A stretch of 64,000 bases of DNA, taken from assembly GCA_977020255.1 (NCBI GenBank), contig CDROCS010000321.1, positions 1 through 64,000 on the forward strand. Direction: 5' to 3'. The first letter of the stretch is position 1. Each line of letters starts with the position of its first letter. The notes beneath the pieces are model-generated. The model saw only the letters and a list, made by a program, of their open reading frames with translations, did no database searches and had not been told where the DNA came from. This stretch comes from Obrimoposthia wandeli. Lineage: Eukaryota. This document shows, one piece after another, positions 1 through 64,000 of this stretch. The position numbers were made by a program, and so were the translations under genes.

Positions 1-59
1 TGCTCAAGTCCAATCTCTTTATACAATAAATCATACACGAAATGCAGGAATTTGAATAA

Positions 60-1346
60 ATGGCAGAAGCAATGCAGAAAGGTTCTAACATTCAATTAGA
101 CAAAGTAATTAGCGGCGATATTAATCGAGTATTTGTAGGCGTTGGTTGGCATGATTCGAACAAAGAAAAACCGCATGGAGTCGATGTTAGTGCTTTTTTT
201 GTAGGAGATAATGATAAGGTCAGAAATAATGAGGACTTTATTTTTTACAACCAACCCAATGACAACAATAATGCAATTTCACTGATAACGGCGCCTTTAA
301 ATAATCATGATTTGCAGGGGTTCAGTATTTCATTGTCTTCAATTCCGAGTAAGGTTTCAAAAATTGTTTTTTGTATAACCATAGATGAAGGGAGCTCACA
401 AGAGTCAACATTTGATTCTATCAGTAACCTGTATATCAGATTACTTGATGGCACGTTCTTAGGTAAAGAAGTACTAAATTACCAAATTTCAGATACAGGC
501 TCGCTCAAAGCTTTGATGTGCGCTCAATTGTATATTCACAATGGAAATTGGAAGTTCAAGGCCGTTGGACAAGGCTTTGATGGTGGTTTAGAGGCACTAG
601 CAAACCATTTTAATGTGACGGTCAATTCTGTTTCCGAAGAGGTGGAGGAAGAGAGTGTAGGGCTAAAGCATAAAAGAAGAAGTTCTCAAGATATTCTGGA
701 TCAATATGCTGTAAAGATGCGTTCAGAGATGTCTAGGCTCATACCTCAAGTAGATGCGGCAACAAAAAATAAGCTTAATGAATCAAATACTAGAATGTTG
801 GTTGATCGAATACTTATGGATGTTCTTGGGTATAACATTGATGAAATAAAAGCGGAACAAAATATTGAAGGGAGAAGAGCTGACTACGTACTATCAGTTG
901 GAGATAAAGAGTCATTGGTTGTTGAAGTTAAAAAAGCTGGTTTGCCGCTTAAAAGTCAGCATATATTTCAAGCAACCTCATACGGTGCTTTTTCGGGTAT
1001 TGAGTGGGTGCTACTTACTAATCTGAGAGATTGGAAACTGTTTAGAATTACTTCCGGTTCAAAAGTCGAAGCAGAACATCTATTTACTGTCACATTAAAT
1101 GATAGTTTTGATAAATCGATGAATGATAATTTTGCATTGATTTCGAGAGTCGGGATGGAGCGTCCTAGCTTATTGCTTAAAGCTTGGAATAAAGTTAATG
1201 CGCTAAGTGATAGTAACGTGATAAACGCGATCTTATCACCAGAGGTCTTGGCAAAAATAAGATCCAATATCAAAAGAGAAAGTTCAATTTCAGTAGAGAT
1301 TGAAAGTGTTCGAGATGTCGTTGAAAAATTGTTGAATATTGATTAA
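60..1346 (+). CDS. TerD-domain protein fused to a C-terminal HsdR-N-like (PD-(D/E)xK) restriction endonuclease domain
   Basis: N-terminal ~190 aa is TerD-like (VFVGVGW, DVSAF, FIFYNQ, YIHNGNWKFKAVGQGFDGGLEALANHFNV). C-terminal part has NESNTR...ILMDVLGY...E...RADY...VVEVKK...QATSY...WVLLTN, typical of HSDR_N-type nuclease domains. Confidence 0.8.
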   Translation: MAEAMQKGSNIQLDKVISGDINRVFVGVGWHDSNKEKPHGVDVSAFFVGDNDKVRNNEDFIFYNQPNDNNNAISLITAPLNNHDLQGFSISLSSIPSKVSKIVFCITIDEGSSQESTFDSISNLYIRLLDGTFLGKEVLNYQISDTGSLKALMCAQLYIHNGNWKFKAVGQGFDGGLEALANHFNVTVNSVSEEVEEESVGLKHKRRSSQDILDQYAVKMRSEMSRLIPQVDAATKNKLNESNTRMLVDRILMDVLGYNIDEIKAEQNIEGRRADYVLSVGDKESLVVEVKKAGLPLKSQHIFQATSYGAFSGIEWVLLTNLRDWKLFRITSGSKVEAEHLFTVTLNDSFDKSMNDNFALISRVGMERPSLLLKAWNKVNALSDSNVINAILSPEVLAKIRSNIKRESSISVEIESVRDVVEKLLNID

Positions 1347-1466
1347 AAGCTAATAAATGACAGCTATATATATCTTATTTTGGCATGGGTTCATTACCGT
1401 TTTTAGTATCACGGATATGAACCTATATGGTTCTAGTTTTATTGCGGGTTTATACTGTAAAAGACA

Positions 1467-1892
1467 AGAAAGAACACTTGATAGCGCTGTTTCTTAGTGC
1501 CATTGATGACTTTACTTATTTGAGCGGGCGTCAAGATGTCGGGCAGGACTTATTTGAGCGGACGTCAAGATGTCGGGCAGGCGTTTCACTTGCGGTGGTT
1601 TAACAATATTGAGCCATTCCCACTGCTTGTCGAGGGTATAACGATAGAAAAACTGCAAGCCGTTACGATCTAATTTAACGGTGCTCCAGGAATGGGTTTG
1701 GATCAGGCTATTGAAGTAGTCCTTTAAATCAGCAGTAGTTAATCCGTCTGGTGATTTATCGAAATACGCACTAATCCGTCGAACTGCACGAGAATAAGCG
1801 TCAATGGTCGCAGGTCGTTTACCTTGCAACCTTAAGTTCGTAAGGTGTTGTTCATAAAGAACATTGAATAGTTGTTGTTGTGAGTGGTTCAT
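1467..1892 (-). pseudogene. Tyrosine recombinase N-terminal (SAM-like) fragment
   Basis: MNHSQQQLFNVLYEQHLTNLRLQGKRPATIDAYSRAVR matches the 4069-4956 protein. Frameshifted by a 34-bp tandem duplication (1514-1547/1548-1581) and truncated. Confidence 0.9.
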
Positions 1893-1986
1893 ACTGATTA
1901 CTCCAATAAGGCACCACGAATGGTGATGCTATTGGTAAGTATGAACGATGGCTTATTTACTCTGCCGCGTAGCGGCTTCGTTCAAC
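1467..1986 (-). mobile_element. Truncated, diverged copy of the recombinase/IS91-like element (right end plus 5' part of the recombinase gene)
   Basis: Clear nucleotide similarity to 4565-5049; ends in GCGGCTTCGTTCAAC like the intact copy. Confidence 0.9.
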
Positions 1987-2104
1987 AAATGCATCAACAC
2001 GATTTACTACACTCGGCATCTCAGGTTGTCGGGTGTTTCTCGTTTTAAGGCGTCAATTTTAAGTATAATTGTGTAGTAGTAAACGTGTTATGCAGGCGTT
2101 ATAA
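1980..2104 (+). other. attC site (125 bp)
   Basis: R'' GTTCAAC (1980-1986), L'' CATCAACA with an extra C versus L' TGTTATG, inner arms TTTACTACAC / GTGTAGTAGTAAA, R' GTTATAA (2098-2104). Confidence 0.9.
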
Positions 2105-2129
2105 GCTTCTAGCTTCCAGAGGTATAAAA

Positions 2130-2762
2130 TTGAAGAATTATTTTGAAAGTCCTTTTGCAGGTAAGTCTCTAAAAGAGCAAGTGACGAATCCAAATATTAT
2201 AGTGGGTGAGCACAGTTATTATTCTGGTTATTATCATAACCATAGCTTCGATGATTGTGCACGTTATTTACTTGCGGATAGGACAGATATTGATCAGCTA
2301 ATTATTGGCAGTTACTGCTCAATTGGTTCTGGTGCTGTGTTTATGATGGCTGGTAATCAAGGACATCAAAATAGTTGGGTTAGTACGTTTCCATTTTTCT
2401 ACCAAGACAATGAAAACTTTGCTGATGCTAAAGATGGTTTTGAGCGTTCGGGTGATACGGTTATTGGTAATGATGTGTGGATTGGCACTGAAGCTATGAT
2501 TATGAGTGGCGTATCTATCGGAGACGGTGCAATTATCGCAAGCCGTGCAGTTGTTACTAAGGATGTTCCACCATATTCAATAGTAGGTTCAAATCCAGCA
2601 AAACATATACGAAACAGGTTCAATGATACTGAAATCATACAGCTGTTAGAGATGAAATGGTGGGAGTGGAGTGAAGAACAAATTAAGGGGGCAATGGGCT
2701 TAATGTGTTCTTCAAATATTGGTGGTCTTTATGATTATTGGAAAACGTTAGCACGCTTATAA
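2130..2762 (+). CDS. catB: Type B chloramphenicol O-acetyltransferase (CatB/xenobiotic acetyltransferase) gene cassette
   Basis: MKNYFESPF...[19 protein letters not shown]...[21 protein letters not shown]...[12 protein letters not shown] hexapeptide repeats. Likely TTG start at 2130 after an AGAGGT RBS. Cassette bounded by GTTATAAGC and GCTTATAAC. Confidence 0.92.
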
Positions 2763-2811
2763 CAAATAAGAATAGGTGTCGCGCAGCCGACACCTTATTC
2801 GGGTGTTGAAC
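2757..2811. other. 55-bp attC-like hairpin (host R'' plus element left end)
   Basis: TTATAAC-AAATAA-GAATAGGTGTC-GCGCAGCC-GACACCTTATTC-GGGT-GTTGAAC; the stem has one extra base in its right arm. Confidence 0.8.
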
Positions 2812-3010
2812 AAGCCCGAGCTCTTCTTTATATAGTAAATTACGAGTTTGATCTTGATAGCACTGTCTTGGGCTAAATCCAAGACGAAAGGAAATTGAGA
2901 TAAATAACAGACCTGTTATTTATCAATTGATTAGCTAGTCTTAACCATGAAGTTCAATACCTCCAGTTCATATTCTTAATGCCATTATTCCTATTATGTT
3001 CGCCTTTCGG

Positions 3011-4072
3011 CTAGGTCGTTCGCGTGATACCAACACACCTCATTTCATGCTGACAGCAAGGACAAATACGGATTGCTTTGCTTGGTGTGGTTGCCGCGAG
3101 TAACGGCATTTTCCAATTGAACAGATGCAGTAATATGACTTGAATACGCACGCGTAACCGCTTGGCATTACCGTGTAAAAAACCATAATCTCTCACTCGC
3201 TGTAGTCCTTTTGGCAATACATGCTGCAAGATTAGCCAGAGGAATTTCAGCGTTGGTAAGATTCTGGTTTTCGTTGCTTGAGTTTGCCCGTCTTTATAGT
3301 TGAAGGTCACGGTATTATTGCTTGTGTCGATGATGTCTTTATCGGGCAATACGCCACGATATAAATAGCGTGACAGATATTGTAAGGCGGGAAGACCGTA
3401 ACCGACTTTGCGGCAATCAACGACCCATTTAGTGGGTAATGTGCCAGTGTTCGCGAGAGATAAATCAGCGTGCCGATTGATTGCATCAATCATTCTAGCT
3501 CGCCAGACTTTAGCCAGTGCAAAGGCGTTAAACAGATAGTTACTCTTACCTTTATGCCATTGGTTGCGCATTTTATTGTAGCTCCCACTGGCGACTATAA
3601 TGTGTAAGTGGGGATGTAAATTACGTTTCCTGCTGTGAGTATGCAAAACGGTGGTGAAGCCAATTTCACCGCCGTTTCTACGTTTAGCAAAATCCTTCAA
3701 TACCGATGCAGCAACTGAAAACATAGATTGATATAGCGCCTTGGATTGCGAACGCGCAAGCGTTCGTAACTCATAGGGCAAAGTGAACGTGACCATAAAA
3801 TAATGTACGGGTAGTAATTTTGATTGCTGACGCATGAGCCAATCAGAAGTGGTGCGCTGTTGGCATTGTGGACAATGGCGATGACCGCAAGAAAGTGGCA
3901 TTCGATCACCATGTTGGCAGTGATGGCAAAGCCATTGCGAGCAACCTTGGTTACTCGTTTTGCAACTGAGCATGGCGTAAATGGCGCGGCGACTATCATG
4001 TGAGAGTTGATTGCCATATTCACTTTCAAACTCTTGATGATGTTGACGAAGCAAGTCAATGAACGTACTCAT
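3011..4072 (-). CDS. IS91-family HUH (Y2) transposase
   Basis: N-terminal Zn-binding Cys cluster (SCKT...CHHC...SCGHRHCPQC), HUH motif LHPHLH, YLSRYLYRG tyrosines, RVRDYGFL, C-terminal CPCC. The ATG at 4072 overlaps the recombinase stop (ATGA). Confidence 0.92.
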   Translation of the reverse strand: MSTFIDLLRQHHQEFESEYGNQLSHDSRRAIYAMLSCKTSNQGCSQWLCHHCQHGDRMPLSCGHRHCPQCQQRTTSDWLMRQQSKLLPVHYFMVTFTLPYELRTLARSQSKALYQSMFSVAASVLKDFAKRRNGGEIGFTTVLHTHSRKRNLHPHLHIIVASGSYNKMRNQWHKGKSNYLFNAFALAKVWRARMIDAINRHADLSLANTGTLPTKWVVDCRKVGYGLPALQYLSRYLYRGVLPDKDIIDTSNNTVTFNYKDGQTQATKTRILPTLKFLWLILQHVLPKGLQRVRDYGFLHGNAKRLRVRIQVILLHLFNWKMPLLAATTPSKAIRICPCCQHEMRCVGITRTT

Positions 4073-4956
4073 TTCAAGCTCCAATCTAACGCTAACTTGT
4101 CAGCAAGGTGATTAATAGCGACCGCTGCATCTCGCTGTTTAAGTTGGGTTAGCTGCGTATATCGAGCGGTAGTATTGAGACTGGCATGACCAAGTAACAC
4201 TTGCAGCGAACGTAAGTCTAAACCATTTTCCAGCAAGTGAGTCGCAAAGCAATGACGTAGCGAATGGGGGCTAACGAGTTTATTGATATTACAATCACGT
4301 AAAACTTGTTTGATGGCTTTTTGAATGCCACCTTTATCCATCGGCGAGTTCATGCCGTTGCCAAGTCCAGGGAATATCAATCGTGCGTGATGGTGCGTTT
4401 GCCAATGACTGCGTAGCGCGTGCAGGGTTCGTTTTGGCAATGGCACCAATCTATCTTTGCCGCCTTTAGCTTCGCGGATATGCACTTGCATGGTCTGGCT
4501 ATCGATGTCATGAACCGTCAGGTTTAAGCCTTCACTTAAACGCAGACCCATGCTGTAAAGGGTGAGAAAGAACACTTGATAGCGCTGTTTCTTAGTGCCA
4601 TTGATGACTTTACTTATTTGCGCTGGCGTCAAGATATCGGGCAGACGTTTAACCTGTGGAGGTTTGACGATGTTGAGCCATTCCCATTGTTTATCAAGCG
4701 TGTAGCGATAGAAAAACTGCAAGCCGTTACGGTCTAATTTAATGGTGCTCCAAGAGTGAGTTTGGATAAGACTGTTAAAGTAATCCTTTAAATCAGCCGT
4801 TGTTAATCCATCGGGAGACTTATCAAAGTAAGCCGAAATACGTCGAACCGCACGAGAATAGGCATCAATAGTCGCTGGTCGTTTACCTTGCAGCCTTAAA
4901 TTGATAAGGTGTTGTTCATAAAGAAAATTAAATCGTTGCTGGTGTGAAGTGTTCAT
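4069..4956 (-). CDS. Tyrosine recombinase (phage-integrase family with N-terminal SAM-like domain)
   Basis: Catalytic set intact: GLRLSE (R), KGGK (K), HSLRH (HxxR), LLGH (H), TARY (Y). Lacks the IntI-specific insertion. Confidence 0.92.
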   Translation of the reverse strand: MNTSHQQRFNFLYEQHLINLRLQGKRPATIDAYSRAVRRISAYFDKSPDGLTTADLKDYFNSLIQTHSWSTIKLDRNGLQFFYRYTLDKQWEWLNIVKPPQVKRLPDILTPAQISKVINGTKKQRYQVFFLTLYSMGLRLSEGLNLTVHDIDSQTMQVHIREAKGGKDRLVPLPKRTLHALRSHWQTHHHARLIFPGLGNGMNSPMDKGGIQKAIKQVLRDCNINKLVSPHSLRHCFATHLLENGLDLRSLQVLLGHASLNTTARYTQLTQLKQRDAAVAINHLADKLALDWSLK

Positions 4957-5042
4957 ACTGAATCTCCAATGTCACCACCCTAATGGTGATGCTATTGGTA
5001 AGTATGAACGATGGCTTATTTACTCCGCCGCGCAGCGGCTTC

Positions 5043-5141
5043 GTTCAACAAGTTACTCAAACGGACGCTAAACAGTTGGCTAGCACTCGTTCCTCGTACA
5101 TTTTAGCCAACAATTTCGCGCCGCTTAATAAGGCGTTATGA
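5043..5141 (+). other. attC site (99 bp)
   Basis: R'' GTTCAAC, inner arms GTTGGCTA / TAGCCAAC, ends ...CCGCTTAATAAGGC GTTATGA; R' contains the ATG of the next cassette. Confidence 0.88.
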
Positions 5142-5668
5142 GTATTGGAGATTCCGTGGTATTCAAATATTTTCGTGATCCTGAAAATTTTGCATTTAAG
5201 ATTGATTCAGAATCAACATGTTCGATATGTGATAAGTCTGGCATATGGCTAGATGCTGAAGGTTACAGTGGCATAAATGAAATCAAGTGTATTTGTGATG
5301 AATGCCTTTCAGTCGGAAAATTGCTTCCTTTGGAAATATCAGCCAATCAGGTTGATATTGAGTCCAAAAATTCAGATGAAATTATCTATCGAACACCTGC
5401 TTTACCAAGTTGGCAAGATCAAGTATGGCCATACTTAGATGAAGACTATTGTGTTTTTGAAAAGCTTGCTTCTAAATTAGATTTTTTAGATAAAAATCAA
5501 TTTAAACAGTCATTTTCAGACATTGACCAAAAAACTTCCGATCTTGATTGGCTTTGGGATATGTTGCCAGATACTATTGTTTCAAATTTGGAAGATGGTA
5601 ACTATGATGTTTCTGTATATTTGTTTTCTAGAAATGACATAAAGCATTGTACTTGGGATGCGAATTAA
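5138..5668 (+). CDS. CbrC/UPF0167-family protein gene cassette
   Basis: FKYFRDP, CSIC, CICDECL, RTPALPSWQ motifs; bounded by GTTATGAG and CTCATAAC. Confidence 0.7.
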   Translation: MSIGDSVVFKYFRDPENFAFKIDSESTCSICDKSGIWLDAEGYSGINEIKCICDECLSVGKLLPLEISANQVDIESKNSDEIIYRTPALPSWQDQVWPYLDEDYCVFEKLASKLDFLDKNQFKQSFSDIDQKTSDLDWLWDMLPDTIVSNLEDGNYDVSVYLFSRNDIKHCTWDAN

Positions 5669-5671
5669 TAC

Positions 5672-5726
5672 TCATAACAAATAAGAATAGGTGTCGCGCA
5701 GCCGACACCTTATTCGGGTGTTGAAC
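5672..5726. other. Second 55-bp attC-like hairpin (host R'' plus element left end)
   Basis: After TCATAAC the sequence is identical to 2764-2811. Confidence 0.8.
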
Positions 5727-5928
5727 AAGCCCGAGCTCTTCTTTATATAGTAAATAACGTGTTTGATCTTGATGGGCACTTCGTCTTGGGGCTAAATCCA
5801 AGACGAGCGAAATTGAGATAAATAACAGATCTGTTATTTATCAATTAATTAGCCAGTCTTAACCATGAAGTTCAATACCTCCAGTTCATATTCTTAATGC
5901 CATTATCCTTATTATGTTCGCCTTTCGG

Positions 5929-6395
5929 CTAGGTCGTTCGCGTGATACCAACGCACTTCATTTCATGCTGACAGCAAGGGCAAATACGTATTGCTTTGCT
6001 TGGTGTTGTTGCTGCGAGTAACGGCATTTTCCAATTGAACAGATGCAGTAATATGATTTGAATACGCATTCTCAGCCGTTTGGCATTACCGTGTAAAAAA
6101 CCATAATCTCTCACTCGCTGTAGTCCTTTTGGCAACACATGCTGCAAGATTAGCCAGAGGAATTTCAGCGTTGGTAAGATTCTGGTTTTTGTTGCTTGAG
6201 TTTGCCCGTCTTTATAGTTGAAGGTCACGGTATTATTGCTTGTGTTAATGATGTCTTTATCGGGCAATACGCCCCGATATAAATAGCGTGACAGATATTG
6301 TAAGGCGGGAAGACCGTAACCGACTTTGCGGCAATCAACGACCCATTTAGTGGGTAATGTGCCAGTGTTCGCGAGAGATAAATCAGCGTACTCAT
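5929..6395 (-). pseudogene. IS91-family transposase pseudogene
   Basis: ~595-bp deletion joining copy-1 positions 3469 and 4064 through a CGT microhomology; removes the Zn-binding and HUH motifs. Confidence 0.9.
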
Positions 6396-7310
6396 TTCAA
6401 GCTCCAATCTAACGCTAACTTGTCAGCAAGGTGATTAATAGCGACCGCTGCATCTCGCTGTTTAAGTTGGGTTAGCTACGTATATCGAGCGGTAGTATTG
6501 AGACTGGCATGACCAAGTAACACTTGCAGCGAACGTAAGTCTAAACCATTTTCCAGCAAGTGAGTCGCAAAGCAATGAGGGGGCTAACGAGTTTATTGAT
6601 ATTACAATCACGTAAAACTTGTTTGATGGCTTTTTCCTCTTATTTCAAAAAAATCCGCCTTTATCCATCGGCGAGTTCATTCCATTACCGAGTCCAGGGA
6701 AGATTAATCGCGCATGATGATGGGTTTGCCAATGGATTCGGAGTGCGTTCAGTGTTCGTTTGGGCAATGGCACTAATCTATCTTTACCGCCCTTAGCATC
6801 GCGGATATGGACTTGCATAGTTTGGCTATCAATATCATGAATAGTCAGATTTAAACCTTCACTTAAACGCAGACCCATGCTGTAAAGGGTGAGAAAGAAC
6901 ACTTGATAGCGCTATTTCTTAGTGCCATTGATGACTTTACTTATTTGCGCTGGGGCCAAGATATCGGGTAGGCGTCTACCATTATCTGAAAATAAGGCGG
7001 CGGCTTAACGATATTGAGCCATTCCCATTGTTACTCTTTTTTGCAATATGAGCGTGTAACGGTAGAAAAACTGCAAGCCGTTACGGTCTAATTTAATGGT
7101 GCTCCAAGAGTGAGTTTGGATAAGACTGTTAAAGTAATCCTTTAAATCAGCAGTTGTTAATCCATCGGGAGACTTATCAAAGTAAGCCGAAATACGTCGA
7201 ACCGCACGAGAATAGGCATCAATAGTCGCTGGTCGTTTACCTTGCAGCCTTAAATTGATAAGGTGTTGTTCATAAAGAAAATTAAATCGTTGCTGGTGTG
7301 AAGTGTTCAT
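6392..7310 (-). pseudogene. Tyrosine recombinase pseudogene
   Basis: ~10-bp deletion in the HSLR codons plus several short insertions (near 6635, 6980 and 7035) split it into three ORF pieces. Confidence 0.9.
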
Positions 7311-7397
7311 ACTGAATCTCCAATGTCACCACCCTAATGGTGATGCTATTGGTAAGTATGACTGGTGGGGGTAATTACTCCGCCGCGTAGCGGCTTC

Positions 7398-7452
7398 GTT
7401 CAACAAGAAATTCCTGCAGACGCCTACGGCGCAGCTGAATTTGGCGTTATGT
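7398..7452 (+). other. attC site (55 bp)
   Basis: GTTCAAC-AAGAA-ATTCCTGC-AGACGCCTACGGCGCA-GCTGAAT-TTGGC-GTTATGT. Confidence 0.85.
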
Positions 7453-7475
7453 ACTAAAGCGAAAGAGGGAATTTA

Positions 7476-7874
7476 ATGATACCACAAACAGCAAAAATGA
7501 GAGTCGCTAGACCAACGGATAATCTTGATAAAATCACAGATATGTATGTGAATGGTTTAGGTTTTCAGTTATTAGGGGCTTTTGAAAATCATAATGGTTT
7601 TGATGGTTCAATCATTGGACATGAGAAGCATAGCTACCATTTAGAGTTTACTCATCATAAAGGTAAGGTGGTAGGTAAAGCACCAACTCAAGATAATTTG
7701 CTTGTGTTCTATTTTTCAGACGACAACACATGGAAGGAATGCTGTAAAAAAATGGTGTCAGCTGGTTTTTTAGTTGTTCCCTCCTACAATAATTATTGGG
7801 ATGTAGTTGGTAAAACGTTTGAAGATATGGATGGCTATAGAGTTGTCCTTCAAAATAGAGAATGGAGTGTATAA
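7476..7874 (+). CDS. VOC-family (YycE-like glyoxalase) gene cassette
   Basis: MRVARPTDNL...GLGF...NHNGFDG...YHLEFT...QDNLLVFY...TFEDMDGYRVVL; follows an attC R'. Confidence 0.85.
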   Translation: MIPQTAKMRVARPTDNLDKITDMYVNGLGFQLLGAFENHNGFDGSIIGHEKHSYHLEFTHHKGKVVGKAPTQDNLLVFYFSDDNTWKECCKKMVSAGFLVVPSYNNYWDVVGKTFEDMDGYRVVLQNREWSV

Positions 7875-7879
7875 AAAGC

Positions 7880-7956
7880 ATCGCCATCAAAAGTCGCTTC
7901 CCGTTTACCTTGCAGTCTTAAATTGATAAAGTGTTGTTCATAAATAAAATTAAATC
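7880..7956 (-). mobile_element. Remnant of the element recombinase 5' region
   Basis: Degenerate match to 4860-4935 (gtcgct...cgtttaccttgcagtcttaaattgataaagtgttgttcataaa). Confidence 0.75.
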
Positions 7957-7985
7957 TAAGTGTAGATATCTTAAAAGGAACAACA

Positions 7986-8558
7986 GTGAACCACATTTCC
8001 TCAAAACTACTTCTATTATCAACATTACTGCTTAGTGGCTGCTCTGTAATTACTTACGAATTACGTGATGAGTTGCCTGAATCTAAGCAAATAGCGACGT
8101 GTGATATCGCATTTACTTTATCACTGCAAAGCGAAGCGAACACTAATACGTTTGGTGATGTCGAGCATGCAGATGAAGAACGTAACAGCTTAAAGCAGGA
8201 CTATATCGCTTCAACGCTAAACACCTTAGATGAACTTGGCTGCGAAGCTACACTTGCGTCAAATACAGCAGAGAGTAACTTCTCAATTGTGGTATCACGC
8301 GATCTGCAACTAAGCGCGCTGCCGCAAGAGTTTTTAACGGGACTGTCGCTGGGTATTATCCCAAGTTGGGGCACTAAGTATGGCCAGTACAAATATACAT
8401 TTACTCGCAATAGCGGTGAGTCTTATAGCTACAACATAGACCAAGACAACTATAACCACCTTGTATTGTTTCCGGTGTTTTGGGTGTCGTACTTCACTGC
8501 TAACGAACAAGATATTTATAACGATGCGTTAATCAATTTCATTCGTAGCGCTCCGTAG
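7986..8558 (+). CDS. Hypothetical lipoprotein
   Basis: 190-aa ORF with a lipobox-like LLLSGC signal; no family recognised. Confidence 0.7.
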   Translation: MNHISSKLLLLSTLLLSGCSVITYELRDELPESKQIATCDIAFTLSLQSEANTNTFGDVEHADEERNSLKQDYIASTLNTLDELGCEATLASNTAESNFSIVVSRDLQLSALPQEFLTGLSLGIIPSWGTKYGQYKYTFTRNSGESYSYNIDQDNYNHLVLFPVFWVSYFTANEQDIYNDALINFIRSAP

Positions 8559-8612
8559 ATAGTTAAATTTCGACTTTTCCATATTCAAACGCTTCGATAT
8601 CTCAATCAGTAA

Positions 8613-8710
8613 TCGTTACCTTGCACTTTTAAATTTATAAGGTGTTGTTAATAAATAAATGAAATCGTTTCTTTTGTAAGTTATTCATACTGAATATTCC
8701 AATAAGGCAC
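8613..8710 (-). mobile_element. Remnant of the element recombinase 5' region and upstream leader, lacking the right terminus
   Basis: cgttaccttgcac...ggtgttgttaataaa...ttcatactgaatattccaataaggcac matches 1817-1915 and 4880-4975. Confidence 0.75.
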
Positions 8711-9057
8711 ACTCGGTCTATTCAAGTTAGTGATTTAGGTTGTAATTGGATGATTTAACCTCAAATGATTCCTACAGCCTATTATCTACCAACAAACGTC
8801 CCCAAAGACTCAGCCGTTCTAGTCTAGATTAAGTCATATGACAAAATATGTGACCTTATCCTATAAAAATTAAAATTTTTTATTTATACCATCATTTGTG
8901 ATCTATTCTTTTAAAACTAACGTACTGTATTTTATTGCATTGTGTTGTCTTCATATTAATGACGATACTCAATATTGGGGCAATTCCAAAATGAATACTC
9001 TCTGTGATTACGAAGGGAGTTGTGGGCTTATAAAGATAAACTTGGGATATAACATAC

Positions 9058-12000
9058 ATGACAGAGTTAAAACTGGATTGCCACAATGGCGATAATATTG
9101 TTGATTTATTTCGAAGCCAAATAGATCTACACGGAACAAATACAGCCGTATCTTTCCAAGATAGAAGCATTACCTATCAGCAACTTGGTGAAAAAAGTGT
9201 AGCGCTAGCATTATATTTACAACAGCAGGGCGTCTGTGTAGACGGATGTGTTGGCTTATTTGTAGACCCGTCAATTGAGTTAATGGTCGGTGTATGGGGA
9301 ATTTTACAGTCTGGCTCTGCTTATTTACCGTTAGCCCCCGAATATCCAGATGACCGTCTAAAATACATGCTTGAAAACAGCCAGTGTAAAATTATTGTAG
9401 TGCAAGATGAGTTAGTGGAACGACTGGCTACCCTCGTTTTAGATGATGTCGTATTAATAACATTTTCACAGGTAACTCACTTTTTCATCACCAAACAAAC
9501 ACCTCAATATTATATGCTCACACAGCATGCCGCATCACATAACTTAGCGTATGTAATTTACACATCGGGCAGTACAGGTAAACCAAAAGGTGTGATGATA
9601 GAACACAAAAGTATTGCTAACCAAATGGATTGGTTATCGACTCATTTTTCATTAGATTCTAAAAGTGTTGTTTTACAGAAAACACCAATGAGCTTTGATG
9701 CTGCTCAGTGGGAAATTCTGTCCTCATGTTGCGGAGCTCGGGTTGTCATGGGTGAGGCGAGCATATATAAAAATCCTGAGAAACTTGTAGATGCCATGAT
9801 GCATCATGACGTTTCAATGTTACAAGGCGTACCTACTTTACTACTCGCGCTACTCAATGTTGAAAAGTTCACCCTATGTACTTCGCTAACTCAAATATTT
9901 AGTGGCGGTGAAGCGCTGTCAAAACACCTTGCCAATGAACTTTCAGCGCAATTACCGCATTGCAGTATTATTAATTTATATGGGCCAACTGAGTGCACGA
10001 TCAACAGTTCAGCTCATATTGTTGATATTAAAGAAACTCAAGATAGTGCTGATACTATTTCTATTGGTAAACCTATACAAAATACACAGTATTATATTTT
10101 AAATAAGGATATGAAACCTGTCGCTGTAGGCGATATTGGTGAACTTTATATTGCTGGTGTCGGTTTAGCGAGAGGTTACTTACATCGTGATGATTTAACT
10201 GAAGATCGTTTCATAAGCCATTTTTTTGATGATCAAGAAATAAGTCAAAGACTCTACAAAACGGGTGATTTAGCTTATTGGAATGAAAATGGTTCGGTGC
10301 AATATTCAGGTCGAGTTGATAACCAAGTTAAGCTTCGAGGCTATCGCGTTGAATTAGATGAAATTAAATCCATAATAGAAAGTCACGACTGGGTAAATAA
10401 CGCTGCGGTATTCTTGAAGAAAGACCAGTATACCGGTTACCAAAACCTTATCTCGATGATCGAATTAAATCCCAGAGAAGCGGCGTTGATGGATCAAGGT
10501 AATCACGACCCCCATCATCAATCTAAGAAAAGTCGTAGCCAAGTTAAAATGCAGTTAACGAATACCGGTTGCCGCCAAGATGCTGAAATAGTGAATAAAT
10601 CAATAATTGATTTACCGGGTAAAATAGCGACCGAAAAACAACGGAAGCTTGTATTTTCCCGTAAAAGTTATCGTTTTTTTGAGGGTGGGAATATCACTAA
10701 AGCAGATATCCTTAACGTACTCAACCGTAAAGTAAATTACGATCATTATGCTAAATTATCCGATCTTAACTATGCTGATTTTGGTCGTATTTTAAGGTAT
10801 TTTGGCCAGTTCCATTCTGAGAATAGATTGTTACCTAAATATGGTTATGCGTCACCGGGTGCCTTGTATGCAACTCAAATGTATCTTGAATTAAGTGGTA
10901 TTGGAAACCTGACCCCTGGTTATTACTATTACCATCCAGTGCATCACCAATTAGTACTGCTTGCTGAGAAAGAATTTGCTGAAAAAGAGCTTGCTGAGAA
11001 TGAAGCCACTCACAATAAAAATAGCTGCACGGTACAATTTAAAGTGCATTTTGTGGGAAAAAAATCGGCCATTGAACCCATATATAAAAATAATATTTTA
11101 GAAGTATTAGAAATGGAAGTTGGTCACATGGTTGGATTTTTCGAAAATATCTTACCAAATTATGGTTTAAGTATTAAATCCAGCGATTACGTGCCCAGCA
11201 CAATGCAATTATTTGAGGTCGAGCAAAACGATTATTACCTTGGTAGCTTTAACATAGTGTCTGGTACTAAAGACGTCATGAATGATGATGTCAGCTTGTA
11301 TTTACAAGCTCATCCAGGGCAAGTATCAGGGCTTAAAGCCGGTAAATATTTGTATGAAAACGGTGAGTTAGAATACGTATCTAGTGAGATGATTTTAAAG
11401 AAACATGTTATTGCCATTAATCAATCTGTTTATGAAAGAGCTTCATTTGGGATTTCCGTTCTAAGTACAACGGATGAGCATTGGTTGGGATACATAAACT
11501 TAGGGCGCAAGTTACAATCGTTACAGATGAACGATTTTAATATTGGTTTCATGTCTTCAGGCTACAGCTCAAAAACGGGTAATAATCTACCATCAGCTAA
11601 GCGCATCCAGCATATTCTTAATAAAGATGTAGGGCCGTCATATTTCTTTATCGGCGGTCTTATCAGCGATGAGCAAATACTCAGTGATGGTATGAATGAA
11701 GATGTAGTTCACATGAAAGGACCATCAGAAATTATTCAAGATGATCTGGTCAAGTTTCTGCCAACTTATATGATGCCAAATACAATTAAAGTGATAGATA
11801 AAATGCCATTAACTGTCAATGGAAAAATAGATATTAAGGCGTTGCTTACGGTAGAGACTGATTGTATCCACGAGGAACATATCGAACCTGCAAATGACGT
11901 TGAACGTGTGGTATTAGATATTTGGAAGAAAGGCTTAAACAGAGACTTAATTTCAGTTAATACGGACTTTTTTGAACTCGGTGGTAATTCACTTATCGCT

Positions 12001-12909
12001 GTGAGTGTTATCAATAAAATAAATACAACCTTGTCTTGCGACTTACCATTACAAATAATTTTTTCTTCTCCAACAATTCAAAAGTTAGCACAAGCTGTTA
12101 ATCAAAAAGAGGATGATTCAGCGTCGCGGTTAGTCCCTTTTCAAGTAAAAGGTAAGGGGAGTCCCATTTACTGCTGGCCAGGATTGGGGGGATATTGTAT
12201 GAATTTGCGATTGTTGTCTGAAAAATTGGGTACAGACCGCGCTTTTTTTGGTGTGCAAGCATATGGTATTAATGTCGGAGAAACCCCTTACCAAACGATA
12301 AGCGAAATGGCTGCCAAAGATGTTGCGATGATAAAGCAAAATCAGGGCGAAGGTCCTTATACGTTATGGGGGTATTCATTTGGTGCACGCGTTGCTTTTG
12401 AGGCTTGTTATCAATTAGAGCAAGCTGGCGATGTCGTTGAAAACTTATACTTAATTGCACCAGGCTCACCGAAAGTAGCGGTTGGACATAGCTCAAGTGA
12501 AGATAGCGAAGCAACATTTACTAACAAAAAGTTTTTAACCATATTGTATTCGGTATTTATGGGGACGATAAAGAGTAATTCATTAATAGAGTGTTTGTCT
12601 GTTGTGGATACCAAAGACAAATTTATTCACTTTATCTGTGAGTTGAATAACCAACTCGAAACCGGTTTAGTGATGCGGATCATCGATATAGTCACGATGA
12701 CTTTTGAATTTACCTACTCGTTTAGTGAACTCAGACAGCGTCAATTAAAGGCGCCTATTAAAATCATTAAAGCGACCGGAGACGACTATTCATTTATTGA
12801 AAATAATAACGTTTTCTCTATCACTGAGCCTGTTATAGAAAAAATTGCAGCAAACCATTACACCATGCTTAAAACAACACATATTGATCAACTTGTTGCT
12901 GTTTTATAG
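9058..12909 (+). CDS. indC: Single-module NRPS A(Ox)-T-TE, indigoidine synthetase (IndC/BpsA type)
   Basis: 1283 aa. A-domain motifs YVIYTSGSTGKPKG, FSGGE, YGPTE, YKTGD; specificity residues read DAWQFGLINK (Gln). Embedded Ox domain (SRKSYRFF, YASPGALY), T domain DFFELGGNSL, TE WGYSFG. Confidence 0.9.
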   Translation: MTELKLDCHNGDNIVDLFRSQIDLHGTNTAVSFQDRSITYQQLGEKSVALALYLQQQGVCVDGCVGLFVDPSIELMVGVWGILQSGSAYLPLAPEYPDDRLKYMLENSQCKIIVVQDELVERLATLVLDDVVLITFSQVTHFFITKQTPQYYMLTQHAASHNLAYVIYTSGSTGKPKGVMIEHKSIANQMDWLSTHFSLDSKSVVLQKTPMSFDAAQWEILSSCCGARVVMGEASIYKNPEKLVDAMMHHDVSMLQGVPTLLLALLNVEKFTLCTSLTQIFSGGEALSKHLANELSAQLPHCSIINLYGPTECTINSSAHIVDIKETQDSADTISIGKPIQNTQYYILNKDMKPVAVGDIGELYIAGVGLARGYLHRDDLTEDRFISHFFDDQEISQRLYKTGDLAYWNENGSVQYSGRVDNQVKLRGYRVELDEIKSIIESHDWVNNAAVFLKKDQYTGYQNLISMIELNPREAALMDQGNHDPHHQSKKSRSQVKMQLTNTGCRQDAEIVNKSIIDLPGKIATEKQRKLVFSRKSYRFFEGGNITKADILNVLNRKVNYDHYAKLSDLNYADFGRILRYFGQFHSENRLLPKYGYASPGALYATQMYLELSGIGNLTPGYYYYHPVHHQLVLLAEKEFAEKELAENEATHNKNSCTVQFKVHFVGKKSAIEPIYKNNILEVLEMEVGHMVGFFENILPNYGLSIKSSDYVPSTMQLFEVEQNDYYLGSFNIVSGTKDVMNDDVSLYLQAHPGQVSGLKAGKYLYENGELEYVSSEMILKKHVIAINQSVYERASFGISVLSTTDEHWLGYINLGRKLQSLQMNDFNIGFMSSGYSSKTGNNLPSAKRIQHILNKDVGPSYFFIGGLISDEQILSDGMNEDVVHMKGPSEIIQDDLVKFLPTYMMPNTIKVIDKMPLTVNGKIDIKALLTVETDCIHEEHIEPANDVERVVLDIWKKGLNRDLISVNTDFFELGGNSLIAVSVINKINTTLSCDLPLQIIFSSPTIQKLAQAVNQKEDDSASRLVPFQVKGKGSPIYCWPGLGGYCMNLRLLSEKLGTDRAFFGVQAYGINVGETPYQTISEMAAKDVAMIKQNQGEGPYTLWGYSFGARVAFEACYQLEQAGDVVENLYLIAPGSPKVAVGHSSSEDSEATFTNKKFLTILYSVFMGTIKSNSLIECLSVVDTKDKFIHFICELNNQLETGLVMRIIDIVTMTFEFTYSFSELRQRQLKAPIKIIKATGDDYSFIENNNVFSITEPVIEKIAANHYTMLKTTHIDQLVAVL

Positions 12910-12939
12910 CTAATTTACTCTTTTATTTAAGGAAGAATA

Positions 12940-13161
12940 ATGCCACATATAAATATTAAACATTTCCCTTCACTCAGTGAAGAACAGCATATAGCGTTGG
13001 CTAAAAGCATCACAGAAGCGGTAACTAAAGTGGTTGGTTGTGATGCCGGCGTTGTCTCTATTGCTGTAGAGCCCGTAGATCCCGAAGTGTGGAATGAACA
13101 AGTATATATTCCAGAAATTGTCGGACGAAAAGAGACGTTAATTAAGATACCTGAATATTAA
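12940..13161 (+). CDS. 4-oxalocrotonate tautomerase-family protein
   Basis: Begins MPHINIK (catalytic Pro1), 73 aa, VSIAVEPV...W; directly downstream of indC. Confidence 0.85.
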   Translation: MPHINIKHFPSLSEEQHIALAKSITEAVTKVVGCDAGVVSIAVEPVDPEVWNEQVYIPEIVGRKETLIKIPEY

Positions 13162-13229
13162 TCCAGTAAATAAGCGGTAGCATTCTATTAATCATTATTG
13201 ATTGCTACCCCCACAAACAAATAAATAGA

Positions 13230-13688
13230 TTAAGTAATGGGCATGACCATGCCAGGCATATTGCTAGGGCGTTCAACAAAACCCTGTTTTTGATAAACAC
13301 CCGCCACATTTGCTGCCGCCATTAAGCCAAAAAAAGCGCCTGGTTCGGCAATACTTTTTACCTGGCTGACCAAATGTTCAGTGATACGTTGACACAATCC
13401 TAGTTTTTGATGGGCAGGGTCAACAATCATATCTTGGAGGTAAAAATATTGATGGCCATCACCAACAATACGGCCCATAGCAACAGCTTGGCCTTGATGC
13501 CAGATACTGGCAAAGAAAATAGAATTAGACAGCGCTTTGGTTAAAGTGGGTTCGCTTAAGCTATCCCAACCCACCGAAGCCCGTAACCTAATGACGGTTT
13601 GGCTATCTAATATATGTTCTTTTAGTAGGTAATCATTCATTGAGGTTTGCCTTTGGCTAAAATTAAATAATACCTTAGTTAGATCCAA
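13230..13688 (-). CDS. GNAT family N-acetyltransferase
   Basis: MGRIVGDG...YLQDMIVDPAHQKLGL...VYQKQGF. Confidence 0.85.
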   Translation of the reverse strand: MDLTKVLFNFSQRQTSMNDYLLKEHILDSQTVIRLRASVGWDSLSEPTLTKALSNSIFFASIWHQGQAVAMGRIVGDGHQYFYLQDMIVDPAHQKLGLCQRITEHLVSQVKSIAEPGAFFGLMAAANVAGVYQKQGFVERPSNMPGMVMPIT

Positions 13689-13761
13689 CTTAGAAGCGCC
13701 TAGTTCGCGCGTATAAAATCAAATGTTAGTCAATCAACTATGGCAGAATTAAGAGATAAAT

Positions 13762-14700
13762 ATGACAAAATTTTATAATAATATCATCGAATTAATTGGC
13801 AATACCCCAATAGTTAAATTGAATAAAATTTCTAATGATTTACCTGGAAATATTTACGCAAAATTAGAAATGTTTAACCCTATGTCTAGTGTTAAAGACC
13901 GTATTGCATTATCAATGATAAATACTGCGGAAAGAGATGGTCTAATTGAAGCGGGGAAATCGGTAATTATAGAAGCTACTTCTGGTAATACGGGGATTGG
14001 CTTAGGTCTCGTTGCTAAGCAGATGGGATACCGCACCATGGTAGTGCTCGCTGATACGATGAGTATTGAACGCGTTAAAGTACTTAAAGCTCAGGGCGTT
14101 GAAGTAGTAAGAACACCTGGCGCTGACGGCTTTGCCGCCGTTATCGCTAAAGTAAAAGAGTTATTAGAAACAATACCGAATGCTTGGTCTCCAATGCAAT
14201 TTGATAATATGGCTAATCCTCAAGCTCATTATGAAACAACCGGTATGGAAATTTGGCGCGACATGGAAGGTGATATAGATATGTTTGTTACCGGGCTTGG
14301 AACTGGTGGTACCATTTCTGGCGTAGGGCGATATCTAAAAGAGCAAAACCCGCTGATAAAAATTGTCGCAGTAGAGCCTGAAAATTGTGCTTTATTATCA
14401 GGTGGTGATCCTGGTCTTCATAAAATCCAAGGGCTAAATGCAGGCTTTATTGCCAAAACGACAGACGTCCCCTTAATTGATGAAGCCATTATTATTCAAG
14501 ATCAGGATGCGTTTACAATGTCGCGTTTTTTACTCCGTGAAGAAGGGGTTTTTGGTGGTATTTCAACAGGAGCATCACTTTACGGTGCTATTGAGTTAGC
14601 TAAACGACCTGAAAATGAAGGGAAAAATATTGTTACCTTGTTTCCATCTGGCGGAGAGCGTTATTTAAGTACGCCGTTGTGGGATGTTGAGGAACTTTAA
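13762..14700 (+). CDS. cysK: Cysteine synthase A-like PLP enzyme
   Basis: LIGNTPIV...AKLEMFNPMSSVKDR, EATSGNTGIG, GLGTGGT, HKIQG. Confidence 0.85.
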   Translation: MTKFYNNIIELIGNTPIVKLNKISNDLPGNIYAKLEMFNPMSSVKDRIALSMINTAERDGLIEAGKSVIIEATSGNTGIGLGLVAKQMGYRTMVVLADTMSIERVKVLKAQGVEVVRTPGADGFAAVIAKVKELLETIPNAWSPMQFDNMANPQAHYETTGMEIWRDMEGDIDMFVTGLGTGGTISGVGRYLKEQNPLIKIVAVEPENCALLSGGDPGLHKIQGLNAGFIAKTTDVPLIDEAIIIQDQDAFTMSRFLLREEGVFGGISTGASLYGAIELAKRPENEGKNIVTLFPSGGERYLSTPLWDVEEL

Positions 14701-14815
14701 CTATTAATGATTAACAACAGAAACTTAAAACCTAATTATGTTTAAACCCTTTCAGATTTATCCGCAAGGGTTGCCATATTATCACTGGTTATTTAGTTTT
14801 TAGAAGGGGATATAA

Positions 14816-15220
14816 ATGTTGGAAGTGCTAGCAATAGATCACATCGTATTAAGAACCACTAAACTGAAGGAGATGCTTGATTTCTATACCAATATATTAA
14901 GCTGCACCATTGAACGAGAGACCGCGCTAGAAACTGGCCTCACTCAGCTTCGAGCGGGTAGTGCACTTATCGATTTAGTGGTCGTTAATAGCAGGCTTGG
15001 CGCTGTTGGCGGCGGTCCGCCAAGCAAAACAGAAAGAAATGTCGATCATTTTTGCTTACAAATCAAGTCAGTTCCAGAGCAAGAGATTATTAGTTTTCTT
15101 CAAAAAAGTGGCATAGAAGTTGGTGAGTTTGCCAGTCGATACGGAGCTCAAGGTGAAGGAAATTCGATTTATATACAAGATCCTGAAGGGAATGGTGTGG
15201 AACTGAGATGCCGAACTTAG
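14816..15220 (+). CDS. VOC family protein
   Basis: IDHIVLRT...DHFC...SIYIQDPEGNGVEL. Confidence 0.85.
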   Translation: MLEVLAIDHIVLRTTKLKEMLDFYTNILSCTIERETALETGLTQLRAGSALIDLVVVNSRLGAVGGGPPSKTERNVDHFCLQIKSVPEQEIISFLQKSGIEVGEFASRYGAQGEGNSIYIQDPEGNGVELRCRT

Positions 15221-15414
15221 TATTTTTAACGCCATAAAGTGATCATTGCTACTATTTTGACATGGGTGATTCAAGTGGCGAGTAACATAGCTAGACTTGT
15301 ATATAACTTATAAAGCTAAACAATTTCCTTCAATAGCGTATTTATCTAATCATGGTATTAAACAATAGATAAATATTTAATCGTTAGCGTGCCATTAAAA
15401 TAGATTGATAAAAA

Positions 15415-16467
15415 ATGATACTACTTTTTACTTTCGTCTTTATCGCTGTTGGGGTTTCTTTCTTATGTTCTATCGCAGAAGCGGTATTACTGAGCGTTCC
15501 AACGTCTTTTATTGTTAATGCAGAGCAGGAGGGGGAGCTCTATGGTTCTGTACTACGGGAGTTAAAAAATGATATTAATAGCCCACTTGCAGTTATTCTT
15601 ACGTTAAATACTGTTGCTCATACCATGGGGGCTGCGGGGGCTGGTGCTCAGATTGTAGCGGTATTCGGTAATATGTCTCTTGGTATTTTCTCTGCAGTGC
15701 TGACCTTGATTATTTTAGTTTTTTCTGAAATCCTTCCTAAGGCGTTAGGAGCACACTATTGGCGAAGATTAGCACCAGTGACTGCTTATACACTACGTTT
15801 TTTAATTCGGGTTCTATACCCTTTTGTTTTGTTATCTAATAGACTCACTCGAGGATTAACTAATGGATCTTCCCTGCAGGGGTTTAGTCGTCAGGAGTTT
15901 AAGGCTATGGTCGAGTTAGGTGAGCAGGAGGGCGAGTTGGATAAGCTAGAGTCGATGGTGTTAAAAAACCTGTTTTGTTTACGTGAAACTCTGGTCCAAA
16001 ATGTAATGACGCCTCGAACGGTTGTGTTTGCCATACAGGAAGATAAGCCTATTCTGGATGTTATTGGCAAGCATAACCGTAAAGTATTTTCTCGTATTCC
16101 CTTGTTTTCAGATCCTGAAACTATCACCGGTTTTGTGTTGCGCAATGATTTATTTGTGGCGCAAAATGAAGGTTATAGTGATGCACCTATTAAAAACTAT
16201 CGACGCGAGCTTAGCGCTGTTTTGGATGTCGCTTCACTGTTCCAAGTTTTTGAAACGTTTATCAGTGAAGGCGCACACATCATGTTAGTCGTGAATGAGT
16301 ACGGTGACATGCAAGGCATCGTGACTCTCGAAGATATACTAGAAAGTCTACTTGGAGTGGAAATTGTGGATGAATTAGATACAGTGGAAAATATGAAAGT
16401 GTTAGCACGCCGCTTGGGGACTTTGCGGCGAAAAAAGATGGGGTTGGATCAGGACTCTAAACTCTAA
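15415..16467 (+). CDS. CNNM (DUF21) plus CBS-domain protein (CorC/HlyC family)
   Basis: SFLCSIAEAVLLS, FSEILPKALG, VMTPR, FSRIP, GIVTLEDILE. Confidence 0.88.
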   Translation: MILLFTFVFIAVGVSFLCSIAEAVLLSVPTSFIVNAEQEGELYGSVLRELKNDINSPLAVILTLNTVAHTMGAAGAGAQIVAVFGNMSLGIFSAVLTLIILVFSEILPKALGAHYWRRLAPVTAYTLRFLIRVLYPFVLLSNRLTRGLTNGSSLQGFSRQEFKAMVELGEQEGELDKLESMVLKNLFCLRETLVQNVMTPRTVVFAIQEDKPILDVIGKHNRKVFSRIPLFSDPETITGFVLRNDLFVAQNEGYSDAPIKNYRRELSAVLDVASLFQVFETFISEGAHIMLVVNEYGDMQGIVTLEDILESLLGVEIVDELDTVENMKVLARRLGTLRRKKMGLDQDSKL

Positions 16468-16583
16468 AATAGTTGTCATTTTTTCTTGGTCTGCTCAATT
16501 TTCGTTAGAAACTCGCCTATAACTTGAGGTTCAATTATACACGAGCTCAACAGCATGAGATAAGTATGGTCTACCACCTCATC

Positions 16584-17777
16584 TCATCTTCTATTTCTTT
16601 TTTTTACCTTTTTCTTGGCTTTTTTAGGCGCTTCAGCAAACTCTTTATGGAAAGGCTGTTCTGTCACAACTGGAATGACTTGCCCAATGCTCTTTTCAAT
16701 ACTCTTTAATAGCGTTACATCATTTTCGACAGCAAATGAAATGGCCATGCCACTTTTCCCTGCACGCGCCGTTCGCCCTATACGGTGTATGTAGTTTCTT
16801 GGATCTTCAGGCAGGTTATAGTTAATGACTAACGTAATATTATCAACATCAATACCACGAGCTGCAACATCAGTTGCCACTAATACGCTTAAATCAGCCT
16901 CTTTAAACTGTTGTAATGCGCTTTCCCTCGCTGCTTGTGTTTTACCACTGTGAAGGCTAGCGGCTGTGATGGATGCTTCTTCTAGTGCTTGAACTATGAT
17001 GTCAGCGCCAGGCTTTGTTTTACAAAAGATGAGTACTTTTTCATAGTCAGATTCTTTCAAGAGATTAAGTAGCAAGGGTACTTTATTCGATTTTTCAAGA
17101 TGGTATACACTTTGATTAATCAAGTCGACAGTCACCGTTTCTGCCGTAATTTGAACTTTTATTGGGTCCGTTAATATTGCTTGTGCAAGTATTTCTATTT
17201 CTGCAGGCATAGTCGCTGAAAACAACAGTGTTTGTCGGTGCTTTGGTAGTTTAGATATGATGCGTTGAACATCCTTAAAGAACCCCATATCCAGCATTGT
17301 ATCTGCTTCATCTAACACGAATACTTCTAACGCATTAAAATCTATATCGCCCGTTTTAATTAAATCCAATAACCTGCCAGGGGTGGCGACTAAAATATCA
17401 AGTCCAAGTGCGATAGAGTCAACTTGATCTTGTCTTCCGACACCACCATAAACCACCTTCGTTTTAAGCCCTAAACCATCAGCGTAGTCATCAATGTTTT
17501 GCATTATTTGCGAGGCAAGCTCTCGCGTGGGCGTGAGTATGAGCGAACGCGTGTTCTTGGCTTTGATCTCTATTTTATTGCGCCCAAAATTATTGATAAT
17601 AGGCAATGAAAAGGCCGCTGTTTTTCCTGTGCCTGTTTGCGCTATACCAAGAAGGTCATGGCCATTAATAAGCGCTGGGATACATTCTTTTTGGATTGGA
17701 GTGGGCTGTTTATAGCCTTTAAGATTAACGCGGTCAATAATTGACGCTAAAAGTGAAAATGCTTTAAATTCTGACAT
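16584..17777 (-). CDS. DEAD-box RNA helicase (RhlE-like)
   Basis: PTPIQ, AQTGTGKT, PTRELA, DEAD, SAT, HRIGRTARAG; likely start MSEFKAF at 17777. Confidence 0.92.
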   Translation of the reverse strand: MSEFKAFSLLASIIDRVNLKGYKQPTPIQKECIPALINGHDLLGIAQTGTGKTAAFSLPIINNFGRNKIEIKAKNTRSLILTPTRELASQIMQNIDDYADGLGLKTKVVYGGVGRQDQVDSIALGLDILVATPGRLLDLIKTGDIDFNALEVFVLDEADTMLDMGFFKDVQRIISKLPKHRQTLLFSATMPAEIEILAQAILTDPIKVQITAETVTVDLINQSVYHLEKSNKVPLLLNLLKESDYEKVLIFCKTKPGADIIVQALEEASITAASLHSGKTQAARESALQQFKEADLSVLVATDVAARGIDVDNITLVINYNLPEDPRNYIHRIGRTARAGKSGMAISFAVENDVTLLKSIEKSIGQVIPVVTEQPFHKEFAEAPKKAKKKVKKRNRR

Positions 17778-17927
17778 GCTGGCTCGGTATGCTTTAATCA
17801 ATAACCGATTATTCTAACAGAATGCTTTAATATATTTAAGATGTATTCAAGCTGGTTGTTTCTGACTAATCCCCACGACATCGGTCATAAAAAGAGTTAA
17901 CAAAAAAGAGTTCAGTAATCAAGTGTT

Positions 17928-18055
17928 CTGAGCGTTTACCTTATAGTATTTAATTGGTAAGGTATCGTCCATAAAGATAATTAAATCCTGCTGTTGTGAA
18001 TCATTGATATTGCTAAATCCAATAAGGCACCACCATTATGGTGATGCTTGTGGTT
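17928..18055 (-). mobile_element. Remnant of the element recombinase 5' region and leader
   Basis: ctgagcgtttacctt...ccataaagataattaaat...ccaataaggcaccaccattatggtgatgc matches the element leader. Confidence 0.75.
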
Positions 18056-18074
18056 AGGGTTCACTACACATTTG

Positions 18075-18111
18075 AGTCAACAATTTTAGTCTGCTTAACG
18101 CGGCGTTATAT
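18075..18111 (+). other. Right half of an attC site
   Basis: ...caacaattttagtctgcttaacgcggc GTTATAT resembles the 3' part of the attC at 5043-5141 and precedes a gene with an RBS. Confidence 0.65.
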
Positions 18112-18126
18112 TTTTAGAGAGGATTT

Positions 18127-18543
18127 ATGAGTTCTTATATCGTAGGGCATCTTCCAGAAGATCAGGGCCCAGTAACAAGTATCTATAAAGAAGTTCGAAA
18201 AGTGCCATTTTCGTACACCAGCAAAAAGAATGAAGCAGAATTAGCGGCAGAAGGTTCGACTATTTACGTCATTGAAAAAGGCAAGGAGGGTAGAAAAAAT
18301 GTTTATAAACTCGCCTATAGCTACAAATGTACAGAATGCTTCCGAAAAGCTGGTGGTAAATGGCTAGGTAAATATGATTATAAAAATACAGTGGAATATG
18401 AAAAAGATGGCGAACTGAAATTATTAGATCCGCCATTAGTCATAACTGACCCTGATTTTCTTAGTTGGTATAAAACGAAAGCGTTAGGAATGCGTGTAAT
18501 TCCTACTGAATATGAATCCGTGTTAAAAGCTATGTTAGCTTAG
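18127..18543 (+). CDS. Hypothetical protein, cassette-like
   Basis: 138-aa ORF with a GAGAGG RBS directly after an attC R'; no family recognised. Confidence 0.75.
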   Translation: MSSYIVGHLPEDQGPVTSIYKEVRKVPFSYTSKKNEAELAAEGSTIYVIEKGKEGRKNVYKLAYSYKCTECFRKAGGKWLGKYDYKNTVEYEKDGELKLLDPPLVITDPDFLSWYKTKALGMRVIPTEYESVLKAMLA

Positions 18544-18712
18544 CTATTAGTTTAATATCACCTATGCGGGTTTTTCAATGAAGTCAGCATAAGAGCTGCA
18601 AAAACCGATGAGTTTGAGGCTATTTATAGCATTGCCGTTTAGGACTCTGCTTATGAAGTAAAGGTATTGTGCGGTCAGATACCAGACACAGCGCTATGTG
18701 AATAGGGAAATT

Positions 18713-19120
18713 ATGACATTACGAGTAGTGCCAGAGCTTTATTGTTTTGATATCAATGTGAGTAAATCGTTCTTCATTAATGTATTAGGGTTCACTGTAA
18801 AATACGAACGACCGCAAGAAGAGTTTGCATATCTCACTCTAGATGGTGTTGATTTGATGCTTGAAGGTATTAATGGAAATAGCCGAAAGTGGATTTCAGA
18901 TAAGCTTGAGGCTCCTTTAGGGCGTGGTATTAATTTCCAGTGGGACGTTGAAAATATCGAGGATTTATATCGTGATGTTAAATCACTAGCTTCAGATGCG
19001 ATATATTTAGACTTAGAATCTAAATCATATGAATGTGGCAATAGTATAGCGGTTCAACAGCAATTTATCGTCCAAACCCCCGATGGTTACCTATTTCGAT
19101 TTTGTCAGGACACACTTTAA
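18713..19120 (+). CDS. VOC/bleomycin-resistance-family protein
   Basis: VVPELYCFDI...GRGINFQW...QFIVQTPDGYLFRF; preceded by a degenerate core GCTATGT. Confidence 0.85.
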   Translation: MTLRVVPELYCFDINVSKSFFINVLGFTVKYERPQEEFAYLTLDGVDLMLEGINGNSRKWISDKLEAPLGRGINFQWDVENIEDLYRDVKSLASDAIYLDLESKSYECGNSIAVQQQFIVQTPDGYLFRFCQDTL

Positions 19121-19147
19121 AATTAAATTTACACGTAGAGATCAAAC

Positions 19148-19510
19148 ATGCATTACATACCTATAATCTTGGTTCTTCTTGTCGCTTTAGAGCATATATA
19201 TATTTTAGTATTGGAAATGTTTCTTTGGCATAAGCCAAGGACGCTTAATATTTTGGGATCCTTAAAGAAGATGGGGAATTGCTAAAAGCAGCTGGCTGCT
19301 AACCAAGGGCTTTATAATGGATTTTTGGCAGCAGGCCTTTTTTGGGGGGTTATTGCATCCTCATGAACTGTTCGGACAAAAAATACAGATATTCTTTTTA
19401 TCATGTGTAATTGTTGCTGTATATGCCGGGTTTACAGTGAAAAATCAATATAGGTCATTCAGGGCTGACCGGCAATTTTGGCATTTCTAGCTGTTTTATT
19501 TTTTAGTTAA
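19148..19510 (+). pseudogene. DUF1304-family membrane protein, frameshifted
   Basis: LVALEHIYILVLEMFLW in one frame, LAANQGLYNGFLAAGLFWG in another. Confidence 0.75.
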
Positions 19511-19523
19511 TAACGTACATAAT

Positions 19524-19941
19524 AAACAATAATAGGTGTCGCGTAGCTGCCACTTAAGTCATTCGAGTGATCCAAAAACATGTCATTTCATGGTGGTAGC
19601 AAAAACCGATGAGTTTTGTTTTAATCATGTTTTACCATGCTGTATTCCAATTTCATAGCGGCATCAATATTAGTTAAATTCGTAATTTAAACGCTTTCGT
19701 ATTCCCCGTAAAAACCATAATCCCTTAGTCGTTGAAATTCAACATACTGCGCTAGAATAACCATAAATGGTAACTGAGCGTTTACCTTGCAGCCTCAGGT
19801 TGATAAGATGTTGTTCATAAAGAAAATTAAATTATTATTGTAAATGATCCATACTGTGAACTTGAATAAGACATCACCATAATGGTGATGTTATTGGTTA
19901 GTATGACTGGTCGGGTAAACTCTGTAGCGTATTCGTTCAAA
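19524..19941 (-). mobile_element. Highly degenerate ~420-bp internally deleted derivative of the element, retaining both ends
   Basis: Left end aaacaataataggtgtcgcgtagc after acataat, a transposase scrap reading RLRDYGFLRG on the minus strand near 19705-19735, the recombinase leader, and a right end ...ttcgttcaa. Confidence 0.7.
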
Positions 19942-20033
19942 AATATGTTTAAGCGTAACTAAAAAGTTGGTTAGGTTCCGCTTCGCTACACATAATAACT
20001 AACTATTTTATTCCGTTTAACGCGGTATTATAT
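19935..20033 (+). other. Degenerate attC site
   Basis: GTTCAAA...aagttggttag...taactaact...ccgtttaacgcggt ATTATAT; same architecture as 5043-5141 with mutated R boxes. Confidence 0.6.
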
Positions 20034-20048
20034 TTCAAAGGGTGTGTA

Positions 20049-20501
20049 ATGGAAGATGTAAAATACTTGTGGTTAAAATTTAACGAATATTCTAATAAGC
20101 TTACCACTGAGCTTGGGCGTACGAGTAATGTTGTCGGCGAGTATGCTGAATATCTTGCACATAAATATTATGGTGGCAAATTATTAGAAATCTCTGGTGC
20201 TAGCGCTGATATAGAGTCCACAGATGGTAATCTTTACCAAATTAAATCTCGAAAAATTAAAGGTTCTCCTTCAACTCAGTTGAATGTTATTAGGTCATGG
20301 GATTTCGATTTTTTGGTTGTAATATTATTCGAGACCTGTGGCGCTATTAAAAAAGCAGTTGAAGTACCAGTAGATGTAGCTAAAGAATACGGAGCAGAAA
20401 ATAGTCATCAGAATGGCTGGGTCATAACAACAAGCCAAAAATTTCTAAATGACCAACGAGTAAAAGATATTACAGCCTCCTTATCTATTTTGAACAAATA
20501 A
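20049..20501 (+). CDS. Small PD-(D/E)xK-like nuclease-fold protein, cassette-like
   Basis: VGEYAEYLA...ADIESTDGNLYQIKSR pattern (E...D...QxK); followed by a degenerate attC left half at 20503-20540. Confidence 0.6.
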   Translation: MEDVKYLWLKFNEYSNKLTTELGRTSNVVGEYAEYLAHKYYGGKLLEISGASADIESTDGNLYQIKSRKIKGSPSTQLNVIRSWDFDFLVVILFETCGAIKKAVEVPVDVAKEYGAENSHQNGWVITTSQKFLNDQRVKDITASLSILNK

Positions 20502-20853
20502 AATATAATAAACAGCTGCAGCGGACAAATTTACGCTGCCACCTTTGTGTAAAATACGCCCCCCAAACAAAGATTTAGATGAGAACGAAGAATCATTATT
20601 TGGTTGTTTGATTAATCGTTGATTTAATTCAATTTTTTAAGCAAAGTCAGGGCTCTTTGTGTGCTAACTTGGGTGAAGTGGTACAGCCGTGTGGGAGCAT
20701 GCTATATACTTTTAATCATACTGTAAAATCAGTTCCCGTGCTGTCTAAGAAGGAATCACATAATAAGTGTAGGTAATCTGACTGTAATAACATTAAAGCT
20801 AGTAGGCGCCATGATAAAACATAGACATAATTTCAATTACATGGACTTTAAGT

Positions 20854-21267
20854 ATGAAAAAATAGTTATTTATTTAGCTTTACTAGTTGGTATCACTGGT
20901 TGTTCAAATCAGCAATACCCTGCAAAGCTCAACATGGTAAAAACATAGATGTTGAAGCAAATAGAAGTATTATAGAAGGTTTGGTCTCTGGCGGGGGAAA
21001 GCTCCTGATTCGTTGAAGAATTTGAAATTAACTTCAAGGAAATGTTACTTAGCAAAACCATTTGTTACTGACTATGTAAGCCAGTCTGAATCATGGTGTG
21101 TCGTTGCAAATGATCAAGCGACTAATTCGTATGGTGGTTATGTACGCGGTAATAATGTCATCTATTATAATAAATTAACGAACCAATTGATCCAAAGTTC
21201 ATTGAACAAGATTGCTTCTGATGCATTTGTCTATGAGATGAATGAGTACTTTGTGGTTCTCATGTGA
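20854..21267 (+). pseudogene. Frameshifted lipoprotein gene
   Basis: atgaaaaaatagtt start, then an out-of-frame LALLVGITGCSNQ lipobox; the 3' part is the 21013-21267 ORF. Confidence 0.45.
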
Positions 21268-21320
21268 ACTTTTCATCGCATATTAGGAATAGATGTTAGG
21301 CAGAGTTGATACTTACGCAA

Positions 21321-21375
21321 GTGTTGAGCAAGCCCGACTCTAGTAAATCAATGCATGACCCGCCGCTTCGTTTAA
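21321..21375. mobile_element. Very short fusion of left-end and right-end element sequences
   Basis: gtgttgagcaagcccgactct-agtaaat (compare 2803-2840) followed by cgccgcttcgttt (compare the right end). Confidence 0.5.
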
Positions 21376-21542
21376 AGCGTTTATCCGGCTTGGAATAATG
21401 GCTTGAAGCTTAATACGTTGTTGTATTTATGTCGCCGTTGTAATGATGCGTAGAAATTCAATCTTATTTTATTAAAAACTGCTAATGCCGTCAGCCAGAG
21501 GAATGCAGCAAAGTGTCAGGCATTATGCAAAATGGATGATAA

Positions 21543-21836
21543 ATGGACTATAAAGAATATATTCGCTTAAAGCGTGGAAATAAGAAACTTGTTCTTCAGG
21601 TTTTAAAAGTCCAATGGGGTGAGCCACATATGCCTACTTCTAAGTGGATTACAGTGAAGACTTTAAACACCTCAATAGATCTGATTGAACTTGAAAATGA
21701 AATATCTTTTTTACTCTTAAATACCCAACACTTTGGTTATTGTAATAAATGTAAAGCATACAAAGTTACTGGTCGTATGCATTCAGACTCAAGTTGTCAA
21801 AGTTGTGCTCAGGAATTTTTAGGTATTTGTTATTAG
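21543..21836 (+). CDS. Hypothetical protein with C-terminal CxxC pairs
   Basis: 97-aa ORF with CNKC and CQSC motifs; no family recognised. Confidence 0.55.
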   Translation: MDYKEYIRLKRGNKKLVLQVLKVQWGEPHMPTSKWITVKTLNTSIDLIELENEISFLLLNTQHFGYCNKCKAYKVTGRMHSDSSCQSCAQEFLGICY

Positions 21837-22508
21837 GTAGGTTTTTGCACAATAAATTGCTCGTTGAGTTGAACGTGATATAGTTAAATAAAAATTTGGA
21901 GAAAGTACCAGTGAAAGAACTTTTGAAAAACAAAAGAAACAATGTTATCAGTTTGGTTTAATCATGTTTATCTCTGGTTTACCGGCCTTTTTAGGGTGTA
22001 TTTTACTCCTGTTTGTATTTTGATTTATTCTACGCGTGTAATAACATTCTTAAGTTGATCGTTTTAAAGGATTAAGCGTATTTGATATCACAACGAAAGA
22101 GCTATGAACTATCTAATTTGTTGTTTTATTTAAGTTTAATGAATTCATTACATTTAGTGCATTTATAAACGCTGCTGTAAAAAATTCTCTCAAACCACGT
22201 TCTATTTACTTTTTTCATTATTGACTCTTTACAACACTTCATTATTATTGACCTGTATATGTAGTTGAATATCACTTATTTGCTAATGATAACAATTCTC
22301 ACTCGCCTTGGCGATGATTAAACTAAAATATCAGCACGTTGCAATAAGTATCATGGTCTATGGTTGGCAATAATCGTCAGGTGTCGAATCAGCATATCAT
22401 TGTATCTGGTTAAGGGGGGTTATACCTGAAAGGTACTATTGACGTTTAATATTAACGTTTAGTATAAATCTAAATTTAGTGTAAACCGAATCGTCAAGGA
22501 GGGCGAAA

Positions 22509-23105
22509 ATGAAAGTATATGGTGACTTACAATCAGGCAACTGCTTAAAAGTGAAGATGTTATTATCGTTTTTAAGTATTGAACATGACTGGATTGATGT
22601 GAACATTTTAGCGGGTGAAACGAAAACAGCTGTGTTCCTGTCTAAAAATCCAAACGGCAAGATCCCAGCTGTCGAATTAGATGACGGCCGTTATCTATGT
22701 GAGTCTAACGCGATCTTAGGTTATTTTGCCGAGAACACTCCTTTGCTGCCAGCAGACATTTACATGAAGGCGAAAGTGTATGAATGGCTTTTCTTCGAAC
22801 AATATAGCCATGAACCTTTTATTGCTGTCGCCCGTTTTATTCAAAAATATTTAGACATGCCGAAAGCAAGGATGGATGAGTACGCCTCGCTTCAAGAGGG
22901 TGGTAACAAAGCGCTGCAATTAATGGAAAACCAATTAGCTCAGACTCAGTATTTAGTGGGTGATGAAATGACGATTGCTGATATTTCTCTTTATGCTTAT
23001 ACCCATGTCGCTGATGAAGGTGGCTTTGATTTAAACCGTTATCCAGCGACTCAACATTGGTGCTATCGCATTCAATCAGCATCGGGTTATGTTGGTATGG
23101 CGTAA
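22509..23105 (+). CDS. Glutathione S-transferase family protein
   Basis: SGNCLKV, NPNGKIP, LCESNAI, TIADISLY. Confidence 0.92.
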   Translation: MKVYGDLQSGNCLKVKMLLSFLSIEHDWIDVNILAGETKTAVFLSKNPNGKIPAVELDDGRYLCESNAILGYFAENTPLLPADIYMKAKVYEWLFFEQYSHEPFIAVARFIQKYLDMPKARMDEYASLQEGGNKALQLMENQLAQTQYLVGDEMTIADISLYAYTHVADEGGFDLNRYPATQHWCYRIQSASGYVGMA

Positions 23106-23142
23106 ACGTTTCATTGCTGCGTCAACTCTTTAAGGATGAACA

Positions 23143-23934
23143 GTGAATAAAGCATATGTATTAAATGTATTTACAGGTGAACACGCGCAGGGTAATCCTG
23201 CTGCTGTCGTTAAGTTAACAACTTGGTTGTCAGATACTGAACTGAAAGTATTATCTAAAAATTTAGGCCAACCGGTGACATCTTTTATTGTTGCTACCGA
23301 GCTGGGCTATGCTATTCGTTGGTTTGCTGGTGACGTTGAAATCGACTTATGCGGCCATGGTAGTTTAGCGGCTGCGGCGGCTATTTTTGATATAACACCA
23401 GAGCATGCATTAGACGTCAAACTGCATAGTCAGCATGGTATCATTACCGTTATAAAATTAGTCGATGGCTATTCAATGGTTATGCCGAGTTGGACTGCTA
23501 AACCGAGTTTAGACTTAGATGGCAATGATTATGGCAAGTTATTTGGTCTAGCTCCTATCGATGTGTTTGCAACCAGGGATTTGATTTTAGTACTTGAGGA
23601 TGAGAACCAAGTTCGTAACTTCAAACCTGACTTTTCAGTCATCAAGGGTATAGATGATTACCATGCTGTGATAGTGACAGCAAAGAAAGGCGAGGCTGGT
23701 TATGTGCTTAGATTCTTCGCGCCTAAAATTGGCATTGATGAAGATATCGCGACAGGATCTGCGCAATGTTCATTGGTGCCATATTGGTCAAGCAAGCTGT
23801 CAGCGCATCAATTAGAAGTACATCAGCTATCTCGTCAAGGCGGCTACTTTCAAGTCGCTCAGAAGCATAGCGATAATATTGAATTAAAGGTTAATGTTGT
23901 GCTTAAGCGTGTTGTTAACTTAGACTCAATGTAG
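23143..23934 (+). CDS. PhzF-family isomerase
   Basis: FTGEHAQGNPAAV, EIDLCGHGSL, EDIATGSA. Confidence 0.9.
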   Translation: MNKAYVLNVFTGEHAQGNPAAVVKLTTWLSDTELKVLSKNLGQPVTSFIVATELGYAIRWFAGDVEIDLCGHGSLAAAAAIFDITPEHALDVKLHSQHGIITVIKLVDGYSMVMPSWTAKPSLDLDGNDYGKLFGLAPIDVFATRDLILVLEDENQVRNFKPDFSVIKGIDDYHAVIVTAKKGEAGYVLRFFAPKIGIDEDIATGSAQCSLVPYWSSKLSAHQLEVHQLSRQGGYFQVAQKHSDNIELKVNVVLKRVVNLDSM

Positions 23935-24174
23935 GCATATAACAAGGGACTGCTGAACTCGTATCTCAGCGCCGCTTCATTTCTTATTCGCAATCTTAAA
24001 CAAGCTTGTTACGGTTACTCTTCATCCGAGCCTCACCTAAAACCACCGCAAATACAGACTGCATCAATAATAAACTAAGTTTTCTGCAGTTAAACAGCCA
24101 TAGACCGTAATGAACGTTATAATCACAGCTTAACGATTATCCCTAAACGGGTTAAATACAGGGCGGATAGAAAG

Positions 24175-25713
24175 TTGAAAATTGAAAAGAACCATTGGAA
24201 TATTTGTTCAGCTTGTCAGGGGCGCGGAAAAGTAACGAAGCGCTTGCGCAAGAAAGTCAGACTCCAATATCAGCGTGAGTTAGCGCTATTTGAACAATCG
24301 AACAGCGAAGGAGAAGCGCCTGCTCGCCCTAAGCCTCACCTTGATGCATGCTCGAATTGCAAAGGCTCTGGCCTGATTAGTGCTGCTATCCAAGCCTTTG
24401 CTGAAAGTGGTCCAGATAAAGAAAACTACCCGCACGTTGCCATCATTGGCGGTGGTATCGGTGGCGTGGCTCTTGCTGTGGCTTGCCTGCATCGTGGCAT
24501 TCCTTTTACCTTGTACGAGCGCGATAGCGGCTTTGATGCACGTTCGCAAGGTTATGGACTAACGCTACAACAAGCCAGCCGAGCGATTGAAGGCTTGGGT
24601 GTTGTCTCGTTAGACGATGGTATCGTTTCAACCCGACATGTTGTGCATACGACCGACGGTAAAGTGATCGGTGAATGGGGTATTCGAAAATGGGTGCCGT
24701 CAGATGAGAGAAAGTTACCCAAGCGTACTAATGTCCATATCGCCAGACAGTCGTTACGTTCAGCCTTGCTTGAACAGCTAGGTGGACATGATGCCGTGCA
24801 GTGGGGACATCAGTTAGTCGATTTTAAACAATCAGAGACTGAGGGTGTTGATTTAAGCTTTCAGGTTGATGGTGAGATGAAGCACGCCCGTGCCGATCTT
24901 ATCGTTGGTGCCGACGGTATTCGTAGTTCGGTGCGAAAATTGTTGATAGGTGATGAAGCTTCGCCATTAAATTATTTAGGCTGTATCGCTATTCTAGGCA
25001 TTTGTCCTTTGTCTGCTATAGGTAGTGCTATAGGTAGTACAATAGAAAACGCTGTCGGAAGTGCGATTGAAGGTAATCACGCAGGTGAAATTCTTGATCG
25101 TACTTTACTCGACTCTGCCACGGTATTCCAAACGGCGAATGGCCATGAACGGATCTACATCATGCCTTATGACGCGGACTCGGTAATGTGGCAGCTTAGT
25201 TTCCCAATGTCAGAAGACGAAGCAAAAGCGTTAAGTGCGCAAGGCCCTGGTGCGCTGAAAGAAGAAGCGATTCGTCGTTGTCAGTGGCATGCGCCTATTC
25301 CAGAGATATTAACCGCGACACCAGAAGCATTGGTTTCTGGTTATCCAGTGTATGACCGCGCACTGCTTAAATCAGAATTGTTAGAGAAAGGCACTAACGT
25401 CACGCTAATAGGCGATGCTGCACATCCTATGAGTCCATTCAAAGGGCAGGGCGCGAATCAAGCGCTGTTGGATGCACTGGCACTGGCAAGAGAAATTACC
25501 AAAGAATGCAGACCTTTATCGAAATGGCGAGAAGCAGGCGTGCGGGTAAGTGTGTTAAATACCTTTGAAGCTGAAATGTTAGAACGCAGCGCTAAAAAAG
25601 TGAAAGAGTCAGCGGATGCTGCTGAGTTTTTGCATACCGATATCGTGCTGCATGAAGGCAATGAACCAAGAGGACGCTGTCTAGAGCGAAAAGCGGCAAC
25701 TGAAGACGAATAA
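24175..25713 (+). CDS. FAD-dependent monooxygenase with N-terminal CxxCxGxG zinc-finger-like motifs
   Basis: CSACQGRG, CSNCKGSG, GGGIGG, GADG, LIGDAAHPMSPFKGQGANQ. Confidence 0.88.
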   Translation: MKIEKNHWNICSACQGRGKVTKRLRKKVRLQYQRELALFEQSNSEGEAPARPKPHLDACSNCKGSGLISAAIQAFAESGPDKENYPHVAIIGGGIGGVALAVACLHRGIPFTLYERDSGFDARSQGYGLTLQQASRAIEGLGVVSLDDGIVSTRHVVHTTDGKVIGEWGIRKWVPSDERKLPKRTNVHIARQSLRSALLEQLGGHDAVQWGHQLVDFKQSETEGVDLSFQVDGEMKHARADLIVGADGIRSSVRKLLIGDEASPLNYLGCIAILGICPLSAIGSAIGSTIENAVGSAIEGNHAGEILDRTLLDSATVFQTANGHERIYIMPYDADSVMWQLSFPMSEDEAKALSAQGPGALKEEAIRRCQWHAPIPEILTATPEALVSGYPVYDRALLKSELLEKGTNVTLIGDAAHPMSPFKGQGANQALLDALALAREITKECRPLSKWREAGVRVSVLNTFEAEMLERSAKKVKESADAAEFLHTDIVLHEGNEPRGRCLERKAATEDE

Positions 25714-25838
25714 TAAATAGGAAATGAAAAGCAATATACCAGACGTTTACTCAATTGATTTCGTATACTGAAATAGGTGTCAAACAGTCGGCATCTATTT
25801 CGAGTATTCCGCTTAAGCGAGTGTGATGACTAAAAGGG

Positions 25839-26144
25839 ATGTTTATGTCTGCATATATAATCTACAACTACGAGGTCACTGATAGACCCAGAATTGAAGA
25901 ACTATCACGACGTTCTAAAATCAGTGACGCTAATTCTAAGTACAATCCCAAACTGGTAGCTGCAACCTGCGTTGAAACCATCGAGGGTAAAACCTTGCCG
26001 TACCTTGTTATGTATGAGTTTGAAAATCTCGATATTGCTACCAAGTGGTATTACGATGATGATAACAGTGACATCGCAGTGCTGCGAAAGGACATTACCA
26101 ATGGCTGGGTGTCGATAATCCCAGGCTATACTGCGGAGTCGTAG
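25839..26144 (+). CDS. DUF1330-like protein
   Basis: AYIIYNYEVTD...IEG...LVMYEFENLDIATKWY pattern. Confidence 0.6.
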   Translation: MFMSAYIIYNYEVTDRPRIEELSRRSKISDANSKYNPKLVAATCVETIEGKTLPYLVMYEFENLDIATKWYYDDDNSDIAVLRKDITNGWVSIIPGYTAES

Positions 26145-26146
26145 CC

Positions 26147-26344
26147 ATGAATCAATTAACAGAAACATCTATAGGATGCCCTTACTGTGGTGAGGCAATT
26201 GACGTGCTTATTGATCCTGCAGATTTGGGACAACAGTATATTGAAGATTGCCAAGTATGTTGTAAGCCCATTAACTTCTTCATTTCAGAAAGTGCTGGTG
26301 GCGAGCTTACCGTGACTGTTTACAGTGATGATGAAGCGTTTTAA
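26147..26344 (+). CDS. CPXCG-motif cysteine-rich protein
   Basis: CPYCGE...QQYIEDCQVCCKPI. Confidence 0.88.
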   Translation: MNQLTETSIGCPYCGEAIDVLIDPADLGQQYIEDCQVCCKPINFFISESAGGELTVTVYSDDEAF

Positions 26345-26363
26345 CTAGATCTGTGGAGAGAGG

Positions 26364-26441
26364 ATTGTGAATGGTGAATAGTGGCTCGTAAATCGTAAAT
26401 CGTAATTCGTACATCGTAAATAGAAAATAGAAAATAGAAAG
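26364..26441 (+). repeat. Drifting 7-bp tandem array
   Basis: ttgtgaa tggtgaa tagtggc tcgtaaa tcgtaaa tcgtaat tcgtaca tcgtaaa tagaaaa tagaaaa tagaaag. Confidence 0.75.
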
Positions 26442-26466
26442 GTGCCTTGTGACAGACACCCATTTC

Positions 26467-26892
26467 TTAATGCTTGTATCTAAAGGTATTACTGTCATCC
26501 AAAATTTCTATTCTGACCGGAACGACGCCTTTACTGGTATTGCCGATTTGCTCAAATGCTTTTTGAGAAAGGTCGATTATTCTGCCGCTCACAAACGGCC
26601 CTCTATCGTTAATCTTCACATCGACAGACTTATTGTTAGTCGTATTAACAACCCTCACGACTGTACCAAATGGCAAGGTTTTATGCGCGGCTGTATATGC
26701 TCTCATATTATATGTTTCACCGCTGGCGGTTAGCTTGCCGTGGAATCTTTGACCGTACCAAGAAGCTTGGCCGACAAGATCATGAGATTTTGAATACGCA
26801 ATTGTTTTAGGTGATCCCGTTGCGAGTGTAGATGAACAACCTGTCAGCATGGCAAGGACGCAAATGGTGAATATAAGACTTAATTTCTTCAT
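26467..26892 (-). CDS. rlpA: Septal ring lytic transglycosylase RlpA-family lipoprotein
   Basis: Lipobox MLTGC, GQASWYG...TASGE...TAAHKTLPFGT...INDRGPF...RIIDLS. Confidence 0.9.
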   Translation of the reverse strand: MKKLSLIFTICVLAMLTGCSSTLATGSPKTIAYSKSHDLVGQASWYGQRFHGKLTASGETYNMRAYTAAHKTLPFGTVVRVVNTTNNKSVDVKINDRGPFVSGRIIDLSQKAFEQIGNTSKGVVPVRIEILDDSNTFRYKH

Positions 26893-27099
26893 GTTATTTT
26901 AATACCGCTTTTAAATAATGTTTCATAGGGTTTATGTGTCTCTTAATCTATTTAAGAATTCATCGCGGGTGAGACAGCAATATTATAGTTTTGTTCGCAG
27001 ATTAATCCGTGTTGTTCTTCGTGCATGCTCTGCAAATAATAACGGGTTCAGCGTGTACGTAGCGCAACACGCTGAATAGAAAGCTGAAAACCTTTACGA

Positions 27100-28041
27100 T
27101 CAGATTTTAATCGCCTTCTGCTTTTTTAATGAAACAGTTAGGCTACTGTGGACAATACTGATCCACACTTTTTCATTCAAGAAGCCTTTGCCCCAAACTT
27201 TCCATTGCTCACTCAAGCCTTTTTCCTGCATCGCTTCAAGGCTCATATTTTGTTGCATCATCATTTCAACTTCGTTGCTGGTACCGACTAACATGTCTCT
27301 AAACGCGAGCAACTCTTCTTTGTTCGATATAGCACCATGGCCTGGTACGACGATGGTATCGTCGGCAATTTTATCTAAAATATCATGAATATTTTTCACC
27401 ACACCACTCACACTGCCGTTGGTACCCACATCAACAAAAGGGAACATGCCGCTGAAGTAATGGTCGCCCATATGGACGATATTGGCTTTCTCAAAAAAGA
27501 TAACGCTGTCGCCGTCGGTATGGCCGTTCGGTAGATGCAGCGCTTTAATGGTTTCATCGTTGAAGCGTAATGTGAGTGAATGATCAAAGGTAATATCCGG
27601 TAATGCATCGGCAGGATAAGGCTTCGACACCATGTTGAACAGTTTCACTTCTTGATGGCTGTTGAGACGTTGGTAGACATTGTCATGGGCAATGATATCT
27701 GCGGTTTTGCCCAACGCTTTATTACCTTGGGTGTGGTCGCCATGCCAATGGGTATTAAGCACATACTTTAATTCACTTTTATAGCCCGCTAAGGTTGCTT
27801 GCAACGCCGGTGTCATTTCACTGTAATCACTGTCGACAATTAGCAGGCCGTCCTTACCCGTAGACAATAGGATATTACCGCCTTTACCTTGCAGAAATTG
27901 AAATCCAGGTTTGAGCTCGGTGACTTTAAAGCTTTTCTTTTCTGGGTGATGATTATCGGTTTCATGATCGTCGGCAGCAAGCGCGAGATTAGTGACACAA
28001 CACAATGTAGCCATGATAAATGCGGATAATAGTTTGTTCAT
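27100..28041 (-). CDS. Secreted MBL-fold metallo-hydrolase
   Basis: Signal peptide, NTHWHGDHTQGN, GHTDGD, HMGD, VPGHG. Confidence 0.9.
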   Translation of the reverse strand: MNKLLSAFIMATLCCVTNLALAADDHETDNHHPEKKSFKVTELKPGFQFLQGKGGNILLSTGKDGLLIVDSDYSEMTPALQATLAGYKSELKYVLNTHWHGDHTQGNKALGKTADIIAHDNVYQRLNSHQEVKLFNMVSKPYPADALPDITFDHSLTLRFNDETIKALHLPNGHTDGDSVIFFEKANIVHMGDHYFSGMFPFVDVGTNGSVSGVVKNIHDILDKIADDTIVVPGHGAISNKEELLAFRDMLVGTSNEVEMMMQQNMSLEAMQEKGLSEQWKVWGKGFLNEKVWISIVHSSLTVSLKKQKAIKI

Positions 28042-28214
28042 AATCGAATTCCTTCCTAGAGTCTGAGAGTAAACAGGTGTCTATGCGGTATTCAATGAGT
28101 CTAGCAGAGTTCTGTTTATTCGAATTTTATCAGCATAGTGAGGGTGTTGTGACAAGGGGAATAGGATAGTATTCATTAATAGCTATACTAATATGGAACT
28201 GGATAAATCCAAGG

Positions 28215-29276
28215 GTGTTTGGATCTCCAAGTCATAACAAGGAGTCTGAGTTGAATCTATCGAAGAAAAATCTCGACGACGCGGTAAAAGAAAATATTTT
28301 ATCACGGGAACAGTCTGAGCAGTTAATCGTCTTCATCAATAACCAGCCGAATACTGGGCCAAAATTTGATTTTACGCATGTCCTTTATTATGTGGGCGGT
28401 TTGATTGCCATCGGTGCGATGACGCTTTTTATGAATTTAGGCTGGGAATCATTTGGTGGCGTCGGTATTGTTTTCATCTCGCTATTTTATGCAGTGATAG
28501 GGCTCAAACTCACGAATACATTTCAAGCTAAAGGCTATGCGATACCCGCTGGGATCTGTGGCACGTTTGTTATTGCGTTGACCCCGTTGGCCGTTTATGG
28601 ACTACAACATGCATTAGGTGTTTGGCCCGATGACACTGTATATCGAGATTATCATCGTTACATCAAATGGCATTGGTTGTATATGGAACTGGGCACCTTA
28701 GCCGTTGGTGCAATTTTGGTGTGGAAATATAAGTATCCCTTTTTAATGATGCCCATTGCCGTGACGCTCTGGTATTTAACCATGGATCTGACGTCGATGA
28801 TCTCTGGCGGTGATTTTGATTGGACGCTTAGAAAACTGGTGTCTATGTACAGTGGACTACTCATGATCGCGTTAGCGTTTTGGATTGATATTCGCTCGCG
28901 AAACAAAGCGGATTATGCATTTTGGATATATTTATTTGGTGTCATCGCCTTTTGGGGCGGCATGTCGTTGCAACATTCTGATAGCGAGTTATCTAAATTT
29001 CTCTACTTTACTATTAATCTATTCATGATCGCGGTTGGGGTATTACTGGTACGCCGAGTGTTTGTTATTTTCGGTGCGCTAGGCTGCACGGGTTATATTG
29101 GCTATCTGGCGGCAGATATATTTAAAGACAGTTGGTTATTTCCAATCACGTTAACCGTGCTAGGGTTATTGATTATTTATCTCGGTATCCTTTGGCAAAA
29201 ACATGAACAAAGTATTACCAGTAAAGCGCGAAACATATTACCAACACCACTCCGTGAGCTATTAGACTCTAAATAA
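28215..29276 (+). CDS. Polytopic membrane protein (DUF2157-like)
   Basis: Many hydrophobic segments; FTHVLYYVGGLIAIGAMTLF. Start uncertain. Confidence 0.65.
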   Translation: MFGSPSHNKESELNLSKKNLDDAVKENILSREQSEQLIVFINNQPNTGPKFDFTHVLYYVGGLIAIGAMTLFMNLGWESFGGVGIVFISLFYAVIGLKLTNTFQAKGYAIPAGICGTFVIALTPLAVYGLQHALGVWPDDTVYRDYHRYIKWHWLYMELGTLAVGAILVWKYKYPFLMMPIAVTLWYLTMDLTSMISGGDFDWTLRKLVSMYSGLLMIALAFWIDIRSRNKADYAFWIYLFGVIAFWGGMSLQHSDSELSKFLYFTINLFMIAVGVLLVRRVFVIFGALGCTGYIGYLAADIFKDSWLFPITLTVLGLLIIYLGILWQKHEQSITSKARNILPTPLRELLDSK

Positions 29277-29322
29277 CTGATAAGCAACTGATAAATAATT
29301 ATAAGTAAGTTATAAATAATCT
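29270..29322 (+). repeat. Degenerate ~11-bp tandem repeat
   Basis: taaataactga taagcaactga taaataatta taagtaagtta taaataat. Confidence 0.55.
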
Positions 29323-29481
29323 CGACGTAAGTTGAAAGATACACGGAGTAAGCTGAAAATAGCATCGGAGTAAGGTCAAAAGCAGCGGGAAATCAAAGCG
29401 CGCAGCTATTACAAATGTTAACATACGCGCTAAATTTACAGGCATTGCCATCTTCGAGTGAAGTTGAGATAGAGAGCTATA

Positions 29482-29871
29482 ATGGATTCGGAATACGAAC
29501 AAATAAAATTATTATTACAGAACAATAATAAACAAGATCTCGCTCGCCTGCGCAAAGAGATCCCGACATTTGAATGTACGCCGGGTTGCCACGATTGCTG
29601 TGGACCGGTAACGACATCTGCAGAAGAAATGTCGCGCCTGCCATATAAGACAGATGCTGAGCATGAAGCTGCATTGAATGAATACAACTGCGTACACCTT
29701 GGCCCTAAAGGTTGTACTGTCTACGAAGAACGACCGTTGATCTGCCGACTGTTTGGCACCACACCGAAAATGCCTTGTCCAAACGATCGCCGACCAGATG
29801 TAATGATCGACGTTAAAGTCGAAGGCCAGATCCATCACTACATCAAGAACACCCGACAAGTGTTAGTGTAG
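29482..29871 (+). CDS. YkgJ-family cysteine-cluster (CxxCxxCC) protein
   Basis: FECTPGCHDCCG...CVHL...CTVYEERPLICR. Confidence 0.88.
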   Translation: MDSEYEQIKLLLQNNNKQDLARLRKEIPTFECTPGCHDCCGPVTTSAEEMSRLPYKTDAEHEAALNEYNCVHLGPKGCTVYEERPLICRLFGTTPKMPCPNDRRPDVMIDVKVEGQIHHYIKNTRQVLV

Positions 29872-29958
29872 GTAATACTTATCTTGTTTTTACGCCAGAG
29901 ATCTTGCTAGGGTTTTATTGAAGTAGATCAAAGCTCTCAACTGACGTTGGCTTTATGA

Positions 29959-31206
29959 TTGCGCGATATAATTTATGCAAAATCGTCTGTGCATAAAATC
30001 AAGGAAGAATTAATGTCCAATTCAGCGTACGCAGAAAACGATGATCGACGTGAGCAGATCAATAAATCACAAACACTGCTTAATTCAAGCAAGTTATTTT
30101 GTGCCAAACACAGCATCATTGAAGACGTCGTTTCAACAAGTCATCATTCCAATGACTTTATTCAAACACGTAACCAATATATCGTTGAGCGCCTTAAGTT
30201 AGTCTGCTTATTTTTTGCTATCAGCGTACCCATATCATCTGTACTCGATTTTATTGTCTTTGAAAGTGCGCAAGCTAAATTATTACTCATTAATCGATTA
30301 ATACTTTCAGGTGCTCTTACTGCGCTCTACCAATTAATACGTCGCTCTCATACCGTGAATATGGTGCGCTTGGTGTTAACACTGTCCTTTTTATCCCCAA
30401 TGTTATTTTATGTGGTTATGGAATTGTCGTTGACGCAAACTATGGCCTACAGAGACATACCATTGTCTTTTGCCCTGATGCCGTATTTAGCGATTGTTAT
30501 GCTCGGTCTGTTCCCGTTAACTATTTTGGGTGGTGTTACGATTTTAACAGTCATTTCATTGCCATTAGCCGTACTTGAGTATATCCAATATGCAGGTGAC
30601 TATATCGTTGTCATCGACAAAATATGGTTGCTAGTGTTGTTTGGGGGGGTCTGTTTATGGTTGCAATCAGGACAGATGGTGATGCTGATGAAGTTGTATC
30701 GCGAATCTACCATCGATACGCTAACAGGGTTGATGAATCGTCGTGTATTAATGCGCCAAGTAAAACGAATAGCAAAAAATAGCAAGTATACACAAGGTTC
30801 ATTTAGCGTAATGATGTTTGATTTAGACCATTTTAAACGTGTGAATGATACTTACGGCCACATGGTTGGCGATAAGGTCTTGGTGACAGTATCTTCATTG
30901 CTAAAGCGAGAATTGAGAAACTCTGACGTAATAGCCCGTTTTGGTGGCGAAGAGTTTTTGGTGGTAATGCCGCATCTCGCATTAGCGCCAGCCACTCAAG
31001 TTGCGATACGTGTTGCCGAGGCTATTCGTAAAGCATCGGTGATGACAGATGAACAACAAAAAATCACATTTACCACCAGTATTGGGGTAACACAATTCAT
31101 TGTAGATGAACCGATATCGCAATTATTTAAACGTGTAGATGATCTGCTTTATTATGCGAAAGAGCAGGGCAGAGATAGAATTGAGAATGGTCTTAACGTT
31201 GGTTAA
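29959..31206 (+). CDS. Membrane-bound diguanylate cyclase
   Basis: TM region, then DTLTGLMNRR, DLDHFKRVNDTYGH, RFGGEEF. True start may be the ATG at 30013. Confidence 0.92.
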   Translation: MRDIIYAKSSVHKIKEELMSNSAYAENDDRREQINKSQTLLNSSKLFCAKHSIIEDVVSTSHHSNDFIQTRNQYIVERLKLVCLFFAISVPISSVLDFIVFESAQAKLLLINRLILSGALTALYQLIRRSHTVNMVRLVLTLSFLSPMLFYVVMELSLTQTMAYRDIPLSFALMPYLAIVMLGLFPLTILGGVTILTVISLPLAVLEYIQYAGDYIVVIDKIWLLVLFGGVCLWLQSGQMVMLMKLYRESTIDTLTGLMNRRVLMRQVKRIAKNSKYTQGSFSVMMFDLDHFKRVNDTYGHMVGDKVLVTVSSLLKRELRNSDVIARFGGEEFLVVMPHLALAPATQVAIRVAEAIRKASVMTDEQQKITFTTSIGVTQFIVDEPISQLFKRVDDLLYYAKEQGRDRIENGLNVG

Positions 31207-31426
31207 TCGCTTTCTTTTTTGCGCAGGGTTAAGCTGCTTACAAGCGTTTACCTTATTGTGTTTCGCTGGTAAAATAGGGCGCATTAAAACGTTATTTACA
31301 GGGAGATAAAATGGAATTTATTCTTGAAGACGTAACGCACAACAAACTCGACTTAATCCGCATATCTTTTCAGGTAACTAACAAGGCATGGGGAGTCGGG
31401 TGCTGATAATGAAATAGAGGTAATGG

Positions 31427-32221
31427 GTGTTGAAGTTAGAACAAAGAAGTCAGTTAAATAGCGAATATGATGAGCAAGGTTATTTTGTCATTAGAAATTA
31501 TTTTAGTGCCGCTGAGATCTCAGCATTGAGAGACGTGGTATTGAAATTTCATGAAGCGTGGAAAGAAGACAACATACAATTCTATCGTTCAGAAGCGTTT
31601 AATTCTTCTGTCATTACCGGTATAGACTACTTAGAGTGCGACGACCGACTGACGCTATTTAATTTTATCAGTTCAAAGAAAATGATGGATGCTGTCGAAT
31701 CAGTTATTCCGGCTAATCCAGCCTTTATGAATACCCAATTATTTTTCAATCCTGTTAATCCTAAACAAAAAGATTTTTGGCATCGTGATTGCCAATACGA
31801 TTATGAAGTGGAACAGCAAAAAATAGCCGTTCAAGAGACGCAAGTGGTCCATCTTCGCGTGCCATTGTTTGATGAACTTGGCATGGAATTAATCCCTGGC
31901 ACGCATAAGCGCTGGGATAACGAAGAAGAATTTAATGTGCGACAAGAAATAAACGGCAAAGAGAGTAGTGATAGCCTTTCAGCTGGTAAAGTCATCAACT
32001 TAACTGCTGGCGACTTACTGGTTTTTTCAGCGGATATGATCCACCGTGGCCTCTATGGCATGGACCGATTAGCGTTAGATATTTTAGTGTTTGATCCAGA
32101 TGGTGACTTTGCCGACTATGTTGATGACGAGTGTTTACCCAGTATTGAAATGTTAGATAAAATTGCAGACCCAAGATTATTTAACAGTACCCTCGATTTA
32201 AAGGCGCAGTGTTGCGTTTGA
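31427..32221 (+). CDS. Phytanoyl-CoA dioxygenase (PhyH) family protein
   Basis: YDEQGYFVIRN, WHRD, IPGTH, AGDLLVF...IHRG. Confidence 0.85.
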   Translation: MLKLEQRSQLNSEYDEQGYFVIRNYFSAAEISALRDVVLKFHEAWKEDNIQFYRSEAFNSSVITGIDYLECDDRLTLFNFISSKKMMDAVESVIPANPAFMNTQLFFNPVNPKQKDFWHRDCQYDYEVEQQKIAVQETQVVHLRVPLFDELGMELIPGTHKRWDNEEEFNVRQEINGKESSDSLSAGKVINLTAGDLLVFSADMIHRGLYGMDRLALDILVFDPDGDFADYVDDECLPSIEMLDKIADPRLFNSTLDLKAQCCV

Positions 32222-32281
32222 ACTGGTAAAATAGAGAAGAACTATAGCGCAGTATAATAGGAAAAATAACAGGGAGAAGAA

Positions 32282-32761
32282 ATGGAATTTATTCTTGAAA
32301 AAGCGACGCGTGAAGATCTAGATGCGATCCTTGAATTAGGGGCATCAGTCAACGAAGAACACGTTGTGCCACTCCTTAATGCCGAAGGTCAGCAAGCTAT
32401 TAGAATTGCGTTTAAATCTGATATCGATAAGGTCAAAGATCCCGATATTTATTCCGTGATTAAAGCGAGTGTTGGTCATGACATAGTGGGGTACATAGGT
32501 TGGCGTGAAGAAAACTACCTTGGTCATCTTTATGTCAAAACTGACTATCATGGCTTTGGTGTCGCGAAACAACTCGTTGAAGCAATGACAAAGATGAGTG
32601 GCGCAAAGTTGATTCGAGTCAAAGCATCGATTTATGCAATTGGCTTTTATCAGAAAGTCGGGTTTAAGGCTACGTCGGAAGAGCTGAGTATAAATAGTAT
32701 TCGTTATGTGCCCATGGAGCTCAAGGTAGAACACTCGCCTTACAAGAAGACGACTAACTGA
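32282..32761 (+). CDS. GNAT family N-acetyltransferase
   Basis: HLYVKTDYHGFGVAKQL...AIGFYQKVGF. Confidence 0.85.
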   Translation: MEFILEKATREDLDAILELGASVNEEHVVPLLNAEGQQAIRIAFKSDIDKVKDPDIYSVIKASVGHDIVGYIGWREENYLGHLYVKTDYHGFGVAKQLVEAMTKMSGAKLIRVKASIYAIGFYQKVGFKATSEELSINSIRYVPMELKVEHSPYKKTTN

Positions 32762-32955
32762 TTAATAGCCGCTTAATAGGTTGTTCTGACCTTTAAGTGG
32801 CGACAAACTGTCATCTTCATACAATTACATTCTATCATCCACAGATAAACTTACATTTTAATACTAACCTTCAATCATAATTCATTTATAATCATTTTTT
32901 ATAAGGGGTTAGACCCCGTAAAATATCAATAAACGACCGATTTCAAAGGAATGTC

Positions 32956-34329
32956 ATGTTTAGCTCGACTTTTTTAAAACATAAAAACAAGCTTAAAAGC
33001 CCGATTAAAGTCACTTTAGGCGCTATTTTGTGTAGCAGTATGATGGTGAGTAACGCCATTGCCTGGTCTGAGCACAGCCTTATTTCATATCCAATATTAA
33101 ATACCATGCCAGAAGTGGCAGAACAAGCACCGATTAAGGTCGAGACCTTAGCTGAATTCGTCACTGCAGAAGCACAAGGGTTAGCAACATTATTAGCCAC
33201 CAATGAAGACTGGTTACGTCAAAACTTCCCGCATTATAAACCGCGTCCGGATGCAATCGCGTTTGACGCTGCCGATAAAGACCTACAAACAAGTTTCATA
33301 CATGCCATTCGTATCAATCCGAATGCGCGCGTTAACCCGTACATTCAGTTATTACCTGGGCAAGACAAGCAAGGTCGTCGTCAGCTCGATTCGTCTGAAG
33401 TCGCGGTCTTTACCAACTTAGCCCATTACAACACCATGACCTTTGTCGAAGTGAAAAGTGGCGAACTGGTCACGCCAATCGAAGTGTTAGTATCTGCCAA
33501 TGACGATCCCGATAACGGCCTTGATATTGGTCTGTTTACAGACAGTAATACCGAAGTGGGTAAGCTCTATGGCTTTGGTAAACAAGCCTTTGGTAATCCC
33601 GCGTTGGAATACAGCTCACAAGCCCCGTTTCATATGGGCTTTTATCATGAATCAAGTGTGTTATTTACGCTAGCACCGTTCTTACGTGATACCTTCCCAG
33701 ATTATCGAGTACATATGTACAAAGCCTTATCTGAATATGCCTTCCGTACTGGCCATGATTACTGGGGTTGGCGTTTTATGGGGTGGGGCATGCATTACAT
33801 TGGCGACATTGCGCAATCATATCACTCAACTTTGCAACCTGGTGTGAGTACTGTATCGAGTATCTGGACCAATGCCAAAGACATGATGGGTTATCCACAA
33901 GCTAAGATTGATGCCATTCAATTGCTTTCTAATCGCCACTTAGTATTGGAAGAATTCCAAGAAATCGTCACTAAAAAAGCCTATGAAGATAACGACTTTA
34001 GCAGTGCCTTGTTTACAGCGTTAAGGCGAGAAACCGCCGTAGTTGAATATAACGACAACACCTTTGTGGAAGTCTTTGCCAAAAATTCGTATGACAAATC
34101 AGACAAGCTTGCTGATTATCTAGAACGTTGGGTACCAGTGCTGCTAGTCAGCGATCCAAGTTTTGAAGTCGATGGCAGCAAGGAAATAAAAAGGATTGTG
34201 CAGTTGATTCGTGAGCAGCATGCTGAAGAGGGCATCACTAAGATGACCAACTTACTGGCCGAGTTTATGTTAGATCACAACGCGAATACGCGCAGTTATG
34301 TGCGCGCAATTTTAAGTCATAAACCGTAA
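32956..34329 (+). CDS. Secreted zinc-dependent phospholipase C / P1-nuclease-like protein
   Basis: Signal peptide ending AIA-WSEH (mature W..H start), PFHMGFYHE, WGMHYIGDIAQSYH, HLVLEE. Confidence 0.65.
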   Translation: MFSSTFLKHKNKLKSPIKVTLGAILCSSMMVSNAIAWSEHSLISYPILNTMPEVAEQAPIKVETLAEFVTAEAQGLATLLATNEDWLRQNFPHYKPRPDAIAFDAADKDLQTSFIHAIRINPNARVNPYIQLLPGQDKQGRRQLDSSEVAVFTNLAHYNTMTFVEVKSGELVTPIEVLVSANDDPDNGLDIGLFTDSNTEVGKLYGFGKQAFGNPALEYSSQAPFHMGFYHESSVLFTLAPFLRDTFPDYRVHMYKALSEYAFRTGHDYWGWRFMGWGMHYIGDIAQSYHSTLQPGVSTVSSIWTNAKDMMGYPQAKIDAIQLLSNRHLVLEEFQEIVTKKAYEDNDFSSALFTALRRETAVVEYNDNTFVEVFAKNSYDKSDKLADYLERWVPVLLVSDPSFEVDGSKEIKRIVQLIREQHAEEGITKMTNLLAEFMLDHNANTRSYVRAILSHKP

Positions 34330-34399
34330 TTTAATTTACTTATATTATTGATTTAAAGCGCATGATAGTCTCTATTTAGTATTAAGTTGCCTAATTCGA

Positions 34400-35707
34400 A
34401 TGGAGTACGCCATGCTAAAATGCATTCAATGCCCGAAATTACTATTCTCACTGGCATTAATATGGATTGTACTTACATTGCCAGCATGCAGTTTACATGA
34501 GATTAGCAGGCAGTCAGATGCACTGGCTTCAATAGGGAGTATTACTGGTAAAGTAAGTGTTCAAGGTGAGGTAAATGCCCCTATTTACGTGCAATTATAT
34601 CGACGTGAAAACGGTGTCACAAAACTGATTGATAAGAATACCGTACAGCCTAACGGGCAATACTTATTTGCTGTATTGCCTGGTGATTACAGTGTTGCAG
34701 CCTTTATTGATGGTGGCGATAGCGATATCAATAGGGCTATTTCCGATAATAGTGCTACTAAAAACGATGGTGAGTATGTAGCCGGTGACAGAGTCACTTA
34801 CTACGGGCAAGGTCAAGGTCAAGGTGAGCCAGTATTCGTCGTCATTGCAGCAGGTGATGACGTTGAATTACCGCGGCTGGTTATTAAAGGCCCAATAACT
34901 TTACGGCCTAACATTGATGTGATAAAGCAGCTAGGTAAAGACATCAAAAATATAGGCAGAGTTGTGTCGCTAGACGATGCTATATTTAGCCGTGATTTTG
35001 CGTCTATGGGATTATGGCGACCATTTGATTTTTTCGAGCAAGTCGGCGGTGGTTTATTGATGTTGCAAGAGTATGACAAGGATAAAATACCATTGTTGTT
35101 CGTTCATGGTATGGGCGGGACGAGTGCTGAGTTTGCCGAGATCGTCAGCAACATAGACCAACAAAAATACCAGCCTTGGGTACTTTATTACCCCAGTGGT
35201 GTAAATTTAGATTTAGTCAGTGATTATATGTTAGAAGCGCTGCAGCAGTTGTCACACCAATACCAGTTTAAACAATTGGGGATCATTGCTCATAGTATGG
35301 GCGGCTTGATGATCCGCTCTTACGTGATGAAGCAACAGCAATCTGAGACACCTTATGATGTTAAATTTGTGGTGACGATTAACAGCCCATTATATGGCAT
35401 GGAAAGTGCGGCGAACGGGGTTGAAAATTCACCCATCGTCATTCAAGCTTGGATCGATGTTGCTCGAGGTAGTGCGTACGTAAAACGTGTTCATCGTTGG
35501 GCTTGGCCAGATTCAATACCGTACCATTTGATGTTCTCTTACTTGCCTGGTGAAGATGGCGATGGGGTCGTGCCACTGAATAGCCAGTTGTCTGCGTCAC
35601 TACAACGGGAAGCAACGCAAATACATGGCTTTGAAGCACAGCACGCTGGTATTCTTAAAGAAGCAGTTTTTATCGACAAGCTTAATGAAATTCTCAACAC
35701 TTTTTAG
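34400..35707 (+). CDS. Lipoprotein alpha/beta hydrolase (lipase/esterase-like)
   Basis: Lipobox LPAC, LFVHGMGG, nucleophile elbow AHSMGG, DGVVP, H near the C-terminus. Confidence 0.8.
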   Translation: MEYAMLKCIQCPKLLFSLALIWIVLTLPACSLHEISRQSDALASIGSITGKVSVQGEVNAPIYVQLYRRENGVTKLIDKNTVQPNGQYLFAVLPGDYSVAAFIDGGDSDINRAISDNSATKNDGEYVAGDRVTYYGQGQGQGEPVFVVIAAGDDVELPRLVIKGPITLRPNIDVIKQLGKDIKNIGRVVSLDDAIFSRDFASMGLWRPFDFFEQVGGGLLMLQEYDKDKIPLLFVHGMGGTSAEFAEIVSNIDQQKYQPWVLYYPSGVNLDLVSDYMLEALQQLSHQYQFKQLGIIAHSMGGLMIRSYVMKQQQSETPYDVKFVVTINSPLYGMESAANGVENSPIVIQAWIDVARGSAYVKRVHRWAWPDSIPYHLMFSYLPGEDGDGVVPLNSQLSASLQREATQIHGFEAQHAGILKEAVFIDKLNEILNTF

Positions 35708-35777
35708 CTGGTGGACTATCATGACCATGGCTATTTAGCGGCAGGTACATAGCATTGGCAGTAAGTACAAAAACATA

Positions 35778-35817
35778 AACAGCAAGCACAAAAGCATTAG
35801 CAGTCGTGCTTGCTGTT
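35778..35817. terminator. Putative intrinsic terminator between convergent genes
   Basis: aacagcaagcac...gtgcttgctgtt inverted repeat. Confidence 0.55.
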
Positions 35818-35824
35818 GTTTTGG

Positions 35825-37495
35825 TTAAATTGTTGCTGGTGTTAATAGTTCACGTTTAAGTACTTTGCCTACTGGACTCTTCGGCAGGTCGTCACGAAAC
35901 TCAATATCACGTGGCACTTTGTACGCGGTTAGATAACGGCGGCAGTGAGTTTGTACCTCTTTACTGGTCAGCGCTTTATTGCTGCTACAGATGAAGGCTT
36001 TAACTTGTTCGCCTGTTACGGGATGTGGCAGACCCATCACCGCGGCTTCTTCAATATCGGGATGTAATCGCAGTACTTCTTCAATTTCGACCGAGTAAAC
36101 GTTAAAGCCAGACACTAGAATCATGTCTTTTTTACGGTCGACAATAAAGAAGCAACCATCTTTGTCCATACGGGCCATATCACCGGTCGAGAACCAACCA
36201 TCGGCATCAATCGATTCCGCAGTAGCTTGTGCTTGTTTCCAATAGCCAGACATCACTTGTGGGCCGCGTACTTGTAATTCGCCAACAACGTTTATGCCTA
36301 ATGCTTGGTGGTCATCATTAACAACACGCATTTCTGTTGATGGTAACGGTACGCCAATACCCGCGGTATATTCTTGTTGTGTGTGAATGCCACTGCAAAC
36401 CACCGGTGAACATTCTGTTAATCCATAACCTTCAACCACTGGCATGCCGGTGACCGCTTGCCATTCTTTGGCGACATCTTCTTGGGTGGACATACCGCCA
36501 GCGATTGTGAAGCGGGCATTACTGAAATCTAATGCACGGAATTTTTCATTCTTTAACATACCGCTGAACAAGGTGTTTAAGCCGAAGAAAATAGTGAAAG
36601 GGTAGCCCTTCAACTCTTTAATAAAACCATCCATATCTCTTGGATTGGTAATTAATAAATTACGACCACCGATCATCATAATAAACATCAAGCTTACTGA
36701 GTTAGCAAAGATATGATAAAGCGGTAACGGGGTAACAACATGGTCTTTGGATAACAGCGTACGCGGTGAGAACTGGCCGTACACTTGCAATACGTTCGCG
36801 ACAATATTGCGATGGCTTAACATGGCGCCTTTGGCGATACCGGTAGTGCCACCCGTATATTGTAGGTAGGCAATGTCTTCCGGTTTACAGGCTGGGCGGT
36901 TATAAGCTAACTTACGCCCGACAGATAGTACCTTGCGCATTGAAATGGCATTTTCAATGTGAAAAGCAGGGATCATTTTTTTCACGTATTTGACTGCAAA
37001 GTTAACCATGGTGCGTTTAGGCTGCTGTAGTTGATCGCCTATGTTGGTCATGATGACGTGTTCAATACTGGTTTGTGGTAATACTTTTTCGAGGTTGGCA
37101 CCAAAGTTACTAATGGCGACAATCATCTTAGCGCCGGAATCGGTCAGTTGATGCTGTAATTCGCGTTGGGTATAAAGCGGGTTAACATTAACGGCAATCA
37201 GCCCTGCACGCAGTATGCCAAATAGCGCAATAGGATACTGTAATAAATTGGGCATCATGATGGCGCAACGATCACCAGGTTGCATGTTCAGTTCGTGTTG
37301 TAAATAGGCCGCAAAATCCCGACTTTGTTGTTCAAGTTGGCGAAAGGTAAGTGTGGCACCCATGTTTAAAAAGGCGATTGAGTCAGCGTGTTTTTCGCAG
37401 CTTTGTTCGACGATATCTAAAATGCTGTCATATTGTGATAAATCAATGAACTCTGGTACATCGCTAGGGTAGTTTTTTAACCAGGTTTTTTCCAT
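35825..37495 (-). CDS. fadD: Long-chain-fatty-acid--CoA ligase
   Basis: LQYTGGTTGIAKGAMLSH, EGYGLTE, TGDMA...DRKKDMILVSGFNVY, LPKSPVGK. Confidence 0.9.
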   Translation of the reverse strand: MEKTWLKNYPSDVPEFIDLSQYDSILDIVEQSCEKHADSIAFLNMGATLTFRQLEQQSRDFAAYLQHELNMQPGDRCAIMMPNLLQYPIALFGILRAGLIAVNVNPLYTQRELQHQLTDSGAKMIVAISNFGANLEKVLPQTSIEHVIMTNIGDQLQQPKRTMVNFAVKYVKKMIPAFHIENAISMRKVLSVGRKLAYNRPACKPEDIAYLQYTGGTTGIAKGAMLSHRNIVANVLQVYGQFSPRTLLSKDHVVTPLPLYHIFANSVSLMFIMMIGGRNLLITNPRDMDGFIKELKGYPFTIFFGLNTLFSGMLKNEKFRALDFSNARFTIAGGMSTQEDVAKEWQAVTGMPVVEGYGLTECSPVVCSGIHTQQEYTAGIGVPLPSTEMRVVNDDHQALGINVVGELQVRGPQVMSGYWKQAQATAESIDADGWFSTGDMARMDKDGCFFIVDRKKDMILVSGFNVYSVEIEEVLRLHPDIEEAAVMGLPHPVTGEQVKAFICSSNKALTSKEVQTHCRRYLTAYKVPRDIEFRDDLPKSPVGKVLKRELLTPATI

Positions 37496-37690
37496 GTTAA
37501 TATTCTCTGTAGGGTGTTATGTAGTATATTATCTTATAATTAGCGCATTAAATAGTTGATAATAATCATGACCCCGCACTTTATTGCCTGTCTATTTTTG
37601 TATACACTTGCCGTAATTAAACAGCAATAATGTTGTTTATGCTTATTATTACGTAGTCACACGGATCGGACGTTACTAGGTACTTCTCAT

Positions 37691-38629
37691 TTGATTCAAG
37701 ATCGTGCTAGCCAAATGGCCCTTTTTCATACTTTAGTGCAAACTGGTAGCTTTACCGCTGCAGCGCATACCCTCAGTGTGTCGGTTTCTCATGTAAGTAA
37801 ACAACTCAAATGCTTAGAAGCTGATTTAAACGTCAAGCTGGTACAGCGTTCTACTCGCAGTTTTACCTTAACCGATGCTGGCCAACAGTTTGCTATTTAT
37901 TGCGCCGAAGTCGTGAGCAGTGTACAAGACGCCGATGTGATGATGGCTAATCTGCAAGACGACGTGGCCGGTATACTGCGCTTAGGCGTATCGCAATCAT
38001 TTGGCACCATCCATATTATTCCCGCTATCGAACAGTTTCGGAAACTGCACCCCGACCTACATGTTGAAGTGAGTTTGTTCGATTATAAAGCCAACATGAT
38101 TGATGATGGGTTAGATCTGTGGCTTACCAACATTGAAGATATTCCCGAAGGTTATGTGGCGCAGCATTTGGCTGATACACGTTTTGTGGTTGCCGCATCA
38201 CCAGATTATTTAATGCATCACACCGCGCCTTTGCATCCCTGCGAGCTTGAAAACCATAACTGCCTTATCTATCGCAGCCGTGAACGTAATTATGGCTTGT
38301 GGTCGTTTAAGCAAGGCACTGAATCGTTATACATTAACGTTGATGGAAATTACCGTGTTGATTTAGCAGAAGCGATCCGCGACGCTGCGATATCAGGGTG
38401 GGGCATTGCTTACTTAGCAACATATTTGCTAACCGATGAGTTTAGAACCGGCAAATTAATCCAATTATTACCACAATGGCAGGCGAGTCAGGTGATGCGA
38501 TTTTATGCTGTCTATCCTAGCCGTAAGCATTTACCGAAAAAGATTAGCGCTGCGATTGCCTTTTTTAAAGAATATATTGGTCAACCTTCATACTGGGATC
38601 AGCAATTAAAGTCGCAAATTAAAATCTAA
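37691..38629 (+). CDS. LysR family transcriptional regulator
   Basis: GSFTAAAHTLSVSVSHVSKQL...LVQRSTRSFTLTDAG. Confidence 0.92.
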   Translation: MIQDRASQMALFHTLVQTGSFTAAAHTLSVSVSHVSKQLKCLEADLNVKLVQRSTRSFTLTDAGQQFAIYCAEVVSSVQDADVMMANLQDDVAGILRLGVSQSFGTIHIIPAIEQFRKLHPDLHVEVSLFDYKANMIDDGLDLWLTNIEDIPEGYVAQHLADTRFVVAASPDYLMHHTAPLHPCELENHNCLIYRSRERNYGLWSFKQGTESLYINVDGNYRVDLAEAIRDAAISGWGIAYLATYLLTDEFRTGKLIQLLPQWQASQVMRFYAVYPSRKHLPKKISAAIAFFKEYIGQPSYWDQQLKSQIKI

Positions 38630-38846
38630 TTACAACAACTTATGTCCTGATGCGGAAATATATTTTCCATATGGAAATAATGCGCTAGAGAACATTGTGG
38701 AATCGTTATAAAACAACAAACTAGCTATCGCTACACCACTGTTGAATTTAATTGTAACAAGCAGGTAACTTACTGGACTTGCTGTAAAAATGGCGCGGAC
38801 TACAATACGCGTCTTTATAATTTTAATCATTAAACAGGTTTGTTCC

Positions 38847-40046
38847 ATGATATCTATTTTAGGCATAATAGTGATCCTATTAACGGCGTATTTCTGCTCT
38901 AACGATCGCCGTAATATCCCCCTCAGAACTGTCTCACTGGCGTTTGCATTACAGATTACTTTTGCTTTCATCGTATTATATTTTCCAGCAGGCAAAGACG
39001 CGTTAAATGCTTTTAGTGCGGGTGTCTCAAATGTGATTGATTATGGCCAGGAAGGTATCTCGTTCTTATTTGGCAGCTTAGTGGAAGGCACCTTTGTATT
39101 TGCTATTAATGTATTAGGTATTATTGTGTTCTTCTCGGCGTTAATTTCAGCGCTGTATCATATTGGCTTCATGCCGAAAGTGATTAATATTGTTGGTGGT
39201 GGCTTACAGAAATTACTCGGCACTGGTCGTGCAGAATCATTAGCGGCAACGGCAAACATCTTCGTGGGTATGGTTGAAGCGCCGTTAGTGGTTAAGCCGT
39301 ATTTGAAAGGCATGAGCGATTCACAGTTCTTCGCTGTGATGACGTGTGGTCTTGCTTCTGTTGCTGGTGGCACATTAGTCGGCTACGCCATGATTGGTGT
39401 CGAGATTAAGTTTTTAGTGGCTGCGTCATTTATGTCTGCGCCTGCTGGTTTGTTAATGGCGAAGTTCTTGTTCCCACCATCAAAAAATGAAAACCACGCA
39501 GACGAAATCACTAAAGTAGAATTACCGCGTGCAACTAACGTGGTTGAAGCCCTTGCTGACGGAGCGATGGCTGGTTTAAGCATGGCGACTGCAATTGGTG
39601 CAACCTTGCTGGCCTTTGTTGGTGTTATCGCGTTACTCAATGGCATGTTAGGCGGTATCGGTAATTGGTTTGATGTGACGTTAAGCTTTGAAATCATTTT
39701 AGGCTATGTGTTTGCCCCTGTTGCTTGGTTAATCGGTGTGCCGTGGGATGAAGCGATTGTTGCTGGTTCGTTGATTGGTAATAAGATCGTGGTTAATGAG
39801 TTTGTGGCGTTTATTCAGTTGATGGAAGTTAAAGATCAATTAAGTGAACATTCTCAAGCAATTATTACCTTTGCGTTATGTGGTTTTGCTAATATAAGCA
39901 CCATGGCTATCTTGATTGGTGGTTTAGGCAGTATGATCCCAGAACGTCGTCAATTCATCGCTAAGCATGGTTTCCGCGCTATTTTTGCTGGTGTACTGGC
40001 TAACTTGATGAGCGCTGCAATTGCCGGTGTAATTTTAAGCTTATAA
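38847..40046 (+). CDS. NupC/CNT-family nucleoside transporter
   Basis: ESLAATANIFVGMVE, GLASVAG, KIVVNEFVAF, CGFANIST; start taken at MISILGII. Confidence 0.9.
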   Translation: MISILGIIVILLTAYFCSNDRRNIPLRTVSLAFALQITFAFIVLYFPAGKDALNAFSAGVSNVIDYGQEGISFLFGSLVEGTFVFAINVLGIIVFFSALISALYHIGFMPKVINIVGGGLQKLLGTGRAESLAATANIFVGMVEAPLVVKPYLKGMSDSQFFAVMTCGLASVAGGTLVGYAMIGVEIKFLVAASFMSAPAGLLMAKFLFPPSKNENHADEITKVELPRATNVVEALADGAMAGLSMATAIGATLLAFVGVIALLNGMLGGIGNWFDVTLSFEIILGYVFAPVAWLIGVPWDEAIVAGSLIGNKIVVNEFVAFIQLMEVKDQLSEHSQAIITFALCGFANISTMAILIGGLGSMIPERRQFIAKHGFRAIFAGVLANLMSAAIAGVILSL

Positions 40047-40147
40047 CAGACAGTACAACGCTCATTTTAGTTGGTGAGCGTTACTATTGAAAGTTAATTG
40101 TTAATGAATCAAATAACGATGCAATCATTAACTGTAGTGACAGATGC

Positions 40148-40184
40148 AAAAAAAGCTAACAAGATTACTTGTTAGCTTTTTTTT
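40148..40184. terminator. Bidirectional intrinsic terminator
   Basis: aaaaaaagctaacaag-atta-cttgttagctttttttt between convergent genes. Confidence 0.8.
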
Positions 40185-40263
40185 ACTTTTTACTTAGTGC
40201 GATTAATGTGCTGCAGTTATTACATCGATTAAAACTATTGCAGTTATCAAGGCAATATTGATA

Positions 40264-41445
40264 TTAGTCGAAAGTCACTTCAATTGTTTTCGCCACTTCT
40301 TTGGCTTTATCAATTGCATCAATGGTATTAATACCACGCGCTAGCGCCACGCCTAAACGACGTTGTCCTGCGATCTCAGGCTTACCGAACAAACGTATTT
40401 GGCTGCCAGGGACACAAGCCAATGCCGGTGCTAATTGGTTAAAGCCAATATTAGTCGAATGACCTTCTGCGAGAATTACTGCTGAAGCAGACGGACCATA
40501 CTGTTGGATCTGAGTAATAGGTAGCCCTAAAACTGCACGTACATGCAAGGCAAATTCAGACAAATCTTGCGAGATTAATGTCACCATACCAGTATCATGT
40601 GGGCGCGGTGATACTTCACTAAAGAACACCTCATTACCACGAATGAAGAGTTCGACGCCAAATAGACCATAACCGCCTAATTCTGTCACAACCTTCGCCG
40701 ATATTTCTTTGGCTTTAGCAAGTACATCATCGCACATTACTTGTGGCTGCCATGATTCACGGTAGTCGCCATCTTGCTGGCGGTGCCCAATAGGGTCGCA
40801 GAAATGAATGCCGTCAACGGCGCTGATTGTCAGTAGGGTGATTTCAAAATCGAACTTAACAAAACCTTCAATAATGATGCGACCTGCGCCAGCGCGGCCA
40901 CCTTCTTGTGCATAAGCCCAAGCTTGGTCTATATCGTCTTCATCACGAATAATGCTTTGACCTTTACCTGATGAACTCATCACAGGTTTGATCACGCACG
41001 GAATACCAATCTGTTCTACAGCTGCAAGGTATTCAATTTTATTATCGGTAAAAATATAAGGCGAGGTAGGTAACTGCAGTGTTTCTGCCGCTAGAAGGCG
41101 AATACCTTCACGATCCATGGTTAGTTTGGTTGCGCGTGCTGTCGGTACAATGTTGACACCTTCTTGCTCTAGTTCAAGCAGGGTATCTGTTGCGATAGCT
41201 TCTATTTCTGGAATAACATAATCTGGTTTTTCAAGCTCAATAACACGTCTTAATGCATCACCATCTAGCATGTTAATGGTGTGGCTACGATGGGCAACTT
41301 GCATTGCTGGCGCGTTGTCATAACGATCAACTGCAATGACTTCGACACCTAAACGTTGAAACTCAATAGCGACTTCTTTCCCGAGTTCACCTGAGCCTAA
41401 TAGTAATACACGTGTTGCATTTTTGCTGTTGGCAGTACCTAACAT
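40264..41445 (-). CDS. purT: Formate-dependent phosphoribosylglycinamide formyltransferase
   Basis: [47 protein letters not shown]. Confidence 0.95.
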
Positions 41446-41630
41446 AACAATTCCCTATTAATTGATTATAAATTTGGTGGTCAAACAAATGATAATTCAC
41501 TAACTTGTTGTATTTTAAGTACTATAGTTTTTTCACTACGTAATATAGCAGCATGATATAGCGATTTTGGTGGAAATGGAAGGTCTAACTGATAATTAGA
41601 CTGTGGCAATCAAAAGTCTGATTTTTATAT

Positions 41631-42050
41631 TTACGTTATCATGTCACTCATAACAAAAATTGAAGTGTATAAAGCAAGCAAGAGAACGATCGAAATGACA
41701 CAGCGACGGCGGTGGGTGAGCCCCTCGTAGGTGAGTAAACTCGGTCGAAATAAAAAGTTAATTGGGTTGAATAAGGTTTGATAACAAAACAATGAGATAC
41801 CTTCTTTTCTGCCATGTGCTACTAATTGATAGAAGTAATAACAAAAACGTACGATTAACAGTGGAAAGGAAATGTAAATAACCGCTATAAATGCCAGATT
41901 AATCGCTATAAGTTGTACGTTAAGGTCAAACATAACCCGCCAATCACGGGTGAATCCAAACAACAGTATGGCACTCATAAATACGGAGATAAAAATAAAA
42001 ATCAGGCTGTAGCGGAATAATTTAGGCCATTCTAAAGTGGTGTATCTCAT
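41631..42050 (-). CDS. Hypothetical membrane protein
   Basis: 139-aa ORF with three hydrophobic segments. Confidence 0.7.
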   Translation of the reverse strand: MRYTTLEWPKLFRYSLIFIFISVFMSAILLFGFTRDWRVMFDLNVQLIAINLAFIAVIYISFPLLIVRFCYYFYQLVAHGRKEGISLFCYQTLFNPINFLFRPSLLTYEGLTHRRRCVISIVLLLALYTSIFVMSDMIT

Positions 42051-42221
42051 TCTATACCTCTTCGCTGTTACTGAATCGTATGCAGGGTTTTGTGCTTTAA
42101 AACATCTTTGAAATGAAGTTTAATACCCATTAATGATTAAGGACAATCTATAGTCACTTGTTATCATGCATAATATCCTTACATCATAACTACTTACTTT
42201 TTTATTTATTAAGGCTTTATT

Positions 42222-43448
42222 ATGACTACATTGATTGAACGTTTTTTACGTTATGTAAGTTTTGATACCCAGTCCGATCATACCCTTGCTACTTGTCCCA
42301 GTACCCCAGGTCAAACTGTATTCGCGAAACAACTACAGCAAGAGTTAATTTTACTGAATTTAGATGACGTAAAACTCGATAGCAATGGTTACTTAACTGC
42401 ACGCCTATCGAGTAATATTAGCACAAGTGTGCCAACTGTCGGTTTTATTGCCCATATGGACACCGCGCCAGATGCATCTGGTCAGCATGTTAAACCACAA
42501 ATTGTTGAGAATTATCAAGGTGGTGACATTCGTTTAAGCGACACTGAAAAACTGTCACCGGCAATGTATCCAGAACTAAATCAATTGCAGGGTCAGACCC
42601 TTATCACCACCGATGGGTCGACATTACTTGGTGGCGATAACAAAGCCGGGATTGCTGAAATTATAACGGCTATCGCGTATTTACAAGCCAATCCTGAAAT
42701 TGAACATGGCGACATTTGTATTGGTTTTACCCCAGACGAAGAGATTGGCCGTGGCGCAGATTTGTTTGATGTAAAAGGCTTTAACGCGCAGTGGGCTTAT
42801 ACCATTGATGGTGGCCCTGTTGGTGAATTAGAGTATGAAAACTTTAATGCCAGCTCTGCTGATGTGATTTGTCACGGTGTGAATGTACATCCTGGTTCAG
42901 CCAAAAATAAGATGGTCAATAGCATGGGCCTCGCGGCTAAATTCCAAGCGATGATGCCTGCCGATGAAACACCAGAATACACGGAGGGTTACCAAGGTTT
43001 TTATCACTTAAATGCGATGCAAACCAGTGTTGCTAAAACCACACTGCATTATATTATTCGTGATTTTGACGAAACTGGATTAGCACATCGTAAAGCATTT
43101 ATGCAGCAGCAAGTCGCAGCACTAAATAACGAGCTTGGTTGTGAGCGCATAGAAGTTAAAATAAGCGACAGTTATAAAAATATGCGTGAAATGGTAGAGC
43201 CTCATGCACATATCATTGAACTGGCGACGCAGGCGATGATTGAGTGTGATATACAACCTGACATTAAACCTATTCGAGGCGGTACTGACGGGGCGCGATT
43301 ATCCTTTATGGGATTACCTTGTCCCAATATCTTTACTGGCGGTTATAATTTTCATGGTATCCATGAATTTATCACGGTAGAAGGAATGGAAAAATCGGTG
43401 CAAGTGATTGTCCGCTTGGCTGCGTTAACAGCGAAAAAATACCAGTAA
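42222..43448 (+). CDS. pepT: Peptidase T
   Basis: [44 protein letters not shown]. Confidence 0.95.
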
Positions 43449-43466
43449 ATAACGTCCAGTAAATAA

Positions 43467-43793
43467 CTAATTCGGCCTGATGCCAATACAGTCGTCAGGC
43501 ATATCTACTTGCCCTTGTAAAAACAACATGCAATGATCTAGTTTACGATTCAGATCTTTATCATGTAATAACGCCACTTCACTTTGAATTTGCAGCTCAA
43601 AGACTAAATACCAAAAAACTTGTTCTTTCGAGCTGGCAATTTTATTGTCAACGATGTTTAAACGTTGCCAGTCTTGTAATATTTCCCAACTGTAATCGGT
43701 CAGTATGTTGTAACTGAGTTTGTTGTTCATAAATTGATGAATGTGTCTTATTAACAATTCAGATTTTACCGTGATGAAATTGCCTTCAAGCAT
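43467..43793 (-). CDS. Hypothetical protein
   Basis: 108-aa ORF with a GGAGG RBS; ends CIGIRP. Confidence 0.7.
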   Translation of the reverse strand: MLEGNFITVKSELLIRHIHQFMNNKLSYNILTDYSWEILQDWQRLNIVDNKIASSKEQVFWYLVFELQIQSEVALLHDKDLNRKLDHCMLFLQGQVDMPDDCIGIRPN

Positions 43794-43880
43794 AAATCGA
43801 CCTCCAATTACCTAGACTGAAGACGTATTCATCAGTAAATGGTAAACAGCATGGCATTCAAATTAGCTTTACTTAATTCA

Positions 43881-43985
43881 TACATAGTCCAAGCATAGTG
43901 CAGGTATAGTGCGAGCTTGAGCATAGCTTGAACATGGTTTGAACATGGTTTGAACATGGTTTTAATATAGTGTAAGCATAAGACA
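43881..43985. repeat. ~11-bp-period tandem array
   Basis: ...gcatagcttga acatggtttga acatggtttga acatggtttta... with degenerate catagt units on both sides. Confidence 0.7.
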
Positions 43986-44117
43986 TGATCTGTGATTTGT
44001 ATATCTATCGGCGATAGGCTTGATGTGTGCTGCGAGGGGACGTTACCGACCTCATTGATTTTAATAGCACAAATCAATGAGATCTATTTTTTAGTTATTT
44101 TCGACTTATTGTGTGAC

Positions 44118-47100
44118 TTATTTGACTACCATTGTCAGCGTTGTTTCTGCACTTGTTGAAGGTACGTTGCTTTGATGACTTAACACAAAGACACGTCCAG
44201 CATCAACTTTGCTGACATCACGTAAATGCGACTTGATCATATTTGCCCGTGATTTTGCTAACCTTCTTAACTGCTTGTCTGTCACAGCTTGCAGCTTACT
44301 GGTCTCAGTATATAAACTACGCAGCCAAACTTGTTCTAATTCTGCGTCAGCGAGTGTCGGCTGTTGGGTTGCAATCGCAGTGCGTAATGCATCCGCTTTA
44401 CCTTTGGTTTCTGATTCATATACGTTAACCAGTGCACTTGTCATACTGGCAGACACAGGTAATTCATCTACGTTGCTACCTTGCTTAATAACGGTGTCAG
44501 ATGATTGACTCAGCTTGTTATTTAACGCGCTATTCTGTAGTGCTTGTTTATCCAAGTTAGCATCATAGCTGCCTTTGATATTTAACTTTATTTCAGGGCG
44601 TTGTGCTAATGCTTTGGCTAAGGTATCTAGTTTACCCTGCTCAGTTAGCGCGAGCGTTGTCGAACCATTGGCAAAACTGACCTTGTCTAAATCATCGGTG
44701 GTATCAACAAGGCTAGCTAATAATGTAAATGGCGATGTTACTGCTTTAAGAATAATATTACTGAGCGATTTCAGTACAATCTCACCGACATTAAAGCTTG
44801 GATCATCAACATTACCTGATACGTTAACGCCCAAGTCAATTGCACCACTGCTGTCTTTGAGCAATGGAATAGCAAGGGTGATAGGGAGTATGCTACCAGC
44901 GTCACTGTCTTTGGTATCATTCATATCTAATTGGTCAATTAAAATATGGTTGCTACCCTCTAAGTGATTATTTTCTAATTTGTATTTAAGCGCAAGAGAC
45001 AACTGGCCTTCATCAATATCTAAACCTGCATAGGTACCAGAGTAGGGTGTCATTGAGGGTAACTCAAAGTTATTAAACACAAACTCAACATCAACAAAAG
45101 GTTCTGGAATTAACGGGTTTACTACCCCTTTTAAAGTCATCGGCGCGTATTTATTGACGATGGCCTTGATATCAATTTCTGCATTTTTGGTCGTTGTCGA
45201 TGATAGTTTACCAACATGGCCTTCTATATTTTCGATGACGGCTTCAAAACTTGGTTTAAGCACGTTATCGGTGTAGTCAACTTTACCCGCGACGAGCGTG
45301 AACTTGTTTAATTCAATCAGCATGGCATCTTCAGTTGCACTTGGTTTTGTCGCCACTGGGTTTGCTTGTTCTTTTTCTTTTGCAGCCGTTACTTCGGTGG
45401 TTTCATCAGTCGATTTCTGCTCTATTACTAAGTCAGATAGGTTTGAGCTTTTGTCTGCTGCCACGATAACTTGTGCATAAGGTTGGGTTAATTTGATGTG
45501 ATCGATGAGTAAGCTATTAGCCTGTTGATCGAGGGCAATACTGTTAATGGTAAAATCTTGCCATTTAAGCAGCGGCTTATTGAGTTTTTTGTCATTAATC
45601 GCTAGTTTTGCAACTTGCACTTCACCGTTGAAACGCGCAGTACCTTTGCTATCTGCGTAAATGTCACCTTTGGTGGTGAAGAAACCACTGTTCAGGCTGA
45701 TATTCAGGTAAGGGCTGATGTAAGGCTGAAATTGAGTTAGATTCAGTTGTTCTAGACTGATGTGCGCATCAAGTGATTGTTGTTTAATGTCGATACTGCC
45801 TTGTGAAGCAAAACTCCCGTTATCATTAATACTTAGAGCCAGTTTATAGTCGATAGGGACATCATAGGTGCTCGATATTGCTTTGGTGCTAAAGTTCAGT
45901 GGTGCGATGCGCCATTTTGTTGCTTTTGTGATCCATGAGTCAACGATGTTGATATCATAATTGGTTAAATTAAATTCTCCAATATTAAGTACCCACACCC
46001 TTGCGTCTGCTCTTGCTTCAATTGCTGCTACTTGTTCAACGACGGTTTCGACCTCTATTTCTGATACGGTCTCGATGACATCAACGACTGTACCTACCAC
46101 TGAGTCATTTTCTGGCTTAGCGTTTTCTGTTACTGGGGGAGCGGTTACCGGTGGAGCGGTGACAACGACACGCGGTGATGCTGTTTCAGTTAATGATGTT
46201 GGTGTTAACAATGCGGCTAAATCAACTTCACCTTTGTTAATGCTGGCATGGAGTTGCAAGCCATCGGTACTGACATTATCGATGCCGACTAGTTGCTCTT
46301 GTAAATCGAGTGAGATGCCAGCAGCCGTAAGCAATGGCAGGTTGATGAGTTCGTGATCTGCAGAGGTAAATATCAGTGAGCGTAATGCAAATTCGCCGGT
46401 GTCGATAATAAATTGTGGTGTTGGCGTAGCCGCTGTCGGGCTATGTGTGCCAGAACCAGTTGTTGGTGTATCTGTTACTACAGTGGTATCGCTGATAAAG
46501 CGGAAGTTCGTGGCTAAATCAATAGTACCAGATTTTAACTCTGCACGAATTTGTTTGGCAATAAATGGCCAGAATGTGGTGAGTTTAATGTGTTTAAGTG
46601 CGAGTTCACCTTGCGCTTCCAACGGTGTTAACTGGAATCGACCTGCCGTTGTGACCGCACTTTCATCGCTACCTTCAATACTCAGATCGAAACTGTTGTA
46701 AGTGGGTGTCGGGGCATTGCTCTGCTGTTTATTTTCTAACATGGCAATACTATTGAACTGAGTCAGTGAAACATTGATTGCTGGGTAATCGAGTTCCGCG
46801 CCTGTTGGACGGTCTTTAAAATTAAATGCGGTATTAGTGATACTGATATTCGCAATTTGCATATGCGGTAAGTCAGTGCCTTGATCCGTTTCTTCTACGA
46901 TTGCGTCTACGGTAACAAAACGCTTAGCCTGCTCTTCCATGTATTCTGGGATATCGGAGAAGCTGAATCTGGTTTCATCTAGTCTTTCTATATTGACAGC
47001 AGCTTGATCTATTTCGACTGTTTCCAGGTTAATACTGCCATTGAACAAACTCTTCCAAAGGTTGGCTTGCAATGTAATACGACCAAGGCTGATGAATTCT

Positions 47101-47387
47101 TGTTGGTCCGGCGTTTGGATCTCAAAACCGGTAATTTCAAATTTGAGTGTAAAAGGATTAATGGATACATCTTCTAGCAACACTGGGCGGTTCACTAATG
47201 CGCTGGCTTTTTCAGGTGCGATGCTTTTTACCATATAAGGCACAAGTAAACCTAATAACATGGCATAGACTAAATAGGCAACGAGCGTATAAGTGAGCAG
47301 GCGTTGATAGCGCGGTGCACTTGAGAAGCGTTGACGAAAATTGGGAGTGGAAGTTGCCATTGGAAATGTAAATCCTTTTAAATACAA
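44118..47387 (-). CDS. DUF748-domain (AsmA-like) protein
   Basis: N-terminal TM, NPFTL, repeated beta-rich modules, PYSGTYAG, IDLGVNVSGNVDDPSF, OmpA-like tail. Start uncertain. Confidence 0.85.
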   Translation of the reverse strand: MYLKGFTFPMATSTPNFRQRFSSAPRYQRLLTYTLVAYLVYAMLLGLLVPYMVKSIAPEKASALVNRPVLLEDVSINPFTLKFEITGFEIQTPDQQEFISLGRITLQANLWKSLFNGSINLETVEIDQAAVNIERLDETRFSFSDIPEYMEEQAKRFVTVDAIVEETDQGTDLPHMQIANISITNTAFNFKDRPTGAELDYPAINVSLTQFNSIAMLENKQQSNAPTPTYNSFDLSIEGSDESAVTTAGRFQLTPLEAQGELALKHIKLTTFWPFIAKQIRAELKSGTIDLATNFRFISDTTVVTDTPTTGSGTHSPTAATPTPQFIIDTGEFALRSLIFTSADHELINLPLLTAAGISLDLQEQLVGIDNVSTDGLQLHASINKGEVDLAALLTPTSLTETASPRVVVTAPPVTAPPVTENAKPENDSVVGTVVDVIETVSEIEVETVVEQVAAIEARADARVWVLNIGEFNLTNYDINIVDSWITKATKWRIAPLNFSTKAISSTYDVPIDYKLALSINDNGSFASQGSIDIKQQSLDAHISLEQLNLTQFQPYISPYLNISLNSGFFTTKGDIYADSKGTARFNGEVQVAKLAINDKKLNKPLLKWQDFTINSIALDQQANSLLIDHIKLTQPYAQVIVAADKSSNLSDLVIEQKSTDETTEVTAAKEKEQANPVATKPSATEDAMLIELNKFTLVAGKVDYTDNVLKPSFEAVIENIEGHVGKLSSTTTKNAEIDIKAIVNKYAPMTLKGVVNPLIPEPFVDVEFVFNNFELPSMTPYSGTYAGLDIDEGQLSLALKYKLENNHLEGSNHILIDQLDMNDTKDSDAGSILPITLAIPLLKDSSGAIDLGVNVSGNVDDPSFNVGEIVLKSLSNIILKAVTSPFTLLASLVDTTDDLDKVSFANGSTTLALTEQGKLDTLAKALAQRPEIKLNIKGSYDANLDKQALQNSALNNKLSQSSDTVIKQGSNVDELPVSASMTSALVNVYESETKGKADALRTAIATQQPTLADAELEQVWLRSLYTETSKLQAVTDKQLRRLAKSRANMIKSHLRDVSKVDAGRVFVLSHQSNVPSTSAETTLTMVVK

Positions 47388-47432
47388 TCAATAGTCTTAA
47401 TTATAGAATATCAATGGCAAGCATAACAGTTA

Positions 47433-48335
47433 TTATTCCAACCATTGTTGATGTAATTGGTCACTATCACCTAAATAATCTAATAACCATGTAACGGCTG
47501 GGCTCATGCGTTTGGTATTCCAGGCTAAGCAACAATCGCTAACGGGTAGGGCTGTAATGACTTCTTTCTCTATTAGTTCACCTGTTAGGATTAATTTTTT
47601 GGCCATATGTGCGGGCATAATAGCAATGCCTAAACCGCCCTTGAGTAGCTGTGTTGCACTGTGCCAGTTCGGGACGACAAGACGGCGTTGATTATCAAGT
47701 AACCATGTAGTGCGCTTGGGAAGCTTGCGGGCGGTGTCTTCTAAACAAATTACCGGGTATTGCGCAAGCGCTTCGTTACTGATCGGTTGTGGTACCTGTG
47801 CGAGCGGGTGATTAGGACTGATCACGAACGTCCACTTTAATTCCCCCATTCCGCGGTAATCAAAGCCGCCACTAACGGGAATCGTTGCTGTCGCGCCAAT
47901 GGCGATGTCTGCACGCGAATCAACCAGTGCATCCCAAACACCGTTATATACTTCCATGGTTAATAACAGTTCCACATCTGGAAACGCAGTGTAAAAGTCA
48001 CCCACCATGGTATTGATACGGCCTTCATGTACGACGTTATCTAACGCGAGGGACACGCTTTCGTTCCAACCATGTGCCACTCGTTGTGTTTGAAATTTCA
48101 TGTGCGCCATTTGCTTGAGCAATTTACGCGATTCTATGACGAAGTATTCGCCCGCAGGCGTTAGCTCGACTTTACGGTGCAAACGAATGAATAAAGCCAC
48201 GGCTAACCGCTCTTCAATATTACGAACAGTGTAGCTAATGGCACTGGGTACTTTACATAATTCATCTGCGGCCGCGGTGAAACTTCCACGTCGGGCAACA
48301 GCGTCGATAACCTGCAGATCTTGTTGAGAAAACAT
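47433..48335 (-). CDS. punR: LysR regulator, PunR/YdhB-like
   Basis: MFSQQDLQVIDAVARRGSFTAAADELCKVPSAISY, EVYNGVWDAL; divergent from a PunC-like MFS gene. Confidence 0.8.
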   Translation of the reverse strand: MFSQQDLQVIDAVARRGSFTAAADELCKVPSAISYTVRNIEERLAVALFIRLHRKVELTPAGEYFVIESRKLLKQMAHMKFQTQRVAHGWNESVSLALDNVVHEGRINTMVGDFYTAFPDVELLLTMEVYNGVWDALVDSRADIAIGATATIPVSGGFDYRGMGELKWTFVISPNHPLAQVPQPISNEALAQYPVICLEDTARKLPKRTTWLLDNQRRLVVPNWHSATQLLKGGLGIAIMPAHMAKKLILTGELIEKEVITALPVSDCCLAWNTKRMSPAVTWLLDYLGDSDQLHQQWLE

Positions 48336-48438
48336 TCACATCAAATTTTTTGAAAGCAATAGTGAAATATTAGCGTTTCTCAAACCGGAACGCCAGTATT
48401 AAACTGTCAATATCATCATTAGTCTATGTAGTTATGCA

Positions 48439-49693
48439 ATGAACAATATTAAAAGCAATAGTACACTCAATCCTAAAAGTAACAGTACAATCAATCCTAA
48501 AAAGAACGCTTCAATGAGCACTATGATCTGGTTTTCTGGATTAAGTATGCTGGGTTTTCTCGCTACCGATATGTATTTACCTGCATTCGAAACCATTCGT
48601 TCTGAGTTTGGTACCACGCAAACATTAATTAGCTTGTCACTGAGTATATTCTTATTAGGGATGGCACTCGGTCAATTAGTCTATGGTCCTTTATCAGACC
48701 GTATCGGCCGCAAGAAAATGTTGTTTGTGGGTATGACTATTTTTGTTATATCGACAGCTGTGATCTCTGTGTCTAGCAGTATAGAGCTGTTTTTACTCGC
48801 TCGATTTGGCCAAGCGTTAGGTGCGTGTTGTGGTACTGTTATTTGGCAGGCGGTTGTGATTGACCGTTATCAAGGTAAAGCGTCGGAACGTATTTTTGCG
48901 ACTATCATGCCACTTGTTGCATTGTCTCCGGCATTAGCACCCTTGTTGGGTGCAGGACTTGAAGCGTATTTTGGCTGGCGCAGTATTTTTATCGTCCTAG
49001 TGGTGATTGGTCTTGGGCTAATGTTCGCGACAACAGGCCAAGAAGAAAGTGCACCTCTGGATAAAAAACAAGAAAAAATCACCACGCAACTGGCGCGTGA
49101 TTATAAGCAGATTTTAAAATCAAAAATATTCATGGGTAACATGTTGATATTTGCAGCATGCTCCGCCGCTTTCTTCGCCTACTTAACCGGTTCACCCTTC
49201 ATTATGACTGCTATGGGTTATTCTGGCGCTGACATTGGCCTGAGTTACTTGCCACAGACGGTAGCTTTCCTTGTCGGTGGTTATGGTTGTCGTAGCTTGT
49301 TAACTCGCTTTAGCGCAAAACAATTATTACCTTGGTTAATCACCTTGTTTATCGCAACGGTTGTGACGATGTTTGTGATTACATTTGTGACGGCACCAAC
49401 GACTATTTGGCCTATATTGATCCCATTCTGCTTCTTAGCTGTAGCTAACGGCGCGATTTATCCATTGGTGATTAACGCTGCATTGGCTGATTTTAAAAAT
49501 TGCAGTGCAACAGCGGCAGGCTTATATAACACCTGTTTTGTTTGTAGCAGTAGTGATGTGTCGTTTCCAAGACCAAGGTCTTTACGCGGTGACTGCGGTG
49601 ATGTTGTTCCAAGGCTTGTTGATTGTCGTTGGTTATACGTTAGCGAAGCATAAACACGTTGAAGACACTGCAACTGAAGCGGTAGTGGCTTAA
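48439..49693 (+). CDS. punC: Bcr/CflA-family MFS transporter, PunC/YdhC-like; C-terminus frameshifted
   Basis: LSMLGFLATDMYLPAF, GPLSDRIGRK, SERIFATIMPLVALSPALAP, YLTGSPF. The frame breaks near 49530-49570 and the last TM continues in ORF 49505-49693. Confidence 0.75.
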
Positions 49694-49720
49694 GTTAATT
49701 AAAGCATAATAATTGCAGAT

Positions 49721-49758
49721 AAAAAAAGGGAAAGACAGTAATTGTCTTTCCCTTTTTT
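49721..49758. terminator. Bidirectional intrinsic terminator
   Basis: aaaaaaagggaaagaca-gtaat-tgtctttcccttttttg. Confidence 0.85.
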
Positions 49759-49871
49759 GTTTGTTGGTTTTAACAATAATGTTTAACGCAACACTCAGCT
49801 AATCTAAATCTAAATTAGTCTAACTAGGTCTAATCTAACTTAAGTCCAATCTAACCAAAGTCTACTCTAAA

Positions 49872-50898
49872 TTAGTGAGTCAATTCACCACCTTGTCATT
49901 TTCTTATAAATTACTTGTACAGTTTATTCGCTTGGTACGGAATTCTTGCTGATTGAGATAATGCTGATTTAGTTGGCTACCGCTTTCAGTGGTCATATCA
50001 AAGCCTGAGATAACCCCTACTTGTGCCAACGCATCGCCTGTCGCATAACCACCCATGTTTACTTTGCCTTTAATACACTGAGTCAGGTTCACAACAACGA
50101 TACCGCGTTGGTTCGCTGCTTCCAGTGCATTTAAGATATCTTCGCTTTGTGGTGCATTACCGACACCATAGCTAAGTAAGATGAGGGCTTTCACTGGTTG
50201 TAATAGAATGTTACTAATGACTTCCGTGGAGATACCAGGATAAAGCGTGACGATCGCAATTGGTTGCGGGGTAATGTTGCTCACGGTCAAGGTTTTTTCT
50301 ACGATAGGTTTTACGTCACCTAGCAGCACTTCGATATTAATACCGACTTTTAACAAGGTTTCGCAGTTTGGCGTTGCAAAAGCGCTGAAACCATCAGCAT
50401 CTGCCACTAGTACGTTCTGCTGTTTGCACATGTTAACTGATTATTAAAGAATAAACATACTTCGTGAACGGGGTAGTTTGCGGCAAGGTAAAGTGAGTTA
50501 AGCAAGTTACTTTGTCCGTCAGAACGAATTTCGGCCAGTGGGATTTGTGAACCTGTCACGATAACCGGTTTGCCAAGGTCTTCTAGCATGAATGCTAATG
50601 CTGATGCTGTATACGCCATGGTATCTGTACCATGTAAGATCACAAAACCATCGTATTTATCATAGTTGGTTTGGATATCTTCAGCAATTTTTTGCCAATC
50701 AGACGGTGCCATATTAGAAGAGTCGATTAACGGCGAATACTCATGAAGTGTGAAATCAGGCATTTCTTCGCGGTGGAATTCAGGTAGACGCGCTAAGCAA
50801 TCTGTCATGAATCCTTCCATCGGTACATAACCGTGCTCTGAATGTTGCATACCGATCGTGCCACCAGTATATGCAATGTAGATTGATTTCTTAGCCAT
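49872..50898 (-). pseudogene. ansA: L-asparaginase I, frameshifted as sequenced
   Basis: YIAYTGGTIGM, HGTDTMAY, VTGSQIP, SYGVGN, DMTTE. Frame broken near 50410-50435 and again near 49900-49985; the expected GELTH-stop lies out of frame at ~49872. Confidence 0.8.
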
Positions 50899-51120
50899 TA
50901 ATAAATTCCCTGTGCGTTTTTAAAGGGGATTATAGGCGTTCAATCAATTAATGGAATAGCTTACTGCTAAATTACTGAATAAAACTGCAATTAAATAGGA
51001 GGTGATAAGGGTGGGCACAATTGTGCGGTAAATCGGCAATTGCACGTTAATCTATATTATCACTATATAAATGAAAGTTACTCCTCGCCATTATTAGTGA
51101 TTAACTGTTTGCTCCTTGCA

Positions 51121-52968
51121 CTAAAGAAAACGTACATACAGGCCTTGTGGATCCGAATAGTTGTTAAGCTGTGCTGCTTGTTGGCTGATCGTTGCTAACC
51201 AGGTTGCCACATGTCCATCGGCGCTGATGTTCAGTTGTGTTAACACCTCAGTTGCGAGTGATTGCGTAAACATTGACAGTAAGCGTTCGCGTTCACTGCG
51301 CGGTGTTTGAATTAAGATTAATGAGTCACTTGCTACATCGGCTTTTTTGGCTGCTGCAGCAATGGCATCGTCAAGACTACCTAGGTTATCAACTAAGCCT
51401 AAACGCAATGCATCACTGCCAGTCCAAACACGGCCTTGGGCAATATCATCAACTTGTTCAGTGGTCATATCTCGTCCTTCAGCAACAACAGTTAAGAAGT
51501 TACTGTAGCCATTTTCAACGGTCATCTGAATGATTTTCGCCATATGCTCTGGTAATTTTCGATTGACAGAAAGGCCGGTGTAATCAGTTGTGCCCACACC
51601 ATCACTGTATATACCGAGTTTAGCCAGTAGCTTTTCCGTCGTTGCAAACATACCAAAAATACCAATTGAACCGGTAATCGTGGTCGGTTTTGCCCAAATT
51701 TCATCAGCGGCAGAGGCTATCCAATAACCACCCGATGCAGCGACGCTACCCATAGAAACAACAACCGGTTTGCCAGCCTGTTTAACTTCTAATAACGCCG
51801 TGCGGATCTGTTCAGACGCAAACGCGCTACCACCAGGGCTGTCGATACGTAGTACGAGTGCTTTAATCTGTTCATCATCTTTCGCTTCTAGCAGCAGCTT
51901 GCTTAGCGATTTACCACCAATTGCACCAGCAGGCTGATTGCCATCTAAGATTTGGCCGCTTGCGAAAATGATACCGACACCGGGTTTGTTAGCAAAACCT
52001 TGTTGTTGAAACTGTGTTGGTTGCTGGGCAAGGTAATCTAAGAATTCAACGTGGTCATATTGCTCTGACTCGCTGTTAAGCTTTTTAGCCAGATAACGCG
52101 ACATTTGTTCACGTGTCAATAATTCGTCCACTAGCTTTTGCTGTAAAGCATATTCGGCGATATTGCCATTGACCGATTGCAGGCGAGCAATAAATACGTC
52201 AGCTTTAGGGGCGACATCTTCCGCAATAATTGCACGGTTAGTGGCTACAATGCCGGTATAGGTATTCCAAAGTTGATTTAACCAGTTTAACTTGGCTTCT
52301 TTGCTCGCTGCCGACATATCGCTACGGGTAAAGGGTTCAACAAATGACTTATAAGTGCCGACACGAAACACGTGTGATGACAGGTTTAACTTATCTATAG
52401 CATCTTTGAAATATAGGCTGTAACTACCGTAACCTTGTAATAATACGCCGCCAGCGGGGTTAAGTAAGATCTCATCAGCGAATGATGCAAGGAAGTATTG
52501 CTCTTGGCTAAAGTAATCACCATAAGCATAAACTGGCTTATTACTCTTTTTAAATTCAACCAATGCATCAGCGATATCAGTGAGCTTGGTTAAACTTGCT
52601 GGTCTCAGCAGAGCAAGATCTAATATCAACGCGTTAATTTTATTGTCAGTTTTAGCATTGTTAATGACGGTAACAACATCTGAAATGGCTATTTCATTAA
52701 CGATATTTGAAGAGTCAACAAACTCACCAATAACTTGATCGAAGGGATCAACTAATTTTGGTTGATCAACCAAGATACCGTTTAAGTTAAGTACTAACGC
52801 GGCGTTATCAGCGAAGGCGACAGGTACTTCTTTTGTTTGTTGCAATGCAATAATAATGATTGCTATAAAAGCAATAAAAAACAGGTTCAAGATTAAATTA
52901 CGAGTGAACGTAATTGAACTGCCTATTTTTGAAAGGATGAATCCGAGTATTGAGAATAATTTTCTCAT
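51121..52968 (-). CDS. sppA: Signal peptide peptidase SppA (protease IV, 67K type)
   Basis: RVGTYKSFVEPF, LRIDSPGGSAFASE, SMGSVAASGGYWIA, TGSIGIFG, QGRVWTG; start taken at MRKLF. Confidence 0.95.
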   Translation of the reverse strand: MRKLFSILGFILSKIGSSITFTRNLILNLFFIAFIAIIIIALQQTKEVPVAFADNAALVLNLNGILVDQPKLVDPFDQVIGEFVDSSNIVNEIAISDVVTVINNAKTDNKINALILDLALLRPASLTKLTDIADALVEFKKSNKPVYAYGDYFSQEQYFLASFADEILLNPAGGVLLQGYGSYSLYFKDAIDKLNLSSHVFRVGTYKSFVEPFTRSDMSAASKEAKLNWLNQLWNTYTGIVATNRAIIAEDVAPKADVFIARLQSVNGNIAEYALQQKLVDELLTREQMSRYLAKKLNSESEQYDHVEFLDYLAQQPTQFQQQGFANKPGVGIIFASGQILDGNQPAGAIGGKSLSKLLLEAKDDEQIKALVLRIDSPGGSAFASEQIRTALLEVKQAGKPVVVSMGSVAASGGYWIASAADEIWAKPTTITGSIGIFGMFATTEKLLAKLGIYSDGVGTTDYTGLSVNRKLPEHMAKIIQMTVENGYSNFLTVVAEGRDMTTEQVDDIAQGRVWTGSDALRLGLVDNLGSLDDAIAAAAKKADVASDSLILIQTPRSERERLLSMFTQSLATEVLTQLNISADGHVATWLATISQQAAQLNNYSDPQGLYVRFL

Positions 52969-53266
52969 ATATATTCCTAGTAAATCCAATGGGATTAGAT
53001 CGTTATGGATGTTGTTTTGTGTATTAAGCCATAAATTTAGTTTAGATTAAAGCGCTTAGAACGCAGCACTGTGACAGTGTGTAGTGGATCTAGTTCTCAT
53101 TAATCATAAATAATATACAATTTAGCTTAGTTTAAACATGCCAAAATGTATTGTTAATGATTGAAATTCAACGAAATCATTAATTTATGCCTACACTTGT
53201 GCGCTATATAGATTAAAATAGCGTTTGAAATGAACGATTAAATTAATTACTCTAAATTATAAATAG

Positions 53267-55351
<2,085 letters not shown>

Positions 55352-55466
55352 TACTAATCTAATGCAATAACATTGCGCGTTATTGCTACAGTGTCGACTA
55401 TTCTTGTCGTGGCTGGCATTGATTGATGATTACGTGCACTTGTTACTATAAACAATTGTAATAGAT

Positions 55467-55492
55467 AGCCCATATTATGTATGGGCTTTTTT
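55467..55492 (+). terminator. Intrinsic terminator
   Basis: agcccat-attatgt-atgggct followed by a T-run. Confidence 0.65.
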
Positions 55493-55574
55493 GATCTTAA
55501 TAAATTTATCACTTGATATTTTATGGGCTACATTTAATACTTTAGCTATCACTCATTGTTCAAAGTAGTAAGTA

Positions 55575-56129
55575 ATGAACGCAATTGACCTATTAATAAA
55601 TCGCCATTCTTGTAATCAGCTTTCAGCCCCAGCCCCGAGTGGTGTGGCATTGGATAATATTATTCATGCTGGATTACGTGCACCTGATCACGGCGGCTTA
55701 ACCCCTTGGCGTTTTATTATTACCGAAGGTGAAGGTTTAAATACCTTATCGCGCTATTTCAAAGATGCTGCGTTTAACCTTGGCAAAGCAGAAAAAGATG
55801 TATTAAAGGCGGCGAATGCCCCGTTTCGAGCACCACAAATTATTACTGTTATTGCAAGAATAGAAGCGCACCCGAAGATTCCTGAATCAGAACAATTGAT
55901 GTCAGCGGGTTGTGTGGTCATGGCCATGCAAATGGCAGCACAAGCTCAAGGATTTAATGGTATTTGGCGAACGGGTTGGTTTGCTTACAATGATCATGTA
56001 AAACAAAAGCTTGAGCTTGAAGATAAAGATGAAATTGTGGGCTTTTTATATTTAGGTACACCGGATGTATCTTGCAAGAAAATTCGTCAGCTAGACACCG
56101 AAAATTTTGTAACGCGCATGGATAGCTAA
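55575..56129 (+). CDS. ydjA: Nitroreductase family protein (YdjA-like)
   Basis: RAPDHGGLTPWRF, AQAQGFNGIWRTG, VGFLYLGT. Confidence 0.88.
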   Translation: MNAIDLLINRHSCNQLSAPAPSGVALDNIIHAGLRAPDHGGLTPWRFIITEGEGLNTLSRYFKDAAFNLGKAEKDVLKAANAPFRAPQIITVIARIEAHPKIPESEQLMSAGCVVMAMQMAAQAQGFNGIWRTGWFAYNDHVKQKLELEDKDEIVGFLYLGTPDVSCKKIRQLDTENFVTRMDS

Positions 56130-56159
56130 CGCTTTGCACGCGAATAGAGAGTAAGAATT

Positions 56160-56696
56160 ATGATGGCAACACAATATCCCAAAGGACATTTACTCAGTGT
56201 ACAATTTCCACTTTACCATCATGTTGGTATCTCGGATGGGTGTGGCCATGTTTTTGAGAACTCGAGAGCCCGTGCTGGTCGTGGTTTAGTGAGTTTACAA
56301 GATTTCTCTGATGACAAAGACATTATTGACCATGGTTTTTTACCCGGTAGTTTACCTGCCGAGGATATCATCGAAAATGCAGCGCAACTCGTCGCAGACA
56401 AAAAACGTTATCACTTGTTGAAAAATAACTGTGAGCATTTTGTCCATGAAGTATGCGGCGTCAAAGTAACCAGCCCGCAGTTACGACGCGCGTTAATTCT
56501 AATTTCAGCGATATTAGTCAATCACTATACTAGTGGGCGATTTCGTGCTGCTTTACTGTGGAGCATTGCGTCGCAATTATCACATTTAAATGCAGCGACC
56601 TTGTCTTGGTGGAAGCATGCTATTTTTACCTCTGCAGGGTTTTGGTTAGTATTTTTAAATAATACTAATCAAGATGTTGAAGATGAAAACCTGTAA
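56160..56696 (+). CDS. LRAT-family (permuted NlpC/P60) acyltransferase/phospholipase-like protein
   Basis: YHHVGISDG and YHLLKNNCEHF motifs; hydrophobic C-terminus. Confidence 0.75.
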   Translation: MMATQYPKGHLLSVQFPLYHHVGISDGCGHVFENSRARAGRGLVSLQDFSDDKDIIDHGFLPGSLPAEDIIENAAQLVADKKRYHLLKNNCEHFVHEVCGVKVTSPQLRRALILISAILVNHYTSGRFRAALLWSIASQLSHLNAATLSWWKHAIFTSAGFWLVFLNNTNQDVEDENL

Positions 56697-56834
56697 TTAA
56701 TACCTCTTAATATCCCATTTCTCTTCTTCTATAGCGCTTCTTGGTTTAGTAAGCGCTTTCTAGTTATTTTCCCTATAATAGCGGCTATTAGATTAACAAC
56801 TCGCCAACGTTGTCATGAGCGAGTGGAGTGAATT

Positions 56835-57131
56835 ATGGGTAATATTGAAATATTTCGTGATCATAGTTTGCCGCATCATCAGATTATTAGTATCGCAGAT
56901 AAAGTAATGGTTGATATAGCAGCAGAATATGACCTTAAATTAGAATGGCAGGGTGATAAACTTCACATTCAGCATGCGCATACTAGAGGATACTTACATG
57001 CAGACGCAGAGAGTATCAGAATCAAATTGAAATTAGGGATCCTGCTGTTTCCAGTTAGTTTTGTATTAAAGCAAAGCATTGAAGAAACGCTGGATGAACT
57101 GCTACCAAGTGCAGCATGTTCATATAGATAA
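56835..57131 (+). CDS. Polyhydroxyalkanoic-acid-system (PHA_gran_rgn-like) protein
   Basis: IEIFRDHSL...W.GD.L......G.L......I..KLG.LL pattern; 98 aa. Confidence 0.65.
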   Translation: MGNIEIFRDHSLPHHQIISIADKVMVDIAAEYDLKLEWQGDKLHIQHAHTRGYLHADAESIRIKLKLGILLFPVSFVLKQSIEETLDELLPSAACSYR

Positions 57132-57153
57132 AGTACGATTAAGGCTTGATATT

Positions 57154-58548
57154 ATGGAACAATTATCACTGGTTGAAACCTCATTTTTATTAAGTGAGAG
57201 TACTGCAAGTCCGAAACATTTTTCAGGGTTGCAAATTTTTGAGCCGCCAAAGGATTATGTTGGTAATTTTGCGCGCGATCTTTTCCAAAAGTTAATCATG
57301 GATCCCGCTGTAGCGACCCCTTTTAACTTTAAATTGAAGAAAAGCTTCGGTGGTTTGTATTATTGGGTACATGACAGCCAGTTTGATTTTAACTATCATA
57401 TTCGCATGTCTATGCTACCCGGCGAAGGTTCTGATGAACAGTTACGTGATTTAGTTGAACGTTTACATTCTCATTTAATCGATAGAACGCGTCCGTTATG
57501 GGAAGTGTATTTGATTGAAGGTTTATCTGAAGGGCGCTTTGCTATTTTCACTAAAATTCATTATGCGATGGCTGATGGTAAAATGGCAAACAGTTGGTTG
57601 TCAGGGTATTTACAAAGTGATCAGTCGGTTAATGATTATCGTCCATTTTGGCAGATCCCATCATTTCGTCCTGGTTATAAAGAGTCTGCGGGCGTCATTG
57701 AAAATGTATTGTCGACGTACATGAGTGGTTTAAAACAGCTTAAATCTGTTCCTGGTCTTGTTCAACTAGGGGCTCGAATGGGGCTTAAATTCCTAAATTT
57801 ACGTGATAAAGGACCAGCATTACCCTTTTGTGCTCCGAGGACCCCATTTTCGGTACCCGCAACGCGCTCCCGAATTGTTTCTTTTGGTCGCTTGCCGTTT
57901 GAAAAAATGCGTTCAATTAGTAAGATAACGGGTGTCACTTTAAATGATGTGATTTTATGCTGTGTTGATATTGGCCTGAATCGTTATCTGAAAGAAAAAG
58001 GTATTTTATTACGTAAGCCATTAGTTGCGCAGGTGCCAGTGCGTATCGGTAACGGTCGTCGGAATGCACTCACCGGTGTCGAACTCGGTAATGTTGATGC
58101 AGATCCTTTAGAACATTTAGAAACAATTTTTAAACGTACGAGTAGCGTTAAAGAAGATTTGTTTAGTTTACCGGCAGAATCGGTGGTTAATTTTTCATTA
58201 TTGCTGCAAGCAACTGCGTCAATCTCTGAATGGTTAGGGATCTCGAAGTTCTTACCGCCACTGGGTTCTGTGATTGTATCTAACGTGCGTGGGCAGCAAG
58301 ACTTTGCTTACCTTGCGGGTGCGAAGCTGACCGAAGTTTATCCTGTCTCAGTACTCTCTGCTGGTACAGCATTAAATATTACCTTGTACAGTTATCACGA
58401 AGAAGTATTTTTCGGCTTAGTAGGCTGTAAAAATGAAATGCCTGATTTAGATATACTATCTCGTCATGTCGAGGCCGCTTGTGAAATCCTCTCCAATGAC
58501 ATTTTGGATAATGCGAAACAACATTCAGTACTCATCTCTTCACGTTAA
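57154..58548 (+). CDS. Wax ester synthase/diacylglycerol acyltransferase (WS/DGAT) family protein
   Basis: FLLSESTASPKHFSGL, LIDRTRPLWEVYLIEGL, KIHYAMADG, TLNDV, SNVRG, ALNITLYSY; start taken at MEQLSL. Confidence 0.85.
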   Translation: MEQLSLVETSFLLSESTASPKHFSGLQIFEPPKDYVGNFARDLFQKLIMDPAVATPFNFKLKKSFGGLYYWVHDSQFDFNYHIRMSMLPGEGSDEQLRDLVERLHSHLIDRTRPLWEVYLIEGLSEGRFAIFTKIHYAMADGKMANSWLSGYLQSDQSVNDYRPFWQIPSFRPGYKESAGVIENVLSTYMSGLKQLKSVPGLVQLGARMGLKFLNLRDKGPALPFCAPRTPFSVPATRSRIVSFGRLPFEKMRSISKITGVTLNDVILCCVDIGLNRYLKEKGILLRKPLVAQVPVRIGNGRRNALTGVELGNVDADPLEHLETIFKRTSSVKEDLFSLPAESVVNFSLLLQATASISEWLGISKFLPPLGSVIVSNVRGQQDFAYLAGAKLTEVYPVSVLSAGTALNITLYSYHEEVFFGLVGCKNEMPDLDILSRHVEAACEILSNDILDNAKQHSVLISSR

Positions 58549-58551
58549 ACT

Positions 58552-58579
58552 AAAGGTGGTGGCTTAAGCTGCCGCCTTT
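58552..58579 (+). terminator. Putative intrinsic terminator
   Basis: aaaggtggtggc-ttaa-gctgccgccttt. Confidence 0.5.
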
Positions 58580-58740
58580 GTCTTCTGACTATTTCATGCT
58601 ACCTTTGATAGGTTACACATTTGTTACATCAAAATAGCTTGAAAATTTGAACATCAGTGTTAGTTTTATTTCTTAAGGCAAGGGCCTGATTTGTATTACT
58701 CGCATTTCTGCTATAAGTATAAATATATTTTGAGGTTATT

Positions 58741-59652
58741 TTGATTAGTTGGCAAGCCAAAGCGCTGAATTTATTTTTGAAACAAACAGTAAAACGCTCG
58801 ATTGAGAATACCAAAGATGCAAATAAGCTGCGCTTTCAGATGCGTGCACTCGATAAATTCACATTTGGTATTAGTTCTAAAATAGAACGTACTCAATCTA
58901 TGCGTGAAGGTATCTTGTGTGATGAGATAAAACTAAAATTTTCCAACAGTAAGACCAAATTACTGTATTTACATGGCGGTGCATTTGTATTTAAAACACC
59001 GGCTATGCATAACAATTTCATTGCGCGTTTAGCTGAGCCATTAGATTTACATGCTATTGTACCCGATTATCCACTCGCACCAGAAAACCCTTTTCCTGCG
59101 GCGCTTGATTGTTGTTATATTATTTATAAGTCATTACTCGACTCTGGTACTGCGCCTGAAGATATAATCGTGGCGGGTGACTCCGCGGGTGGGAATTTGG
59201 TTTTAGCGTTATTACATAGAGCGAAACGCGATGGCCTGCCTATGCCACAATGTGGTGTATTATTATCACCTAATGCTGATATGACTCAAAGTGGTCTGTC
59301 TGCTGTTGAGAATCGTTATAGTGATGCACTGTTTAGTTTGGAAGTGATGTTACATTGCCGAAACCTGTATCTAGAAGGCGGTAATAACGATTTGCATAAT
59401 GATGAGATATCGCCACTGTTTGGTGACTTTACAGGATTTCCGCCATTTATGTTCCATGCTGGTAGTACTGAGTTAATGCGCGATGATTCAACGCGGCTAG
59501 CGGAGTTTATGCAGGCCAAAGGTGTCGATGCTCATGTACAAATATGGCGTGAGATGCCGCATGTGTTTCCGTTATTTGAACAGCTTCCAGAAAGTAAAGC
59601 TGCACTGATTCAAATTGTCGACTTTATAAATAAACATCAAAACAAGTCTTAA
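58741..59652 (+). CDS. HSL-family alpha/beta esterase
   Basis: LHGGAF, DYPLAPENPFPA, AGDSAGGNL, HVF. Confidence 0.9.
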   Translation: MISWQAKALNLFLKQTVKRSIENTKDANKLRFQMRALDKFTFGISSKIERTQSMREGILCDEIKLKFSNSKTKLLYLHGGAFVFKTPAMHNNFIARLAEPLDLHAIVPDYPLAPENPFPAALDCCYIIYKSLLDSGTAPEDIIVAGDSAGGNLVLALLHRAKRDGLPMPQCGVLLSPNADMTQSGLSAVENRYSDALFSLEVMLHCRNLYLEGGNNDLHNDEISPLFGDFTGFPPFMFHAGSTELMRDDSTRLAEFMQAKGVDAHVQIWREMPHVFPLFEQLPESKAALIQIVDFINKHQNKS

Positions 59653-59907
59653 ACAGGTTTGTTTATAATACTTACTCAATTTCGATCTAATACCTACGGG
59701 TTTTCATAAGTATCATAATTGAAATGACCATTTTATGGTGTTGATTATAATTAAAGTGGTGGAAATTGAAGTTAATTCATAAAGAAACATAAATAATTAT
59801 ATAAAATATGTCATCTTCGGAAATTTTTCTGAATATGATATATGTCTGTTTATAAAATTCTTTATTATAGTCGCATACACCAAGCGAAGCACAATACAGA
59901 GGCTATA

Positions 59908-60057
59908 ATGAACAAAGAACAAGTATTACAAACAATTGAATTATTAAAAGAAAGTCACTCTTTAACGGACGTAACTAAGATTGCTAAAATCAATGTTATG
60001 TACGTCAGTGTGATTCGTAAATTGATGGTAATGAACTTGATCGATATTGACGGTTAA
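59908..60057 (+). CDS. Small hypothetical protein (49 aa)
   Basis: AGAGG RBS, ATG at 59908, followed by a hairpin terminator; 3' end duplicated at 62671-62716. Confidence 0.7.
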   Translation: MNKEQVLQTIELLKESHSLTDVTKIAKINVMYVSVIRKLMVMNLIDIDG

Positions 60058-60062
60058 TAGCC

Positions 60063-60089
60063 GAAATGTCCCGTATAGCGGGACATTTC
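60063..60089. terminator. Intrinsic terminator
   Basis: gaaatgtccc-gtatagc-gggacatttc. Confidence 0.75.
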
Positions 60090-60813
60090 TATCTTGTTAT
60101 TTTATATCCGCAATAATTACTTCAGCATTACCCGCCACTAAAGCCCCATATCGATGTCAATTTTAATTCAGTTCTCACAGGCCAGTATCAGATAATGTAC
60201 TCGCTGCAGCCGGTAGCAACACTTTATCGATCGCATGAATAATTCCATTAGATGCATCAACATCCGCGACAATCACTTTTGATGTATTGATGTAAAGATC
60301 TGGATCAGTATATGAAATAGCAAGATCTTGTGCGGCGTAAAGTGGTGTTGTGGTATTTCCCGATAACCCAATTGCAGTCATTGCGTCCACTTCTGAATCC
60401 AGAACGTGATACAGGAGGATATCCGCTAAATTAGTTAATGCTAAGATATCTGCAGCGCTATTAAACGCATCATTAGTCGCGATTAACTGTGCGAATGCAT
60501 CATCTGTTGGCGCAAAAACGGTCAGATCAGGTGTTGTCGCTAACGTGTTTGCAAGTCCTGCTTCAACGACGGCGGCTACTAATGTGTTAAACCGTCCGTC
60601 TGCTTGGGCTGTTTCAACAACATTGAAATAAGAGGGTGGTATTAACACTTTATCTATTGCATGAATGATGCCGTTATCAGCAATCACATTCTGGATTACG
60701 ACTTTAGATCGATTGACGAAAAGGTCTTGTCCAACGAGCGTTACTTCAATGTTTGAGGTTTCAACTGTACGTGTGGAGTTATCCATCATACCTGCGAGTG
60801 CTATTTGAAGTGG

Positions 60814-62030
<1,217 letters not shown>

Positions 62031-62577
62031 CTAGTTAGGTGGCCAAAATCACTCTACCACTTCAATTGCGGCAGTTGCATCTACAGAGCCTTGTAGTACG
62101 TGATAAGTGAGTATGTCTGCTAAATCTGTACGGGCTAAAAATTCTGCTGGGGTTACACCAAGCGCTAAAAACAATTCATTGAATGCTGCATCTGTTGGGG
62201 CGAATACCGTAAACTCGCCGCCGCTTAGTGTTGCACCCAGTCCAGCTGCATCGACAGCTGCGTAGAGTGTATCAAAATTGCTATTACAGTCGGCAATTTC
62301 AGCTATGTTACCGCTACAACTGAGCGCGCTAATATCGTTATCATTATCGTCATTACATGCAGTGAGGAATAAGGTTGAACTGGTAAATAGCACGAGGGTA
62401 GATGCTTTTGCCCAAGATAAATAATTTGAATTTCTAGTAGACATGATTGTTACCTTCCATATTATTTAGTTTTGTTTATATGACTCATTTAGCGGTCAGT
62501 AGCCTGAAGCTAAGTAAGTCGTAATGTCAGTATCAAAACTTAATACGGCGAGCTAATCACTTAAGATCACTTTATTG

Positions 62578-62715
62578 ATGTTATATTTTAAATATCACTC
62601 TGTTTATGGTTATTTATGCTTAAATTACGTAACAAAACTGGCTGATATCAACGTGATGTATGTAATCGTCATTCGTAAATTGATGGTAATGAACTTGATC
62701 GATATTGACGGTTAA
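62578..62715 (+). pseudogene. Paralog or remnant of the 59908-60057 small ORF (45 aa)
   Basis: VTKLADINVMYVIVIRKLMVMNLIDIDG versus VTKIAKINVMYVSVIRKLMVMNLIDIDG; the N-terminus differs. Confidence 0.55.
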
Positions 62716-62798
62716 TCGCTATCGCGTTTAACTTACTGCTGCGTGGTTGATTGTTGGTGCGATAAGCGTTGAACAAGCATTACAGTAAAATAACAGTC

Positions 62799-62842
62799 AA
62801 AAAAAGGCTGGTAAGATAAATAATTATCTCACCAGCCTTTTT
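62799..62842 (-). terminator. Intrinsic terminator of asnS
   Basis: aaaaaaaggctggt...accagccttttt. Confidence 0.8.
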
Positions 62843-62901
62843 GTTTTAAGCTACGTTTTTAAGTTAGACATAGATGCTAAATTAAAAAATAAATGCTTAA
62901 A

Positions 62902-64000
62902 TTAGAATTCCGCTGTGCGAGGTGCACGTGGGAAAGGAATTACGTCACGGATATTTTGCATACCAGTTACATAAGACACTAAACGTTCGAAGCCTAGACC
63001 AAAACCAGAATGTGGCACTGTACCAAAACGACGTAGGTCGCGGTACCACCAGTAATCTTCTTTGTTTAGACCCATTTCTTCCATACGCTTATCAAGCATA
63101 TCTAAACGTTCTTCACGTTGACTACCGCCGATGATTTCGCCGATGCCTGGTGCAAGTACGTCCATTGCTGCAACTGTTTTACCGTCTTCATTCATACGCA
63201 TGTAGAATGATTTAATATCTTTCGGGTAGTTTTTAACAACAACAGGTGCTTTGAAGTGTACTTCAGCAAGGTAACGTTCGTGCTCAGAAGACATATCGAT
63301 ACCCCAAGAAACTGGGAATTCGAATTCTTGACCACATTCTTCTAAGATCTTAATTGCGTCAGTGTAATCAATTTGCGCAAAGTCAGATTCTACAAAGCTT
63401 TCTAAACGCGAAATCGCTTCTTTGTTGATACGTTGTGCAAAGAACTGCATGTCATCCATACGCTCTTCTAGTACTGCTTTAAAGCAATATTTAAGCATAT
63501 CTTCAGCTAGTTTTGCCGCATCGTCTAAATCAGCAAACGCAATCTCAGGTTCAACCATCCAGAATTCTGCAAGGTGACGCGTTGTGTTTGAGTTTTCAGC
63601 ACGGAACGTTGGGCCGAAAGTATAAACTTTACCAATCGCACAAGCATAAGTTTCAGCGTTAAGCTGACCAGATACTGTTAGGAAAGTCTCTTTACCAAAG
63701 AAATCTTCTTTGTAATCAACTTCACCTTTATCAGTTAAAGGCAGGTTATTCATATCCAGTGTACTTACACGGAACATTTCACCAGCACCTTCACAATCAC
63801 TACCTGTGATAAGCGGTGTGCTTAACCAGTTATAACCATTTTCATGGTAAAAACGGTGAATAGCTTGTGATAAACAGTTACGAACACGCATAACCGCACC
63901 CATAACGTTAGTACGGCCACGTAGGTGAGCGTGTTCACGAAGGTACTCGATGCTGTGACGTTTAGCTGACATTGGGTAAGTGTCTGGGTCTTCTACTAAA
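62902..64000 (-). CDS. asnS: Asparagine--tRNA ligase (5' end outside the window)
   Basis: [51 protein letters not shown]; the frame stays open to the window edge. Confidence 0.97.

Follow-up and report, generated by a model that had tools for sequence, protein, structure and literature searches.

An IS91-like element encoding a tyrosine recombinase in the R'' boxes of integron attC sites

Introduction

The gene-capture platforms behind multidrug resistance are chiefly integrons. Just two kinds of elements are known to home specifically to attC sites, the IS1111-attC elements and the group IIC-attC introns. IS1111-attC elements move by a DEDD transposase through a double-stranded circle, and their insertion point within the attC probably differs from the one described here. 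They are insertion sequences of the IS110 family with orientation-specific insertion in attC sites (PMC9229058). Group IIC-attC introns are integron-specific parasites that part a cassette gene from the attC belonging to it and run opposite to the cassettes (PMC3001079). They recognise the bottom-strand stem-loop of the attC as a target for RNA-DNA pairing. The element described here likewise lies between cassette gene and attC in antisense orientation, but the introns are retroelements (ribozyme and reverse transcriptase) without an HUH or tyrosine enzyme.

The IS91 family (IS91, IS801, IS1294) comprises rolling-circle elements with an HUH Y2 transposase. ISShvi3 and ISSod25 are names that we take to belong to an IS91 subgroup in ISfinder with an upstream tyrosine recombinase. 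ISShvi3, from Shewanella, had been cited in the preliminary description as such a member, and the literature bears this out only as far as an IS91-like element next to an attC, in a one-line remark (PMC9229058). Beyond that remark, the literature search found no report of attC targeting by IS91-type elements, and nothing relevant for ISSod25 or ISAzo26.

By the published rules, IS91 makes no target duplication, has a target tetranucleotide beside oriIS on the downstream side of tnpA, carries a subterminal palindrome at either end and possesses an upstream ORF that runs into the tnpA start (PMC13181058). The layout of the present element matched these rules, as had been proposed for the motifs at oriIS and terIS. 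It shares with the family the transposase domains, the lack of duplication, the motif abutting oriIS downstream of tnpA, the palindromes at both ends and a target-like ter motif, and the stop of its upstream ORF overlaps the tnpA start as in IS91. Unlike IS91, which targets CTTG/GTTC anywhere and has Orf121 upstream, the element targets the attC R'' box (YTAAC|AA), carries an upstream Xer/IntI-like recombinase with intact catalytic residues and has a ter-ori junction that mimics an attC.

Results

Element copies in the window

The window, which is the whole stretch of 64,000 nucleotides analysed, contained one intact copy of the element (copy A), while copy B, copy C and three more fragments were decayed (Table 1). 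No integron integrase gene (intI) was found within the window, and the array may be either a CALIN or the distal part of a chromosomal integron. The left junctions of copies A and B, TTATAAC and TCATAAC, each overlapped or followed the stop of a plus-strand cassette ORF; in the acetyltransferase cassette, the stop TAA (2760-2762) lies inside the R'' box. GTTCAAC finished the right ends at 1986, 5049 and 7404, and with this motif included, three different attC remainders of 125 nt (1980-2104), 99 nt (5043-5141) and 55 nt (7398-7452) were present. All of these junctions were thus found as first reported. The acetyltransferase remainder ended with the R' box GTTATGA (5135-5141) and belonged to an attC family of ~92 nt whose alignment (A1) showed covariation.

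Copies A and B, counted from 2764 and 5679, were 95-97% identical. Copy B lacked ~586 nt, corresponding to 3472-4057 of copy A, and had indels in the recombinase gene. Copy C showed 80% identity to copy A. In the sixth copy the ter relic was followed by an attC remainder, and the R'' box was ACATAAT.

The ori end of copy A consisted of the terminal C/AAATAA, a stem (2770-2781), a loop (2782-2787) and the returning stem (2788-2800) with a bulged T, followed by the inner box GTTGAAC (2805-2811). This box and the ter end together make up the inverted repeat GTTGAACAAGCCCG. The ter end consisted of the hairpin GCCGC-GCA-GCGGC (5027-5039), TTC and the GTTCAAC box (5043-5049).

Table 1. Positions of the element copies and associated features in the window.
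Feature	Position	Strand	Evidence or remark
Copy C, ter-proximal ~535 nt only	1452-1986	minus	Recombinase N-terminus; attC remainder 1987-2104 next
Left-hand target half-site of copy A: R'' box TTATAAC, hexapeptide-acetyltransferase cassette attC	2757-2763	plus	
Copy A	2763/4-5048/9	minus	Intact: tyrosine recombinase and IS91-family transposase
Ori end of copy A	2763-2818	plus	Conserved in >45 variants with compensatory changes; fold computed
IS91-family HUH/Y2 transposase, copy A	3011-4084	minus	Pfam, NCBIfam, translation
Xer/IntI-superfamily tyrosine recombinase, 295 aa, copy A	4069-4956	minus	Pfam SAM_4 and Phage_integrase
Ter end of copy A	5027-5049	plus	Stem invariant, loop variable in 48 junctions
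AttC remainder of the acetyltransferase cassette, interrupted by copy A	5050-5141	plus	Covariance model R1, 98 bits
Copy B, decayed	5679-7404	minus	Between R'' TCATAAC (5672-5678) and attC remainder 7405-7452
80-nt relic, 5' part of recombinase gene	7877-7956	minus	At the expected attC place of the glyoxalase cassette
~90-nt relic, recombinase 5' region	8616-8710	minus	Distal end of the cassette array
Sixth copy, heavily deleted	19524-20033	minus	Ori hairpin relic, gene scraps, ter relic ending 19941

Encoded proteins

The transposase contained the Pfam domains Zn_Tnp_IS91 (PF14319, N-terminal zinc-binding) and Y2_Tnp (PF04986) and scored 361 bits against NCBIfam NF033538 (cutoff 125). HTH (HUH) and YLSRY motifs were visible in the translation from copy A, and translation probably begins with the ATG at 4072. 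The recombinase stop overlapped the transposase start by 4 nt (ATGA), and both genes were intact with the same overlap in the E. coli and Photobacterium relatives. The catalytic residues R-K-H-R-H-Y of the recombinase were invariant in 20 homologues. Its score with the integron-integrase model TIGR02249 was below the cutoff (162 against 265 bits), and the match was in two stretches flanking the absent IntI-specific additional domain. The best PDB match was the XerC-like 4a8e. These Pfam and NCBIfam assignments, together with the constant ends and variable attC flanks in about 12 genera, upheld the initial identification of the unit as IS91-like, with a tyrosine recombinase gene upstream and attC R'' boxes as its targets. 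A distant pair of recombinase and IS91 genes was also present in Herpetosiphon.

Ends and exact boundary

Comparison of 74 related loci from about 12 genera showed constant ends and variable flanks. The constant ter end was GTTGAACGAAGCCGC with a small hairpin, and the constant ori end was a bulged hairpin finishing TTATTT, in which 7 of the 15 pairs covaried and the bulge was kept. YTAAC abutted the ori hairpin and GTTCAAC was at ter in all loci, and the attCs were interrupted within AAC|AA of their R'' boxes. Tabulation of the junctions in other genomes, as had been suggested, showed the same boundaries at 48 left and >50 right junctions.

The left boundary had been placed directly after the AAC. 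The site was correct, but the exact position has to be shifted by at least 1 nt. In three lineages all copies had T, not C, at the last R'' position, and free attCs of the same genome ended in C where the element copies carried T. The last R'' base therefore belongs to the element and travels with it, so the crossover is 1-3 nt to the left of the earlier boundary and copy A is 2763-5048. It is thus located at or before AA|C, which is the position used by IntI.

Target sites

AttC sites were detected with a covariance model, which replaced arm-duplex energy scoring (with AACAA controls), poorly discriminating because attC arms are AT-rich, and a single-hairpin MFE filter, which was too strict for attC flanks. 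Joining both flanks of the loci produced textbook attCs with covariation at 16 of 24 pairs. The model found 73 attCs in the loci of the relatives, all but one (72/73) antisense to the transposase. The R'' box was supplied by the ter end in 27 of the 76 attCs from loci and window combined, always in one orientation. Left flanks were attCs in 33 of 44 cases by covariance model or constrained fold, and visual inspection gave about 38. Four or more attC families were hit, including attCaadA1, and the insertion point within the attC was identical to the nucleotide. Overall, about 75-85% of the insertions were in attCs. A few (L014, L016, L078) were outside any recognisable attC, and some of the exceptions kept AAC alone.

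Removal of the element had been expected to restore native attCs, and both joins in the window (2757-2763 with 5050-5141 and 5672-5678 with 7405-7452) indeed folded into hairpins with R-box complementarity of 6/7. The further claim that an attC is rebuilt on each side held in part: the two hybrid attCs kept their stems and the AAC/GTT triplets, with just 3-4 of 7 R-box pairs.

A relative was found on the E. coli IncC plasmid RCS41_p, where it was inserted in the attCaadA1 of a clinical class 1 integron, at the R'' end and antisense. An empty allele had been proposed as a check, and the attCaadA1 of R100 served as one. Comparison of the filled and empty alleles showed no target duplication, and neither did the reconstructed attCs of 25 complete copies. 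The insertion on RCS41_p was the only plasmid insertion among 72,556 records. Taken together, the shared junctions, the 27 occupied attCs and this allele pair go far past what chance would give. Overall, the element is very probably an IS91-family insertion sequence of the tyrosine-recombinase subgroup that is specialised for the attC R'' box, inserting antisense and without duplication.

Ter-ori junction

The ter-ori junction, left out of the first reading, is itself a perfect attC mimic. It showed 7/7 R-box pairs, one conserved bulge and a fold z of -5. The predicted junction GTTCAAC|AAATAAG was present in a head-to-tail tandem on one metagenome contig, which is no proof of circles. Public runs, covered as short assembled contigs, gave no interpretable circle or empty-site joint, and neither circles, excision products nor activity were observed. 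The natural R-box variants were an inner GTTGGAC, an inner GTTGAGC and a terminal C>T, with no others, and all retained pairing, as G·T, in the displaced strand alone. The asymmetry between G·T and A·C is weak (18 against 9 sequence counts, from events that are not independent). No covariation was found between the inner box and the invariant ter box.

Discussion

Proposed mechanism

A chain of three steps is proposed. The HUH transposase would nick the ori end and displace the strand antisense to its own gene, and termination at the ter hairpin and GTTCAA|C would release a single-stranded circle, as homology and anatomy suggest. For IS91, a bottom-strand single-stranded circle is the functional intermediate by experiment (PMC13181058). 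The ter-ori junction of the displaced strand would then fold into a hairpin of ~55 nt. Its perfect RYYYAAC/GTTRRRY R box is followed by an internal loop and a stem, and a single conserved base bulges from the 3' arm, which corresponds to attC bottom-strand geometry; we observe the sequence of this hairpin and infer that it folds in vivo. Finally, the circle would be joined to the target attC by one strand exchange on the cassette-sense strand of the R'' box, at or just before AA|C, and replication would fix the insertion. The position of this joint is observed and its chemistry is presumed. Insertion splits the attC into two hybrid sites that lose most R-box pairing. The complete chain has about an even chance of being right. 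As a whole, an attC-specialised IS91-type element with the proposed chain is the best explanation, with a probability of about 55%.

We lean towards the element's own Xer/IntI-like recombinase, rather than the transposase alone, as the enzyme of the final step. The recombinase would follow the logic of IntI with cassettes or of XerCD with the CTX phage hairpin. Common features are a folded single-stranded hairpin, RYYYAAC/GTTRRRY boxes, a bulged base, an AA|C crossover and, presumably for the element too, exchange of a single strand and fixation of the product by replication. In CTX phage the single strand is supplied by a rolling-circle HUH protein. Unlike IntI, the recombinase is encoded by the element and lacks the IntI-specific extra domain. 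The partner would be a top-strand R'' box, giving the inverse orientation to that of IntI cassettes. To judge by where its bulge lies, the junction resembles an attC bottom strand, yet it would be joined to the top strand of the target, unlike the symmetric attC x attC reaction of IntI. A two-enzyme route, in which the HUH enzyme makes only the single-stranded circle and the element's recombinase exchanges the attC-mimic junction with the top-strand R'' box in an integron-type single-strand reaction at AA|C, is offered tentatively, at somewhat less than an even chance. If true, it would be a self-encoded mirror image of cassette (or CTX-phage) integration by which an insertion sequence colonises integrons, and it may also reshuffle attC halves among cassettes.

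Alternative explanations

The recombinase need not be an integrase, since the IS91 transposase inserts a single-stranded circle alone. The HUH transposase could both make and insert the circle by reading YAAC|AA on exposed single-stranded attC top strands. In place of Orf121, the recombinase would then regulate, help termination, bind attC as a targeting factor or resolve multimers, without strand exchange. In IS91, TnpA alone is sufficient for insertion of the circle, and the upstream ORF that overlaps the tnpA start merely modulates transposition and terIS precision (PMC13181058). The motif YAAC|AA is common to ori, ter and target and could be read by an HUH enzyme unaided, some non-attC sites retain AAC only, and the ter hairpin is 8-9 nt ahead of the cut, a usual arrangement at HUH nick sites. 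The R-box pairing of the junction may also simply mirror the terminal inverted repeats of an insertion sequence. However, the 6-nt motif is expected ~2000 times per genome, yet most insertions are in attCs, the recombinase has kept its catalytic residues without exception, and the junction imitates an entire attC (R boxes, spacing and bulge), far more than a tetranucleotide-guided enzyme would need. Insertion by the transposase alone is considered less likely than not. Insertion at any YAACAA without structural targeting, followed by survival mainly in arrays as neutral ground, is very unlikely. The arrays here are graveyards of decayed copies and a few non-attC sites are known, but intergenic YAACAA outside arrays should still outnumber attCs and yet makes up a small minority of insertions, the position within the attC does not vary by a nucleotide, and the sole plasmid insertion is again in an attC.

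The unit could also be read as an ordinary gene cassette, moved by the host integron integrase with the constant hairpin as its own attC. It is bounded by G|TT-type core sites, its circular form has one perfect attC-like site, and ISShvi3 next to an attC was described as a new cassette structure (PMC9229058). Apart from the attC-like hairpin of the circular form, the features of a cassette, which are insertion at the G|TT of R' (or attI) in the orientation of the array with the attC at the distal end, were absent. The unit was at the R'' end and not at the IntI crossover in R', and antisense in 27/27 occupied attCs and in attCaadA1, whose strand polarity is known experimentally, whereas canonical bottom-strand recombination leads to the cassette orientation. 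Both ends have IS91-type features, and some insertions are without any attC. This reading is extremely unlikely, in agreement with the earlier view, which dismissed a cassette with an attC of its own. Since R boxes are nearly palindromic, a normal cassette in minus orientation would be formally self-consistent, but it was rejected: the bulged bases of the flanking attCs were on the 5' arm of the cassette-sense strand in all cases, the neighbouring ORFs and attCs were all opposite, and the attCaadA1 case was unambiguous.

Significance

The attC-specialised IS91-type element is a third, mechanistically different kind of integron-specific parasite, barely described before. It is widespread in marine Gammaproteobacteria, and a class 1 integron of a conjugative IncC plasmid in E. 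coli already harbours one copy. Because insertion comes between a cassette gene and the attC and impairs both R boxes, it should arrest or redirect the mobility of cassettes. A concrete, testable role can be proposed for the tyrosine recombinase of one IS91 subgroup, which had lacked an explanation, and the element may be an example from nature of an HUH enzyme and a tyrosine recombinase that act together on folded single-stranded DNA. An engineered tool for attC-directed insertion is conceivable. In Photobacterium damselae pPHDD1, a group IIC-attC intron adjoins a relative of the element.

Copies of the element and their setting in the window

Positions 1-8800 of the window were cassette-array-like, with every cassette ORF on the + strand and a repeated IS91-type unit (a HUH/Y2 transposase gene and an upstream tyrosine recombinase gene) interspersed on the - strand. 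The features are listed in the table below.

Features of the cassette array and of the element copies in the window
Feature	Position	Strand	Remarks
TerD-domain protein	60-1346	+	cassette ORF
Copy C	1452-1986	-	recombinase-proximal quarter only
Hexapeptide acetyltransferase	2085-2762	+	cassette ORF
Copy A	2764-5049	-	intact; limits of the preliminary description
Copy A IS91-family transposase	4072..3011	-	Zn_Tnp_IS91 + Y2_Tnp; NF033538, 361 bits
Copy A tyrosine recombinase	4956..4069	-	295 aa; Phage_int_SAM_4 + Phage_integrase
UPF0167/CbrC	5138-5668	+	cassette ORF
Copy B	5679-7404	-	about 586 nt missing, plus indels
Glyoxalase-fold protein	7476-7874	+	cassette ORF
Short relic of element	7877-7956	-	
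Lipoprotein	7986-8558	+	cassette ORF
Short relic of element	8616-8710	-	
Sixth copy	19524-20033	-	heavily deleted, own attC; ori hairpin relic, scraps of both genes, ter relic GTTCAAA

All coordinates and motifs of the preliminary description were found in the sequence. The R''-like (gene-proximal) boxes TTATAAC (2757-2763) and TCATAAC (5672-5678) immediately preceded the sequence common to the copies, GTTCAAC terminated at 1986, 5049 and 7404, and the right ends were followed by three unrelated attC remainders with R' boxes at 2098-2104, 5135-5141 and 7446-7452. In silico excision of the element restored attC hairpins, as had been proposed, with an R-box complementarity of 6/7. The sixth copy was flanked by the R'' box ACATAAT and a 63-bit attC, with an ORF (20049-20501) just downstream, and therefore marks a further small cluster of cassettes, 11 kb away from the main array. 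No intI was found within the 64-kb window. A 1283-aa ORF was located at 9058-12909, directly beyond the array end.

The stop codon of the recombinase gene (TGA) and the start of the transposase gene shared 4 nt (ATGA) in every relative checked, including the window (4069-4072), E. coli plasmid RCS41_p (L075, 4899-4902) and plasmid pPHDD1 (L077, 3498-3501), which is the same layout as orf121-tnpA of IS91.

Ends of the element

A protein-guided scan with one genome per species gathered 74 related loci from Moritella, Psychromonas, Pseudoalteromonas, Colwellia, Pseudocolwellia, Vibrio, Photobacterium, Aliivibrio, Rheinheimera, Thaumasiovibrio and one Desulfobacteraceae MAG. Across the 74 loci, the sequence beyond both element ends was variable in all its parts. 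The ter end (left in transposase orientation) was invariant, GTTGAACGAAGCCGC-loop-GCGGC, with a conserved stem and a variable 3-nt loop (48 junctions). The ori end (right) read ...GGGCTTGTYCAAC and, beyond a spacer, had a 12-bp stem interrupted by a single bulged base and then TTRTTT; the stem was found in six or more sequence types, whose changes were compensatory in 7/15 pairs, and the bulge was retained.

The ori terminus was tandemly duplicated in a Pseudoalteromonas copy (42 nt including the whole hairpin; L008 7287-7370) and in a Colwellia copy (12 nt; L074 6590-6640), for which slippage or re-initiation at ori are possibilities. In two Psychromonas copies (L020 7288-7340 and L044 11098-11160) the ori terminus was followed by a short unit with ATGGACTCCCT, which replaced GTTA and the flank and occurred twice in L044.

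Insertion into attC sites

Joining the flanks of 25 complete copies produced an uninterrupted site, YTAAC/AAG...GTTRRRY (slash, insertion point). Alignment of 18 such sites belonging to one family of about 92 nt showed compensatory changes in 16/24 pairs, which identifies the sites as genuine attCs. A covariance model built from these 18 sites and run on the loci and the window matched 76 attCs, of which 73 were from the loci and 3 from the window. Among the locus attCs, 72 of 73 were antisense to the transposase, and the matches in the window were likewise antisense to the element. The ter end of the element formed the R'' box in 27 of the 76, while the remaining 49 free attCs had the native consensus YTAAC-AAG. 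The tabulation of left junctions in relatives agreed with the proposed targeting: 33 of the 44 assessable left flanks scored as attC by covariance model or constrained folding (about 38 by eye), and several attC families were represented. Clear non-attC insertion sites were present at three loci (L014, L016 and L078). At another locus (L037), a newer copy had been placed at the R''/ori junction of an older copy, which indicates that hybrid or junction-like sites themselves serve as targets.

A footprint-like sequence was observed at L052 (8390-8470), where the ori hairpin and GTTGAGC-AAG were joined almost directly to an attC remainder, as though deletion between directly repeated GTTSAACAAG boxes had removed the entire body. 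In addition, an unusual attC of 125 nt, in which R' was doubled (GTTATGY-AGGC-GTTA), adjoined ter in Moritella as well as in a Psychromonas MAG (window 1987-2104 and L044 8417-8535, 84% identity). Its first 45 nt were nearly identical, exceeding the conservation of the adjacent element interior; this attC may reflect co-mobilisation past ter, or it may be a hot target common to both.

A filled and an empty site in a class 1 integron

An empty allele was sought and found for a relative in a class 1 integron of the E. coli IncC plasmid RCS41_p (NZ_LT985243, 3900-6240), the transposase of which was 56% identical. The element was antisense to aac(6')-Ib3, aadA2, cmlA1 and aadA1 and was situated between aadA1 and qacEdelta1 (qacEdelta1-sul1). 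Its junctions were ...TGTCTAAC/AAATAAGG... and ...GGCTTCGTTCAAC/AATTCGTTCAAGCC..., and the uninterrupted counterpart in R100 was ...TGTCTAACAATTCGTTCAAGCC... The comparison shows no duplication and places the insertion inside AACAA, within the R'' box of attCaadA1 and distant from the IntI1 crossover in R'. RCS41_p carried the sole full copy among 72,556 plasmids, and the empty site was present in more than 2500 records. The ori end of this element was 95% identical to a stretch on a plasmid of Shewanella sp. ANA-3.

Crossover position and folded products

All copies of three lineages, namely Psychromonas OY821666 (5 or 6 copies), a second Pseudoalteromonas type (3 copies) and L040, had A in place of G as the first flank base when read in transposase orientation, i.e., TAAT for TAAC on the cassette strand. 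Since free attCs ended in C in the same genome as TAAT-type copies, the terminal base moves with the element. The last base of the left R'' box as drawn in the preliminary description therefore belongs to the element, and the crossover lies between T and C of TAAC. This span includes AA/C, the position cut by integron integrases.

For the joined ter and ori ends, a 55-nt hairpin (z = -5) was predicted on the strand antisense to the transposase. In this modelled fold the RYYYAAC/GTTRRRY R box pairs at 7/7 positions, and an internal loop is present together with a 12-bp stem whose 3' arm carries a bulged T; the geometry is that of an attC bottom strand. The sole natural R-box variants (inner GTTGGAC or GTTGAGC, and terminal C>T) would form G·T on the junction-hairpin strand and A·C on the other strand, and the corresponding counts in the ori stem were 18 versus 9. 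This asymmetry is suggestive, though not decisive, for the strand antisense to the transposase as the folding strand. In the predicted folds of the two in situ hybrid sites, stems and AAC/GTT triplets were retained with only 3-4/7 R-box pairs; the proposed rebuilding of an attC at either side therefore holds in form, but the function of these sites is doubtful.

The predicted ter-ori junction, GTTCAAC/AAATAAG, was seen in a metagenome contig (L080, OJFP01002730, 2445-5054) as a head-to-tail tandem of a complete and then a truncated copy. The second copy comprised the first ~300 nt with an identical ori end and was followed by a ParE toxin-antitoxin pair. The tandem may have arisen by insertion into a resident copy, or it may be a rolling-circle product exceeding one unit in length.

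Possible roles of the transposase and the recombinase

The anatomy matched IS91 point by point: insertion caused no duplication, oriIS adjoined a target motif, each end had subterminal palindromes, and an upstream ORF overlapped the tnpA start (PMC13181058). Experiments with IS91 showed that only the bottom-strand single-stranded circle is inserted (PMC13181058). By this likeness, the HUH transposase would release the strand antisense to tnp as a single-stranded circle.

The circle may be joined to attC by the element's own recombinase, in which the catalytic residues R139, K164, H231, R234, H257 and Y266 were invariant in 20 distinct homologues. This is consistent with a junction that imitates a whole attC, beyond a tetranucleotide, and with an IntI-like crossover position, and there is a precedent in XerCD, which acts on the folded single strand of CTX phage. 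The transposase alone may also perform the joining, as IS91 requires nothing else and YAAC/AA was common to the target and to both element ends (ori and ter). Junction and target differed in bulge polarity, which argues for the transposase and indicates a reaction other than a symmetric attC x attC exchange. The R'' position, the consistently inverse orientation and the insertions outside attC exclude movement as an ordinary cassette by a host IntI. The recombinase scored 162 bits against the integron-integrase profile (cutoff 265) and the insert domain was missing. Judged by its sequence, it is a member of the Xer/IntI superfamily and not an IntI; its best solved relative was a XerC-like protein.

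Relation to other attC-homing elements

IS1111-attC elements and group IIC-attC introns are known to home to attC. ISfinder catalogues IS91-family members that have a recombinase gene upstream and, to our knowledge, assigns no role to that recombinase. Apart from a brief remark on ISShvi3, an IS91-like element next to an attC in Shewanella (PMC9229058), full-text literature searches yielded no account of IS91-type elements that target attC. Group IIC-attC introns share the gene-proximal, antisense position in attC with the element (PMC3001079). Finally, on the Photobacterium damselae virulence plasmid pPHDD1 (L077, 292-4800), where the element occupied a Vibrio-type attC of about 125 nt, a group II intron reverse transcriptase gene was located 0.8 kb from the element, placing two different attC parasites at one locus.

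Follow-up and report, generated by a model that had tools for sequence, protein, structure and literature searches.

Elements of the IS91 family, among them IS91, IS801 and IS1294, encode a Y2 HUH transposase whose N-terminus forms a Zn domain, have ter and ori ends that differ in function and contain subterminal palindromes, and insert without target duplication. IS91 itself carries an upstream ORF (Orf121) whose stop overlaps the transposase start, and it accepts any GTTC/CTTG as a target. In IS91, only the single-stranded circle of the bottom strand inserts, and TnpA alone can insert a circle (PMC13181058). Family members carrying a tyrosine recombinase are already catalogued, and IS91-borne recombinases without the IntI-specific insertion have been described as closer to IntI than any other homologues (10.1101/542381). 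In the searchable literature, we found no function assigned to the tyrosine recombinase of IS91-family elements.

The cassettes of integrons are exchanged at attC sites, which have RYYYAAC/GTTRRRY boxes, a 7-bp R box and an L stem. The bottom strand of a canonical attC exposes a pair of extrahelical bases, T-N6-G, both on the same side (PMC3053210). The top strands of attCs in sedentary integrons belong to the lagging-strand template (PMC11023631). Two kinds of attC invader with fixed orientation have been described, namely the IS1111-attC group of the IS110 family and the group IIC-attC introns, the latter being antisense to the cassettes (PMC9229058). The same survey mentions an IS91-family element, ISShvi3, that adjoins an attC of a Shewanella integron, and states that no IS was found interrupting attC sites.

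The element described here lies in a window of 64 kb (positions 1 to 64,000 of contig CDROCS010000321.1, the whole stretch analyzed). It is about 2.3 kb long, and both of its genes are on the minus strand, antisense to the host cassettes (Table 1). Judged from its sequence, it is intact and belongs to an IS91-family subgroup in which the gene of an IntI/Xer-like tyrosine recombinase lies upstream of, and is translationally coupled to, the gene of a Y2 HUH transposase. The Zn domain, the distinct palindrome-bearing ends, the lack of target duplication and the overlap of the upstream stop with the transposase start (here ATGA) recur in this element; however, the upstream ORF is a tyrosine recombinase rather than Orf121. 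The layout of the unit is cassette-like, reading TTGAAC, genes, attC-like site and G. Three copies within the window, and numerous others outside it, back its boundaries by ending at identical letters.

Table 1. Coordinates of the element, its surroundings and its further copies in the window
Feature	Position	Strand	Details
Right part of an element (copy C)	1452..1986 (start approximate)	+	right 0.5 kb only
Host R'' box TTATAAC	2757..2763	+	attC of hexapeptide-acetyltransferase cassette (ORF 2085-2762)
Left (ori-side) end	2764..2811	+	spacer 2764-2769 (AAATAA); L-stem arm 2770-2781 (GAATAGGTGTCG); loop 2782-2787 (CGCAGC); L-stem arm CGACACC-T-TATTC with bulged T 2788-2800; spacer GGGT 2801-2804; box GTTGAAC 2805-2811
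Non-coding region 3' of transposase gene	2812..3010	-	IS91-type oriIS region (end anatomy per PMC13181058)
IS91-family Y2 HUH transposase	3011..4072	-	353 aa, ATG at 4072
Tyrosine recombinase, IntI/Xer-like	4069..4956	-	295 aa
Ter-side subterminal hairpin GCCGC-GCA-GCGGC	5027..5039	+	3 nt from terminal box
Right terminal box GTTCAAC	5043..5049	+	5' arm of R box once the ends are joined
Remainder of interrupted host attC	5050..5141	+	AAGTTACTC ... GGC-GTTATGA; then UPF0167 cassette ORF 5138-5668
Second element (copy B)	5679..7404	+	in attC of UPF0167 cassette (TCATAAC...AAGAAATTCC)
Remnant of recombinase 5' region	7877..7956	+	directly 3' of cassette ORF
Second recombinase remnant	8616..8703		

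A copy or a remnant occupies five cassette boundaries in the window. Copy B has lost the stretch equivalent to 3472-4057 of the intact element (copy A), and its recombinase gene is decayed; copy C ends with GTTCAAC at 1980-1986, adjoining the remainder of a 125-nt attC (to 2104). Both end at the same letters as copy A, beside different host attC remainders. The preliminary description had given the element a span of 2764-5049, and this recurrence of its ends upholds the assignment, apart from a shift by one base to 2763-5048 (crossover AA^C) that a T-carrying lineage discussed below suggests. Solo hairpins were also considered as independent host attCs; each of them runs on into the element interior (AAGCC...), and they were rejected as truncated copies. 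Within the oriIS region, an invariant AAGCCCG adjoins the box, and a TATATAG/TAAAT motif and two more palindromes are also present. Among relatives, the stem of the ter-side hairpin is invariant and its loop is variable. An Rfam scan of the window found no family at gathering score, and a naive attC scanner run on the window discriminated little.

The transposase contains the Zn-binding domain, the HUH motif HPHLH and a YLSRYLY motif, the latter two invariant in 13 transposase sequences. It scores 360.9 bits against NF033538 (cut-off 125) and also matches PF04986 and PF14319. The recombinase scores 161.7 bits against the IntI model TIGR02249, below the cut-off of 265, and the match falls into two pieces (model positions 15-180 and 237-303) that skip about positions 181-236. 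The IntI-specific insertion (alpha-I2 region), which contacts the extrahelical bases, is absent. The sequence of this enzyme supports placing it in the IS91-borne group reported as closest to IntI. Its catalytic residues R139, K164/K167, H231-x-x-R234, H257 and Y266 are invariant in 12 elements, and among relatives it is the better conserved of the two proteins (66-77% identity, against 56-75% for the transposase). Both enzymes are under constraint, as judged by their invariant motifs and residues. The family is large, with 7,282 proteins at E <= 1e-30 among 8,000 candidates tested, mostly from marine bacteria. The two element proteins match IS91-transposase and phage-integrase family models only, and membership in the IS1111-attC group was rejected, as the element has no IS110-family DEDD transposase.

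When the right terminal box (5043-5049) is joined to the left end (2764-2811), a hairpin of 55 nt is formed. Its R box (GTTCAAC/GTTGAAC) pairs at 7/7 positions, its spacers are 6 and 4 nt long, and its 12-bp L stem has a single bulged T in the plus-strand 3' arm, 5 nt from the spacer. The DNA-parameter fold of the plus strand has a dG of -13.8 kcal/mol, compared with -4.6 +/- 1.8 for 1000 dinucleotide shuffles (z = -5.0; one of the 1000 shuffles reaches it). We observed the same architecture in 24 distinct junction variants of 54-61 nt; they come from further contigs of the assembly and from over 20 additional genomes, ranging from Moritella to Desulfobacteraceae. The R box is paired in every variant, by Watson-Crick or G.T pairs, and most positions of the L stem are occupied by several kinds of Watson-Crick pair among the variants, with many compensatory changes. 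Since 24 variants fold alike with so many compensatory changes, the hairpin is far beyond chance. Vibrio-class junctions have bulges on both arms. The plus strand is the more stable strand in 20 of the 24 variants, and across them it forms 22 G.T pairs against 2 A.C mismatches, although the copies are related and neither the covariation nor the wobble counts are independent, the underlying events being estimated at roughly 10 G.T versus 2 A.C.

The sequence features claimed for this junction at the outset are all borne out, their interpretation in part. The 55-nt length, the fully complementary R boxes and the one extra base, the T of the plus-strand 3' arm, are all present in the sequence. 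The loss of R-box complementarity among homologous ends, named in advance as a refuting observation, was not seen in the 24 variants, where the pairing is conserved and covaries. The claim that the plus strand corresponds to the strand transferred by IS91 agrees with the insertion of bottom-strand circles in that element and with the excess of wobble pairs on the plus strand. By comparison, a 'perfect attC mimic' is too strong a term. In both the element junction and integron cassettes, a 7-bp R box with the RYYYAAC/GTTRRRY boxes is combined with an L stem whose extra base sits in the 3' arm of the strand that recombines, and the aadA-type attC bottom strand has an unpaired spacer of 6 by 4-5 nt that resembles the one seen here. 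The canonical attC, however, has two extrahelical bases where the junction has one bulge, placed at a different distance, and the element recombinase is without the insertion by which IntI reads them.

Of 31 empty sites that were reconstructed, about 25 are by our reading attCs cut at xTAAC|AAR, and these share one inverted polarity without exception; about five lie outside recognizable attCs. In the attC insertions, the element sits within the R'' box (TAAC|AAR), antisense to the cassettes, and neither attI nor R' (G^TT) is occupied in the canonical orientation. Its flanks contain no target duplication beyond the shared AAC. Because TAACAAR occurs 43 times in the 64-kb window, the sequence motif cannot explain this target specificity. 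The attC insertions include the canonical aadA1 attC and two intI-anchored arrays. One copy was found in the textbook attC(aadA1), within a class 1 integron carried by an IncC plasmid of E. coli, where the known 60-nt site is split exactly at GTCTAAC^AATTC. The polarity is further anchored by a complete and a decayed intI on one host contig (C253). On the same contig, dnaA is located at 1.03 Mb. In every attC insertion the plus strand of the element is contiguous with the top strand of the host attC, as expected from the initial proposal of insertion into that strand. A role for a host IntI, which had been offered as an alternative, is unlikely, since no copy is in the canonical orientation. 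The targeting of the attC R'' box in one polarity, and joined ends that form an attC-like R box with an L stem, set the element apart from IS91. The published description of ISShvi3 (PMC9229058) contains neither an R'' insertion, nor this polarity, nor the junction fold. The group IIC-attC introns share the antisense orientation, but they and the IS1111-attC elements rely on a ribozyme with reverse transcriptase or on a DEDD transposase, respectively, use different insertion points and have no attC-like junction.

The position of the crossover was approached through a lineage marker. In one Psychromonas MAG, the left junction reads TAAT and the right one GTTCAAC in all four independent insertions, whereas four uninterrupted attCs at the same loci carry TAAC. 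The left-junction base thus seems to travel with the element, and the crossover would therefore follow the integron rule (G^TT / AA^C). This suggests an exchange at AA^C, one base off the IS91 rule, although the marker comes from one lineage in one MAG, where TAAT sites might instead be preferred as targets. GTTA adjoins the ori end, and in the T lineage the first base of this tetranucleotide seems to move with the element; unlike in IS91, the inferred crossover (G^TTA) falls one base inside the tetranucleotide. If so, the last C of the host R'' box (2763) is probably element-borne. The earlier prediction of cleavage within AAC of the 5' arm is consistent with this marker.

We propose a division of labor in which the transposase produces a plus-strand circle and the recombinase inserts the folded junction of this circle into the top strand of an attC, a scheme to which we assign an even chance. 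By analogy with IS91, the transposase would start rolling-circle synthesis and free the plus strand, which is complementary to its coding strand, in circular form. The joined ends would then fold into the attC-like hairpin with 7-bp R box, unpaired spacer and one-bulge L stem, the part of the scheme for which the fold was computed and is conserved. The element recombinase would pair this hairpin with a folded or single-stranded host attC top strand and carry out a one-strand exchange, placed at AA^C by the lineage marker, and replication would fix the insertion. For the catalytic steps, we infer which enzyme acts in each. As the attC top strand of sedentary integrons is on the lagging-strand template and unused by IntI, the element would exploit an unused substrate. 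The same logic is known from CTX-phi, where a rolling-circle plus-strand circle folds into a hairpin that mimics a recombination site, and one-strand exchange is resolved by replication; an HUH replication initiator is combined there, as it would be here, with tyrosine recombination on folded single-stranded DNA. CTX-phi integration, however, uses the host XerCD and the dif site, whereas this element encodes its own recombinase and targets attC. A more far-reaching version, which we put forward only tentatively, sees a self-mobilizing inverted cassette: the HUH enzyme would make single-stranded DNA, and an IntI-like recombinase without the reader of extrahelical bases would integrate the junction into the attC top strand, forming a second autonomous system on attCs. 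If this version is true, the element could be a living relative of the ancestor of the IntI-attC pair.

The main competitor of the two-enzyme scheme is ordinary IS91 transposition, in which the HUH transposase alone would cut ori and ter, circularize the bottom strand and insert it beside a GTTA tetranucleotide. The hairpin would then be the oriIS palindrome, R-box pairing would guide the transposase, and the recombinase would be an accessory protein, such as a target selector, a regulator like Orf121, or a resolvase. The end anatomy fits plain IS91 rules, with a ter tetranucleotide and one ter subterminal palindrome, ori palindromes by the cleavage site and an ori hairpin abutting a GTTN target, and the upstream ORF with overlapping stop and start, the invariance of the HUH and Y2 motifs and the ability of IS91 TnpA to insert bottom-strand circles by itself all point in the same direction. 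So do the derivatives found in Moritella, in which the recombinase is deleted while the transposase and ends are intact, one deletion junction occurring twice within one array, although full copies in the same array could provide for them in trans. On the other hand, a target of 4 nt leaves it unexplained that attC R'' boxes are used almost exclusively, and in one polarity only. In addition, conservation is higher in the recombinase than in the transposase, and the T lineage shifts the crossover by one base into the tetranucleotide, to the position used by integrons and into a 7-bp duplex that would be an odd substrate for an HUH nuclease. Altogether we consider transposition by the HUH enzyme alone rather unlikely.

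Two further explanations start from the cassette-like appearance of the unit. A passive, unusual gene cassette might be moved by a host IntI, with its inversion arising from rare top-strand recombination; the cassette-shaped boundaries (TTGAAC ... G), the attC-like 3' site with RYYYAAC/GTTRRRY boxes, the complete intI genes in some host contigs and the description of ISShvi3 beside an attC as 'a new gene cassette structure' in the Shewanella survey (PMC9229058) would suit it. We judge it quite improbable, because the attC insertions are all inverted and at R'', the opposite of IntI behavior, the junction is without the two extrahelical bases that IntI reads, some insertions are outside attCs, and the element always carries its own conserved recombinase; in contrast to integron cassettes, it brings its own enzymes, an HUH nuclease among them. 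Far less credible still is that the pairing is a by-product of cassette structure, with 2757-2811 a complete attC and 2805-5135 an ordinary plus-oriented cassette holding IS genes. On the plus strand alone, TTATAAC ... GTTGAAC does resemble a short attC and TTGAAC ... GTTCAAC ... G a cassette, but the repeated unit starts at the hairpin and stops at GTTCAAC in every copy, with different sequence beyond, boundaries that contradict such a cassette; the splitting of the aadA1 attC and a hairpin bulge polarity opposite to that of host attCs also speak against it.

For the recombinase, a candidate substrate can now be named, the conserved and covarying joined-end hairpin on the transferred strand, together with a candidate target, the attC R'' box on the top strand. 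The finding connects HUH transposons with integrons, both of them systems of single-strand DNA, and adds a further kind of attC parasite to the two already described, group IIC-attC introns and IS1111-attC elements. Members of the family break up attC sites and pervade whole arrays, and the one in a class 1 resistance integron could alter cassette excision and hitch-hike with cassettes.

Free forms and empty sites were sought in several ways, and neither a circle nor an empty site came to light. The joint of 5049 to 2764 was not found in Logan contigs from three runs containing the stretch, and one run of raw reads lacked the stretch; joints in the contigs that lead back into the element are explained by neighboring copies. 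Unit-length Logan contigs (2281-2288 bp) were rejected as permuted circles, since their ends are normal element ends or host attC, as in repeat collapses. An empty site was sought via the acetyltransferase gene in Moritella genomes, which gave only homologues of 82-83% identity with no attC after the gene. The junction pattern had no match in a first set of loci, and a metagenome scan yielded one natural head-to-tail junction (L114), which may represent a tandem insertion.

A cassette array occupies the first 9 kb of the window. The contig is bacterial and Moritella-like, and the transposase encoded there is 98% identical to its homologue from Moritella dasanensis. The parent assembly of 1.35 Gb contains many bacterial chromosomes: its dnaA genes that score above the family cut-off number at least 18, and matches on four different contigs (one with an internal stop) exceed the integron-integrase cut-off; this search of the assembly detected no intI on the window's own contig. 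The array consists of short plus-strand ORFs separated by attC sites with R'' boxes xTAAC and R' boxes GTTAT. It lies at the contig edge (1-8800), and a copy or remnant of the element occupies each of five successive cassette boundaries.

Coordinates of the element, its genes and related copies in the window
Feature	Position	Strand	Remarks
Copy A	2764-5049		Complete element; cassette boundary
Tyrosine recombinase	4069-4956	minus	295 aa; PF00589, PF13495
IS91-family Y2 HUH transposase	3011-4072	minus	PF04986, PF14319; NF033538 360.9 bits (cut-off 125); HPHLH and YLSRYLY motifs
Copy B	5679-7404		Internally deleted; cassette boundary
Copy C	about 1452-1986		Truncated; cassette boundary
Copy or remnant	7877-7956		Cassette boundary
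Copy or remnant	8616-8703		Cassette boundary
Degenerate fragment	19746-19906		Outside any recognisable attC
Degenerate fragment	about 21240-21330		Outside any recognisable attC

The recombinase stop codon overlaps the transposase start (ATGA), an arrangement also found in orf121-tnpA of IS91 (PMC13181058). Against the integron-integrase model TIGR02249 the recombinase gives a two-piece match that skips about 181-236 and scores 161.7 bits versus a cut-off of 265, and it matches the XerA, XerC and XerD models about equally well. Recombinases borne by IS91 elements have been placed in an 'Integron-like' subgroup, the closest IntI homologues without the IntI insertion (10.1101/542381). Across 12 elements the catalytic residues of the recombinase are invariant, and it is more conserved (66-77% identity) than the transposase of the same elements (56-75%); by this comparison, both enzymes are under purifying selection. 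In two Moritella loci the recombinase gene has been deleted independently (L022, 3745-5330; L023, 3742-5285) with the transposase and both ends intact, and the L022 deletion junction is found again 6 kb away at 92% identity.

Copies B and C terminate at the same letters as copy A, and the DNA past GTTCAAC differs among the three, being in each case the rest of a different attC. Many further copies exist in the assembly, and copies on other contigs, which are 66-69% identical, share the ends. The same ends are present in relatives from Moritella, Vibrio, Photobacterium, Aliivibrio, Pseudoalteromonas, Colwellia, Psychromonas, Rheinheimera and a Desulfobacteraceae MAG, whose transposases are 45-98% identical. 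The hairpin was also considered as the attC of the upstream cassette, which is ruled out by the identical ends of all copies within differing flanks.

When the right (ter) end is joined to the left (ori) end, as in a putative circle, a junction of 55 nt results; its letters and coordinates in the preliminary description all proved correct on re-reading. Its plus-strand fold comprises a 7-bp R box (GTTCAAC/GTTGAAC), a 12-bp stem whose 3' arm has one bulged T, a 6-nt loop, and spacers of 6 and 4 nt that stay unpaired, with a dG of -13.8 kcal/mol versus -4.6 +/- 1.8 for 1000 dinucleotide shuffles (z -5.0). Pairing of the two ends in 37 elements yielded 24 distinct junctions of 54-61 nt, all with the same architecture. 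The R-box complementarity on which the preliminary description had staked its hairpin is retained among these homologous ends: the box is paired in 23 variants, the exception being a single A.C at the outermost pair, and its other changes are T.G pairs only. At most L-stem positions between two and five kinds of pair occur, almost all of them Watson-Crick or G.T. Folding of both strands, as had been proposed, found the plus strand more stable in 20 of the 24 junctions. Among 44 distinct L modules the plus-strand fold has 22 G.T pairs versus 2 A.C mismatches (the minus strand would have the reverse), although these counts, like the junction counts, come from related copies, and we estimate about ten G.T events versus two A.C events. 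The direction of this bias fits folding of the plus strand, which corresponds to the strand opposite the transposase coding strand, the only one whose circle inserts in IS91 (PMC13181058). The R-box pairing can be extended by five bp, GGCTT/AAGCC, leaving one bulged C (5037-5049 with 2805-2816); GGCTT before GTTCAAC and AAGCC after GTTGAAC are invariant in all relatives. Since GGCTT overlaps the stem of the ter hairpin, the extended fold and that hairpin compete.

The junction shares with attC sites the RYYYAAC/GTTRRRY boxes, the 7-bp R box and, in the strand that folds, an extra base in the 3' arm, and its spacer asymmetry resembles that of the bottom strand of aadA-type attC sites. It lacks the two one-sided extrahelical bases, typically T-N6-G, that IntI reads in attC (PMC3053210), and in the Vibrio class of the element bulges occur on both arms. 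Judged by these features, the junction is an attC-like site for a recombinase without a reader of extrahelical bases and not a canonical attC.

Most of the 30 insertions for which we reconstructed the empty site interrupt an ordinary attC, at the border of R'' box and spacer (xTAAC|AAR), and the extra base usual in L'' is found on the strand that corresponds to the element's plus strand. The clearest target is in the class 1 resistance integron of the E. coli IncC plasmid NZ_LT985243.1, with the order intI1, aac(6')-Ib3, aadA2, cmlA1, aadA1, element, qacEdelta1, sul1. This Rheinheimera-type member (10953-13298 of the record; 68% recombinase protein identity) interrupts the attC of aadA1, precisely at GTCTAAC^AATTC, and has its genes in antisense orientation to the cassettes. 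Other records in the plasmid and E. coli collections contained no more than a short piece of the element. On another contig of the assembly (C253) two intI genes, one complete (469.6 bits) and one decayed, each lie upstream of arrays with the same element polarity. In every attC insertion the plus strand of the element is contiguous with the attC top strand, and none of the reconstructed insertions is oriented like a canonical cassette. With 43 occurrences of the heptamer TAACAAR in the 64-kb window, the specificity for attC cannot be explained by sequence alone. A few insertions lie outside recognisable attCs (L034 and L036 of Psychromonas; L050), and two, in L057 and the metagenome contig L114, adjoin another copy at its left junction. 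L114 (OJFP01002730.1, 2449-5056) contains the exact predicted junction in a head-to-tail arrangement.

In most copies the boundary is ambiguous because AAC is common to both ends. In a Psychromonas MAG, however, four insertions at four sites all show TAAT at their left and GTTCAAC at their right junction, whereas the uninterrupted attCs of the same loci have TAAC in four of four. At one occupied site the seven bases preceding the T, read from the flanks, pair perfectly with that attC's own R'. The T is most simply read as travelling with the element; alternatively, this lineage may prefer TAAT targets. With a travelling T the exchange point would be TAA^C in plus-strand letters, or G^TT read on the opposite strand, which we consider the probable crossover point. 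Integrons use the same point, which would fall one base within the tetranucleotide that a classical IS91 leaves outside. Exchange there would make the mobile unit 2763-5048, formally cassette-shaped (TTGAAC ... attC-like site ... G).

Starting from the end structure, the conservation and strand bias of the ends, the target and the polarity, all established here, we infer that the transposase would provide a plus-strand circle, the recombinase would join the folded junction to the top strand of an attC by a single-strand exchange, and replication would resolve the product. The inverted polarity would make sense because in sedentary integrons the attC top strand is on the lagging-strand template (PMC11023631) and is unused by IntI. 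Public Logan contigs, including unit-length ones, gave no direct evidence of circles. Overall, the preliminary observation is borne out and its interpretation is supported in part. The strongest competing view is ordinary IS91-type transposition in which the transposase acts alone, R-box pairing guides it and the recombinase has an accessory role. The end anatomy fits it, as do the recombinase-deleted, transposase-intact Moritella derivatives, one deletion junction of which occurs twice in an array, but it accounts less well for where the crossover lies, for the restriction to attC and for how strongly the recombinase is conserved. Given the uniformly inverted polarity, a host IntI, for which the preliminary description had allowed, is unlikely to mobilise the element.

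IS91-family elements carrying an integrase are already known. ISShvi3 lies beside an attC in a Shewanella integron and was called a 'new gene cassette structure', its authors reporting no IS that interrupts attC sites (PMC9229058). In the literature that we could search we came across no account of inverted insertion specific to R'', of a conserved attC-like junction or of where the crossover lies.

Several loci carry local duplications. In L114 the full element continues head-to-tail into 310 bp that repeat its left end with 100% identity and break off at an unrelated repeat (AGCAGGACAC.CATCCTAAATTGAA...), by which a hairpin in L098 is truncated too. In the right flank of L055 (Desulfobacteraceae MAG) an 18-nt stretch, AAGCGCCTCTACTCG[A/G]AC, is directly duplicated at the start of the host attC remainder; the first duplicate ends in AAC and may be the scar of an earlier insertion or excision. 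At the ori end, the whole hairpin is repeated after GTT in L028 (about 5265-5360) and TTCTTATTTGTT is repeated in L096 (about 4568-4650), which may represent footprints or slippage products.
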